This document shows, one piece after another, positions 1 to 64,000 of a stretch of DNA of 64,000 nt. Below the pieces are notes generated by a model. That model was not told the origin of the DNA. It worked only from the letters and a program-made list of their open reading frames with translations, and searched no databases. The translations under genes were made by a program, and so were the position numbers. The stretch's first letter is position 1, and each line of letters begins with the position of its first letter. This DNA is from Felis catus (taxonomy: Eukaryota): contig NC_058380.1 in the NCBI RefSeq assembly GCF_018350175.1, positions 86,304,001 to 86,368,000 of the forward strand. The letters run 5' to 3'.

Positions 1-570
1 AGGCCCCTCTCGAGGCTGGGAGGCCGCAGCCTTGGCCTCCTCTGCTCCCCGCTTCCTTCCTCTCCCACTTCAGCGCCTCCGGCCAGGCCCTCAGGGCCCT
101 TGAGGCCAAGACTTAGGGGCGCAGTCCAGCCGGGGGGGGCATCTGAGGCCACCACCCCCGCAGAGCACTCTCTCTCTGAGACCCTGAGGTCTCTGGCTGG
201 TCATAATGTTCCGGCACTTTGGGACAAAGCTGTTGCCTGGAGCGTCCCTAGAGACGTGAAGAGTGTGACAGCGGGACTGTCTCCTGTCTGGATCCAGTGC
301 CACACCCACCTCCCAGCCCACGCTAGCGGATGAGCACTCGTGCTCCCTGGCCCCGGAGACTCTCTCTCCTCCCCACCCCCAGGGCCCAGGCCTCCGCTGA
401 GCAGGTTCTCCCTGAGCTACCCAAAGTGTGGGCCACGGACCAGGAGCTGAGCCTCGCTGCCCAGACCAGCCCTGCTGAAGCAGGGTCAGCTTTTTAACCA
501 GACCCGGGAGATTTGCTCGCACAGGAAGCCTGGGTGCACGCAGTTCTGGTCCCCTGCCTGTTGTTGTTGT

Positions 571-740
571 TTTTAGTGTTTGTTTATTTATTTTGAGGGA
601 GAGGGAGAGAGAGAATCCCCAGCGGGCTCTGCACCTGTCAGCACAGAGCCCGACATGGGGCCCGATCTCATGAACCACGAGGTCATGACCTGAGCCAAAA
701 TCAAGAGACGCTTAACCGACTGAGCCAGCCAGGCGCCCCC
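571..740 (-). mobile_element. CAN-SINE (SINEC)
   Basis: Reverse complement begins ggggcgcctggctggctcagtcgg and has a CT tract and A tail. Confidence 0.9.
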
Positions 741-1074
741 ACCATCCCCTCCCCTCCCCTCCCCTCCCCGGGTTTAAAGTCCTTCCTGGGCCTCATCCCT
801 TAGGTGTTCTCGTCTCTGAGGCTGAGCCTGAATCTATGATGCCTTTACAACTAACTTCCAGCTTCCAAGAAATTTAGGGGATGGAGGAGAAGGTGGGACG
901 ACACCAGAAGGAAGCAAAGGGTGAATCTGGAAGGAGTTTTCTGCAGGACAACTGGTCCCGCCACAGGCCTGTGTCATCACCAGAGCAGGGCCATCCTGGT
1001 TAACAGAGGCCTGACCAATATTGCACCCGACTCCGGCGTGGGGTCCTGGGTTGCACCCTGATTTCAACAAAGAT

Positions 1075-1360
1075 GCGTTTTGGGGACCTTTGGGGCAAGT
1101 TGCATGTGGACTCTTATATATTATGATATTAGTGTTAACTTAGTGTTATTGAAGCTCTGAGTTGTGGTTAGGTAGGAAGATGTCCTTGCTTTTTAGAGTC
1201 ATACTTCAGGGGTGGAATTTTTCTCATTTGTAATTTACTGTAAATACGTTGTCAAAAGTAAAACAGTAATGAGGAAATATAGGGAAATGATAACAATTAC
1301 TGTACGTTGGTGTTCACTGTATTATTTCCTCCAATTTTCAATTTGTTTACAATTTTTCAT
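1075..1360 (+). mobile_element. Old L1 3'-end fragment (L1MC/L1ME-like)
   Basis: AT-rich; resembles old L1 3'UTR consensus from memory. Confidence 0.45.
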
Positions 1361-1364
1361 TAAT

Positions 1365-1580
1365 GGGGCACCCGGGTGACTCAGTCGGTTGAGTGTCCGA
1401 CTTCGGCTCAGGTCATGATCTCACGGTTTGTGGGTTCGAGCCTCGCGTCGGGCTCTGTGCTGACAGCTCAGAGCCTGGAGCCTGCTTCCAATTCTGTGTC
1501 TCCCTCTCTGCCCCTCTCCTGCTCACGCTCTCTCTCTCTCTCAGAAATAAACATTGAAAACAAAACAAAACAAAACAAAA
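1365..1580 (+). mobile_element. CAN-SINE (SINEC_Fc-like)
   Basis: tRNA-derived head, (CT)n, AATAAA and (A4C)n tail. Confidence 0.92.
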
Positions 1581-2602
1581 ATCCTCTTTCTGAGACTCCC
1601 ACTGCCCCTAGAGAGACTAGATGCTTGGGTCGGCATTCAAGGCCCTGCAAATCTGGCCCCTCCGGGCTTGTCTCTTGTTACTGTACCCCCTTCTCGCCCG
1701 TATTCCATCCAACAGGCCTCTGTGACTCGGCAGAGCTGTTCCCTCTACCCTTCCGTGCCCTTACAGTGAAGAGGGCTCCTAGGAATGTTCAAGGCCCCAC
1801 TCCAGAGCTCCAGCTCAAGGAACCCGCTGCCACCAGGGGACCCCTGTGCACTCAGCTACTGAAAACTGATCTCAGTTTCGTGAGCACGGGCCCCCTCCTG
1901 GCGCTGGAGGTCGGGGGGGGGGGGGGGGGAGGGAGGGGGTGGCACATCCCAGCAGGTGGCGGCTTATGAGCCTGTCTTGCCAGCACGGCCCGGTGCTCTG
2001 GAAAACACGCACAGAGGACACCCTCAAAAGGAGTGTCTGTGGTAGCAGGGACCGGGGGATGGTCACTGGAGCTTTTACATTTCCGTGTTTTTTCAAGCCG
2101 CTTCTTGTTCTAAGCGCATAAAGTGATTCTGCGGTGAACAGTAGCTGGGGTCAGCCTAGATTGTCATTCACCTGGGACACACCTGGAGTGACGGTGCAGT
2201 AACTAGAAAAAAACACAGATGACGAAGATGACGAAGGTGATCTCCGTAGCGCCTCGTCCTCTTTGGCGTGTTTTTCACAGCTCGTTTTCGGCGTGTTTTC
2301 TCCGCGTCTCTTCCCCGCTGATCCCCGCAGCCCTGCGCTAGGTGCGTGTGCGCGTGTTAGCCCGCTTGGACGGATGTGCCCGCTGCCGGAGGTGGAAGGT
2401 CACAGAGAGATCGAGGCCCCCCCCCCGCACACCCCAGCTGGCACGGGGAACAGAGGCCAGCAGCAGAGACCTGCCCTCCCGCACCCACCCGGGGCCAGAA
2501 GGCTCATCCCCCCACGACGCCTGCCTTCTCCTACCTCCCCTGTGCTGGCTTTACTTGTGCTGTTATTCTTTCAATAGACTCACCTTTCGTAACTTAAATA
2601 TG

Positions 2603-2608
2603 TTTATT
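2603..2608 (-). terminator. AK1 distal polyadenylation signal (AATAAA)
   Basis: TTTATT on the plus strand, about 1.2 kb past the stop, in an AT-rich patch. Confidence 0.65.
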
Positions 2609-3637
2609 TTAAAGGAAAGTTTAAATAACTAATGCAGAAGGGAGACCAGCCACGCTTGCCGTAAATAAAAGGGGACACACCTTGGGCCCCATCAGCCCCA
2701 CGTCGCGTTTCGGTCCAGCCAGGTGTGGCCCGCTGAAGGTTCTCTTGGCTCTAAAGGGAGTCGGCGGGGACTAGGACGGGTGTTAAGGACACGTGAGCAC
2801 CAAGTTGAGCCTTCCTCGGTGAGGAGGTCACAGAGTGAAAGAACAGAAAAGGGAAGGTGCTTCTCCCCCAGGGATTTCTGGGGCGTCCCCGAAGCACCCC
2901 AGCCCTGCACCATCCCCAAGGCCGCTCTGGTCTCGGCTCCCGCAGGCTCCGGTGACTCCCTCCCACACCCCCGTTCAGCGTGTTCTCGTCCTACCCTTGG
3001 GAGGGGAGGGGTGCAGGGGGCACGGACCCTAACTCAGATTTGGAAACGGGCTCAGAAAGGGCAGGCTGTGACCCGTCCGGGGAGGCACCGGTGGGAGGCC
3101 CTTCGTGTCTCGCCTCCTCAGGGAGGTGTCGCGGACCTTTCCATCTCGATGTCCTTTCCGGACGCTCAGAACTTCTTACACGCAGGAGGCCAATTACTGC
3201 CCCCCCAGCCAGCTGACATGTGCCACCCCCACTGCCCAGGAAGCCCCCCACAGCCTATAACCTCACTGCCTACTGCACACAGGCCCCAGTGGGGTTCAGC
3301 ATAGAAAACATGCTCAGAGACATGAGGGGTCAGGGCCAAGGCCGCACAGCAAGGGTTCAGAGGAACGCAGGCCAAGGCCCAGCTCTGCCTGACCACAAGT
3401 CCCTGAGAGCAAGGACCCTGCCTCAGTCACCCGGGACCCCCAGACCCAGCATGCCCTGGGTGAGGAAGGGCCCTGGGTCTTCCTTCCCCTGGTACTAGGG
3501 GAGGGCAGCTGGCAGAGGCGGGGTGAGGGGCTTGAGGAGGACTGGGAGGGTGAGGGGCTGCTGGAGGCCACATCACGTGGATCAACTCCAGTGAAAGCAA
3601 AGAAAAAGGAATAAAACCGAATGTCCTTGGAAATTCC

Positions 3638-3643
3638 TTTAGT
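3638..3643 (-). terminator. AK1 proximal variant polyadenylation signal (ACTAAA)
   Basis: TTTAGT on the plus strand, followed on the minus strand by a U-rich tract (ggttttattcctttttctttgcttt). Confidence 0.5.
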
Positions 3644-3800
3644 GCTTGGCTGTCCATGAAAACAGGATAAAGTGGCTTCCTCTGTCTGTGCTCCAGCCGG
3701 GCAGGGTGGAGGCGTTGAGCTCAGGCCAGGACAGCCTCAGGTCACCACGGGGTGGGGTGGGGTGGGGGGGCGGGCAGCAGGGGAAGGGGCTCCAGTGCTG

Positions 3801-4330
<530 letters not shown>

Positions 4331-5629
4331 TCACAGGGGCCCCATTCCCGTCCCCGGGGGCCATCTCCTCCCCATCCTCCCATGCCTGAGGCCTCACCTG
4401 AGACCCACTCAGATCAGACCATCAAGCCCTTCCCCAGGGCAGCCTAAAGGACCTTCCTAAAACTACTCCTCTGCTCCAACCTCTCCCATAGCTCTCCAGT
4501 GCCCTCAGAGAGGGCCTCCCGCCTTCCTCACCTTGTGTTTCCCACTCCTTTGCTCTCCTGGCTTCAGTCACACTGATTCTCTGAAGTCTAGGCTCTCGTC
4601 AACCTCCTCCCAAGCCAGGCCTTCGCTCATGCCAAGAATCCTCATCCTCAATCCCAAGTACTTGCCTTCAGATTTGAGCTAAAATCTCATTCCTCTGGGG
4701 CAGTCTGCCCAGATGCAACCCACGCCCCCCCCACCCCGCCCACCGTCCCCAGCCCTCTGGGGCACACTCTTGAGTCCCCTTGACTTCTCTGCCCAGAATG
4801 TCTCAGGAGGCCTCTGGTGATTCACTTAGTGTCCCTCTCCCCTGCCAGTCCAGGAGCCCCTAAGGACATCAAGGCATCTGTCTGACACAGCAGGGCTGGA
4901 CAGGACTTGACTGAGGGGTGACGGGCTGCCGAGCTCTGGGGGGTTCTGAATAACGTCACTGTTGTTGGAATAAGCCGGGAAGGGCAAGGAAGGAGGCTGA
5001 CCTGTCCTCCTTCGGTGGGGCCCTGATGCCCCCTGGTGTCCAGATCTGAGAAGACGTGTTGCCGGGACCCCTGGAGCCCATGGCAGGGCTGGGCCCTTGC
5101 GCTGAGCCCACCACCCACAGTGGCGCCCCCAACAGCCCCAGGAAGGAAGGAGACTTTTAGTAATCTCATTTTCTAGATGTGGCCCTGAGGGTCAGAGGTG
5201 ACGTCACACAGCTGGTATGGGTGGGTCATGACAGGACGTGCCTTGAGGTTGCCTAGCACCTGACCACAGGGTCCATGGCCTCCCAGTCTGAAGGAAGCCC
5301 AGCCCGCTTCCATTTCAAAGACAGGGCAACCGAGGCCCAGAGCAGGGTAGACACTTTCTTGAGGTCCTGTGGGCACTTCAAGGTCAGGAAATCCAATCTC
5401 CTTCCACTGGAGGAGGCTCAAAGTTATGGAAGCCCAAAGGTGGCCCCAGCCTCACAGGCTTGGGAAGTGGGGGTTGGGGGGTCTGGTCCTGCCCCAGCCT
5501 GTCGGGATGCCTGGTCCTCCCCACAAGGCCAGGGAGGAGTCCCTCTGCCAAGAAAACCTCCTTGAGCCCAGCCCCCACCCTTGCACTTGCTTGCAGCCCT
5601 GTTTCCCTAGTATGACCTGTGACACCGGA

Positions 5630-5850
5630 GGCGTGGGTATATGTGTGTGTGCCCACGTGTGTGCGCATGTGTATATCCCTGTGTATCAGTGAGCTGTGTC
5701 CATGTACGTACATGTATGTGCGTGCATGTGCATTGCCAGACGTGTGTGCACACGTATGCGTGCCTGTGTGCATGTGTGTATGTGCCTGTGGCTTTGTGCT
5801 GTGTATGTGCACGCACACGTGTGTGTGCTTGGGGCCTGTGTGCGTATGTC
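5630..5850. repeat. Degenerate alternating purine-pyrimidine (TG/CA/TA) tract in AK1 intron 5
   Basis: gtgtgtgcccacgtgtgtgcgcatgtgtat... over about 220 bp. Confidence 0.9.
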
Positions 5851-6243
5851 TGGGAGAGGTGCCCCCACCCTGTTTTCCTGGTGGGAAGCTGTTCAGGCAA
5901 CTCGGGGCCGTCATCCTCAAGGCCTACTTTTTCTAGGCCTTTCACAGACTCCCCGCAGCCCACGGAAGGAGACTGGACCCCCCTCCCTGGCACTGGAGGC
6001 CTCCAGCCAGGCCTGAATCGCCTCTCCCACATCATCCTGGTTGCCCTGCCCCATACATTCTCTTCTCCCCACGCCAGCCGGAGCCTTCCGGCCCTGTCCC
6101 TCCCACTCCCTGGCCCTCTGTGTTTGTGAGGTGCCAAGCCCCACTTTTGGAGGGTACATTCTCTCTAATCTCCATTCTGCTCCTTAAGGCAGCTGCCAAC
6201 TGTGTCTTCCCATTTTGCAAATGGGGGGGGACACTGAGGGTCA

Positions 6244-6666
<423 letters not shown>

Positions 6667-6785
6667 TCATGAGCCCCTCTCCCTCCGCCTTCTTCTAGGC
6701 CTCTGCCCTAATAAAGAAGTTCCAAACAAGCCTCTCTCTCCAGGAAGCTTCCTTTGAATGTGAAGGCTTGACTGGCTGATTAAAT

Positions 6786-7230
6786 CATTCATTCACCCAT
6801 TCATTCATTCATTCATTCAATAATATCGATGGAGCCCCTGTTCCCCGCCAGCTCCCGTCCAGGGCTCTGAGGACACCACTGTGAACAAAGCAGGCCTTTC
6901 TCAAGAAGCTCACAGTGTGGTGAGGCCGGTTCATCAATTTCCAAACATGGCACAGGTTGAATGGGCAGAGAAGGAGTGATAAAATTAGGGGGTCTGAGCC
7001 CAAATCTGTGGAGCCAGGAGGGTCTGAAAGCTGAGGAGGAAAGAACATTCCAGGCAGGAAGGAATACAATGAGTTGGACGGGACAGAAAGGCCAGGGCAG
7101 CTGGAGGGCGGAGAGCTGGGGAGAGGGGGGTTGAGTGGGTGGAGTGAGGCTAAAGGGGTCAGCAGGGCAGGGTCCTAGAGGCTCTGGGAGCTTCTAGAAG
7201 GAATTTTCTGCCGAGGGCCATGAGGACCAA
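6786..7230 (-). mobile_element. L2 3'-end relic with (CATT)n
   Basis: cattcattcattcaataat... followed by L2-like sequence. Confidence 0.55.
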
Positions 7231-7261
7231 AGCCAGGAGTGTTTGGAGCCAGGGAAGGTCA

Positions 7262-7669
<408 letters not shown>

Positions 7670-7673
7670 TCAC

Positions 7674-7709
7674 CCACCACAAAGATGATCTTGGTTTTCT
7701 TCAGCTTCT
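7674..7709 (-). CDS. AK1: AK1 exon 3 (EKLKKTKIIFVV)
   Basis: 36 nt, cacag acceptor and gtgagt donor, phase 1 at both ends. Confidence 0.95.
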
Positions 7710-7873
7710 CTGTGGGGGAGAAGAGGGGAGCAGAGTTCAGTCACTCGCTTGGCAAACAGCACCTCGGGAGGGACAGGCCTGGGCCGGGCCCTCTGAAGCC
7801 TGGAGCCTCTGAGGGGCTCGGACGCCCACCCTCGCAGCCCCTCCCTGTGGGCGGCTGGGCAACGGCGGGTCAC

Positions 7874-7928
7874 CTCTGGCCTTACAGTCTTCCGTGTTGT
7901 GGAGGTTTCTCACGCAGCAGGCCCCCAT
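7874..7928 (-). CDS. AK1: Alternative first coding exon of AK1 (AK1-beta type; MGACCVRNLHNTEDCKAR), giving a 210-aa isoform
   Basis: Strong Kozak (aaccATGG), 55 nt, AG|GTGACC donor in phase 1, in frame with exon 3. Resembles the MGCC- N-terminus of mouse AK1-beta as I recall it. Confidence 0.75.
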
Positions 7929-9063
7929 GGTTCCCGTTCTGCTGTGTCCCCTACCCTTTCCCTCCCAGACCCCGGGCCTGCCCATGGCCCGCCTTCCCTG
8001 GGCGGTACAAACGTGGAGTCGGCAACCACAACATACGTTGCCCCGGAGACGGTTGCCAGGGAAGCCGGCTGCGGTGGGCACAAAGAACCCCTGCCCAGAG
8101 TGGGAGGTGCGCGGATGCTCCCGCCTCAGCCCCGCCCTTAGAACTCAGCAGGACCACAGCCTCACCAGACGGAGGGAAACTGAGGCCTGCTCCAAGGGCG
8201 CCAGACCCAGAACCGGAAGCTGGGCCCTCTTCCCAGGCGGCCCGGCCTTCCCCTCTTCTCGGGGGAGAAGAAGGTCCTCACTGCGTAACCTTAGGAAAGG
8301 AGTCCCCGGCCCTCTCTGGCTCTCTGCCCCTCCCCACTGACGAAGGCCTGGCAGCTCCCAGGTTAAGGGCTCCCATCAGCTGCCTGCCGTGGGCCGGCTA
8401 CCACCTGGAGGTGGGGGAGGCCACAGCCCGGCGGCAGCTGCTGTTCCGAGCCCGAGGGGTGGCAGGGTGACCGCCGGCTCGGGCGGCAGCAGCGGGCTCC
8501 TTTAAGGGCCACCCAGGCTGAGGCACAACGCGAAGGATGGGGCCGTGATGCCGCCAGGAGGCGGGCCTGCCAGGCTCCCTGCTGGCCCCACGTCTCCCTC
8601 CAGGTCCCAGCCCATAGCAGCCAGGAGGGCCCCAGACATCCTCAAGACCCACCCTCTCTGGACAACGGGGAGACTGAGTCCCACAGAGGCGTTGGGCGCT
8701 GCCTCGTCCTTGTTAGGCTTGGCATTTACACACCTGGGGCCTCTCCCCAGGGCTAGCCTCCCCTTGCTAGCGCCCACCCTTTCTAGAAAGAGGCAGGGAT
8801 TCAGCTCTATAAATACCAGTGTAGGAGGTGAGCTGTGGGGCCCTCAGGAGCCTCAAGGAGGCCTCATCGCTTCTGAAATTAATCCTGGAGCTGGCGCATC
8901 CCGTGAGATGCCTGAGGAGGATGTCGGAGGCTCCCAGACGGGCCCCTCTGGCAGCCCCAGAACCTCCCCCAACCCTTCCCAGAATGCCTCCTGAAAGCAC
9001 GCCCCCTTAACAGATGGGCACACCGAGGCCCAGGCAATGAGCAGCAAAGAAGGGACTCAGTAC

Positions 9064-9070
9064 CTTCCAT
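9064..9070 (-). CDS. AK1: AK1 exon 2 coding part (ATG GAA G); the whole exon is 9064-9102
   Basis: gcaggATGGAAG|gtactg; ttgcag acceptor ending at 9103. Confidence 0.92.
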
Positions 9071-11167
9071 CCTGCTGAGGTCTGGGGAGCCGAGTCAGCG
9101 CTCTGCAAGACAAGGGCACAGGTGGGGCCGGTGAGGGGGGCTCTCCTCCATCCTGCCTCTGCTCCTGCCCAGCCCCACGGTGTGCCCCAGGCCCTGATGC
9201 TCCCAGCGGCCCCGGGCAGCGAAGGCCCCCCGGCAGGTTGGGTGACCTCGGGAAAGTCACCTTTCCTCCGTGTGTGTCCGCTGCCTCACCTGTAACAAAA
9301 GGGCGGCAGCCCCCTCCTGTCCACCTTTTCCCCGCTGGAGGAGCCGGGTGGTGAGGGCGGGGCTGAGGGACGGAAACAGCGACATCAGCACCTGCTGGGC
9401 CGCTCCCTTTGTGAGTCCCAGAAAACAGGCGTCTGCCCAACACCTTGGTGATGCTCCCCCGGGGCCAGGAGGAAAGACTTGTGGAGGCCAGAGAGGGGGG
9501 ACTTGAGCTGCAATACATCTCACCTGGGGTGGGGTTTGGACAAGGATGCTCAAAAGGGACATCACGGAGGCCCGAGGGGGAGGCAGCTGTAGGAGCTGCT
9601 CGTGGGGGACACAGCCCTGTACAGCTGTCATGGGGGATCCCCGGCTCTCACCACCCCCCACATGGCCCCTGCCCCCTCACCCCCTCGAGGACCGTGTTCC
9701 TCAGCATGTGAGTCCACCCCGACCCCTCTGGGGACCCACTCTGCTTCAACGTCCCCTCCCACCTACAGTTACCACCTACACACCTCTGGCCTCCGTTCCC
9801 CCCCCCCCCCGCCGGCCCTCCCCAAGGCTACCAGCTACCATCACAGCCACTCTTGCCTTGACCTTTGACACCCGCCACAGCATTCCTCCCGCCTGGCATG
9901 CCCGCAACCCCAGGCCCTTTACTCCTCGCTCTCACTTTGGCTTCAGGTTCCCAGGACCCCTGCCTCTGCCCAGGCAGCCCCGGCCTCCCTCCCCAGCCCT
10001 GTGAGTCTACAGCCCCTGGACAGGCCCCAAGACCTTCCCACGTCCCCAGCTCCGTGCCCTATTACCCAGCCAGAGGCCCTGTCTTCTCTCACACCCGACT
10101 TCCACCCTGCACACCCACATCCCAACCCTCTTGCTCCCAATCCTCTCTGCAGTCTGTGTCCTCAACACCACTTCCTTGTTCCAAGCAGGGCACCTGGCCA
10201 CTGCCCCAGCCTCCCGTGGGCCTCTCCATACCCCACCAGGCAGTCCGCAGGATTTTCTGTGATAAGCATCAGACCACATCGCTCACCTGCTTAAAACCCT
10301 TCCACTTGTGGCTCCTTGGCTCCCAAGATAAAGCCTGGGCCCCTAACATGGCTGACAGGGCTCAGTGACCTGCCCCCCCCCCCTCTCTGCAGCCTTCACA
10401 GCCACCGCTTGAACTGCTTGGAGCTTCCTCACCCACCATGACTGCTTCCCACCTCCAGGCCCAGCTACTGTTGCACCTGATGCCTGGATGCCTCTCCCCA
10501 GGTGCTATTGTTTAGGACCCAGTTCAGGTGTCACCTCCTTCAGGAAGTCTTCCTGGACTCCGTCCTCCGCTCCCACACTGGCAGGTGCCTCCTTGGAACG
10601 CCCCCAGCATAGCACATACCACACGGTATCGGACCTCTCTGTGGAACTGCAGGCCTGGGTGCCCCACCAGACCGGGCCTGGCCCCAGGCTGAGCATAGGG
10701 CTGGGGGCCTCACTCCACCTCCCAGCTGTCTTGGAATGGATTTGAGGCTCGGGGAGAAGGAGAAACTTGCTCCAGAGCCAGGCTGGGGTCAAACTCAGGG
10801 TTGCATTTTGTGCTGCTTTAGGCCTGGCACCCAGTAGGTCTTTCAGCAGGTTTATTGGCCGTCCTACCACTCATGGGCCATGAGTTATAGCCTTTTTCCT
10901 GCTGAGTGTGCTTAGGGAAGGGCAGACGCTGCCAATGGCCTGCAGCAGCTGGCAAGGGAGGAGGAGGGTCCCCAGGCCAGGGAGAGCCTGCAGTGACCCT
11001 GAGGAGTGGCCTCCAACCCACCTTGCCCTGCCTCTTCCCAGTAACCTAAGCCCCTCTGTCCTGCTGGCACCTGCCACTTCCTTCGTCCAAAATAACTTGA
11101 GTCGTGAGGAGGCATCACAGAGGCCAGGGGTCCAGGACGGAGTTGGGTTACAGGCTCAGCACCCAGA

Positions 11168-11177
11168 CCTTATAAGG
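11168..11177. promoter_or_regulatory. Perfect CArG box (SRF site) in AK1 intron 1
   Basis: CCTTATAAGG fits CC(A/T)6GG. Confidence 0.5.
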
Positions 11178-11905
11178 CCCCCGAGCCAGGCTGCAGCAAG
11201 TCCTCTCATGACTGGGTGGTCTGCCGAGGGGCCTGGGGAACAGGGGCCCAGGGGGGGGGACAGCGACCTAAGGGCTCATCGCTCAGCTGTGTGACCTTGG
11301 GCACCTGGGGTCCCCTCTCTGGGCCTGTATCCCCAGGCCGTGACCCGCTCCTGCTGGAGAGTCCTGAGTGGATCTCTGAGCAGTGCTCAGAAAAGGTGGC
11401 CCTAGGGCTCCCTTAGAGCCCTCACCAATCATCCGGGGGGGTTCCCGTCCCCCCCCCCCCCCCCAGCGCTCAAAATGACATGGCAGGACAGCTCCTCCAA
11501 TCACAAAGGCTGCCCCTGCCAGGTCCTCCGGGGCAGGGAGTCAGGCCACAGCCCCCTTCCCCGGGCCCCAGCTGGGACGTGCCAAGGGCAGGGACCTGGA
11601 GCCCCAGCCCCAGGAGTGCCAGCCGGGACAAAGGGGCGACTGTCTAGGAGGCTAGGAAGGACGGCAACACACATCCCCCCGCAGGGGCACACGCAGGGTG
11701 GCACAAACACCCAGAGCAGAGCCTGGGGAGAACAGACAGGCCAAAACACACACGGATCATAACCACCGACACAAACACACAGCCGCACAAACCCCAAGGA
11801 TGCCCCGACACACACAGGCTGGCGCCCCCCGGGCGCGCGCGGCTTCCCCACGCCCCGCAGAGGCGCCCCCCGCGCGCCCAGACATGCAGACGGGCACACA
11901 CTGAC

Positions 11906-11955
11906 CTGGGGGAGGGGTGCGGCGGGCGCCGGGGCCAGTGGTGCCCTGCCCGTCC
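11906..11955 (-). other. AK1: AK1 non-coding exon 1 (5' end approximate)
   Basis: CAG|GTCAGT donor at 11905; lies in a CpG island about 25-30 nt downstream of a TATA box. Confidence 0.7.
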
Positions 11956-11978
11956 TCGCCGGCCGCCCGCAAAGGCGA

Positions 11979-11990
11979 CTATTTATAAGG
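11979..11990 (-). promoter_or_regulatory. AK1 TATA box overlapping a MEF2 consensus site
   Basis: Minus strand CCTTATAAATAG; plus strand CTATTTATAA fits YTA(W)4TAR. Confidence 0.7.
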
Positions 11991-12821
11991 CTGTCAGCAG
12001 CGCGCAGCATGCCGGGAGCCAGCGCTCCGCGAGGGCAGGGAGGGGGGAAGGAGGGAGGGAGAGCGGACCGGGAGGGGGGTGGGGGGCCGGACCGGGGTGA
12101 GCCCCGATGGGAAGCCAGAGCGAGGCCGGCGCCTCCCCGCCCCGCGCATCCCCCCCGCTGGCTGTGCCTGCACACAGCACGGCACTTAACAGTTTGCAGA
12201 GGGCTTTCCGTTCCTGCCTGACCTCCCGTGTGCCCACATCTCGGCGGGGGAACAGGACCCGGCTTCCTGTAGGACAGCTGGGGAAACTGAGACCCGGAGA
12301 GAAGAGGCTCTTTGTGTAAAATCCCACAGCCAGTTGTTGGCAGAGAGAGGCCAGACCCAGCGCGGGAGGCAATCATTGCGTGGATTCTGAGGGCTTTGCG
12401 GGCCAGAACAGTCCTCCCCACCCCCAAGGACCTGCCCTCCTCAGATCCTGCTCAGGGACCCCTGGGCCAAGACCCACCTGGAACTCCCTGCCCCCCTCCG
12501 TTAGAAGGGGCCCAAGAACCCCCTGGAACTCGCACTCTCTCGGGACCCCCCAAAGACCATCCATGTACCCATTTCCCAGCTAGTGGTTGTGTAGATTATA
12601 TATATCAGCTCTGCCTCCGCCAAACTGCCAGGCAGCTCCCGTGAGGTGAGCGCGAGAATGTGGGACATTCAGAATGCTGAATGGGACGTGGGCACCCAGA
12701 TGGGGGACTGCCAATCCTGACAAAAAGGACAGTTCCCATTAACGAGCACTCACTGAGTCAGGCGCTGGGCAGAGCGCTGGGGCTCAGACGGGGTTCGTGA
12801 ATCCTTAAGCACGGAGGAAAG

Positions 12822-13279
12822 TGAGGGTCATACCCTTAAAATAGCTTGCCTGAGGTCCCCAGCGTGAACCTGAGAAAAATCCCTGAACACGAAACCTTAT
12901 TTGCGGCTGAAAACGTCATCCAGCTTTTGACACAGGAGCTACTGAACTGTTAAACTAGACAAAGGCATATGACTGAACCCAGAACTGTTGCACCCTCGTT
13001 CTTGAGAAAAACTGGATGTTTTCCTAGTAAGCGTCGTAATGTACTAGCAAATTGACGCACTGTAAAATGTCATTCTCTCTTCCAATCGTAATGTTTGGAA
13101 AACAACTTGCGTGGTCTTCCTAATACTTCTACAATTTGCTAATAACGACCCCCTGGCTTTTATTCCTCAAAGGGACACAATTTGGGTTGCTCCCTGAATC
13201 TGTGCTCCCCAAATTGCAATTCTCAGACGCCCATTAAGTGCTTTTTATTTCGATTCTTCCTCTTTTCTCGGTCAAAACA
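12822..13279 (+). mobile_element. Probable ERV solo LTR (carnivore ERV1/MER34-like)
   Basis: About 460-bp AT-richer block with TG...CA ends and an LTR-like segment gggttgctccctgaatctgtgctccccaaattgcaattct; no clear TSD. Confidence 0.5.
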
Positions 13280-14194
13280 GGTAGAAGTGATGTTTATTCA
13301 TGGAGACCGGCACATAGCAGTAGGTGCTCAATAATGCAGCAGGGCAGAGACCAGGACTGTGCAGTGGCAGAACTCATGACCTTGAAGGTAACAGCCCCAG
13401 ATGACGGTGAGTTGAATTTAGAATGTGTCTCGTAGGCACTAGGGAGCCATGGAAGGTGTTGGAGCAAGAGAGCGAGAGTACCAGGAGACTGAGACTGCCT
13501 CCGGTGGGTCATTTCTGAGCAACAACAGCCAGGATACTAAGGCCTGGGTCTAGTCCCAGCTCTGCCACCTGGGACATGAGACAAGGTCCTGGTCTCTTGC
13601 GAGCTTAGTTTCCCCATCTGTGGGAGGGATGGGTGCTGGGCCAGAGGTTCTGTCTTCAAAGTTGCTTGAAAGGCCCTCTCAAAAGCTGTAGGTGGCTGAC
13701 TGCACCGGCACAACCTTTGGGGAAAGCAAACTGACGTCAATCAAAATTTTAAACATCCTCCTGCTTTTAGGAATCCCACACGTGGGCACGAAGTGTGTAC
13801 ACATGGGCACGAAGTGTGGGCACGAAATGTGTCAGGTGCCAGAAGGGCCTGACTGATGGGAGGGACGGTGGTGCAGCCAGGCAGGGTGGGGTCATGGCCC
13901 TCGGTAGCGTCGGCATGAGAAGGGAAGCCAGAGGTCCGTGTGTCTGCCGAAGCAAGAGAAACAGGCAAAGAGCCCAGTGAAAATAATTCTAAACATGCGG
14001 GGGCGTGTGTGTGTAAAATCTATTCCTAGGGTGTTTTTTTTTTTTTTTTTTTTAACTTCTCTGAAATCGTGTTGTCTTATAATCAAATTGATGGTGTCTT
14101 TAAGTTGATGAAATGAAGCAGAACAGAGGGGCCGGGGTGTGCACCTGACCCTCCCTGGTGGGGGTGGGCCTTTCACTTTGAAAAAATTTACTTG

Positions 14195-14410
14195 TTTTTT
14201 TTTTTTTTTAATGTTTATTTATTTGTTTTGAGAGAGACAGAGTTGGAGCAGGGAAGGTGCAGAGGGAGGGGGAGAGAGAGAATCCCAAGCAGGCTCCGAA
14301 GCTGTCAGTGCAGAGCCTGATGCGGGGCTTGATCCCATGAACCCTGAGATCAGGACCTGAGCTGAAATCACATGTCAGACACTGAACCAACTGAGCCAGC
14401 CAGGCGCCCC
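14195..14410 (-). mobile_element. CAN-SINE
   Basis: Poly-T tail, (GA) tract, ends caggcgcccc. Confidence 0.9.
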
Positions 14411-14504
14411 TGGGACTTTCACTTCTTACTTAAAAGCTTCCGTGCTTGCTTGCTTCCTTCTTCTTTGTGTTAAAACAACCTATTACTTTACACATAAAAC
14501 AATT

Positions 14505-15005
14505 TTAATATGGATGTACCTTGGGGACACAATGCTAAGTGAAATCAGTCAGTCCCCAAAAGGACAAATATTGTATGACGCTACTTATGTGAAGTATCTA
14601 GAGTATTCAAGTTCATAGAAACAGAAAGTGGAATGGCAAACGGGGTGGGGCGGGGAGGAGAAATTCAGAGTTGCCATTTAGCAGATTTTTTAAAGCTTTT
14701 TTTTTTTTTTTACATTTACTTATTTTTGAGACACAGAGAGAGACAGAGTACCAGTGGGGGAGGGGCAGAGAGAGAGGGAGACACAGAATCTGAAGCAGGC
14801 TCCAGGCCGTCAGCACAGAGCCCGACACAAGACTCGAACTCACAAACCAGGATGAGATCATGACCCGGCCATTTAGCAGATTTTGAGTTTCGGACACGAA
14901 AGATAAGAAAGTTCTGAAGATGTTTTACGACAACGTAAATGTACCTAACACTACCCAAATGGGTAAGTGGTAAATCTTCTGTGGTTTTTGCCACAATGAA
15001 AAAAA
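14505..15005 (+). mobile_element. L1 3'UTR fragment (L1MB-like) interrupted by a SINE
   Basis: atgctaagtgaaatcagtcag...aaggacaaatattgtatga and the end ttttgccacaatgaaaaaaaa. Confidence 0.75.
14690..14867 (-). mobile_element. 5'-truncated CAN-SINE with a 17-bp TSD
   Basis: GCCATTTAGCAGATTTT at 14673-14689 and at 14868-14884. Confidence 0.9.
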
Positions 15006-15477
15006 TTCCATAGTCTTAAAAATTGGGGAAAGAAATCCAATTTTAAGTACCTGTTTTCTTCTGCATTCAAGTCTAAGCCATATTTAAGTCTATGTGAAAA
15101 CACAAGTTTGCCTTCTGTGGAAGTTCAACGAGCTCTCCAACCTACCGAATTTCCGTATTTGAGTACCTGTTTTAATTATTCATTCGTGTATGATCTGTGG
15201 ATTTTCCACCAATGCTGGGATATTAAAGTGTCGGGATTTCTTCCCCCAGCTAGAACTTAAAGAAAGAAAAATGGAGGCAGAAAGGAAAAGAGGGAGGAAG
15301 GAGGAAAGGGGGCGGGGGGGGGGCAGGCAAAAATTGCATAAGGGAAAAGTCTGGAAGATTGTTAACAGGATATGGGACCAGGAGATGCTATCTTGTACAT
15401 TTGTATGGCTTATGTTACTTTGTAACATGAAAAAAAAAAAACATATAAAATGAAACCAGTTTTTATTTGTTTAAAAA

Positions 15478-15501
15478 TATTTTTTTTAATGTTTATTTAC
15501 T

Positions 15502-15554
<53 letters not shown>

Positions 15555-15723
15555 TGCAAGCGGGGTAGGGGCAGAGAGAGAAGGAGACACAGAACCCGAA
15601 GCAGGCTCCAGGCTCTGAGCTGTCAGCACAGAGCCCCCACACGGGGCTTGAACCCACGGACCCTGAGATCATGACCGGAGCTGAAGTCGGACGCTTAACT
15701 GACTGAGCCACCCAGGCGTCCCC
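15478..15723 (-). mobile_element. CAN-SINE with an expanded (GA)n
   Basis: Long (GA)n at about 15505-15551; SINEC body. Confidence 0.92.
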
Positions 15724-17828
15724 ATGCAACCAGTTTTTAAAACATTTAAAAAATATTTTGGTTAAAGAAAGAATTCCAAGGCTGAAAGACAAGCCTGCTG
15801 GGGTGGGGCGGGGCGGGGCAGGGGGTGGAGTAGAGGAGGACTCTGGGGCGGCTTCCCTCAGAGGCTCACGGATGGAACCACGCATAGCCCAGCTGCCCCA
15901 GGTGGGCCTGGCTGTCCCCACTGGCCGAACACGGCAGGAAGCGGCTGGAGTGGCTACTTCAGGAAGCACGTGTCGGGTCTACAACTGGTAAGAGATGGCC
16001 CCACGCCCAAGGAGGGGTGAGAGGTTGGGGCCTCAGTGGGAACCCTTTGGGGTTCGGAGGGCCCTGAACCCCAAAGGAAGAGGTAGGTTTGGTCCTGGCA
16101 CAGTGGGGAGCCGGTGAAGCTTCCAGAGCAAAGAGGACCGTGATGAGGTGGCTTTAGGAAGTTGGTTCTGGCAACGAGTGTGGACCAGTCTCTGCTGGGT
16201 CCCATCTCGGGGGGTGAGTTTGTGGAGTTGAGAGCCCCACGCCTCCTGCCCTCCGCATCCTCCGAGTCCTACCTTCTGATGCGAAGCTGAATGGTCCCAG
16301 GGTCCACCCCCAGCAACTCACCCCCTCCTGATGCTCTCCTACTGCACCTCCCTTCATGGCCACCAGTGGGCAGACAAAAGGGCCTCAGTGTTCTGGGAGA
16401 AAGTCTACCTAGAAACCTCTGCCCGGACCCAGATCCCCAGCAGCCTTTGCGTGGGCTTGGAAGTGGGTGGTATTCCCATCTCCCCATTCTCATGCGGGGC
16501 CTTAGGCTCCCCACATAAGGACTTTGCAAGGGGTCACCATCCCTCTGACAGGCCAATCACCACCATTACTGTACCTGGTCGGTCCCAGCCTCCTGCCCAA
16601 CCTGCGGCTGTCACACGACTGTGGCTCTGCCCCCCTCTCACGGGCACTCGTGGCCTTTTCCCAGCCAGCCCCGGGCAGTCTCATCTCCCACCGCTCCTTC
16701 CTTCTGTGGACTCACTGTCTACTGAGGCAGGCTGTGGGTCGCCCCCACCAGGCTGTCGTCCGGCTGTTCTTCCCACCCTGACATGCCCTCCCTCGCCAAT
16801 GGCACCTAACACAGCACACGGCACGCGGCTACCCGTTGCGGGAGCGTGTCCGTGAGCGAGCTCTCGCCTCCCAGCTCTGGGGCCCACCATCCCAGCTGGC
16901 CCTGTGCCCGGGGAGCACTCTCTCCCGTCCCAGCAGGCCGCCCGCCCTTGTCTTACACAGTCACCCTTTGTTAGGCCTGCGCTCCCAAGGGCGTCTTATC
17001 TGCCTAAACAGGTTGTAATCTGCCAGAGTCACCGACCCCCGTCCTCCTGCCAACCTGGAGTCAACAAACCTTTTTGCCTCGTGCGGCCCAGGACTCACCA
17101 GGCCCCTCCCAGGGCTGCAGCCCTGCGGCCTTCTTCCCACTGGGCCCCGCGGGAAATTTCCACTCCCTGCCCTCAGTGTCCCCAGGCCCTAGAGTCAACC
17201 TCTGAGCCCCGTCTGTCCTCTCTCCTTCACTGTGCTCTCTCTCTCCAGTGCCCCCCAGCTGCTCTCTGTGACAGATGTCATTCTCCAACCCCCCCCCCCA
17301 ACTTCTCCCTGCCAGAAGCACCTCCCCCAAACTTCCGCAGGTCTCTTCCTCCTCCTTCAGGCCTCAAAGGGAAGGGAAGGGAAGCACGTCACCTCTTCAG
17401 AGTGCCCTGTGTCATTGTCTCGTAGTCCTTACCGCCCTCCGCGGCCTGTCTGGGACAGAACTGCCACACGGCCCCTCCCCTCCCTAGAACCTCAAGAGCG
17501 GTGTCTGGACCTGTCGCACCCATGAGGGAGCCAGGGCTCTGAGAGGGGAAGTGATGTGCCTGAGGTCACACAGGAAGGGAGAGGAGGGACTGGAAAAGCC
17601 AGGTGGGCTTGGCTCCAGGAACCCCACACACCTCCGGGGCTGCCAGGTCTCCACCCAAGCTGCAAAACGCGTGACTCACTGGCCGGTTGAAGGAGCTGGC
17701 CATCCTGTGTATGAACTTCCAGGCTGGCTGGAGGGTGTGGGCACTGTCCTGAGGAGGCCCACAGCCAGGCCAGAGGGAGTCAAGCTGGATCTGAGAGACA
17801 CAGGAAACGGAACCAGAGCTTAGGTGCG

Positions 17829-17834
17829 TTTATT
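17829..17834 (-). terminator. ST6GALNAC6 polyadenylation signal (AATAAA)
   Basis: TTTATT on the plus strand, about 1.3 kb past the stop. Confidence 0.75.
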
Positions 17835-19125
17835 CTGTACAAATCGTTACAAAACCAAGTCTGGGGTAGTTGCCGGTCCCCAGCCCCCACCCCAATGTGC
17901 AAAGGCTTGCTGCTGGCCTCTTCCTTCTCCCCCTGACCCCTCCCACTCCACAGCCTCCTCCAGGAAGCCCTCCAGTCTTCCCTTCCAGGCTCTGGAAGAG
18001 CAGGGGCGAACCCACCCCACTGAGGTCCAGCAATAAAGTGCCTGATGTAGAGTGAGGGGACAGAACCCAGGCAACACAGCTCCTGGCCCCCTAGAGCCCT
18101 CCCAGGCCCAGCGGAGGGGAGGCCCTTGGACAACTACAGCAGCTGCAAAGGGGCTATGTGAAACCCCAGTTTGGCTGGGATTCCCCCCTTCTCAGCCCCA
18201 CAGTCTCCTCCAATAGGTAGAAATCCTCACTGCTGGATGGCAGAAAAGGGAGCCTGGCTCTTTAAGAGCCAAACTAATGGCAGCTGAGTGGAGGGACTGA
18301 GAAAACAGCTGAAGGTTTATCCCTTTCCCGTTAGATTCCCCCCAAACTCTGTGGGAGTTTGCGCAAAAATACCCTTACATTTCCAGAAGGAGGTGAGGGA
18401 GGGAACCCCAGTCCCCCAGGGAGCTGAGCCCCCCCAGCCAAAGGTGGTGGCTGGAGGGGTCCAGTCTCAGGGAGGACAGACCCAAGGAGGTCAATGGGGA
18501 AAGTGGGAGGGGGTCTCAGACTCCACGTTAGAACCTGACACGGGCAGAAGGGCGACCAGAGAGGGGGCAAGGGTTTTGTCCAAAGCCACTCAGGGCAGAG
18601 CCAAGACCCGGATGCTGGCTCCCACCTCTAGGATCCCCCACAACCCCCCGAATGGTCTGGCCTGCCCTCCAGACAGCCCACTCCCATGCAGCTTCTCTTT
18701 CCGGCTCTGGGAAGTGAGGGAGCAACACAAAGTTCCCAGCTCCTCGGGACAGGACCTCACGGTCCCAGCCACAGGGAGTGACTGGAGGTCCATCCTGGGG
18801 CTCCGGACCAAGGACTCATGGGAAAGCACATGTCCTTAGCCTCAGATAACTTCAGAAATACCCTGATTGACGATGCTCAGACCCTGACTGGACGAGAAAT
18901 ACCCCCAACACCCCTGGTTAACCACATAGAAGCTCAAATCCCTGATTGGTCAAGAGATACCCCCGGGCCTTGGCTGGCCAGAGGATGCTACCCCCGACGA
19001 GGCCCTGATTGGCCAGAAGACGCTCCGACCAGCCTTGATTGGCCAGGAGACGGCCCTTGGTTGAGTGGCTGGCAGGAGAGAGGCCTCTCCTGTGTCCCTT
19101 AGGAGGGGTCCACAGGCAGGGCGGC

Positions 19126-19315
19126 CTAGGTCCACGAGGGGTGGGAGAAAGTGATTCCATACAGCTGGGCCCAGGATGAGAAGACCCTCTTCTCCGTGAT
19201 GAAGCGGTGGTGGTTGCCCTTGCGGCTGTGCTCATTCTGGATGTAGGTGACACACTCATCCGGTCCCTTGGGCTCATAGTAGTGGTAGGGCATGCGTTGC
19301 AGACGAGGCCGCTGG
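19126..19315 (-). CDS. ST6GALNAC6: ST6GALNAC6 last coding exon (QRPRLQRMPYHYYEPKGPDECVTY...HPSWT*)
   Basis: Sialylmotif III (HYYE) and VS (H..E). Spliced CDS 26+91+180+407+108+190 = 1002 nt gives 333 aa. Confidence 0.95.
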
Positions 19316-19977
19316 CTGGGGCAGAGCAGAGAGGGGCTGTAAGGGCAGGGTAGGCACCGGCACAGCCCTCGCCCTTTCCAGCCCCTGACTTGCTATAGGA
19401 TTTCGGGGGGGGGGGGGGTTGGAATCCCTGCCCCTCCCTGGGCCTCAGTTTTCCCATCTGTAAAACGGATGCAGGGTGGACTAGGTTTATGACCATCCAA
19501 CTTTTTTTTTTTTTTTTTTTAATATGATCCAAACGTTTCCTTTCCTGAAGAGGGAGGCGGTGTAGGGTAGTGGTAAGAAGTATGGGCTCCGGAGCCTGGC
19601 CCCACTGCTTCCTGTTTGTGGGGCCTTAGGCCACTCCCAAAACATCTTCCTCAGTTTTTCTCATCTATGAAACAGAAAGAGTAATGCAACTATCCATGTG
19701 GGTCACCGTGAGGAGTACATGAGATAATGAATGAAGCCACGCTTGGTACATGGGCTTTTCATGTGGTCATCTCAATAATAGTGACTATTAATATACAAAA
19801 TCTGGACTATGGTTGAGCTGGGGAGAGGCCCCCGAGGCAGCTAGCCCCAAGGAGCTTAGATCTCTGCAGAGCAGTCTGAATACCCTAAGACAGAGGCTTC
19901 AAAGGCACCCCCAGCCAATGTTTCTGGGCTCCAAGCTGCAGCTAGCGACTGGGCGTTGTTTGGGGTGGGGGGCTCAC

Positions 19978-20085
19978 CTGCAGTAGTCAGGGGGGACCAT
20001 GCCATAGACGTGCACGTGGTCACACAACTCCACTGCAATCACCATGGTGAACCAGCCGGTGCTCAACCACGAATGGGACTTTTCC
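19978..20085 (-). CDS. ST6GALNAC6: ST6GALNAC6 exon (EKSHSWLSTGWFTMVIAVELCDHVHVYGMVPPDYC)
   Basis: Sialylmotif S; 108 nt, cgcag acceptor and gtgagc donor. Confidence 0.95.
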
Positions 20086-20534
20086 CTGCGGGCAGAGAGG
20101 GGGCATGATGAGGGGTCAGGCAGGCAGGGAGGAACGGTCAACCCACCTGGGGTTTCCCAGAACTCCTCCCGCCATCATGCCCTCCCCCAACTTCAGTGAC
20201 CACCCCACCCCCCGCCCCACAGCCCAGCCCTACTGTGGGAACACGTGCATGCTGGCAGAGGACTTGTCTGGGCAGAGATGAGGGGTGTGGAGAGAGCGCC
20301 TTTGAAGGAACAGGGCACGCTGGGAATAGACTCCCGGGGAGACTGGTCACAGTAGGGCAGGTTGCAAGTGACCATGAGCTCACTGGACTCATGGCCTTGC
20401 TTGATGGAACTTGCTAGGAACAGCTGTGCCCACGCTAGGAGCAAACGCCTAAAGGGAGACTAATCAGAGAAGGTCATGCTGAGAGTGACCACGGGTTCAC
20501 AGCAAGGCATGGGAGGTAGCCAAGGACCTGGAGC

Positions 20535-20720
20535 CTTCGCTGTCCACTACGGCAGCCAGTAGCCACATGTGGGCACACGATGTGTGGTTGAAATGTGCTG
20601 TCGGTGTAAAATATGCCTGGGATTTTTTTAGTATGAGAGAAAGAACACAGAAAATGTCACTGGTAGTTTTTGATACTGATCATATGCTGAACCGAAAATA
20701 GTTTGGATATATTTGATTGA
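20535..20720 (+). mobile_element. MER33 (hAT-Charlie) left part
   Basis: cgctgtccactacggcagccagtagccacatgtgg...ttggatatatttg; continues at about 22390. Confidence 0.65.
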
Positions 20721-21082
20721 AGGTGGTTCTTTGGAAAGTTTGGAAAGAAAATAAACCTCTCACAAGACTGACCAAGAAAAAGCAAAGATACAAGCTACCG
20801 GTATCAAGAATAAAACAGAGGACATCATCGCAGATCCTCTAGACATGAGGACAATAAGAAAACCACAAACAAGCACATACGTAAATTTCACAACTTCAAT
20901 GAAATGGACCAATTCCTTGAAAATCAGAAACTACTGAAACACAGCCAAGATGAAACAGATTAACCTAAGTGTCTGTGACTATTAAGAAATTGAATTCATT
21001 GTTCAAAACCTTCTGAAAAAGAACTCTCCAGACCCAGAGAGTTTGGCAAATTCTACGAAATATTTAAAGAAGAAATAACACT

Positions 21083-21237
21083 GGGGTGCCTGGGTGGCTC
21101 AGTCGGTTGAGTGTCCGACTTTGGCTCAGGTCATGATCTCGCAGTCTGAGGGTTTGAGCCCTGCGTCAGGCTCTGTGCTGACAGCTCAGAGCCTGGAGCT
21201 GCTTCGGATTCTGTGTCTCCCTCTCTCTCTCTGCCCT
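21083..21237 (+). mobile_element. CAN-SINE running into the gap
   Basis: ggggtgcctgggtggctcagtcgg head. Confidence 0.9.
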
Positions 21238-21366
21238 NNNNNNNNNNNNNNNNNNNNNNNNNNNNNNNNNNNNNNNNNNNNNNNNNNNNNNNNNNNNNNN
21301 NNNNNNNNNNNNNNNNNNNNNNNNNNNNNNNNNNNNNNNNNNNNNNNNNNNNNNNNNNNNNNNNNN
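21238..21366. other. Assembly gap (129 N)
   Basis: Run of N, starting inside a SINE. Confidence 1.
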
Positions 21367-22126
21367 CATTACCCATACTACCAAAACCATACAAAAACAG
21401 TACAAAAACCAAACAAAACTACAGATCAAGATCTCTCATGAATACAGACACAAACATCTGAACAAGATATTAGCAAGTCATATTCAGCAGTATATAAAAA
21501 AGAATAATACGCCACAGCCAAGTGGAGTTTATTCCAGAAATGCAAGTCTGATTCAATATTCAAAAATCAATTGGTATAATCCACCATAGTAAAAGTCTTA
21601 AGAAAAACCACATGATCATATTAATTGATGCATAAAAACACTTGATAAAACTCAATATCCAATAATGATAAAAACTCTTAGCAAATTAGTTAGAAAAGAG
21701 AAATTTTTCAACCTGATAAAGAGCAGCTAAAAACTCTATAGCTAACATCATATTCAATGATGAAGGACTGAATGCTTTCCCACCAAGACCGGGACCAAGG
21801 CAAGATGTCTACTCTCACCACTTCCAATACAATTTGACCTTGTATTGTCAGTCCTAGCCAGTGCAATAAGGCAAGAAAAAGAAATAAGATGCATACATAT
21901 TGGAAATTGTCCTTACAACAGGATCACGTATATGGAACATCCCAAAGAACCTAGAAAAATTTCCCAGAACCAATAAGGAAATTTAGCAGGATTACAGGAT
22001 ATAAGGTCAACCCACAAAAACCAATTGTATTTCTATCTACTAGCAATGAACAGTTGGGAACCCCCCAAAAATTTAAATACAATTTACAATAGCACCCTCA
22101 AATTTTAAATATTTAGGGATAAATCA

Positions 22127-22345
22127 GGGGCCGCCTGGGTGGCTCAGTCGGCTGAACTTCTGACTTCGGCTCAGGTCATGATCTCACGGTCCGTGAGTTC
22201 GAGCCCCGCGTCGGGCTCTGTGCTGACAGCTCAGAGCCTGGAGCCTGCTTTGGATTCTGTGTCTCCCTCTCTCTCTGCCCCTCCCCTGCTCACGCTCTGT
22301 CTTTCCCTCTCTCTCAAAAATAAATAAACGTAAAAAAAATAAAAA
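22127..22345 (+). mobile_element. CAN-SINE inside the L1, with TSD TAAATATTTAGGGATAA
   Basis: TSD at about 22106 and 22346. Confidence 0.92.
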
Positions 22346-22389
22346 TAAATATTTAGGGATAAGTCAAACAAAATAAGCACAGGGTCTAT

Positions 22390-22475
22390 ATGTTGGATGT
22401 ATTGGGTTAATTGGGCTACTACAAAAATATAAATTACACATACAGCTTGCGTTATATTTCTACTGGATAGCATCG
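22390..22475 (+). mobile_element. MER33 right part
   Basis: ttggatgtattgggttaa...ggctactacaaaaatataaattaca...tatatttctactggatagc. Confidence 0.6.
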
Positions 22476-22882
22476 GCCTAGCTTTTCTGGGGAGATTAGC
22501 CAGAGAAGGACATGCTGGGAAAGATGTATCCTTAGGATAGAGTATGCTGGGAGCAACCGTGTGCCTAAAGCAAGACATGCTGGGTACAGTCAATACCTTC
22601 CAGAGGCAGACTGGAAGCAGAGCATGCTAGGAGCCCTGTTCCCTCAGAGCAATGCAGGCTGGGAAGCCTTCCTGGGGAGACGAGACCACGCAGAGCACGT
22701 TGGAAGTGACTCATGCTAAGGGCTGGACACAATGAAAATCCCCTAGGAAAACCTGAGCAGAGAGCAGCAGGAAGTGACCACACCCTCAGGGTAGTGCATG
22801 CCGGGAACAACAGGCCCTCTGGGCAGAGAATGCTGATGGGGAGCACAGGGCCGGCCGGAGGGGGCAGGCAGGAGGCTGGTAC

Positions 22883-23289
22883 CTGTCCTTGCCCGTCTCA
22901 CCCCGGAAGAGGTCGTCAAATTGGCGCATGCGGCCGGGAGAGACGGCATAGGCCTCCATGTTGGGGAACACCAGGCCTGCCCGCTGGATGACACGCACAA
23001 GGCTGCCCTGGGGCTTCTGCATCTTGTTTGGGGGGCCCCAAAAGATGAACGCAGTTTCGGGGGTCCGGTTGACAAATTCCTGGGGCCTCCGCAGCACACG
23101 GAATACGCTGGAATGGGCTACCACACGGAATGTGGTCTTGTTGCCTACGTCGGCTGAGTAGCCTGTGGTGGGCGCGTCGTTCATGCGGATTGTGCACTCG
23201 GCTCGCTCGATCTCAGGGCCCAGCTTGGTTCCCAGCAGGTGGCTAGAGCTGGTGACAATCACACACTGGTGGCACCGGGAGGGCAGCGT
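22883..23289 (-). CDS. ST6GALNAC6: ST6GALNAC6 exon (TLPSRCHQCVIVTSSSHLLG...RMNDAPTTGYSADVGNKTT...ETGKDR)
   Basis: Sialylmotif L; 407 nt; core of ORF 22786..23439. Confidence 0.97.
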
Positions 23290-24479
23290 CTGGGGGGAGG
23301 CAGCAAGGAAAGTCAACACTATCATGACCATTCCGTGCCAGGCCCTAGGCTCTGTACATCCAGGCCTCCAGGAGGCAGGAATTATTTTGCCCATTTTAAA
23401 AACAGGGAAGCTGAAGGCTGTTTGCTCGGCATTCGACAAACACTTCCAGCGAGCTGGCTAATGGCTAAATACCAGGGACAGAGCTACGAGGAAAAGAGCC
23501 CCGTCCTGCCTTCAAGAGGCACAGTTAGGCAGAGAACACGTAAAAGATAAAATGATGCCAGGTGGTGAGCAAAACGTACCCCGAAGACAATACAACAGAG
23601 GCAAGGGATCAGGAGGGACAGGAGCGGGGGCTCCTCTAGAAAGATCATCCAGTGGGGGCCTGTTGGAGCCGAGACCAGGAGGATGAAGAGGAACCACACA
23701 GGAAAATAATTGAGGCGGGGGAACAGCAAGACCAGAGGTGCTGAAGTGGGAATGGCCACCGTGTGTTGAGAAGCCAAAGGTGGCCACTTGTCCGGAGCCG
23801 AGTGAAGGAACAGGAGGACAGGACAGTTATGCAGGGATGTCCCCAAAGTCACCCAGCAGAGGAGTGCAGCGCTGGGGTATGAACCCAGGTCGATATGGCC
23901 ACAGAGCCCCGGGCTTGGTCCAGTTCTCCTAAGAGGGCAACCTCCCCAGGGCACCCATGACATCTCCACACCATCCACACGTAAGACACCACCTGTCGAA
24001 AAGGAAAGAGTGTGGAAGCCTGTCTGGGCCTCTGTTTCCTGTTTCCCCCACCGGTGAATGAGTTGGAACCACGTGTTCTCCGGGGCCTATTTTCTGCCCA
24101 TGGAATTCCTGTTCGCCCTGTAAGTGTGAGCTCAGGCGCCACCTCCTCCAGGCAGTCTGCTCTGAGCTCTCGCTCCAAGATCTAACAACAGCTCCCATGG
24201 ACCTCAACGGATGGCTTTTCCAGCTTTCCTGAGCTCTACTGGCTTCCCCTGTCAGGCTGGTGTCACCCACACTCAGGCTGTTCCACTTTCTCCCTGGTCC
24301 CATTATTTGTGTTTCTCTTTCAAGGATTCTTAGGGTCTCAGCTAGGTGTTAATCCATCTCTGAACACCCGCCAATGGGCCCTTTCCCAGCAAGGGTGCAT
24401 TCAGAGCCCCTGGTTCAGGCTCTCCACACACCACGTGTGCAAAGACCCTGAGGGATTTAGGAGGGGGTCGTTGTTGTTT

Positions 24480-24661
24480 TTAATTTTTTTTTAATGTTTA
24501 TTTTTGAGAGGGGGGGATGGGGAGGGGCAGAGAGAGATGGGGACAGAAAATCCAAACCCAGCTCCGTATTGACAGCAGAGAGCCCGATGTGGGGCTCGAA
24601 CTCAGGAACTGTGACAGAGCCCAAGTTAGCCACTTAACCAACTGAGCTGCCTAGGTACCCC
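24480..24661 (-). mobile_element. CAN-SINE (diverged)
   Basis: ttttaatgtttatttttgagag tail and SINEC body. Confidence 0.8.
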
Positions 24662-25327
24662 TGGGGGGGTGGGGTTTGAGGGAGGGGAAGGAGGCAGGCA
24701 GGGATTGGGAGACCACCTTCTCCTGGGAGGCGGAGTTCATATTCCAGGCCAATGATTATCTACTTGGCCTCCCAGAAAACATCTAGGGCTCAGAGGATTA
24801 TGGGGTGAACCCCAGAAATACAACCTGCGTTTCACGGCTACCCAAGGCAAACAGAAGCCCCAGGAATGATTTCTGGCTTCTCTCTACAGCTACAACTCCC
24901 CAGAGGTTGGGGCAAAAAATACCCTGGCTCCTCCCCTCCCTTGCTGTGTGGACTTGGACAAGTGACTTTGCCTCCCTGAGTCTTGGTTTCCCCATCTCTT
25001 CAAGGCGAATAACAATGCTGACCTTACAGGGTTGGCATGCTCATTACCGCTAATCACAGTGCCCGGCACACAGCGGGGAACTGACAAAGGGCAGCCATTA
25101 TTAGGACTGTTTTTGTGTCGTCAAATACTTGAGCCTTCTGCTCTCAAACCCTGTGTGGACTACCCAGCAGAGACGGAGATCCGTGAAAACCAGAGACATC
25201 TCTCCTTAGGAATTCTGACTCAGGAGGCAGTAGGATATCAGCACTAAAAATGGAACCCTGAAGACAACTGAGGCCCAGAGAGAGACAGGGCACTTGTGCA
25301 ACATCACACAGCAAACAAGGGGCCGAA

Positions 25328-25532
25328 TGGGGCGCCTGGGTGTCTCAGTCGGTTACGCGTCCGACTTCAGCTCAGGTCACGATCTCGCGGTTTCGTGAGT
25401 TCGAGCCCCGCATCGGGCTCTGTGCTGCTTGCTCAGAGCCTGGAGCCTGCTTCCGATTCTGTGTCTCCCTGTCTCTCTGCCCCTCCCCCCACTGAAATAA
25501 ATAAACATTTAGAAAAAAATAAAAAACAAACA
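25328..25532 (+). mobile_element. CAN-SINE with TSD (CAAACAAGGGGC)
   Basis: SINEC head and tail with a flanking duplication. Confidence 0.9.
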
Positions 25533-25615
25533 AACAAGGGGCTGAAGGCACTGGAAGCCATGGCCTTGACCCCTGGGGTCTCCCCTTTCCTTTAGAAGGA
25601 ATGGAGGCAGCAGAG

Positions 25616-25653
25616 GGAGGAGGAGGAGGAGGAGGAGGAGGAGGAGGAGGAGG
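25616..25653. repeat. (GGA)n microsatellite
   Basis: About 12 GGA units. Confidence 0.95.
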
Positions 25654-25735
25654 GAGGAACAGTGACGGCGGCGGGCAATGGGAAAGACCCGCCGCCAGCC
25701 CGGTCTCAGGGAGCGACCCGAGGTGGTCATGCTAC

Positions 25736-25915
25736 CTTGTTGCCAAGAATTGGGACGTAGCCGTCGCTGATGCTCCATTTCTTGAGGTTGACAGGCCTGC
25801 GGGTGCGGCCTCGCAGGGAGCCATAATGGAAGACCTCATTGGCACTGTTGGAGCTGTAGAGGATGAGGATGGTGATGAGGGCAAAGAGGATCACGAACAC
25901 TGCTGACCGCTGCTC
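25736..25915 (-). CDS. ST6GALNAC6: ST6GALNAC6 exon encoding the transmembrane anchor and stem (EQRSAVFVILFALITILILYSS...ILGNK)
   Basis: 180 nt, phase 0 at both ends, hydrophobic type II anchor. Confidence 0.95.
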
Positions 25916-27744
25916 CTGGAGAGGGGAGAGGCTGGTGAGCGCCCAGCCGCCCGGCAGGCCCCCGCCTCATCCTTGCCACCCACCACGCCTGGCTCACTCC
26001 CGCTCTTCGTTCCAGACCAGCTCGGATACCACCTCGTCTGGCCCCCGAGTACCCCCTATCACAGCGCCGGTCACACTGTTCAAACTGCAGCCCCCCCAGT
26101 GAGGCCATGAGCTCCGCGGGCTGGGACCGAGATGGCCTCCATGGCCACCGTATCCCAGCTCCCAGAGCACAGAAGCACGGAAGGTTCTCAAAGAAGGCTT
26201 GCTGGATCGGACTGGATGTGGGTGTCAGAAGGACCCCTCCAGCTACAGCTGGGAGGATGCCTGGAGACAGGTGGGACATTCAAAGGAGGGGAGCCAGGTC
26301 TTCCCCAAACAGTAATCCAATGTCATGTTTATCATTCATTAAAGCTGGAGGGGACGGATCTGGTCAGGAAGTGGGATGCACGGGACAAAGTGGGATGCAT
26401 TGTCACTGTCAGGGCAGGAAAGCGATATCCAAAGTGTCCCTTGGGATTCATCTGCCCAGGGTCGGCACAGCTAGGCGAGGCCTGGAAATCCTGGCTCCTT
26501 GCGCTAACCGCCCCTCTGTGCTGGTTATTCATGTATCGCTTCTCAGCTCCAAGTTCACCCTTTTTGCCTGTCTGTGCAAATGGACCTGGGCCCTTGGATG
26601 CACGTCCTTGGCAGCTAAACGCAGATGAAGCTTTGTCAGGAAAGGATGCTGGAGAGGCAGTGCAGGAGAAAAGGAGTTGGCTTCCTGCTTCTGGTGGCTT
26701 TGACGCCCGGTCCCGGTGCCTTTGCTCCCCCAGAGCACACGGCTTCCACAGCACATGTGGCCAGCAGCTTCCTCCTGTACGTGCCTTCAGGCACTTTGGG
26801 AGCAGAGTGTCTCTGGCCCCTTCTATGATCACAGCCTCTCTAGAGCTCAGCGGGTGTAATACACTCAACCACACACAACACCCAGAGACCATGAGCTTCC
26901 CCGGAGCAGTTTTGTATGAGCTCCGAGTGCCTCCTGGGAGTCGTCTCCTGTGAGCAGCCTTCCCCGTAGCCCAGGGAGTGGTTTTGTGACGACTTCCACC
27001 AGCAGACCGCCACAGTGAGTTCTCTGCCACCCGGTGGGCCAGAGCTGTGCCCTCTCCAGCAAGGCCTGGGTCTCGGCCCTGCCGGTGGTGGCTGTTCCTT
27101 GTACTGGCTATTCCTGTATTTCTCAGAATGCCCATCCCTCGTGACTCCAATGCCCGGCTGTAGCTAATGATTCTTTATGTTAAACTTTCCCTGTTCAAAT
27201 TACTGTGTGCTTTCTCTCTCTCAGTTGGACCCACACTGGTACGTCCACACCACACCACCCCCAACCCTCAGGCTCTTTCTTCCAAAGCTTCGCTGCAGTG
27301 GATCCCAGGAAAGGTGTGTGCAGGGCCAGGCGCATAATAGGTGCTCAGGAAAGCAGGAATGAATCAATCATTCTGACAGCCTCAGAGTGAGGCAAACAAC
27401 ATTCTGTCATCTTTGACTCTGACCACTGCTCAGAGCAGTACCCTCCGTCCAGCACATCCCAGTGCTGTGTCCATCACATGGGCCAATCCTTTACCACAGA
27501 TGGACCAGTCAAACCTAGGAAGACACAGGTGGATACGGGCCCAGAGAGAGGTAGGAGCTTGCCCAAAGCCACAGAGATCAGTGGCCACGGCAGAGCTCCA
27601 GCCAGGGCCTCTGGGGCATCAGGCACTTCCTGGCCGGGAAGAGGCACTGGTGGTTGTCTGGGTCTGGGGCACAGATCCAAAGGAGCCCATTTCACTGGGT
27701 AAATAAAAGGCCGAGATCGGGACGAGAAATGAAGGGGGACTTAC

Positions 27745-27835
27745 TTTGCTGCTACTCATCTCTCTCCGGCGTCTGCTGAGGGGCAGGGGCCGGCGTCCTG
27801 CAGGTGGCCCAGGGGGCAGGGATGTGGGGTCACAC
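27745..27835 (-). CDS. ST6GALNAC6: ST6GALNAC6 exon 3 (CDPTSLPPGPPAGRRPLPLSRRRREMSSSK); contains the internal ATG (Met35)
   Basis: 91 nt, tgcag acceptor and gtaagt donor. Confidence 0.92.
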
Positions 27836-29439
27836 CTGCAAGCCACAGAAAGGGTTATGGCCACAGCTGGTCAAAGGCTACACCCTCCCCACCCCGCCAG
27901 CTCTCCTACCCACCCATGACTTCAAGGCTCAGGGTCATATGCATTTTGCAGAGAGAGACACTGAGGCCCGGAAAGGGCAGGAACCTGCCTTCAGGTCACA
28001 CAGCCCGGTGGTGCAGAGCCTGACCTCTCTCCTTGCTCTCTCTTTCTCTCTCCCACTCTGCTTCCTGAGCAGGGACCTTCCCACTCATTAGCTCTCCTAG
28101 GCAGCTGGAGGGCCTAAAGCTGGCTCCCAAGCTGGGGGGCTTGCCCCCCACGCAGCAAGAGCCCCACTGTATATTCCTACTCTGACTTAGGTCCCCGTGG
28201 GCTTGGAATAAAGCACTATTCCTTATAGGTCCCCAAACTCCTCTGCACAGGCAGCCCTCCAGAAGTTGCATCAACTGTCCCTCTGTCTAGAATACCCTGC
28301 CCTCTTGGACCCTGCTCATGCCCTCTCAGCGTCCAAGCCTAGGGTAGACCAGGAACTTCCTCTGTGTGTCCCCTCACGGCTAGGCTGAGAGCTCTCCGAG
28401 CGTGCAGCCGGCACAGATCCTCACTCACATTCTCCACTGTGCCTCCAAAGGCGTGGAGGTGGGTGCAGGAGGTTCGCTGAATGACTTCGTTAATTAACAA
28501 CAAGCCCTTAGGAGTTAAGGGCACAGACTGGACAATCGGCTATAACCACAGCCGCACCCTCAGAGGGTAGGTGGGGAGCCTCAAGTAACAGCCCTTCCTT
28601 CCTGCCCCAGTTGGCCCTTAGCAGCCGCAGCTGCGAGGGGACCTCCTCACAGGCCCTAGCTCCTTTCCGACCTCAATTTCCCCACCTGTCAAAAGGGAGT
28701 AAGTACTTGCATCCAGCCACCTCCAGCAGATTCAAGGCCAAAAGGCACTAAGGGAGGGAGAGTGTGCAGAAGAGAAACGGAGGCCCAGGGCTCCCCAGCT
28801 CGGTCCTCCCCTCCAGGGGCCTCCCGGCCCCGCCACTATCCCCACCCCTTGACCTGGCGGCTGTTTACTCCTACACAGCCACCAGGAATAGCCACGGCAC
28901 GACAGGCCAAAGGAGGCTCCCCCCCACATGCCGCTCCTGATTGGTTGGGCCATGACTCCGCCCACTGCCCAACCCCACCCCCTTCTCCGCGGAAGCCCCC
29001 CTCCTCCCAAGCCGGGTTTCAGATTTCAGATTTCCCCCAGGCCGGAGGCCCGGTCAGGGCGCACTGGGGACTCTCACTGGGTACAGTGCCTGCCACACAG
29101 ATCAGGAAACTGAGGCTCATTAGAAGAGAAAAGCAGCTTGTCCTAGGCCTTACAGCCCTTTGGGGAGCAAGACGGGTGTCCAGAATCCCAGGGTCGCGCT
29201 TATGAGCACGGACCCTCTGGCTGGCAGTGCAGGCCATCTCGGTCCAGCCTCCCCTCTCACTACCCTTTGCTTCGGATGCCCCAAGCTCCAGACACACCAG
29301 AGCACTCCAGTTCCCAGGCCGACCCAATACTTTCCCACCTTTGCCCGAGCAGTGACCTCAGCCAGGACCACCGACCCCCTGGTCAGCCCCGTCACACTCC
29401 TGCTCTGGGAAGGTCCTGGTCATACAGCATCTCAGGTGC

Positions 29440-29590
29440 CAGTGCGAATCCCGGTTCCACCACTTACTGGCTGAGGGGCCTCGGGCAAGCCATGTGACCT
29501 CTCTGAGCCTCAGTTTCCTCATCTCTGAAATGGGAATGAATAATAAGAGTAGGTGACTTACGGGGTTGTTGAAAGGATTCAAGCAGCTGC
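29440..29590 (+). mobile_element. MIR SINE (exonized in antisense by ST6GALNAC6)
   Basis: MIR core gaatcccggttccaccacttactggctg...ctctgagcctcagtttcctcatctctgaaatggg. Confidence 0.85.
29468..29493 (-). CDS. ST6GALNAC6: ST6GALNAC6 first coding exon (MACPRPLS); whole exon about 29468-29524, MIR-derived
   Basis: ATG...AGCCA|GTAAGT, phase 2, in frame with exon 3; resembles the human MACSRPPSQ start. Confidence 0.85.
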
Positions 29591-30399
29591 GGCAAGGGAA
29601 GCAAGGAGCTTCAAGTGCTGGGTCAGTGCCTGACAGTAGCTGTGAGTCGTGTGGGTATTCATTGTTGAAGGCCTGCCTCACCTTCAGCTTAAATGCTGCC
29701 CCTTGTTGGACACCTGGCTTAGCCACTTCCCTCTAATATCGAGGAAGGCGTGCAGGGAGCCACACTATGCATCACGCACTCACCCAATCCTCCTGGCCAC
29801 GCTGCAAAGGAAGGGCTCTTACTTCCCATTTCACAGATAAGGAGAGTGAGGTTCAGAGAGGCCAAGCTCCTTGCACAGCTGCCCAGAGTCTGCTGGGGAG
29901 CCTTGTTTACAGCTTGTTTGCAGGGAGCAGCCCAGGGCTGAGCCTGCCAGGATCTCCTTCCAGGATCTCCTCGCGCTGGAAGGGGCCAGAGGCCACCAAG
30001 TGTGTGCCCAGCACCTGGCCCAGCACCAGGGAGCAGGCCTGCTGGGGAGCAACTTGCTAAGGCTGGGGAGGCGGCAGCCCAGAGCACCGGGCCAGGAGCG
30101 TGGCCTCAGCCCCGAGGCTGGTCGTTCAGGAAGAGGGCTCAGTCGTGGGCTAAGGGTGGGGGCCACACCCTGCCCTCTGTTCGGGGGCTTTGCCTCTCTC
30201 GGCCGGGGGGCTGGGGGAGGTGGGGTCCTCCTGCAGGGTCGAGAAGCCCCCACAAGCCGCTCGAGAGGAGGGCTCCGGGGAGGAGGGGGAGGGGGCTCCT
30301 AACGTCTAGATGGGGGAGGGCGCTGAGCCCGTGGGTCCACCAGTGGGGGACGACTCACTCTCTGCGCCCCCTCTTGCGCTAAGCCCCCGATTTCCGCAC

Positions 30400-31100
30400 T
30401 CTGGGGGGGTCCGGAGCCCTAGCGCCAGCTGGGACGAGGAGGGAGGCAGGACGGCGGCAGGTCCCCGAGCTCTAATGGGGTAGTCAGTGGCGGGGGCCCC
30501 GCGAACCCCGCGGCAGCCCTAGGGCGCGAGGACCGGTACCTCCAGGCGCCACCGCCGAGAGCGAGCGGGTCTGGAGGAGCCCCGAGGCCCCGCATCTTCC
30601 CCATCCCTGGCGACTCCCTGCCCCCGCCCCGGGGCGCAGGCAGAGCCCCCCCTCCCGCTGCCCGCCTCTGCGCGGCGCCCGCTCACCTCCCCCGGGGAGC
30701 GCCCGGCCCCCCGCGGCCCCCGAGCCCCCTCACATGGCGCCGGGAGCCGAGAGCCGGGGTCCGCGCTGCTCCGGCCGCCCAGGCCCCGCCGCAGCCCACG
30801 CCCGCCGGGTCCTAGCGCCGCCGCCGCCGCCGCTCTGGCCCAGGCCGGGGAGGCGGGCGGAGCCTGGAGGGGCCGCGGGTGGCTCCGCCCCCCGGGCGGC
30901 GCCGGCGGGGAAGGGCGAGGGGCGGGCGACCCCGGGACCCGGCCGCGCTGGCGCGTCGCTTGCCCCTCTGGGCAGCCGGTAGGGGCAATGAAAACCGCAG
31001 CAGCCTTCTGGAAACCTTCAGTGTGGGTCGGGCCCGCTTCTATCTCGCTTTACTGCCGCCACGACCCGGATGGGGAAACTGAGTCCCGGAGCACGCTGAG
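30400..31100. promoter_or_regulatory. ST6GALNAC6 promoter CpG island
   Basis: Extremely CpG-dense with several GGGCGG boxes. Confidence 0.85.
30687..30840 (-). other. ST6GALNAC6: ST6GALNAC6 non-coding exon 1 (5' end approximate)
   Basis: GAG|GTGAGC donor at 30686 inside a CpG island; GC boxes upstream. Confidence 0.65.
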
Positions 31101-31399
31101 CTTGGAACCAGTTGAGTTCCTCTCTGGGCCCCCTCCCCCAGGACCTCCAGAGCCCTGCATCCAGGAGTCACCGTGGGTGAACTCACCGGTCCTCCTGTGG
31201 ATTCAAGTCCAGCTGTGTGCCGCCCCACCAGATGTTGGGTCGTGGCACATTACTTACCTTTCCTCTGCCTCTGGAAAACAGGAAGAACGACCTCATAGGG
31301 TGTTTTAAGGATTCAAAATGTTATGTTACTTATAGGTACTGGGGTATACATGACATCATTTCATGTGATAACGAAACATAACAATTTAAGTAGCCGTTC

Positions 31400-32090
31400 T
31401 AGGAGCCTGGTTAAATAAAGGCACAGCCCCGCTAAAATGGATGATGCAGGGTCCATATGCACTGACAGGAAGGCATGTCCAGGATATTTACAGGCTATTT
31501 AAGTGAAGAAAGCAACTTAAAGAAGTTAATCATTCTAGAAAAGGAAATGGTAAGACTTTGCTTTCCCCTCCTGCATGTGTGTAGTCTGGAGAAATTCTTT
31601 CACGTGTACACAACAAAATCCTGAGTGGCAGTCCTTGAAATAACACCAAACTGGAAACAGCCTATATATCCATCAACAGGAGACTGGATTTGTTTCCTTT
31701 GCAATATGCGGCGGTGAAATATTATATAGCAGGGAAAACGAACAAGCTACAATGACATGGATGGGTTTTAGAGACACGAGCGGTGAAAAAGACAAGTCCC
31801 AGAAGACAAAACTACACACTATATTAAGCATACAGCTGGCAGCAGGCTACTTCTCCCAGACAGGGAGGGGGTTAGCTTTTGCCTATCCGAATGATTAAAG
31901 TTTTACAAGCAAGAACACAGTTGTCTCTGTGGGGTAGGCAGGGATGCAGGAAAGGGGAGGGAGGAAACAGAGGCGGGCATTTCTAGTGCCACTCTGGTCT
32001 TTAAGTGGGACGTGGGTTTTGAGAGGTTCACTATATTGTTATGTTTTATAATTTACAAGAATGATCTATGCCACCATTTGTATGTATCAC
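31400..32090 (+). mobile_element. Old L1 (L1ME-like) 3' fragments
   Basis: ccaaactggaaacagcctatatatccatcaacaggagactggat matches the L1 3' region from memory. Confidence 0.6.
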
Positions 32091-32095
32091 AGTAA

Positions 32096-32306
32096 TTTTT
32101 TTTAATGTTTATTTATTTTTGAGACAGAGAGAGACAGAGCATGAACGGGGGAGGGTCAGAGAGAGAGGGAGACACAGAATCGGAAACAGGCTCCAGGCTC
32201 CGAGCCATCAGCCCAGAGCCCGACGCGGGGCTCGAACTCACAGACCATGAGACCATGACCTGAGCTGAAGTCGGACGCTCAGCTGACGGAGCCTCCCAGG
32301 TGCCCC
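32096..32306 (-). mobile_element. CAN-SINE with TSD ATGTATCACAGT
   Basis: TSD at 32082-32093 and 32307-32318. Confidence 0.92.
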
Positions 32307-32339
32307 ATGTATCACAGTTATTAAAAGGTGAAAGAAAGA

Positions 32340-32545
32340 GGGACGCCTGGATGGCTCCGTCGGTTCAGTGTCCGACTCTTGATTTTGGTTCAGGTCATGA
32401 TCTCATAATTCGTGAGACTGAGTCCCAAGTCGGACTCTGTGCTGAGCCTTTTTGGGATTTTGTCTCTCTCTCCCTCTGCCTCTTCCCTGCTCGTGCATGC
32501 AAGCGCACCCTCTCTCTCTCTCTCTCTCTCTCAAAAATAATAAAG
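32340..32545 (+). mobile_element. CAN-SINE
   Basis: SINEC head, (CT)n and A tail. Confidence 0.88.
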
Positions 32546-32839
32546 TTTTTTTAAAAAGCACTAAAAAAGTGAAAAAAGGACAGAGATAATCAAATTAAAA
32601 TAAGGAGATACTTTTTTGCCTATCAGCGATTAAAGTGTTAAGAGTGGTTATTTCTTCAATGATGAGATTATGGGCTGCTTTTTTTTTTTTTTTTTGGCTT
32701 AACTGTATTTTCCAGAAATTTTAAGATTAGCAGCCACAATGTTTTTATATTTAAAAACTGAGTTTTTAACTTATAAAAAAATGAACTGCATCTATAGCAT
32801 GATTCCTTAAAAAAAAAAAAAGACAACTATGGGGGGGGG

Positions 32840-33042
32840 GGGAGGTGCCTGAGTGACTCAGTCGGTTAAGCATCTGACTTTGGCTCAGGTCATGATCTTG
32901 TGGTTTGTGGGTTCAAGCCCCGTGTCGGGCTCTGTGCTGACAGCTCGGAGCCTGGAGCCTGCTTTGGATTCTGTGTCTCCCTCTCTCTCTGCCCCTCCCC
33001 CGCTCGCAATCTGTCTCTCTCAAAAATAGACATTAAAAAAAA
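32840..33042 (+). mobile_element. CAN-SINE
   Basis: SINEC body. Confidence 0.88.
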
Positions 33043-35258
33043 TTTTTTTAAAGTATATAACTATGCCTATATATTTGTAAATGTACACAAAAAGTCTGGA
33101 AGAATCCACACTGGACCACTGGCAGTAGTTTCTCCCTGGAGAATGGATGTGGGGCAGGAAGGGTGGGTGCTACCTTTATTTTCTGCTTCATAAAGTTCCA
33201 GGCTGTTTACATTGGACTCGTTTGTTAATACCACTTTGTTTTAAATTAAAACCAAGGGGGGGGGGGCGTGCCTAAGGTCCTTCCTCCAGGTTGTGTAGAC
33301 ACTGCCCACCAGGCAATAGGGCTCAGTGGGGAGGGCCAAAGGTGGATTGGAGGCTTCTTGCCCCTCTGGTGTCCACCTCCATCCACTTCCTGAGCCGCAC
33401 CCCACTTCAGCCCCAGACCTCTCACCCTGCCAGCAGGAGGACACAAAACCACAGGGCAGGGAGCAGGGCAGCCGGTGGGAAGCTTGGTTATGGGGGTTCA
33501 GAGAACAGGAGCCCCTTGCCCAAAGTCACCCCTCAGGTTAGAGCCTCTACCAGGGGTAGGGGTTTCCTGTCCCCAGCTCTTCTCCCTGCCCCAGGCCAAT
33601 GACAGGGACTAGGGAGATCAGAGTGTTGCAGAACCAGTTCCTGGACCAAACCCGGACCTGGAGCTCCCCCCTCAGCCTGCCGGGCCAAGGCTTATTCCAG
33701 GAAGTTCTGCTGTAGGGCTGACTTCCCTTTTCCTGGGCCCCCCCAAAAGAACCACTTCAATAATAACAAGGATAAGAAAAACAGCTCCAGTGGGTCGCAT
33801 GCCAGGTGCTTTCTCCTGTGCTAAGCACTTTGCAGATACACCTCACTGAATCCTTAAAATAACCTATGCGATGGGTACTACTACCCTCCAGAGGGAGAAA
33901 GTGCCACTTGGGGTGCGCACAGGTGCCCAGGCTGGGATTCCCCCAGGCCTATCTGCTGAATAACCACAAGTCATTCTGCCCCAAAGCCCAAGGCCTGCCC
34001 CACACCCACAGCAGGGCTTTCATGGATGGGTGGCCATGGCCAATTCTGGTGCTGTTCCCCAACTCTGCCCGGAGCTGGTCCTCCCCACAGAGCTGCCCAA
34101 CCATGGTGTGGGGGAGATGGCCTCTGCTTCAGGCCTTCTTGTCCCAGGGTGGGGGTCCTGAGTGTGACCACCTTCCCTTCTTATCCCTTAGCAATCTTTG
34201 CACTGTTGGGATTTTTCCCTTCCGCGGGGCCCTAGAAGGAGCCCTCAGAGACTCCCTCACCTGCCACCCTAGCTCCCAATTTACACAGACCCAAACCAAG
34301 GCCCCGAGAGGGGTCAAGACTTGCCCAGGTCTCTCCCTCCTGGGTCCTGGGCACAGCCAGTGTGGGAGTCAAGCCTGGGAACTCCAGGCTCTTTTCCTCT
34401 GGACAGAGAAGAGGCCAGTGAGCGTCTCTGGCAGGTGTGGGCCTGCACACAGGAGCTGCTCCCAAGCGCATGTTCCCAAGACCTGGGCAGTGGGTCTGGA
34501 ACCAGGAAGTAGCTGGCCCCAAGTTCCTTCTGAGAAGAGGCCCCTTAAGACACTGCCAGGCTGTGAGGCTCACCTGGTTTCCCCTCTGACCTCAGGAGGA
34601 ACTAGATGAGTCCTCAGCAGGCCTGCCGAGGGGACAAAGGAGCAGGGGTGTGGACAGGAAAACAGATCCCCGAAGGGGGGCTGCACACACAGTGCCCCAC
34701 CTGGCCACACTCCTCAGAGCTGGGAGGAAGGTCCCGCCCCCAACTCACCTCCTGGAAGCTGCTGGAACTGCAGTGGCGGAGAAGAGGCTTCTTCAGAGAA
34801 CCTTCAGCAGGCCCAGAACCAGTCACCAGAGCAGCCAGGGGTCATTGTCTTTGGCCCGGAGGAAGAAACTGGTGGACCGTGCCTGCCAGGTCACCATCCC
34901 AGAAAGACACATTATTTAGGCCAACCCAGCAATAAACATCCCACCCCGGGGGCAGGACCAGGACAGAGGCTCCTCTGTGCACTGGGCCCAGGGGCTGAGC
35001 CAGCATCTCCCGGGGGACGGAAGAGGAGGAGGAGGCAACCTCTTGGAAGGGGTGTGAGTTCAAATCTCCCCAGAAACAGCAGACTCTGTCCTTGGAGACC
35101 CAGGACAAGACTGTGAGCAGGGAGGCAGCTGGTCAGGGCCAAGGAGGGCAGGGCCGATGCTGAGCAAGGGAGATCCCATTGAAAATGATAGTCCCACACA
35201 TCAAGTGTCATCCCTGGGGCCACCTCGGTGAATTCATACAATTCCATGAGGTAGGGAC

Positions 35259-35261
<3 letters not shown>

Positions 35262-35295
<34 letters not shown>

Positions 35296-35377
35296 TAGAC
35301 TCCATGCCTACATGGGGCTTGAACTTACAACCCCGAAGTCAAGAGTCGCATGCTCTACGAAGCCAGCTGGGCGCCCC
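35262..35377 (-). mobile_element. Short CAN-SINE with long poly-T and TSD GGACTACTTT
   Basis: Ends gggcgcccc; the duplication flanks the element. Confidence 0.75.
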
Positions 35378-35823
35378 AGCGAGGACTACTTTAATATCTT
35401 TCACAGATGAGCAAACTGAGGCCAGGAGGAAGGCACTAATCTGCCAGGATCCCACGGCAGGAGCCTGAGGGAGGCCAGGTCTCACTCCAGAGCCCTCCCT
35501 CCGAGCCTGGAAGTTCCCCCACCAACCCTCTGCCTGCCAGGTTACATTCCACCCTTACCTCTGCCCAATACCTGCTCAGAGACACTGGCCACTGCCAGGC
35601 CAGCAGCTGGCGTTCGGCTGCCAGCCTGCTCCTACTTCCCCAGCTCAGGGCTCTTCCCGCTCCTCCCACGCTTGCAGAGCCTTCTGGGCCTGCCTGGCAC
35701 TGGGGCGGGGGAGGCCGGGCGCATAAAGCAGTGCCGTGGGCCAGGGGCCGGGTCTCCAGGCTCTCCTGAGAAGGCTGGGGGCAGCAGGGGGAGCGTGCTC
35801 CCTGGCACCCCGGCTCCGTGGCG

Positions 35824-35980
35824 CAACTGGCCACATAGTTTGCGGGGTGCAGCGCAAAATGGAAGTGCGCAGCCCCTTGTGACAAAGCACTGTTAAGAAT
35901 TTCAGGTTGACAACAGCAGAGCGTTACGCTAAGCATAAGATCCTAAACAACTGCGCAAGTCACATGCCCGTGAGGTGGGC
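35824..35980 (-). mobile_element. MER91A-like DNA transposon relic
   Basis: Reverse complement ...gctctgctgttgtcaacctgaaattcttaac...cattttgcgctgcaccccgcaaactatgtggccag matches MER91A from memory. Confidence 0.65.
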
Positions 35981-36118
35981 CCCAAGCCCTGGAGCTGGGG
36001 GAGCTAGGACCCCAGGGCTCCTCCATCGCAGCTGACAGCCTGAGGTCCTGGGGTCCTGGTTTTTCATTAGTTTCCTGGTCTCCAGATTAAGGAAGGAGGC
36101 AAGGAGAGAGGGAGCGGA

Positions 36119-36182
36119 GGAAGGAAGGAAGGAAGGAAGGAAGGAAGGAAGGAAGGAAGGAAGGAAGGAAGGAAGGAAGGAA
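36119..36182. repeat. (GGAA)n microsatellite
   Basis: About 16 GGAA units. Confidence 0.95.
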
Positions 36183-37382
36183 AGAAAAGGAAAAAGGGAG
36201 GGAGGGGTAGTTAAGTACTTTCACGGGCTCTCCCCAGCCCTCTGGTGCAGGGCCCAGGCACTCAGACCCCTTGCTCTCCTGGCTCAGCCAAGTGGCTTCT
36301 CCTTATCTGTAAAATGTGCTAACTCTGTCCCGCTCCCCAAGGTGGCCCCAGACCCTTGTTCACCGGCCCTTGCTGTTTACTGGTGAGTCTGTTTTTCCCG
36401 CCCTACAGGTGAGGAAAGTGAAGCTCTGCCTGCCTGCCTTGCAGTGTGACCAACTTCAGAGTTAACAGGGGATTTAACTGGCAAGATGCTTGGAATTTAA
36501 CCCACGGAGCAGGGAGGTGACACGGGGTGGGGCACTTTCCTTCCCACCCTGAGTCATTTCCTCCCCAGCTCTGGACTCTCCTCCCACTGGTACAGGACAA
36601 GGGGTACCCTGGAAGCTGCTGAGGTGGGGCATTCCCCGTGCCAAGTGCAGCCAGGGAGCCAGACTTCCCGGCCCGGTGAGGAAGAGGCTTCCTGACTTGG
36701 CGGGGAAGCAGGTAGGCTCCTGGGGAAGAAACACGTGGGCAGGTTAAATGCCAGAAGTCCAGCCGGCTGTGGGCCCGGGGAGGGGCCCAAGGACCCAGCC
36801 TGCCCTCGAGTCAACAGGTTATGGGATTGTGGCAGGGAGAGGAGCCCCAATCCCCACCCCCAGACACATGACCACACTTCAGACAGGCTTCCAGAAAACA
36901 CATGTTTACCCGTACACTCCAGAGGTGGCCCTGGCAGTCACAGTTCAAAGGCCCCTTCGCCCAACGAACCCCAAGCTCCAGCCTGGGAAATGTGGCACCA
37001 AAGGCAGGTGGAGGGGGGACAGTGAAGAAGGACCAGGGCTGTTGAAAGATCGAAGATCACAATGCTGGTGAGTTGAGGGGCCATCAGCCCCGGGGGCAAA
37101 GGCCACTGGACAGACCCAGAGGGGGGGTGAACCCCAAAATGAAGATTTGGATTACTCAGAAAGTGGGGTGCAGGGAAGGGCTGCAAAGGTCACCACAGTC
37201 CTCCTCTTCTCCCCCTCAAGTCGGGAGGCCTAAGATGGCTCCAAGTGTCCCCAGGGTAGGGCCAGAAGGGACCTTAGGTCCACTAGGCATGTGGCAGGAG
37301 ACAGGATCCATAAATTAAATGTTTCCGGTGGAGTGTGGAACAGAGGCCCGGTGAGGGCCTTGTGGCTGGCTAGGCGATGGGG

Positions 37383-37572
37383 CTACTGGGTCCTCCACGA
37401 TGGGTGGGCAAACACAATGGGCCTCTTCTTGGCCCAGCGGGAGAACACGGCCTTCTCAGTGATGAAGCGGTGGGCGCTGCGGGGCGCCCGCTCGTGGGCC
37501 AGGTACATCTGACATTCGTCCAGCCGGCCCTTCTCAAAGTAGTGGTAAGGCACCGAGGGGTGGCTCTCCTCC
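37383..37572 (-). CDS. ST6GALNAC4: ST6GALNAC4 last coding exon (EESHPSVPYHYFEKGRLDECQMY...HPSWRTQ*)
   Basis: Sialylmotifs III and VS. Spliced CDS 12+186+413+108+190 = 909 nt gives 302 aa. Confidence 0.96.
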
Positions 37573-38430
37573 CTGCGGGTGGGGAAGAGGGACAGGCGTG
37601 GGGCACCTAAGCTCGCCTGCCTCCCGCCACACCCTGCCACCTACCACAACCAGCCCCTCACCAGGGACTCCCCGCCGGAGCACCCCCATGCCTGGTCCCG
37701 GGGAAGGTCAGGACAGACAGGGGAGGTGCAGGGCAGCCCACGGATCCCAAGGGCCAAGGTTTGACCCTGGCTCTGGCTCTTGTGAGCTGGCCGCTTCTGG
37801 GCTGGAGACGTACTCTGTGAGCATAAATAACCCGTCTGTAAAACGCAGACGGTCACCTGAGACCACGGGTCAAAAAGATGTAAGATTGCAAAGCGCCTTG
37901 CGGGTCCTGGGCTTCCGGTGAGCGTCCCGTCAGTCCCCGCGGCTGCACCCCCACCCGCTCATCAGCACCGTGCACACTGGCCGTCTGGCCCGGGGCCATG
38001 GCAGAGGGCGCCCATGGGCTGTCATCTGGCCCACGTGCTCACCAAGCAAGCTCCAAGAGAACAGAAAACAAAGACCCGGGGCCCGTCCTGTCCCTTGTGC
38101 ACATGTTCCTTACAACAATACTGAACTATTGTGATATCGACGGCAACAGCTTCGACGCAGCTGGTGCCTGATGATGCCCTTCTGAGCACCTCGGTAGATT
38201 TATTCTCTCTCTAAACGTTTCTACAACCTTCTGGGGAAGGTGTGATCGCTCTCTCTTTTACATATGAGGAAAGGGAGGCCCTGGGCCCCAGGGGTGTCTG
38301 AGCCTCAGCCGCCCACGGGGGAGCCCACGCACCCCGTGCCCCAAGCTCCCCCAGGGTGAGGCCAGGACAGGGGGCCCACGGTCCTCCCCGCCCCGGCCTT
38401 TCCTCCTGCCCAGGACCCGGCTGGCCTGAC

Positions 38431-38538
38431 CTGCAGTAGCTGTCGCTGACCATTCCGTAGACCACGATCTCCTCGCACAGCTCCAGGGCAAGGATCATGG
38501 TGAACCAGCCGGTGCTGAGGAAGGAGCCGGACTGTCTC
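38431..38538 (-). CDS. ST6GALNAC4: ST6GALNAC4 exon (RQSGSFLSTGWFTMILALELCEEIVVYGMVSDSYC)
   Basis: Sialylmotif S; 108 nt. Confidence 0.96.
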
Positions 38539-40291
38539 CTGGCGGGAAGGGGAAAAGTCAGCACAGCCGCGTCCCTCCCCAACGCGGGTCTGAGCAAGGA
38601 AGGGGCTGTGCGACAGGCCCAGCCTCAGCTGTCTCGAGGCACAGCGCTGGTCACTCTCCCAGCCAAGGGCCCTCCCCTTGACCCCTACAGAGGGGGCCCT
38701 GGGGAAGGCTGGGGAGGGGACAGAGCCAGCCCGAGATCAGCAGCAGGAAAGGGGTGCAGCTGGACGCCAACCCAGGCTCGTTCAGCCCCTCACCACCCAC
38801 ACGGGGCTTGAGCAAACCCCCAGACGATCGTGTGAGGCCACCGAGCACGGCGGGTGAGAGTGGGGAAGACCCCTGTCTGAATTCAAGTTGGTCTTCAATT
38901 CAAACCCTACATCTGCCCTAGGGTATCAGCTTTGCTCACAAACCTCTCTGAGCCTCGCTGACCCATCTGTGGAATGGGGAGAATTATATAGGTAGTTATG
39001 GGGAGGGGAACCGTCAGCTCAGCACCTCCCCTGGTCCCCACACCCAACTGGGAGCGAGGGACTGTGTGGGCAGCCCAGGGCTCAACTCTCTCAATGCACC
39101 AGCACTGGTTACCCTCCCAGACGAGGGCTACTCACATCCACCTTGACAGAAGGGTTATGGGGTGGCTCACTCTTTCAAACCGGGTGGCCAGGAACCTGCC
39201 ATGGCCGGTGCTAACATTCTCAAGGGAGGGCCAGGAATGTTGAGACAAGAAGGGGACAAAGAATGTCAGGCAGGGAAGGGCACCTTCAGACGGGGTGGTC
39301 ATGGAGGGCTTCTCTGATGAGGTGACATCCCATCCAGACCTGAATAGCAAGAAGGAGTCAGTCACAGGGAGGCGTGAGAGGAGAACATTCTAGACGGAGG
39401 GAAAACATGTATGAGCCCTGCAGGTGAGAACCAGTGTAGAGATGTGAGGAGGCCCAGAGGACGGGCAGGTTGAGAGAAGGGAGATGATGAGATCACGGAG
39501 GCCTCGTAGGAGGCTTACAGGCCAGGGGAGGGGAGGGACGAGAGCCTGGACTTTATTCTCCACGTGAAGGGAAGCCTCCGTCAGGTTGCAGGCGGTGGGC
39601 GCTCAGACTGCAAGGGGGCAAGAGTGGCGGCAGCAAGGGGCTGCTACAAGCGCAGTGGAGGCTGGGGCGTAATGGTGGCTTGGGTCCGGGTGGCACCTGT
39701 GGGCACAGGAGAGTCAAGAGGCCACCATATGCCGCAGGTGATGGAATGAAAGGAGGCGGGTACAAAGCCCAGGTCTCTGGCTGGGAAACTGGAGGCTGGC
39801 GGCCGGATTTTCAGAGCTGTGGTGGGGGTGGGAGGAGCCAGCGTGTGGAGGAGGAGGCTGGGAGGAGTCTGAGTGTGGGATGAAAGGACATCCTCAACGC
39901 AGAGGGCTTAAGGCAGTGCCTGGTGCAGGAAGAGGGCCGTTTCTACCGTCACTGTTACTTCTGTCATCTGGCAGGGACTTCAGAGGCCAATTCAGATCTC
40001 AGGGAGTATCCCCTCCCGAGGCCAGAGCTCCCGACACCGCTCCCCGCGGCAGTGCTCCCCTAGCCTGTGCTCATAAGGCTGGCCACCATAGGGCCTTTTT
40101 GATCTATGTGCTAACTCAACGAACGACAGTCTCTCTGATTCTGTCCCCCATCAGAGGCAGGAGCACGTCTGCCTCCCTCACTGCTGAACCCCAGCGCCCG
40201 GTGGAGCAGACCCGTGATGGACAAGAAGCGGCTTGAGAAGGCAGGTCCCCAGCCAGCAGGGAGACCCCACGCAGGCCGGCCCCAGGCTCAC

Positions 40292-40704
40292 CGGTTCTTG
40301 CCCGTCTCGTCCTGGAAGACCTGGTCGCAGTAGGCCATCATGCGCTCCGTGAAGGTGTAGACCTGCAGGCCCGGGTACATCTTCGTGAGCTGTAGCAGTG
40401 TGCGGTAGGTACGGCCGCCCAGCGCCCGGTCCATGTGCCTGCCCTGGCCCCACACCACGTAGAGCGTGTCACGGGCGTGCTGGAAGTAGTGGGAGTAGTT
40501 GCGCAGCAGCAGGGGCACACTCGTGTGCGAGACCACGCGCAGGGTGCTGCGCCGGCCCACGTCCGCCTCAAAGCCCACGGTGGGTGCCTGGTTCATGCGC
40601 AACACGCACTCGGCACTGTCGATCTCCGCGCCCAGGCCCGAGCCCAGCATCTGGCCGGAGCTGGACACCACGGCACAGCTACGGCATGGTTCCCGGACCA
40701 GTGG
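40292..40704 (-). CDS. ST6GALNAC4: ST6GALNAC4 exon (PLVREPCRSCAVVSSSGQMLG...RMNQAPTVGFEADVG...ETGKNR)
   Basis: Sialylmotif L; 413 nt. Confidence 0.97.
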
Positions 40705-41002
40705 CTGTGGGGAGAGGCAGAGAGGAAGAGAAAGGCATGAGCACACAGCTCCCACATCCCCGTCCCTCCACCCGGTAACAGCCACCGCCTTCACATGGCC
40801 CCTGTATCAGCTGCAAGTATGGCGTCAACCCATTTTGCAGGTAAGGAAATTGAGGCTGGGCCGGGGGAGTGACTTTCCTACGGTCACATGGATAGCAAGT
40901 GGCAGGGCTGAGACTCTGTGTTCAGAGCCCCATGCTTCCTCATCGGCCACCTTCATGTCCCTTTTCCCTATTGCTGAGGCCCTAATACGCCCTCCATCGT
41001 GG

Positions 41003-41220
41003 GTTTTTTTTTTTTTTTAACGTTTATTTATTTTTGGGATAGAGAGAGACAGAGCATGAACGGGGGAGGGGCAGAGAGAGAGGGAGACACAGAATCGGAA
41101 GCAGGCTCCAGGCTCCGAGCCATCAGCCCAGAGCCCAACACGGGGCTCGAACTCACGGACCGCGAGATCGTGACCTGAGCTGAAGTCGGACGCCCAACCG
41201 ACTGAGCCACCCAGGCGCCC
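41003..41220 (-). mobile_element. Young CAN-SINE (SINEC_Fc-like) with TSD CCATCGTGGGTT
   Basis: CpG-rich body with a flanking duplication. Confidence 0.93.
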
Positions 41221-41596
41221 CATCGTGGGTTCTTTATTACGGTTACGTGAGCAAACATTTATAAAGCACTTGAAGCGGTACTTAGCACACACTGGTACCA
41301 GGGGTCATATATGTGCTTGTTAAGTAAACATGAACCTCGGCTCTTCACAATGACTCTCAGGCCACTCCCTCCTCTGCCTGAGCCCCACTCATGTTGTGCC
41401 CGGTTTGTAAGTAAAAGAAGGGTCTTTAGTCTTTAGGGTTTCACAACATTGGGAACGTCTGGCTCGGAGCCTGAATCCTGGTTCTGCCACTTCCTCTGTC
41501 TCTCTGAGCCTCAGTTTCCTCATCTGTCAAATGGGGATGAAAACAGCATTTACTTGACCAGGTTATGAGAGGACTCAATTAAAAATGCCTGGAGAT

Positions 41597-42000
41597 TGGG
41601 GCGCCTGGGTGGCGCAGTCGGTTAAGCGTCCGACTTCAGCCAGGTCACGATCTCGCGGTCCGTGAGTTCGAGCCCCGCGTCGGGCTCTGGGCTGATGGCT
41701 CAGAGCCTGGAGCCTGTTTCCGATTCTGTGTCTCCCTCTCTCTCTGCCCCTCCCCCGTTCATGCTCTGTCTCTCTCTGTCCCAAAAATAAATAAACGTTG
41801 AAAAAAAAAATTAAAAAAAAAAATGCCTGGAGGGGCACCTGGGTGGCTCAGTCGGTTGGAGCCTCTGACTCTTGATTTCGGCTCAGGCCCTGATTCCAGG
41901 GTTGTGGGATCGGGCCCCCGAGTGGGGCTTTGCACTGAGCGTGGGATCTGCTTGAGATTCTGCCTCTCTCTCCCTGCCCCTCTCCCCCACTCATGTGCAT

Positions 42001-42055
<55 letters not shown>

Positions 42056-42300
42056 AACATAATAATTAGGGGTGCCTGGGTGGCTCAGTCAGTTGAGTGT
42101 CTGACTTCGGCTCAGGTCATGATCTCAGGGTTCGTGAGTTTGAGCCCCATTGGGCTCTGTGCTGACAGCTCGGAGCTCGGAGCCTGCTTCGGATTCCGTG
42201 TCTCCCTCTCTCTCTGCCCCTCCCCCACTCATGCTCGGTCTCTCTCAAAAATAAATAAACATTAAAACAATTTTTTTAAATAGTAATTAAAATAAAATAA
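41597..42300 (+). mobile_element. Three tandem/nested CAN-SINEs (41597-41822, 41832-42060, 42068-42290)
   Basis: Three SINEC heads; AAAAATGCCTGGAG duplicated at 41581 and about 41819. Confidence 0.92.
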
Positions 42301-43504
42301 AACTGCCTGGGGAATGATTAGCCCAGACCCAGAGGACAGTGAGGGCCCAACCATCTCATTATCCCCCGAGAGGCTGAAGCTGGGCCAACATGTCTACAAA
42401 TGTTCACTGGCGGTCAGGGGTCAGGGGTCCCAGAAAAAGACTTGCTCCCCACCCCATGTCTCCATGCCCTCCCGAGAGGACACGTGTTTACGATGGCCCT
42501 GTATTCCTCTCTGAGATATTTTACATCAGACCTAATGTTGATTTAGGGACTCACAGGCCCATTTTCCATGCCTCCAAAGACAGCACGATTCCTTTATTCT
42601 GCCCACAGTTTGAGCCTATCATGCCCACTGTGGTCTGTTCAGATCTGAGGTCACTGCTAGCCCCAGGAGATATTCAGCTTGCCCCACGCAAGGGCTTTAA
42701 ACTATTTAACTGCGATCAGATTTTTTTCCGGATATCCAAAACCTGGATTTCTGGCTTCTCTTAAGAAACCCAGAGGATCTGGCCACCTCGAGCCCATATC
42801 CGCATGAGCTCGAGTGTCTGAAATAAACACTGGCCGCCACCACGGAAGATGGGACAGCATCTACCCGGCCCACCCCACCTCTTGTCCCATGTGGCCAAAC
42901 CCCCAGTGGTTTTACATCTTGATCAAATATTTACATGGCACCTGTTGTGAACACTGGCCACGGATCACCCAGTTCGATCAGCAGAGCAACTCTACAGAGG
43001 TACAAACCAGAAGGTTCTTGATTCATCGGTAGAAGCTACCGATGAGGAGGCAACCAAGACTCAGAGAAATGAAGGCCCAAAATACGTCTCCTCCGAGCCA
43101 GGGTCCCTGAACATGCCTCCCTCTGACCTTTGTGCTCAGAGAGCCATCAGACTCAGAGCCGGGAGCTTTCTGTGCCGGGTGTCAGTATGGGATGCCTTTG
43201 AGAAAGCTACCATGGGGGGCCACTGAAATCAGGGTGAGGGGTATAACGTACTCCAATCTGCACCTGGCAGAGCAAGCATGGGGAGGGGGGTGTCATGGGG
43301 CAGGGGCCAAAGCTGCCTCATCACCTCTGAGCTCCAGTGTCCCCGTAGCCCCACGAGAGGGAAAGGTCTGGGGCTGACATGACTTTTCTCTAACATCTCC
43401 ATCCCCAGCAGCGATCATCAGCACGAGACAGGGCGCATCCAAGCACCAAATACACACTTGCCGAATGAATGGCTTATGTGCAAACACAGTTACATCTAAA
43501 GACA

Positions 43505-43700
43505 GGAGCACCTGGGTGGCTCAGGCGCTTAAGCGTCACGATCTCACAGTTCGTGGGTTCGAGCCCCGCGTCAGGCTCTGTGCTGACAGCTCGGAGCCTG
43601 GAGCCTGTTTCAGATTCCGTGTCTCCCTCCCTCTCTGCCCCTCTCCTGCTCATACTCTGTCTCTGTCTCTCTCTCAAAAACAAACATTAAAAAAAAATTT
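43505..43700 (+). mobile_element. CAN-SINE (internally deleted)
   Basis: SINEC head and tail. Confidence 0.88.
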
Positions 43701-43884
43701 TTTTTAAATACATACACAGAATGACACACAGATCACCACGATGTGAAGGTGTCTGTCTCCCCCACCAGACTGGGAGCTCCAGGGGTGAGCACCCTGGCCG
43801 ACTCACCTATTTTACCTCCAGCACCCAGCTGAGAGCAGCCAGACAATATTTACTCAATTAAAAAACAAAAACAAAAACATTTCT

Positions 43885-44105
43885 AGAGCGCCTGGGTGGC
43901 TTATTTGGTTGAGCATCCGACTCTCGATTTTGGCTCAGGTCATGATCCCAGGATGGTGGAATCGAGCCCCCACACTGGGGTCCACACTGAGTGTGGAACC
44001 TGCTTAAGATTCTTTCTCCCTCTTCCTCTGTCCCTCCCCCCTGCTCGTGCTCACTCTCTCTCTCTCTCTCTGGAAAAAAAAAAATTACAAAATAAAAAAA
44101 AAATA
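43885..44105 (+). mobile_element. CAN-SINE
   Basis: SINEC head, CT tract and A tail. Confidence 0.88.
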
Positions 44106-44292
44106 AATCCACTTCCTCTTAGAACTTGGGACTCACAGAGGTGTAGTGACTGCTCAATGTCACACAGCTGGTGAGCAGAGGGGCCAAGCCTGGGGGCCAG
44201 GCTGGCCTGGCACGCGCCTGGTTCTCACTTATGCCCAGAGAGTAGGGGGCACCCTGGCCGGCCTGTCTCGACATGTTGTCCGGCCAGCTCAC

Positions 44293-44478
44293 CTTCCCAT
44301 CTGGCACGCTGCTATATCCGCTGAAGTGCAGGGGCCCTGGCACAGTGGGCCTGGAGTTGGTGGACGGGTGGGGGTCCAGGCAGGGGGCCAGGCAGAAGGA
44401 CAGGCAGGCCCAGCAGCACAGCAGGATGTAGGCAGCTGAGAAGCCCGAGGAGCACAGGATGACAAGCAGGAGCCGACC
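44293..44478 (-). CDS. ST6GALNAC4: ST6GALNAC4 transmembrane/stem exon (GRLLLVILCSSGFSAAYILLCCW...SSVPDGK)
   Basis: 186 nt, phase 0 at both ends. Confidence 0.94.
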
Positions 44479-46000
44479 CTGGGGGAGACAAACAGTCGTG
44501 GGGTATGTGCGGGGGGTGTCCCTGGGGCTCCTCTTAGAAGCTTATGCTGGGGTGCCATGCTCCAGCCTCATGGGTCCAAACCCCAGCTCGGTAGCTTCCA
44601 GAACATCAGCAGAGCCCAGAGTTAACCAGGGCTTCCTCTGGGCTGCTCAGGCCCTGGAGACAAGCCCTTTTATTCCTCCCACGTTCTAGATAAGGGATCC
44701 GGGATGAAAACCCGAGGCCACACAGCATGGAAACAGGATGGGCCCTTCAATCCAGGCTGCAGAGCCCATACCCTTAACCAGAAGCCTAGGTGCACTCTGT
44801 AGCCCTGGGTGCAACTCTCCACCCCTCTGGACCTCTTCCTCTTCTAAAAACTCAGGGCCCGTAGCACCTGTGAGCTCACCGTGAGGCCAGCGGTAACAGT
44901 GCTGTGTAGACTATAATGTGCACAAGAAGACGCAAGAGTGGCCCCTCAGGAGGGCAAACCCTCCTCCTTCAGACCTTGGACTGAGGCCGCCAGGGTGCCC
45001 ATCCCCTGTCCCCTCCCCCAGCTGACTTGGTGCCGGATCTGGATCAGCAGCCCAGGTGAGTAAGGACGATGGCAGAAAGGGAAGTGTCACTCAAGAAATG
45101 GTTTCAGTAATTGACAGCTGCTGGTTCAGAGGCTCCCACCTCCAGAAAACATGCGCCAAAGGCCACGTGAAGCAGGACGCCCTCCGGGGGGCCCGCTGGC
45201 CCTCTTAGGGAGTGCCCCCACCAAGCCTTTCAACGAGGAGCCCCCTGACAGGGGGCACGACCTGCGGCTGCCGTCATGTGCTGGGCCACCCTGGTCACCA
45301 TCTGTGTCTCTCTGGGCTCTAATATTCTCCCAGCCCGCCCAAGGCAGAGGTCCCTCAGCTGGCCCGCAGAACCCACCCAGCAGCTGGCTGGTACTCTGAA
45401 AATTGGAGGTGGGAAATGCAGCTCCCCGCCCCCGCCCCCCTCCCAGGGCATATCCTGCCCGAGGCCCACCCTTCTCTGCCCACAAGCCACATCAGCTTCT
45501 AAAAATAAATCTGTCTGTGGCCAGCTGTGCGGGGGGAGGGGGTTCAGCCCCTGAGGCCTCAGGCTCTGCCCGGCATCTGGTCCCCTGCCCACAAGGGGCC
45601 CAGAGACCCGGATTCCGGCAGTGGTGGTGGACTCCCCACAACATCCAGGGTCCCCTCCCACAACCAGCAGCTCCTGAATAAAGTTGAGGGCAGCTAAACT
45701 GAACTTTCGCACCATATCCCCCTCCCAGGTGGGTGCCTCACCTGGGTGACCTAGGGGATACCCACAAGAGGTAGTACTGTTATCTCATTACAGGGGAGAC
45801 GCACAGGGCACTGAGACCAGAGAGGGAACACCACTTGTCTGAAGCCACACAGCCTGCCAGATCAGGCAGGGCTTTGAGGCCGGTCTCCCCTTCTCAGCTC
45901 AGGAGCAGTGGGGTAAAAGTGAGTCAGTGCTGGGGTGGGAGAGGCTATGAGGCTGCTGTGCCGGAAGTTCCCCAAGAGCCTTCCTCCTTCCACCACTTAC

Positions 46001-46012
46001 CGGAGCCTTCAT
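46001..46012 (-). CDS. ST6GALNAC4: ST6GALNAC4 start (MKAP); whole exon 2 is 46001-46087
   Basis: agcATGAAGGCTCCG|GTAAGT; tggcag acceptor ending at 46088. Confidence 0.92.
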
Positions 46013-46419
46013 GCTGTTGCCGCTGCTCAGCAGCCTGGGGGCTGCTGTCTCCAGGGCTCAGGCTGGGAAGGGGTGGCAGCCAGGCACCTGCCAAGATCCA
46101 GAAACTCAGAGCTAGGTCCCAGGCCCCTGAGGAACCTGCCCAGGGAAACTGAGGCAGGGAAGGGTATGGGGCCAGGGTCAAGGCAAATGGCTTTCGGGAG
46201 TCAAACGCCTTAGAGTCCCCAAACACCGGACAGCGCTGTCCGCATCCTAAAAGAGCTGGTATCAGGTGACCTTCGGGAAACCTCACACCAACCCAATCCC
46301 CATTGTGCAGATGGAGAAAGAGAGGCAGGGAGGGGGAGCCCTCGGCTCAAGGTCACCCATCGAGTCTGGGTCAGTTAGAACCAGCAGCCTGGAGCCCCGA
46401 CTGCCTCCCCATCCTTCCT

Positions 46420-46980
46420 ACCTCCCTACGGGCGGGAGAAACGGAGAGGCCTGAGGCGGGATAGGACGAGAGATTTCCACCCCTCTCCCAGATTCCACCG
46501 CCCCTTCCCCCGGCCGGGAGCTAACCAGACGGGTAGGCTGGGACGCTCCGGCTGTTCTCGATCCACTGCTCGGAGCTCCATGGCCCGCAAACCGGGCGGG
46601 CCGGGCTGGAAGCCTGAGCCCCGGGGCGGAGGCGGCACCGCGGCCGCGGCTTCTGGAGACTGGAAACCGAACGTGCGCCGCCGGCAGCGGGGGCGGGGTC
46701 TGCGAGGACGGGGAGGAGACAGGCGCGCTGGGGGCGGAGCCCGGGAGGAGGGAGGCGGGACCTGCGAGCACCGCCTGCGCGGCTGGGGAGGGAAGTGCGT
46801 GGCTGGCAGCGGGGCCTCCGGGATGGGGGCGGGGCCTGCAGGCCGTGGGCGGAGTCGGAGCTCCCGCATCTCCCCTTTTCTGCCCAACCACGTTTCTCCC
46901 AAGCTCCTGCCGGGGATCCGAGAGAAAAGGCTCAGCGGGGGTGGGAACCAGGGCGCCTCCGTAGCTGCCTAGCCTTCCGG
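46420..46980. promoter_or_regulatory. ST6GALNAC4 promoter CpG island
   Basis: CpG-dense, several GGGGCGGG boxes and an ETS-like GGAAGT. Confidence 0.8.
46526..46700 (-). other. ST6GALNAC4: ST6GALNAC4 non-coding exon 1 (5' end approximate)
   Basis: CTG|GTTAGC donor at 46525 within a CpG island. Confidence 0.6.
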
Positions 46981-47071
46981 ACTTGGGTTTCTCCATTTCT
47001 GAAATTGGGGGGGGTGGGTAGGAAAATTAAGCAGGGGCTTGGGGTCAAGCAGCCCTGGGTTTCAAGCGGGT

Positions 47072-47205
47072 AGGGTTGCCAGATTTAGCAAGTAAAATAC
47101 AGGACACTCCGTTATATTGGAATTTCAGATAAACAGTGTATAATTGTATTAAAAATCTGACGTTCCGGTGTAACGGGGCGTCTTATATTTTCTCTGTCGA
47201 CCCTA
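47072..47205. mobile_element. MER53 palindromic MITE (internally deleted)
   Basis: agggttgccagatttagcaagtaaaatacaggacac...gggcgtcttatattttctctgtcgaccct with terminal inverted repeats. Confidence 0.75.
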
Positions 47206-47601
47206 GCTGGACTGTCTCTGGTGGTGTGACCTACACCTGAGCCTCAGTTTTTCGCCTCTATGAAGTGGGGATAATAACAGCACCTACCTGCCAGTGGTAC
47301 AGTGCAGAGCAGCGGTGACACTGTTAGGATTCGAACCCCGGGCAGTCTCACTGCCACGTAGTGGCCACCTATCTTCACCTCCCAAACACCCCCTCCCAAA
47401 GTGTCCTCCAGACCCCAACCAACTCGGTGTTGCACCCCCACAGAGGCTGCAATGTGTCCCATTTGAAGGCCCAAATGGGGTCCCTTGGGGATTTCAAACT
47501 CTAGCACGGTCAGGAGCCACAAAGGGTCGAAAGAGCAGATATGGGGCAATAGGGAATAGTGAGCCTGTGGTGAAGTAGAGGGCACATTTTCCATCTGAAG
47601 C

Positions 47602-47604
<3 letters not shown>

Positions 47605-47660
<56 letters not shown>
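47605..47660. repeat. (TA)28 microsatellite
   Basis: Perfect TA run. Confidence 0.97.
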
Positions 47661-47662
<2 letters not shown>

Positions 47663-50358
47663 GCTTTATGGGCCAGCATAAAGGTCTTACCTATGGAGGT
47701 CTTACCACCTCCACCACACCCACTTCCCTCTATGTGGCCTTCCCCTGAGATCCAGGCTAGGTTCCTGCTCAGACCCCATTTCAAACTCCATTCACCTTTT
47801 TCTCAAAGGCTCTGACGTGGGCACGATGCCAAGGTATCCACGTTCTGATCCACACCCAGATCAGCAACTTCCCAAGGCTACCTGCTCAGGTGCAAAACCA
47901 AGTTGGCCATGACTCTCCCCATCCTATTGCGGGGAGGGCACGCTGAGGCAAGCCCTGTCCCTGGGCCTCCTCTGAGCATGGGCCTACTTTGTCCCTGCAC
48001 CCTAGCCTGGGCATAGTTCAAGGGTGGTGGCCCAAGTTCAAACTCTCTCTGTGGTCTCCCATTCACACAAGGCCAGGCACACAAAGCCTGAGTCCTTCTG
48101 CCCCTGACCCCCAGTCTTCATCCTTCATGTTTCTCTTCCTCATAGACTCAACCCTAAGGGGACAGTTGTGAGAAATTCCCTACAGATCCATTCATTACCC
48201 ACAACGGCTGGTGACCTGATGTGAGGATTCTTTCTCTAAAGAGGCAACACTCTCCTGGCCACATGGAAACAAGGATGTGCCCAAATGTCCTGGGCTCCCA
48301 GAGCAGATGAGAATCATAAATCCACAGTAGAACTGACACCGGGAAGTCCTGCAGGCTCAGATAAAGCTCTTCAATTTGGTTTTTGCAAAAGTCCACTCTT
48401 TATCCTGACCTACCAGGCCCTGTACAGTCTGAACTCCTGCTTTCTTCTTAATCACCATCTGCTCACCCTGGTCACCCTTCTGACCCCCAATCACACTGAA
48501 CTCATTCCTACCTCAGGACCTTTGCACTTGCTGTATCCTCTACCTGGACTGCTCTATTCACATAGCCAGCTCCTTCCGGCCAGCTCCTTCCGGCCATTCA
48601 GCTCAACTGTCACCTCTTCCAAAAGGCCCTGGCCAACTACTCTATGTGACACTGCATGCCCATCTCTCTAAGTTTCACCTTGATTGGTCTTTTTTGTAGT
48701 AATCATCCAGCACCATGTGCTAGATCATGTCTGTTGAATGAGCAATTTAGGACAACCAGGAGTCCTGGGCCCTGTGAGATCTCGGATAAGTCATGTCGCT
48801 CTCCAGCCTCAGGCTCTGGCTCAGCCCATTGTGAAAGACCCCAGCTAGGTGAGGGGCTGAGTCATGCTTATCTATGAGTGCAGGACTCTCAGGCTCCAGT
48901 CCTGTCAGACCCAGACCCTGGGGAAATGTAGGGCCAAACCTTCTGTGCTGCCCCACAGCACAGTTTCCTCAACCCACCCACCTCCTGAGTGATGACCTTA
49001 AGGCCTCCATGTCTCAACTTCCTGCTGAGCCCAAACAAGAAATTCTCTGTGGCTTGTGCCAGTTCAGAGAGGTTGAATATCACCCAAGGTCACCCAGACA
49101 ACTAGGGGTGAGGACAATTGTACACGCATTCCAGAAGCCCACACTCCAGGGCAGTGGCATTCAACTTCCCTTCCCTCTCCCTTCCCTCCCCACCATTTTT
49201 CTTCATTTCCTCTAAAGGCTAGTGGAATGGCAATGTTCGGTATCAGCTGAAGGGCTTTCCCAAGGTCAAGCTCCAGTCCTGGGGGGTCAGCTCCTGGCCC
49301 ACAAAATCCCACCACCAACACACTGTCCCTCCCACAGTGAGATGTTTCTCCCTCTCAAGTGTTAGGCGCTCTCTCTCACCCCAGACCTTTGCCATGACCT
49401 TGGCCTGACTCCCAGGGCTGCATCGGACTCTTCTGGTCTCAGTTAAAACGTTCGAGTCAAGTTGTTAGGTGGAGGCCCCTTCCCTCAGCACCATGGCCCC
49501 ATGCTCCCTCATGAGGCTCTGTCACACTGGGCTGCTTTTGTCACAATCTCTCCCTAGACTGTGAGTTCTGTGAGGGAGAGAATTGTGGAATCTATGGAAT
49601 CTGTGGATCTTGCTCCCCAGGTCCCCACCACCCAGTAGAGGGCCTGCCACATAGTAGGTGCTCAATAAATATTTAATGAGTTAACGAAGTCCACTTTCAT
49701 CCTTTCCATTTTACAGATTCGACCACTGAAGCACAGAGAGGTTTAGCACCTTGCCCTGGTCACACAGCCAGGCCCCAGAGCAGCTCTAGAGGAGAGGCCC
49801 ACTTGGGTATGGTTGGATTGGGCCAGGGTCAGAGGCCAGGCTGGAGGTTCCTGGAGGAAGGAGAAGGGATGATCAGGGGCTGTGCACGCACTGTGCTTCT
49901 TTGCTGCTGGTATTGTCTGTGCGGCCAGGCCCTTGGTCTGACCACCAACCCCTGTCCCCCTTTCGCAGATGAGAAGAGCGACTTCCAGAGGAAGGAAGAA
50001 CTTACTCAAGATCAATGGTGGGTCCTAACATAGTGTCTTCCAGAGATGCAGCCGCCCCCAAAACCTCCCCTTCTCCTGCCTGCATCCCTAGAGAAGCAGG
50101 AGCCACAGGAACCACCCCAAAAGGCCAGTGGACAGGAGGTAAGGAGACCTGGGATCTTGGGCTGGCCTTTCCACTTACCCATGGGTAAGCCCATTAAAGT
50201 CTCTGGGCCTCAGTTTCCCCATCTGGACGACAAAGGGGCTTGGCTGGAGCCTTCAGCCTACACCATTCCCCAGAGCATGAAGACAGGGCTAAGGGAGCTG
50301 GTGGGTAAGAATACAGGCTCCTGAGTCCAAAAGGCATAGTCGAGTCCTGGTTCCAGCA

Positions 50359-50364
50359 TTTATT
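50359..50364 (-). terminator. Probable PIP5KL1 polyadenylation signal (AATAAA), inside a MIR relic
   Basis: First TTTATT on the plus strand beyond the stop codon (about 310 nt). Confidence 0.55.
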
Positions 50365-50672
50365 GCTGAATGATCTTGCTCAGTACCTTCACCCCCTGAG
50401 CCTCCAATTCATGGTCTGTAAAAAGAGAATAATAGCATTTTTTTTGAAGATTAATCGAGCTAATGTTGGGGAGTCCCTGGCACAACGCGGAACCAGTCAT
50501 CACCACCAAATGAGGCTGTGTTGTCATGGTATTAGTTAGGGGATGCTGCCCTCTGGAGGCCAAAGGGAGGAACAGCAGGTGAAGGGAGGCCGACCCGCCG
50601 CCGGGGCCAGACTGGAACCCTGGTTCCCGGCGTGTGCCCATTGTCCAGATGCCAGAGAGCGACGGGCGCGGG

Positions 50673-50940
50673 TCACTCGGTATGAGCCTCCACCCACTGG
50701 CAGAGGCGACGGGCGTAGCGAGCGGGGCTGACGGTGGAGAAGGTCCGACCTGGGTAGCGCAGCGTCTTCCATAAATGCTCCAGCCGCTTGCGGAGCCCGT
50801 AGACCGTAGAGAGATCCACGAGACCCAGGAAATAGCGTTGCTCCGGCCCGTCCAGGATGTGTAAGGCGTTGGGGGAGTCGGGCAGCAGCCGGCGGTTCTG
50901 GGATCCCGGCTCCTCCGGGCTCTGTACCCCTCGCACAGAC
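50673..50940 (-). CDS. PIP5KL1: PIP5KL1 exon 10 ([21 protein letters not shown]...[12 protein letters not shown]...WVEAHTE*)
   Basis: PIPK C-terminal region. Spliced CDS 30+204+51+155+125+35+56+113+154+268 = 1191 nt gives 396 aa. Confidence 0.95.
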
Positions 50941-51144
50941 CTGGCGGCCGACAGGTGGGTGAGGCTACTGCCTCTTCCAGGGGGGCCCCAGCCAAAGGGT
51001 TCCCGCAAGCCTCGCCCCGGCGCGCCCGCGGTGATTCTGCGCTGACCCTGCGCTTCCTCCGCTCATTCCCACAACTCCTGTGTGCCAGGCCTATGACGTC
51101 AGATGAACTGGGAGGCCGAGTCAAGTGTGGATGATGGTCTAGAG

Positions 51145-51452
51145 TCGCACTGCCCAATACGTAGCCACTAGCCATATGTGGCCGTTGAGCATTAAACTGC
51201 GGCCAGTCCCAACTGAGATACGCTCTAAGAGTAAAATACAGACTGAATTTCCAAGACAGTATGAGAAAAAGAATGTAAAATACCTCATAAATGTTTATAT
51301 TGATTAGATGATGAAACGATAAAATTTGGGGTGTATTGAGTAACAAATATATCCTTACAATTACTTTTACCTGTTTCTTTTTACTTCTCTAAAGAGGCTG
51401 CTAGACAATTTAAAACCACATGTGTGATTCGCGTTACATTTCTGTTGTCTAG
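51145..51452 (+). mobile_element. Near full-length MER33 (hAT-Charlie)
   Basis: gcactgcccaatacgtagccactagccatatgtgg...cacatgtgtgattcgcgttacatttctgttg. Confidence 0.75.
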
Positions 51453-52975
51453 AGCATTTGGGTCACGCAGACCCTGGCTCTGCATTTTATCCGCCGGGTC
51501 ACTTTGGGCAAGTCTGGTGTTGGGGTATTTCCCAAACTTCTGTTTGGGGTCGTCCATCTCTGGAGGTTTCGGGGTGGCAGAGCTGAAAGAAACCTTGTGA
51601 ACAAAGTCCAATTCCGGTTTATAGATGATGTGTGTGTTGGGGGATGGGATGCCTTCCAAATGTATTCCCAATCCGAAGATGCCTTTGGCTGGGTCCCAGT
51701 CCCAGCCCAAAGCAGGTTCAATTCCCTATTTCGTCCTCTTGGAGGTGGAGGGAAGTTGGGGAAGTGTCGCGGAGGGAAATAAGCCAATGAAAGACAGGCC
51801 CTGCCCAGGCATCGACCAATCAGAACCCAGTGGTGTGGGAGACTGGGCAAACCGCTAGTGTCCTTTGCATTGCGGTGCGGTGCGGTGCTGGGAGGGGGCG
51901 GGGCGGGGTCTTTTTCTGAATGGGGGGCTGGGAACTGGTAGATGTGGGGCTGGAACAGTGGCAACTTACCAGCTAGCAAATTTCAATATGACAACAACCA
52001 CTATATGCAAACTAGGGTTTACCGGCTGAATGACAGCTGTAATCTAAGCCCCAGATGGGGGCAGAGGGCAAGGCAGAAGCTGACCTAGTTTGGATGGGCA
52101 GACTTGGCTGGGGGCCCGTCTGTGCCCCATGGCAGGAATTTCACCCTCTGGTCAGGATGTGGTCAGCCCAGCCACAGGGCTGTGGGGAGCCGTTAATCTG
52201 GGTTCTGCCCAAGCCTCACCCATCCCCAGGTCTTCCTCCAAAGGGTGGGTTCGGAGGCCAGATGAGAGGACATCATCTTTCACTTTTCTTTTCCACCCAC
52301 CAGATGGTTGGGCTTCTTTCCTTAATGTGCCTTCCTTAACCCCTACTTAATCCTGTGCAGTCACAAAGGTGGGCCTTGGAGGATTGAAATCAAAGCAACC
52401 AACCAAGGACTAACATGAATCCTCAGAAGTCATTCTACAACCTCACTTCCCGTCGCTGAGCCTCACTTATCACAGCTCTAAAATGGGAAGGAGCCCACCT
52501 TAATGAGGCTCGTGGCCAGCATGCAAAGAACAGTTGCTACTACAAGGCAGGGGGACACCATGATGATGGTGCCCATGGTGATGACCCCAGGGTCCTAGAA
52601 GTAGAATTACTGGGTTAAAGGGCCAGGGCTCCTTCTAAAGTAAAAATTAAACAGGTCTGAAAACCGTTCTGAAATCTTCCATGGCCCCACACCCCTTCAG
52701 GAAAGTGGGCAGATTCTTTAAATCAGCACCGAAGTCCTTGTCCAGCTGGATCTCCCCTGTTCTGTCCTCTGCTGCTGTCCGCATGTGTCCCCCCACCCTG
52801 CCAGCCAGGCTTCTCCAGCCCTTCACCCTACACGTGGACACACGCACACACGGACACACAAACGCTGCACTTTCCAGTCTCTGAGCCTTTGTCTGTACTG
52901 TCTTCCCACCTCACCACCCATCGCTCTCAGGCTCCCGTCACCTCATTCTTGCCCTTGCCCTGTAGGGGGGCCCAC

Positions 52976-53129
52976 CTGGCTGTGCGGAAGATGAGGCTGC
53001 TGCCCGGGCCCCTCTCATCCTCGTGGAGGCGCTGGAAGGCCATCAGAAGGCTGTAATCCAGCACGTTGAGCTCCCGGAGGAAGGCGGTGTCCAGTTCCAT
53101 CTGGTGGAGGAGCCAGCTCCGCTGGGGCC
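52976..53129 (-). CDS. PIP5KL1: PIP5KL1 exon 9 ([31 protein letters not shown]...)
   Basis: LDYSLL (PIPK MDYSL motif); 154 nt. Confidence 0.95.
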
Positions 53130-53166
53130 CTGCCAGAGCATCAGTGCCCCCGCTTGAGTGCTCATC

Positions 53167-53253
53167 GTGTGCCAGGGCTGAGGGCTCCACACATATCTGC
53201 CCCAGAGGTGCTGGGGTGTGCCAGGGCTGAGGGCTCCACACATATCTGCCCCA
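53167..53253. repeat. Perfect 38-bp direct repeat with a 49-bp period
   Basis: GTGTGCCAGGGCTGAGGGCTCCACACATATCTGCCCCA at 53167 and 53216. Confidence 0.95.
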
Positions 53254-53479
53254 AGAGGGCAGGTGTCATTACTGCCCCACGTCACGGATGAGGAAACTCA
53301 TCTGTAATTTGCCCTGGTCACCTAGTTAGTAAGTCGTGGAGCTAGGATTTGAACTCTGCTCTGCCTGACTCTAGACCCCGGGCTCTTAATGACTCAGGCA
53401 GAGGGCAGTGCCAGGGGACACCCTTCTGACTTCACCCGGAATGGAGAAAGAGCAGCCACTGACTGTCCCCATGGCTCAC

Positions 53480-53592
53480 CCAGGTCGATGGTCTTGCCTT
53501 GAAAGTTGAGGTCCTTCAGCACGAGGACAAGAGGGCTACCCTCAGGGGCTGGCTCCACCCATCGGCTCACCTCACAGCCCTTTATATCATAC
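53480..53592 (-). CDS. PIP5KL1: PIP5KL1 exon 8 ([14 protein letters not shown]...[13 protein letters not shown])
   Basis: YDIKG and LKDLNF PIPK motifs; 113 nt. Confidence 0.95.
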
Positions 53593-53809
53593 CTGTGAGG
53601 GGGTATGACAGGAAGGGGATGACAGAATTCAGGTTGACACAGACTGACACACACAGGGAACCAAGAAACAAGAGCTTCCACTGGGTGGATGTTCAAATCC
53701 TCAGCACAACCCATTCCATTATTGTCCCCGTGTCACAGATGAAGAAAAAGGCCCAGAGTTTTCTTTGACTTGCCCACACAGTAAGTAAAGAATAGAGCGG
53801 GGGTGGGGG

Positions 53810-54035
53810 TGGGGCACCTGGGTGGCTCAGTCGGTTAAACATCTGACTTCAGCTCAGGTCATGATCTCGAGGCTTGGGGGTTCAAGCTCCGCATCACATT
53901 GGAGCCTGAAGCCTGCTTCAGATTCTGTGTCTCCCTCTCTCTCTCTGCCCCTCCCCGCTCTCACTCTTTCTCTCTCAAAAATAAATAAAATATTTTTAAA
54001 AATTAATAAATAAATAAACTAAGAAAAAAAAAAAA
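53810..54035 (+). mobile_element. CAN-SINE
   Basis: SINEC head and long A-rich tail. Confidence 0.9.
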
Positions 54036-54594
54036 GGCAGAGCAGGAATTTGAACTCAGGCCTTTGGAAGCCCAGTTCAGGCTTTACCCCTGCTTGTGCC
54101 TGCCTCTTAGCACCCTGTCATCCCTGGAGGTGTTCCAGACACAGGCATCCAACCCTAGACAGCAGCACCAGGAGGGCTTGAAGGAAGTCCGTGGCCCCAG
54201 GGGAGTGCTAATGGAGACCCTGCAGGCAGAGTCGGGGTTAGGAGGCACAGAGGCCATGTGAAATAAGAGGCTGGGTTCGAATCCCTGTTCCTCGCAGAGT
54301 AGCTGGCCCTCCTTGTCCTCAGCTTCTCATCTATAAAATGGGCATGATAACCACACCTGCCCCTCAGAACCGTTCTGGGAATAAAGAAGGCGATGAATGC
54401 GAAGACTCGAGTGCCCAGTGCATCCTGAGTGCTCAAGAGACGCTGGTCGTGCCTAGCACTGTCTCTGATCCATTAGGAGACCTTGGGGATGCCCCTTCTC
54501 CTCCCTGGGCCCCAGTTTCGCATCTATCTAGCGGGGGATGGGTGCTGCAGGTGGCACGTCCCGCGTGGGGCCGGGGCCCTGTGAGGCGACTCAC

Positions 54595-54650
54595 CTCTCA
54601 GAGATGCGGCCGGCGGGATAGAAGACGCTCTGCATGATGATGAAGAATTT
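54595..54650 (-). CDS. PIP5KL1: PIP5KL1 exon 7 ([18 protein letters not shown])
   Basis: 56 nt with AG/GT boundaries. Confidence 0.92.
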
Positions 54651-54740
54651 CTGGGGACGGGGGTAGGGAGTGAGGGAGGACAGGATCTCACCCTCCAGCC
54701 GCCCCCTCTGACCCGGCCCCCTCGCCTCGGCCTCACCCAC

Positions 54741-54775
54741 CTTCTTTCCCCGAGCCACCCGCAGACTGTGCACTC
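54741..54775 (-). CDS. PIP5KL1: PIP5KL1 exon 6 ([11 protein letters not shown])
   Basis: 35 nt with AG/GT boundaries; keeps the frame. Confidence 0.9.
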
Positions 54776-55275
54776 CTGGAAGGGGAGAGGGCGCCAGGTG
54801 AGGGGCCCCAAACTCGACACCCCGGGGCCCATCTCGCCCTAGGCCCGGCGCCAGGCCTCGCCTCCTTCTCGAGGTCCACCGCCTCCCGAGCCCGCCCCTC
54901 CAGGCCGCGCCCCCAGACCTCTTCCGCGGCTTGGGTAGAGGTGCCGACTGGGCCCGGCTCTAGGCAGCCCCAGAGATGCGCGGTCCTCAGGCGTGACTCC
55001 ACCCACATACCCTCCCCACAAGGGACTGTCAATCGACACCGCCCCCTTTAGGCCCCGCCCATCCAAACACCACCTTTCCCCTACAGGACCATCTAGGACA
55101 CGCCCCCCACGGAACTATCCGCGGCCGGCGGATCGGTTCCCTCCGCCCCGCTCGGGCTCAGATCCCCTACACCCCCCCCCCGCTCCCCCCGGGAACCGCC
55201 CCACTCCCTACCCTCCTCCTCTGCTCTCTCTTCCCTCCCCCAGCCCCGCAGTCCCGGGTTCCTGGCCGGTCGTAC

Positions 55276-55400
55276 CCAGCAACCGCGCAAGCAGAGAGTG
55301 CGGGTGCCGCTGCAGGTGCTGCACGTAGCGGGGCAGGTGGGCGAGCAGCGCCCGCACCTCCCGGCGGCGCTGGGTCTTCAGGAAGAAGCGTTGATCGTGG
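55276..55400 (-). CDS. PIP5KL1: PIP5KL1 exon 5 ([25 protein letters not shown]...LLARLL)
   Basis: 125 nt; FLKT corresponds to the PIPK IIK motif. Confidence 0.94.
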
Positions 55401-55670
55401 CTGGGGTGGAGGGAGAGGTCACTGGTCAGGCAGGGCTGGAGCGGCCCCCATCAGGCCCTCTGCCCGAATGTGTATCTGTCTCCCCAGGCCCAGGTTGGAG
55501 GTCTCCCCACCTCCACCCTTGTCACCTCCCGTCCTCCCTCTCCTCCTCCGTCTGATCCCTACCTGGCCCTGGCCCTCCCCGACCTTGCCATCCTGTTTCT
55601 CTTCTCCGCCTCCCCCCCTTCACCCAGGAACAACACTCCCACCCCTTCCCCACCCCTGCTGCCAGCTCAC

Positions 55671-55825
55671 GACAGGAAGAAGCTGGCCTTGCTCTTGGAG
55701 GTGCTGAGGAACTGCAGGTAGGGGCCACCTGGGCCTAATGCCGCCTGATAGTCTCCCTCAGCCAGGCCTAGGGAGTGGCGGAGCCAGGCGAAGGCCGGGC
55801 CGGCCAGGGTGCCCAGCTCGAAGCC
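55671..55825 (-). CDS. PIP5KL1: PIP5KL1 exon 4 ([21 protein letters not shown]...[11 protein letters not shown])
   Basis: 155 nt with AG/GT boundaries. Confidence 0.94.
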
Positions 55826-56031
55826 CTGCAGGGGAGGAAAAGCAGGCCCAGGAGTGTCCACGGGGGCCAGGTGTGTGCAGTTGGCCCTAGCGTGGGAGGG
55901 TCAGGGTAATCACATCCTTCCCACAAGGCCCTGAGGCAAGTCAGCACTCCCACTGCACGAAGGGGGAGACGGAGGACAGAGAAGGAACACTAGTACACGC
56001 CCCTCCCATGCAGCAGTCTTGGGCTTCCTAC

Positions 56032-56082
56032 CTCATGAACCTGGATCAGGACCTCGGAGAAATCCTCCTCGGTGGGTGGTCC
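56032..56082 (-). CDS. PIP5KL1: PIP5KL1 exon 3 (GPPTEEDFSEVLIQVHE)
   Basis: 51 nt, tgtag acceptor and gtagga donor. Confidence 0.9.
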
Positions 56083-57180
56083 CTACAGGGAGGGGTGGAG
56101 GGGTTCAGGGCAAGTCTCAGCCCCAGGATCTCCAAGAGCCCTGCCTCTGGCCTCACCCCCTTTCCACAGTCTGATTGCTCCAGCCAACCAGCACCAGAAC
56201 TCAGAGCCTGGTCCATTCACCCAGATGCACGTGTTGGCCAAGTGAAGCCGGAGGCCATCCCAGTGAAAGCGGATGGCCTTAAAGCCAAGGGACCTGCCTG
56301 ACTCAGTGTGAGAGACGCAGGATCAGGGAAGGCTTCCTGGGGGAGGTGACCTCTAAGGTGAAATCTGAAAGGTGGTGGAGAGGACGTGCCTGGTGCTCAC
56401 AGCAGGGGTAACAGCACTGGTGGCCACCGGGAAGAGCAAGAGGGCCCAAGTGGCTGCAGTAGGTAAAGGAAGGATGGAGTATGGATGCAGCTGGACAGCT
56501 GGCTCTTGGACTTGAGCCAGCAAGGTCCTGAGGCCATGCTGAGTACTGGGGAGCCATGTTAGATTGGCAGCAGGCGATGAGAGTTAGAGGACCTCTTGTC
56601 GGGCTCCGACACTCTTCCTGGACCTCTAGGTCCGTGTGCCAGGACTTGGCCTGTGGGCTGTGGTCACACTGTGCACATGTGTGCACACACACAAACAACA
56701 CACGTGCTTGCTCGGGCTCCGTCCAGCTGCTGAGCTTGCAGTTGGGCGACCCTTTCTGCTGAGCCAGCCTGGCCCCAGCCTGAGCTCCGGGGAGGATGGG
56801 CCAGGCTGGCAGGGTGGGGGTGGGGTCCTTTCTCAGCCATGCACCCTAGCAGAGCTAGGAGGGCCTCAGAGACCAGGGAATACAGTCCCCCCTACCCATT
56901 ATACAGATGGGGACTCTGAGGCCCAAAGAAGAAGAGGCCCAACTAGATCACACACCAACCACCTGGGTTAAGGGGGCCTTCACCTCCCCAACACACACTG
57001 GGCTGTGTGGCTTCCTGGCCTCAGCCCCCACCCCAGCATGTCCCTCCCTGCACCCCGAGCCCCTGATTTCCTCCTCTTATAGCCCTCTCATCCCCAGTCC
57101 TGCAGTATTAACAAGACAGGGCATCGGCGCAGTCTTGCCCTTGGTGCTGTTGAGGTGCATGGCACAGATCAGCCACTCAC

Positions 57181-57384
57181 TGTGGGTGGGTGGTCCATGG
57201 AGACCTGAGTGGCAGCCCACAGCCCTGTCTGCATCATACATGTCAGCTGGTGCAGCTCATGCCCCGGGCCGATCTCAAACAGGCCAAGGCGAGCCTGCTT
57301 GTCTCGTAGACGCCAGAGGAGGCCACGGCGGCCAGAGGTCGAGGTGGCTGGTCTGCATCCAGCCTCTGGGGAGGGGGCCAGGAC
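57181..57384 (-). CDS. PIP5KL1: PIP5KL1 exon 2 ([30 protein letters not shown]...MDHPPT)
   Basis: 204 nt, phase 0 at both ends, open throughout. Confidence 0.92.
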
Positions 57385-58099
57385 CTGGTGGCAGGAAACA
57401 CAAGAAGCAGTGAGCCCACAGAAGCATTCCAGAGGGGAAAGACCTGGGTTTGCGTCCCACCTCTGGTACTCGTGAGCCCTCCTGTTATCACTCTCTGCCT
57501 CCGTTTCCTCGGTTGCAAAATAGGGAGAATGCTGGTACCCACCTCACTGGGTGTTGTGATGGGCCGCCCAGTGCCTGGCATGCAGTCAGCACCCAGAATA
57601 GAACGATGGTTATTATTATCAGTAGGTAGAGAATGCTTTCCGCAGACAAACCTGTCTCTCACCAGCTGTGTGATCTTAGGTAAGTCACCTAACCTTTCTG
57701 CATCTCGTTTTCTCCTCTGTAAAATGAGAACTATAATAACTCCTTCGTGGCAGTTTGAGCTCCATGCCCAGGAACCCTTGATAGTAGGAGCTGTGACGCC
57801 AGGGACGGGGGTATCTACTCGACTGAAGTTCCTCCAGGCCGAGCGGAGGGTCAGCATGAAGCTGAGCTCGCAGCAGCTGACCCATTAGTAGTGGGCACCC
57901 ACCATGTGCCCAGCACTGGCTGAGAGTCTGACTTCCTGACAGCCCTATGAAGGAGGAGCTTTTATAATCACCTCCATTTTCGCGATGAGAAAACTGAGGA
58001 AGTTCTCTGGGGATAACCGCCAGACTTCCCCTGCATACCTGCGGCCCCCTGTGGGGCGTGTCCTGGTCCCCGCCCAGGGCAGGACCCCTCCGGGGCTTG

Positions 58100-58620
58100 G
58101 ATTGGGGGTCTGTGTCCGCGCTACCCCGGGAGGGGAGGCCTGGACCCTGACCCCCAACCCTTTCCTCTCCTGTCCTCTTTTGGGTCCGCACCTACCTCGC
58201 GGGGCCCCGGGCTCGGCGCGGCCATCACCCCCGCAGCAGCTTCCCGGGCTCTGGCCGTGTCCCCGCCGCCGCGCTGCAGGAGCGGGTCCCCGCCCCTGCT
58301 TCTGGACCGACCAATAGCGCGGCGCCGGTCACCGCTGCACCCAATCCGCACGGGAGGCGCCGGGGATCGCCTGCGGGTCCCGCCCCCGGGGCTGCAGCAT
58401 CCTTCAGACCTCGGTCCAGGCCCGGGCGGGGCCGCCGCGCATTGCTTCAGGTCGCCAGGAGGGAAGATCCCCCCCCCCCCCACCTCAGTTCGTCTCCTGA
58501 AGTGGGGGATTCGGGTCTCGGGGCCGCATGGGAAGGCGGGAAACCTAAATCCACTCCGGCCCAGCCACTCTGGCGTGAAATCCCCACCGACTGCCTGCCT
58601 CTCGGGTGAGAAAACTAAGG
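58100..58620. promoter_or_regulatory. PIP5KL1 promoter CpG island with two CCAAT boxes (58311 and 58341) and GC boxes
   Basis: CCAAT pair exactly 30 bp apart; CCCGCCCC sites. Confidence 0.8.
58196..58225 (-). CDS. PIP5KL1: PIP5KL1 exon 1 coding part (MAAPSPGPRE)
   Basis: gtgATGG start and GAG|GTAGG donor inside a CpG island. Confidence 0.92.
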
Positions 58621-61001
58621 TCCGGAGAGAGAAGTGAGTATCTCCAGGTCACACAGGAAGTCCGGGGCACGCATTCATTCAGGGCATATTTTGAACACTC
58701 CCTTTGGGCCAGGGCTAGTGCTAGGCCCTGGGGATTCAGTGGTGAGAGGGAGGAACACAGCTGCCAGCGTGATCTTTTAAAAGCATAAATCGGATGATGT
58801 CACTCTCATGCTTAAAACCTCCAGTGGCTTCCCCCTGCTCTGGAACAAAATCCACACCCCTCGCCCCGGCCATGGCCCCAGGCCCATCTCAAACCACTCT
58901 CCCTACACCCACCACACAGCCACACGCCCCCCCCCCCCCCCCCCCGCTGGTCCTTAGGAATAAAATTCTTCCACACCTGGGGCTTTTGCAGGTGCTGTTC
59001 CCATTGCCTGAAATCCTTTCCCCTAGGCTCTCATTTGCCCTATTCTTTCTTGTGACCTTCACTGACTCGAAGTGTCCCCAACTCTCATGCTTTTCACATC
59101 ACCTAGTTTTAATTTTCTTCATCACACTCAACACTGTAGGAAATTGACTTGTGCATTTATTTCTTATATCTCCCACCCCCCCCACCCCCCCCCAGAATGG
59201 GACCACCAGGAGGGCAGGAACCAGGCTGGGTCCATTTCTTGGCTTGGTACCTGGCACAAACCAGTGTTTCACAAGCATATGTTGAACCAATGTGAGTAGG
59301 ATGTGCAAAGGGCCAGTGAGTCCCAGCCAGGGTAGCTGGAATGAGAAGGAATCGAACAAGCGACCATGCAGGCTCTCTTAGGCCATCTTAGGGAGGGGAG
59401 TGGAGAACCCAGACAAGCATTCTAAGTGTGTATGAGAAAGATGCTCAGATGTTCTGGAAAGGCCATGGTTGTCATGCATAGTCACATTGGAGGGAGCCAG
59501 AGTGGGTGGGCGGGGGGTGGGAGTGAGGAATCTTTTGGTGACTTAGGGTAGAGGCTGGTGGCTTTGCAGCAGGAAGGTGACTGGGGTGGGGGAGGGAGAG
59601 AAGGGGAGAATTGCCAAGATTTGAGGTCATGTGGATGGGGGCTTGGAGAAGGAAGGGCAGTGATGTCTGCCAGGCTTCTGGCTGGGGTTAGGGTCACAGG
59701 AAGATGCCAGTCACGGAAGGGGGCGAGGCATGAGGGGAGGTCCAGATTGCTGAGGGGGCGTCTGAGAGCTCAGATCATGACAGGCTTCATCTGAGGTACC
59801 ACTATGACATCCAGTGGCAGTCAGCTGGTGCATATGCAATACACCGGGGCTTGGGAGGCGAGCCTGGATGAGGGCAAGGCCACCCAGGATATGTGGGGGG
59901 AAGGCTCGCGACCAAGTCCCAAAGAGCCCACTGTTGTCTCATGGCAGAAGTGGAGCATGAGGCAGGAGTAGGAGAATGGGTCATCACAGACACTGAGAGC
60001 CTCTGAGGGTGCGTCCAGGGGGATGTCACAGACTAACATGGGGTCACTGGTGGTCGGAGTGGATCTAGCCCTCCAGGAAGGGTGCCCAGCACAGTGAAGG
60101 TGAGGAAATCCAGGCAGCAGATGTGGACCCCCTTTTCGGAATTTGGCTACGAAGGGGAGAGACCTGGAGGAAATTACTCGGTTGATGGACAGTCCTTTAT
60201 AGGGAGGCCTGGGGATGCTCGTGAAACCGAGGGAGGACCCCAGTGAGAGGCAGTGGCTGTTCCAATGAGAGGGGGACCATCAGAGACACGATACTCCTGT
60301 CACAGCAGGGGGAGAGGACAGAACCCGAAGCCCAGGTCGTAGCTCTGCCTGGACTGGAGGACAGGAGGAAGATGGGCCAGGGGAGGGAAGGGGAGGTGTG
60401 CCCGCAGCCGGCCTCTGTTCTCAGATGAGGGAGCCGCCTCTGCTGACTAGAGTGAACATCCAAGGCGTGACAGAGCCTTAAACTAGGAACTGTGGACGGG
60501 AGCCTTGGCTGCGCGGGGGGCGGGGTTGATTACCAGGAGACAGGGCTGGGCCTGCACCAGATCAGTCAACCTGACCACAGCCAGCCCTGCTCTGGTTCCT
60601 CCAGCTCTCACTGCCCAGAGCCATGCTAGGTTGGGCTGCTGGGTATAAGAGACGGACAATGGACTTGGCCTTTTAGGGGACTGGCCTGAGGGTCCCTAAA
60701 ATACTAGTGCGCGCTAGCTGGGCTGGCACAGGGGAGGCTCAGTACAGGCTGATGTGGTTGGCATCCGGCACACTGCCATGCCCCCACCGAGCTCCCATCT
60801 GTGGGCTGCACCTGTCTGGATCCACATCTGTTTCAGTCCCCACTTGATCCTGTGTCCAGCACAGGGACAGTCTGGGAGGCGCCTGAGGCACCCTCGTTGC
60901 ACAAACCAGGGTCTCCCGACCTGAGACCAGCCCCTCTCCAGTTCCTGAGCAGCCCGGCTTCCCTGGTCAGGGATAGCACAGAGACAGACACATCATCAGT
61001 G

Positions 61002-61007
61002 TTTATT
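61002..61007 (-). terminator. DPM2 polyadenylation signal (AATAAA)
   Basis: TTTATT on the plus strand, followed on the minus strand by GU-rich sequence. Confidence 0.7.
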
Positions 61008-61615
61008 GTTCAGCTCTCCCCAGTAGGCTAGCGCTAGGGCTGGGGGACTGGGCCTCTGTGAGGAGCAGTTGGTCTGGGGGCCCCCCGTGGCCACCCTAAT
61101 GTGCCCCGGGGCCTGGTGGTAACCCTAGGGCCTGTCAGTCCTCCCCTTAGGCTTTCCAGGTCCAGAAGTCCTTATGGGGCCTGGGGCTGTGTCAGACCTG
61201 GGAAAGCTGCCTCTGATGAGGAGCAGGACGTGTGGGGAAAGGTCACGTGACGCCTCAGAACCTGCCAAGTCCAACATCAGCAGGTGACAAGAGGGACAGT
61301 GAAACAGGAGGGTGGGACCCTGAGGAAAAGGTGACGGGGAGCCCGAAGGTGAGGTGGGGACAACCAGCATCTTTCAGGCCCTGAGCCAGAAAGGGGTGAG
61401 AGGGAGGCTTCCAAGTAATCCTCCCTCCTGGCTTCCGGAAGGTTGAGCAGGGGAGGAGCAGGCCCGTGTGGTCAATCCTAAACAGCTCCATCCCACCAGG
61501 ATATGTTCAGGGCAGCCAGGCTTGAGGGGGACCGCGGTGCCTGGATGCGCCTATGTGCCCCCACCTTTGGAGGGGAGGCAGAGGAAGGGCCGGCAGCCTC
61601 AGCCCCACTGGGCCT

Positions 61616-61674
61616 TCACTGAGCCTTTTTGGTCACTTTCTGGTTCTTCAGCATCACGTAGGTGATGAACACTC
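61616..61674 (-). CDS. DPM2: DPM2 last coding exon (VFITYVMLKNQKVTKKAQ*)
   Basis: Matches the DPM2 C-terminus; KKAQ is a KKxx-type ER retrieval motif. Confidence 0.93.
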
Positions 61675-62474
61675 CTGGAATACACAGACCAGAAAGGCCG
61701 CATGAGATCTGGGCTCGGGGCTGCTGGGAGGCCAGAGCAGGGCCCAGCATGGTGGAAGTGACCCGCACGCGGGGCCAAGCACACGCCAGGCCAGAATCAC
61801 CTCCCTGGTCCTTCAGCAAGCCACACGTCTACCCACATGTGTTCAACAAACACCACCAGAGCACCTACCCCGGGCAATTTGCCATGTTTAGTGTTTTTGA
61901 TTCTGCAGGGAACAAACCCACCCAATGATCCATCTACTCACCCAATCAACCACCTGTCCGCCCACCCACCTGCCTAACCCACATCCACCTCCCACCCCAC
62001 CATCCAGTCATCCAGGTGACTCATGCAAACTGCTTTCTTGAGCACCAGCTCAGGGCCACAGCCTGTTCCAGGAGCTGAGGACATAATAATGATGATGAAG
62101 ACACACACTGAACCCCGGGGGAGACAGAGAGGGGCAGGAATCATGAGCTAGTGGGTGACGAGGGGGTAAGAGGCGATCGAGGTGTGCACAGAGTGATGAT
62201 GGTGGTGGTGGTGGTGGTGGAGGGAGCGGGGGTGGGAAAGGGAGACACCCCACTGGGGCCATCCCATTAGAGACCAATGAGCCTGAGGCATAGGGAAGGC
62301 CAGAGGGGCTACTGACTGACAGTCTTGAAGGATGAACAGGAAAATCCCAGGGGATAACTGGGGGAGGGGGGCGCAGCAAGGAGCCTCAAGCAGGTGGACA
62401 GCAACTGGCAAAATGGGGAAGCATGTTCAGGGATGGGAGAGGGTTGTGGGAGCTCCCAGCAGACGCCCTGCTCA

Positions 62475-62651
<177 letters not shown>

Positions 62652-63370
62652 TCAAGCCCAAACGCCACCACCCCCTCCATCTCCGGGGCTGACCCCAGTC
62701 AGTGCACTGGTATAGCACCTGCTTTGCTTTAAGATGATGGCATTTGGGGAGTTCGGGTTTGTTTCCTTCATTCACTTACTGAACAGCTGTTCCGTGGGCA
62801 CTTGCCTGGTGCCTGCCCTAAGTTGGTGCTGGGGACCCGGCAATGAACAGAAGAGGGGGGACTTGCCCTAAGCCACTCACGGCCCAACACCGGGCAAAGG
62901 CACGTGAGCAGTTCTCAAGTGGGCTCCAGGTTTTCTTTACTAACATTTCCCTCCAAAGTTCTGCAAGATTTTGCCTTCCAACCACACTGCGCTTCTTAAG
63001 CAGTAACCAACCAATTTTCCAACAAGAAAAAGAAACAAAAACAAAAACCTAAAGGCCCTCACAAAATCCGCTGGCATTCATCATGCCCAGGGGCGAGCAA
63101 GATAACCGGAAGGACTAGAACTCCAATCAAAGGCAAAAGCAAATCAGTAACAGGGCCGTACAGTGCAGTGGTTAAGGGCCTTAAGGGTTGCGGTTCTCGC
63201 CACTATACTACACACTGGGACACCTCCAGCATCGTCCTCATAGCGCTGTTCTGGAGATTTCACGAGACGAAGCAGGTAAAGCGCCTAGCACCGTGCCCGG
63301 CACACAGCAGCTTAAATGGGTGCTAGGGGTCGGCTTCAAGATCCGGGGGTGGAAGGTAAGACGAAGGGCG

Positions 63371-63502
63371 NNNNNNNNNNNNNNNNNNNNNNNNNNNNNN
63401 NNNNNNNNNNNNNNNNNNNNNNNNNNNNNNNNNNNNNNNNNNNNNNNNNNNNNNNNNNNNNNNNNNNNNNNNNNNNNNNNNNNNNNNNNNNNNNNNNNNN
63501 NN
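63371..63502. other. Assembly gap (132 N) probably hiding DPM2 exon 2
   Basis: Run of N between DPM2 exons 1 and 3. Confidence 0.95.
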
Positions 63503-63766
63503 GAAGTAACTCCCCCTTCAGGTGCACTACTGGCGGGGTGGCGTCGCAGCCTGCTTACGCTAAGCTTCCCATTCACTCAACAGCCGCAGACAGGCCTGAC
63601 GAATATCACTTTGCGGGCTGGGCGAATGCCGGGCCGCGGGATTTTCACTCCTTCACTGGGCCGGCGGGAGAGCGAGCCATCCCGGCTCCGAGTGCCCAAG
63701 CCCCCGCTCCGCGCCAGACCCCACTCCCAGCCGCCTCCCGCCCCCCGCACTCGGTCCGGTGCTCAC

Positions 63767-63769
63767 CAT
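63767..63769 (-). CDS. DPM2: DPM2 exon 1 coding part (ATG only)
   Basis: gagATG|GTGAGC in a CpG island; 3+90 (missing)+103+59 = 255 nt would give 84 aa. Confidence 0.8.
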
Positions 63770-63850
63770 CTCCCCGGCGATCCCTCCCCGGAGCCAAAGC
63801 CACAGCGCGCTCCGTGTCCGGGCCCTTCTGGCCTTGGGCCGCGGGGCACG

Positions 63851-63960
63851 CTGGGAGTCGTAGTCTTTAAGCGGGCCCGGGACTACGTATCCCAAGACAG
63901 GAGGGTGCCGCCCCCCCCCTTCGCATGTCGGGAAATGTAGTTTCCGAGGGCATTATGGGA
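63851..63960. promoter_or_regulatory. DPM2 promoter with clustered ZNF143/THAP11-type (SBS, ACTAC...TCCC) motifs
   Basis: CTGGGAGTCGTAGTC at 63851, GACTACGTATCCCAAGA at 63881, GCATGTCGGGAAATGTAGTT at 63923 and GCATTATGGGA at 63950. Confidence 0.7.
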
Positions 63961-64000
63961 CACGCTGTTCCCAGACGCTTTCTAGTGAATGGAAACGAGT

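What the first reader, a model, noticed from the sequence alone, without database searches (positions are those of the whole stretch)
27745..29524. MIR-derived ST6GALNAC6 exon starts both the long isoform and a 44-codon overlapping uORF that ends exactly on the internal start (ATGA)
Seen: the exon carries two ATGs, at 29522 and 29493, 29 nt apart and so in different frames. The 29493 ATG opens the 333-aa ORF. The 29522 ATG reads MRKLRLREVTWLARGPSA-S-VTPHPCPLGHLQDAGPCPSADAGER after splicing to exon 3 and stops at the TGA inside ATGAGT, which is the Met35 start (MSSSK) of a 299-aa form with a short cytoplasmic tail. Established: overlapping uORFs repress downstream starts, and AUGA stop/start overlaps can support termination-reinitiation. 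Inference: ribosomes taking the first AUG bypass the long start and terminate on the short start, so a transposon-built switch could set the ratio of long-tail to short-tail enzyme. Caveat: any ATGA contains a TGA, so the overlap could be chance.
Basis: partly seen in the sequence, partly recalled or inferred. Interest (0 to 1): 0.7.

Follow-up and report, generated by a model that had tools for sequence, protein, structure and literature searches.

The report
Repeat-derived decoy start in ST6GALNAC6
An old repeat-derived exon of the sugar-adding gene ST6GALNAC6 carries an extra out-of-frame start codon, seen in all four main branches of placental mammals, that likely lowers how much enzyme is made; its stop landing on the inner start codon is likely a coincidence and not a restart switch.

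Summary
The sequence facts hold: ATGs at 29522 and 29493, a 44-codon +1-frame uORF ending on Met35 (ATGA), and 333- and 299-aa forms. Both forms are already annotated in human. The upstream ATG is the repeat's own commonest base triplet (17 of 29 paralogues), whereas the long-form ATG is derived (2 of 29). Annotated isoforms show the uATG in elephants, anteater, pika and a bat. The ATGA overlap is weak evidence: only two earlier sites could give a stop, chance is 0.2-0.6, ATG-A is obligatory in marsupials, no TURBS core is present, and the bat has lost the frame. Human ST6GALNAC6 is very poorly translated in HEK293T (lowest of 116 rows read), but two Ribo-seq catalogues list no uORF for it. 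Verdict: likely an ordinary SINE-derived overlapping uORF that dampens output, with splicing the likelier setter of isoform ratio. No RNA reads were examined here. The scan had not noted this locus; it noted an analogous MIR uORF exon in NUMB.

The parts
30687..30860 (-). Exon 1 in the CpG island (5' end not determined; 30860 is an arbitrary working limit); main donor after 30687
   Evidence: sequence; squirrel and fruit-bat annotated proteins map here
30730..30735 (-). Start-stop ATG-TGA, G at -3; its stop lies 45 nt before the uATG and 74 nt before the long ATG after splicing. The same bases likely form an alternative donor that builds an in-frame Met-Cys-Asp start (325 aa)
   Evidence: fruit-bat isoform P0179 reads exon 1 up to this Met; 9 fetched isoforms begin Met-Cys-Asp-Pro; human prediction consistent with a 1-codon uORF
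29468..29524 (-). Exon 2, exonised core of an old SINE (MIR by recall and by PMC2194731); acceptor may also be the AG directly before the ATG (55-nt exon), which leaves G at -3
29520..29522 (-). Upstream ATG, inherited from the repeat; G at -3, A at +4
   Evidence: 17 of 29 paralogous copies have ATG here; annotated as a start in 5 other mammal species
29491..29493 (-). Start of the 333-aa long-tail form, a derived ATG; C at -3, G at +4
   Evidence: 2 of 29 paralogues have ATG here; at least 109 of 436 fetched proteins begin here
27745..27835 (-). Exon 3: most of the 34-aa extension in the long frame and the rest of the uORF in the +1 frame; only 11% T
27797..27799 (-). Internal AG 38 nt into exon 3; if used as acceptor it would put the uATG in frame with the enzyme (330 aa) and turn the long ATG into a 23-codon ORF. 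Use in this species untested
   Evidence: anteater isoform X3 (P0036) has exactly this structure next to a canonical long isoform X2 (P0215)
27756..27759 (-). ATGA: Met35 start of the 299-aa ancestral form overlapping the uORF stop
   Evidence: ATG-A forced in marsupials (Met-Asn) and ruminants (Met-Lys)

Best explanation
The repeat-derived exon 2 of ST6GALNAC6 carries an out-of-frame ATG 29 bases before the long-form start, which likely diverts scanning ribosomes and lowers enzyme output from exon-including messages, while its stop on the Met35 ATGA is likely a by-product of older Met-Ser codons and a T-poor exon. Shown: the anatomy, the repeat origin of the uATG, the derived long ATG, and retention of the uATG in four placental superorders as far as annotated proteins reveal it. 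Inferred: ribosomes pass or restart after the exon 1 start-stop; most then take the uATG (G at -3) and are recycled after 44 codons; the few that leak make the long form, or leak again past its weak context to Met35. The uATG would thus cut both forms about equally. The long:short ratio would be set mainly by splicing (exon 2 in or out, alternative donors and acceptors). Termination in exon 3 ahead of several junctions could also expose these messages to NMD (untested).
For: Anatomy and contexts. Repeat origin. The 5' half of the exon matches the paralogue majority at 29 of 30 columns versus 16 of 35 in the same repeat beyond the donor (paralogues were picked by similarity, so this is biased upward). 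uATG annotated as a start in Elephas, Loxodonta, Tamandua, Ochotona and Phyllostomus (7 of 436 proteins); 12 more read the same 29 nt in the long frame as Asp-Glu-Glu-Thr-Glu-Ala-Gln-Arg-Gly in hamster, horse, meerkat and cetaceans. Chance model and absence of UGGGA. Of 41 distinct orthologous long N-termini, 4 cannot hold an early +1 stop whatever the codons and 20 have one possible site. Short form annotated on its own in at least 109 of 436 proteins. Human HEK293T: 10 coding footprints against 1103.5 RNA reads, ratio 0.009, lowest of 116 rows read, median 0.326 (PMC4383229 supplement).
Against: No ST6GALNAC6 ORF is listed in the Ribo-seq ORF table of PMC10032668 or in the files of PMC4739776, although neighbour ST6GALNAC4 is in both, so translation of the uORF is not shown. 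The human uATG was not seen in any call. The low HEK293T ratio rests on 10 reads, is not length-normalised, and could come from the start-stop alone or from how RNA reads were counted; heavy uORF translation would itself add footprints to the annotated coding region. Retention of the 29 nt could serve splicing and not translation. Asp-Glu is compatible with GAC as well as GAT. No RNA reads from this species were examined.
Confidence: 0.55

Rival explanations
1. Passenger ATG: the 5' half of the exon is kept as acceptor and purine-rich splicing enhancer, the uATG has little translational effect, and the start-stop plus splicing do all the regulation.
For: The segment is kept at nucleotide level in both frames. 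The ATG abuts the acceptor AG (AG directly before it in 23 of 29 paralogues). No uORF is listed in two catalogues. The start-stop could explain low translation.
Against: An AUG with G at -3 only 29 nt before a weaker start is expected to be used by scanning ribosomes (established knowledge); in 55-nt versions the cap-proximal context is still favourable.
Confidence: 0.18
2. One reading: ribosomes that translate the uORF terminate on ATGA and restart at Met35, raising the short form relative to the long form.
For: Geometry is exact and probably shared by many placentals. Cellular TURBS-free coupling has been reported, though about 82-fold below the upstream product for CASQ2 (PMC5972666 section 16). 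With assumed numbers even 5% reinitiation shifts the ratio by 11-45%.
Against: Chance 0.2-0.6 and ATG-A older than the long form; no UGGGA; 44 codons is long for factor retention (PMC10275272 passage); a start-overlapping uORF is described as unlikely to act as a typical permissive uORF; frame lost in Phyllostomus.
Confidence: 0.12
3. Dual-use start: the uATG is kept because alternative splicing puts it in frame with the enzyme, giving a third, arginine-rich cytoplasmic tail with its own trafficking.
For: In-frame uATG isoforms are annotated in 5 species of four superorders. The anteater has both readings of the exon (P0036, P0215). The matching AG exists here and would give 330 aa.
Against: Each lineage uses a different route (acceptor 38 nt in, acceptor 26 nt in, extended exon, extra exon plus a 1-nt shift), as expected of minor splice variants; all are predicted (XP) models; 7 of 436 proteins; none among the felid, primate or murid proteins fetched.
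Confidence: 0.1
4. ATF4-like stress switch: after the start-stop, slow ternary-complex loading under eIF2 phosphorylation lets ribosomes skip the uATG and start at the long ATG or Met35.
For: Order of elements matches ATF4: short uORF, then an overlapping out-of-frame uORF (PMC5972666 passage).
Against: Arsenite lowered translation efficiency to 0.17 of control, Z -0.26, against Z 8.16 for ATF4 (only 10 and 2 reads). Only 29 nt separate the uATG and the long start.
Confidence: 0.05

Closest known systems
Human ST6GALNAC6 RefSeq isoform a (333 aa, NP_038471.2) and isoform c (299 aa)
   Same: Same two starts and lengths (P0126, P0238); the gene is a GT29 sialyltransferase.
   Different: The out-of-frame uATG and the exon 1 start-stop were not found described.
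SINE exons in 5' leaders that modulate translation (Alu exons, PMC7786948 passage; MIR exon of mouse 'ST6' in PMC2194731 Table 6 passage; NUMB MIR uORF exon, scan note e1-7855809, not checked)
   Same: An exonised SINE supplies splice sites and an upstream AUG.
   Different: Here the same exon also supplies a derived in-frame start, and the uORF overlaps the extension it created.
ATF4 leader (short uORF1 plus overlapping uORF2), PMC5972666 passages
   Same: Short upstream element followed by an out-of-frame uORF covering the main start.
   Different: No resistance to arsenite in the one data set read; much shorter spacing.
TURBS termination-reinitiation of caliciviruses and influenza B; cellular candidates SLAMF1, GAD, CASQ2 (PMC10275272, PMC5972666 passages and section 16)
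   Same: AUGA stop/start overlap.
   Different: No UGGGA core; overlap explained by coding sequence; no reinitiation shown.
GM3 synthase (ST3GAL5) M1/M2/M3 isoforms (PMC8840164 passages; primary paper not held)
   Same: A sialyltransferase with alternative N-terminal tails.
   Different: The M1 ER signal needed more than 25 residues from the membrane; the arginine run here lies about 10 residues from the predicted membrane span, so the same sorting effect is not implied and was not tested.

Membership tests
ST6GALNAC6 (GT29) | Pfam PF00777 and near identity to annotated ST6GALNAC6 | tested here: met
   E 6.9e-19; 100% identity of exon 5 to felid ST6GALNAC6
Exonised MIR | Exon lies within an old, high-copy interspersed repeat that supplies the splice sites | tested here: met
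   39 other places, 74-95% identity; donor GT in 21 of 29 paralogues
Exonised MIR | Match to a MIR family consensus model | not testable with these tools
   No repeat library was available; the name is recalled and agrees with a passage of PMC2194731
Overlapping uORF (oORF) | AUG upstream of, out of frame with, and ending downstream of the main start | tested here: met
Overlapping uORF (oORF) | Translated in vivo | tested here: inconclusive
   absent from two human catalogues; gene has few footprints
Overlapping uORF (oORF) | Represses the downstream start | not testable with these tools
   needs a reporter; the low footprint ratio is only consistent
TURBS termination-reinitiation | Stop and start within about 20 nt or overlapping | tested here: met
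TURBS termination-reinitiation | UGGGA motif 1 upstream of the stop/start | tested here: not met
   none within 120 nt; motif defined in PMC5972666
TURBS-free cellular termination-reinitiation | Downstream product depends on stop position | not testable with these tools
   needs stop-shift mutants
ATF4-type delayed reinitiation | Short uORF followed by overlapping inhibitory uORF | tested here: met
ATF4-type delayed reinitiation | Translation resistant to eIF2 phosphorylation | tested here: not met
   on very few reads
DENR-MCTS1 start-stop targets | 1-codon uORF in strong context, predicted drop of at least 15% | tested here: not met
   human gene scores 0 to 12.9% in PMC5473865 supplement; a start-stop is present in the window

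The most novel reading that the evidence does not exclude
One SINE insertion built a three-way start selector for a Golgi enzyme: the repeat's own AUG skips the long start and hands terminating ribosomes straight to Met35 without a TURBS, or, after an alternative acceptor, itself starts a third arginine-rich tail, so that splicing and termination-reinitiation together set where and how much disialyl-glycan synthase a cell makes.
Probability: 0.12. Interest if true: 0.7.

Novelty: new member of a known kind. Interest (0 to 1): 0.3.

Why it matters
ST6GALNAC6 makes disialylated glycans (recalled), and its human mRNA carried very few ribosomes in the one data set read. A start-stop plus a retained overlapping uORF would explain why mRNA level may be a poor guide to enzyme level, and it names the bases to test. 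It is also a clear case of a SINE giving a gene a new N-terminus together with a built-in brake. If reinitiation on the ATGA were shown, it would be a rare cellular, TURBS-free example with an easy two-band readout; the evidence here makes that unlikely.

Tried and rejected
Relatives' genomes: none held, so no orthologous DNA was aligned; conservation rests on annotated proteins. Sequencing runs were listed but no reads were obtained, so exon inclusion, acceptor choice and junction ratios in this species stay open. A search for a stand-alone short protein like the uORF peptide found only truncated enzyme isoforms (4 of 4 hits). Literature searches: gene+uORF 0 papers; gene+MIR terms 1 paper; isoform/start-codon terms nothing relevant; GM3 synthase primary paper not found or not held. 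Not held: five papers asked for by recalled id. PMC8287933 supplement too large to read and PMC5701008 held only 17 kB of supplement: initiation-site tables that could show the uATG were therefore not seen. In-frame-only indels in exon 3 (pig, deer, tenrec, golden mole, pangolin) were not counted as evidence, because annotated long forms must be in frame. The 299-aa human protein lies on at least 1000 contigs and the 333-aa on 6; not used, because such contigs break at splice branches. The scanning model uses assumed numbers and is only illustrative. No fold or complex job was run: the question is not structural.

Full report
Observation. On the minus strand the gene has exon 1 ending at 30687, exon 2 at 29524-29468, exon 3 at 27835-27745 and four further coding exons. 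Exon 5 matches Pfam PF00777 and is 100% identical to annotated felid ST6GALNAC6; ST6GALNAC4-like and AK1-like exons flank it. The ATG at 29522 opens a 44-codon +1-frame ORF whose TGA overlaps the Met35 ATG; the ATG at 29493 opens 333 aa and Met35 opens 299 aa. Junctions are inferred from splice signals and orthologous proteins; no reads were examined.

What was missed. Exon 1 has an ATG-TGA start-stop at 30735 with G at -3, so 29522 is the second AUG. PMC5473865 (passages and one supplement row seen) scores human ST6GALNAC6 at 0 to 12.9% predicted DENR dependence. By my reading of its garbled formula this needs a 1-codon uORF unless several are summed. The same bases likely serve as an alternative donor that builds an in-frame Met-Cys-Asp start of 325 aa: a fruit-bat isoform reads exon 1 up to this Met and 9 of 436 fetched proteins begin this way, though other upstream exons could give the same start. 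Skipping exon 2 leaves Met35 as the first ATG after the start-stop.

Origin of the two ATGs. A search of the own genome with 29420-29600 scored 40 places, 39 of them elsewhere at 74-95% identity; 29 were fetched and aligned. ATG stands at the uATG site in 17 of 29, at the long-start site in 2 of 29; the donor GT is present in 21 of 29 and an AG directly before the uATG in 23 of 29. So the uATG came with the repeat and the long start arose later. The 5' half of the exon equals the paralogue majority at 29 of 30 columns, against 33 of 42 upstream and 16 of 35 beyond the donor; the paralogues were chosen by similarity, so this is a lead, not a rate. The family name MIR is recalled; PMC2194731 (one passage) lists a MIR exon for mouse 'ST6' and discusses ST6GALNAC6.

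Conservation, read from annotated proteins. Among 436 proteins fetched (they include some paralogues, non-mammals and unnamed records), at least 109 begin at the long start, 109 at Met35, and 7 at the uATG. Those 7 come from Elephas, Loxodonta, Tamandua, Ochotona and Phyllostomus; the elephant peptide matches this exon at 17 of 18 residues. Twelve more read the 29 nt in the long frame with at most one change, in hamster, horse, meerkat and cetaceans. The uATG is thus kept in all four placental superorders where it can be seen; human was not seen. In each of the five species a splice variant puts the uATG in frame with the enzyme: lengths fit an acceptor 38 nt into exon 3 (anteater, which also has the canonical long isoform), 26 nt in (pika), an extended exon 2 (elephants) or an extra exon (bat). 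The 38-nt AG exists in this window and would give 330 aa. In Phyllostomus the spacing is one base shorter, so a uORF ending on ATGA is not kept there, unless that is an assembly error.

Is the ATGA ending special? Exon 3 has 11% T. Given the long protein, a +1 stop before Met35 is possible only at Leu7-Ser8 and Leu28-Ser29; 4 of 86 synonymous single changes create one. The first +1 stop falls on Met35 in 20-25% of synonymous resamplings and in 50-60% when the Ser36 codon is kept. Of 41 distinct orthologous long N-termini, 4 have no possible early stop, 20 have one site, 15 two and 2 three. The residue after Met35 is Asn in 4 marsupial proteins and Lys in 8 ruminant proteins, which forces ATG-A; three squamate proteins begin Met-Lys. 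No long form was among the marsupial proteins fetched. The overlap therefore needs no selection.

Mechanism against the literature. PMC10275272 (passages) says that viral AUGA overlaps need a TURBS and that reinitiation falls with uORF length. PMC5972666 (passages and section 16) gives UGGGA as the TURBS core, reports cellular coupling about 82-fold below the upstream product for CASQ2, and says that a uORF overlapping the main start is unlikely to act as a typical permissive uORF. No UGGGA lies within 120 nt upstream of the overlap. Without reinitiation the uATG lowers both forms alike; with assumed numbers 5% reinitiation shifts the ratio by 11-45%, so the idea is testable and not excluded.

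Translation data. The Ribo-seq ORF table of PMC10032668 (supplement searched; rows for chromosome 9 neighbours and X present) and the files of PMC4739776 list ST6GALNAC4 but no ST6GALNAC6 ORF. In PMC4383229 (supplement rows seen: three hits and part 70 of 109) human ST6GALNAC6 has 10 coding footprints for 1103.5 RNA reads, the lowest ratio of the 116 rows read (0.009; next 0.072; median 0.326), and no resistance to arsenite (Z -0.26; ATF4 8.16). This fits upstream repression and also explains why catalogues would miss the uORF, but it does not separate the start-stop from the uATG. Supplements with initiation-site tables could not be read and may bear on this.

Comparison and novelty. Both protein forms are in human RefSeq. 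SINE exons that change translation are a known kind (PMC7786948 passage), and the scan noted an analogous MIR uORF exon in NUMB, not checked here; it had no note on this locus. GM3 synthase isoforms with different tails and locations are the nearest enzyme precedent (PMC8840164 passages). Searches found no paper describing this uORF. Verdict: a real, retained, SINE-derived overlapping uORF, likely a brake; a new member of a known kind; the reinitiation switch is possible but unlikely.

Noticed in passing
window 30730-30735 (-): The exon 1 start-stop likely doubles as a splice donor that creates an in-frame start for a 325-aa form; rodent read-through proteins suggest the same bases in squirrel and mice.
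   Followed up: partly
window 29389-29333, 29197-29168, 28744-28685, 28606-28538, 28329-28232 (-): Further segments of intron 2 match N-termini of annotated isoforms in dog, mink, bats, pig, badger and fur seal: many minor alternative 5' exons.
   Followed up: partly
window 35226-34754 (-): Matches the N-terminus of a meerkat isoform spliced to exon 2: a possible more upstream first exon.
   Followed up: no
proteins P0001, P0003, P0004, P0250, P0264: ST6GALNAC4-ST6GALNAC6 fused products in several mammals, as from read-through transcription or gene-model fusion.
   Followed up: no
canid and vespertilionid bat proteins: None of 18 named canid isoforms fetched begins at the exon 2 long start, and none of the Myotis or Eptesicus isoforms does: the long form may be lost in these lineages.
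   Followed up: no
P0262, P0257 (pangolin): In-frame loss of 8 residues in exon 3 removes the arginine run before Met35.
   Followed up: no
P0140 (mouse isoform 3): A curated mouse isoform bypasses exon 3 altogether and starts in another exon, so Met35 itself is optional.
   Followed up: no
P0322, P0323, P0327, P0365, P0430-P0436: Recurrent truncated isoforms of about 120 aa with the long N-terminus in rodents, carnivores and a bat; likely exon skipping with early stop.
   Followed up: no
long-form residue 28 across orthologues: Leu or Phe precedes the arginine run in 54 of 57 long forms, resembling Golgi-retention LxxR motifs named in PMC8840164; a short-motif likeness only.
   Followed up: no
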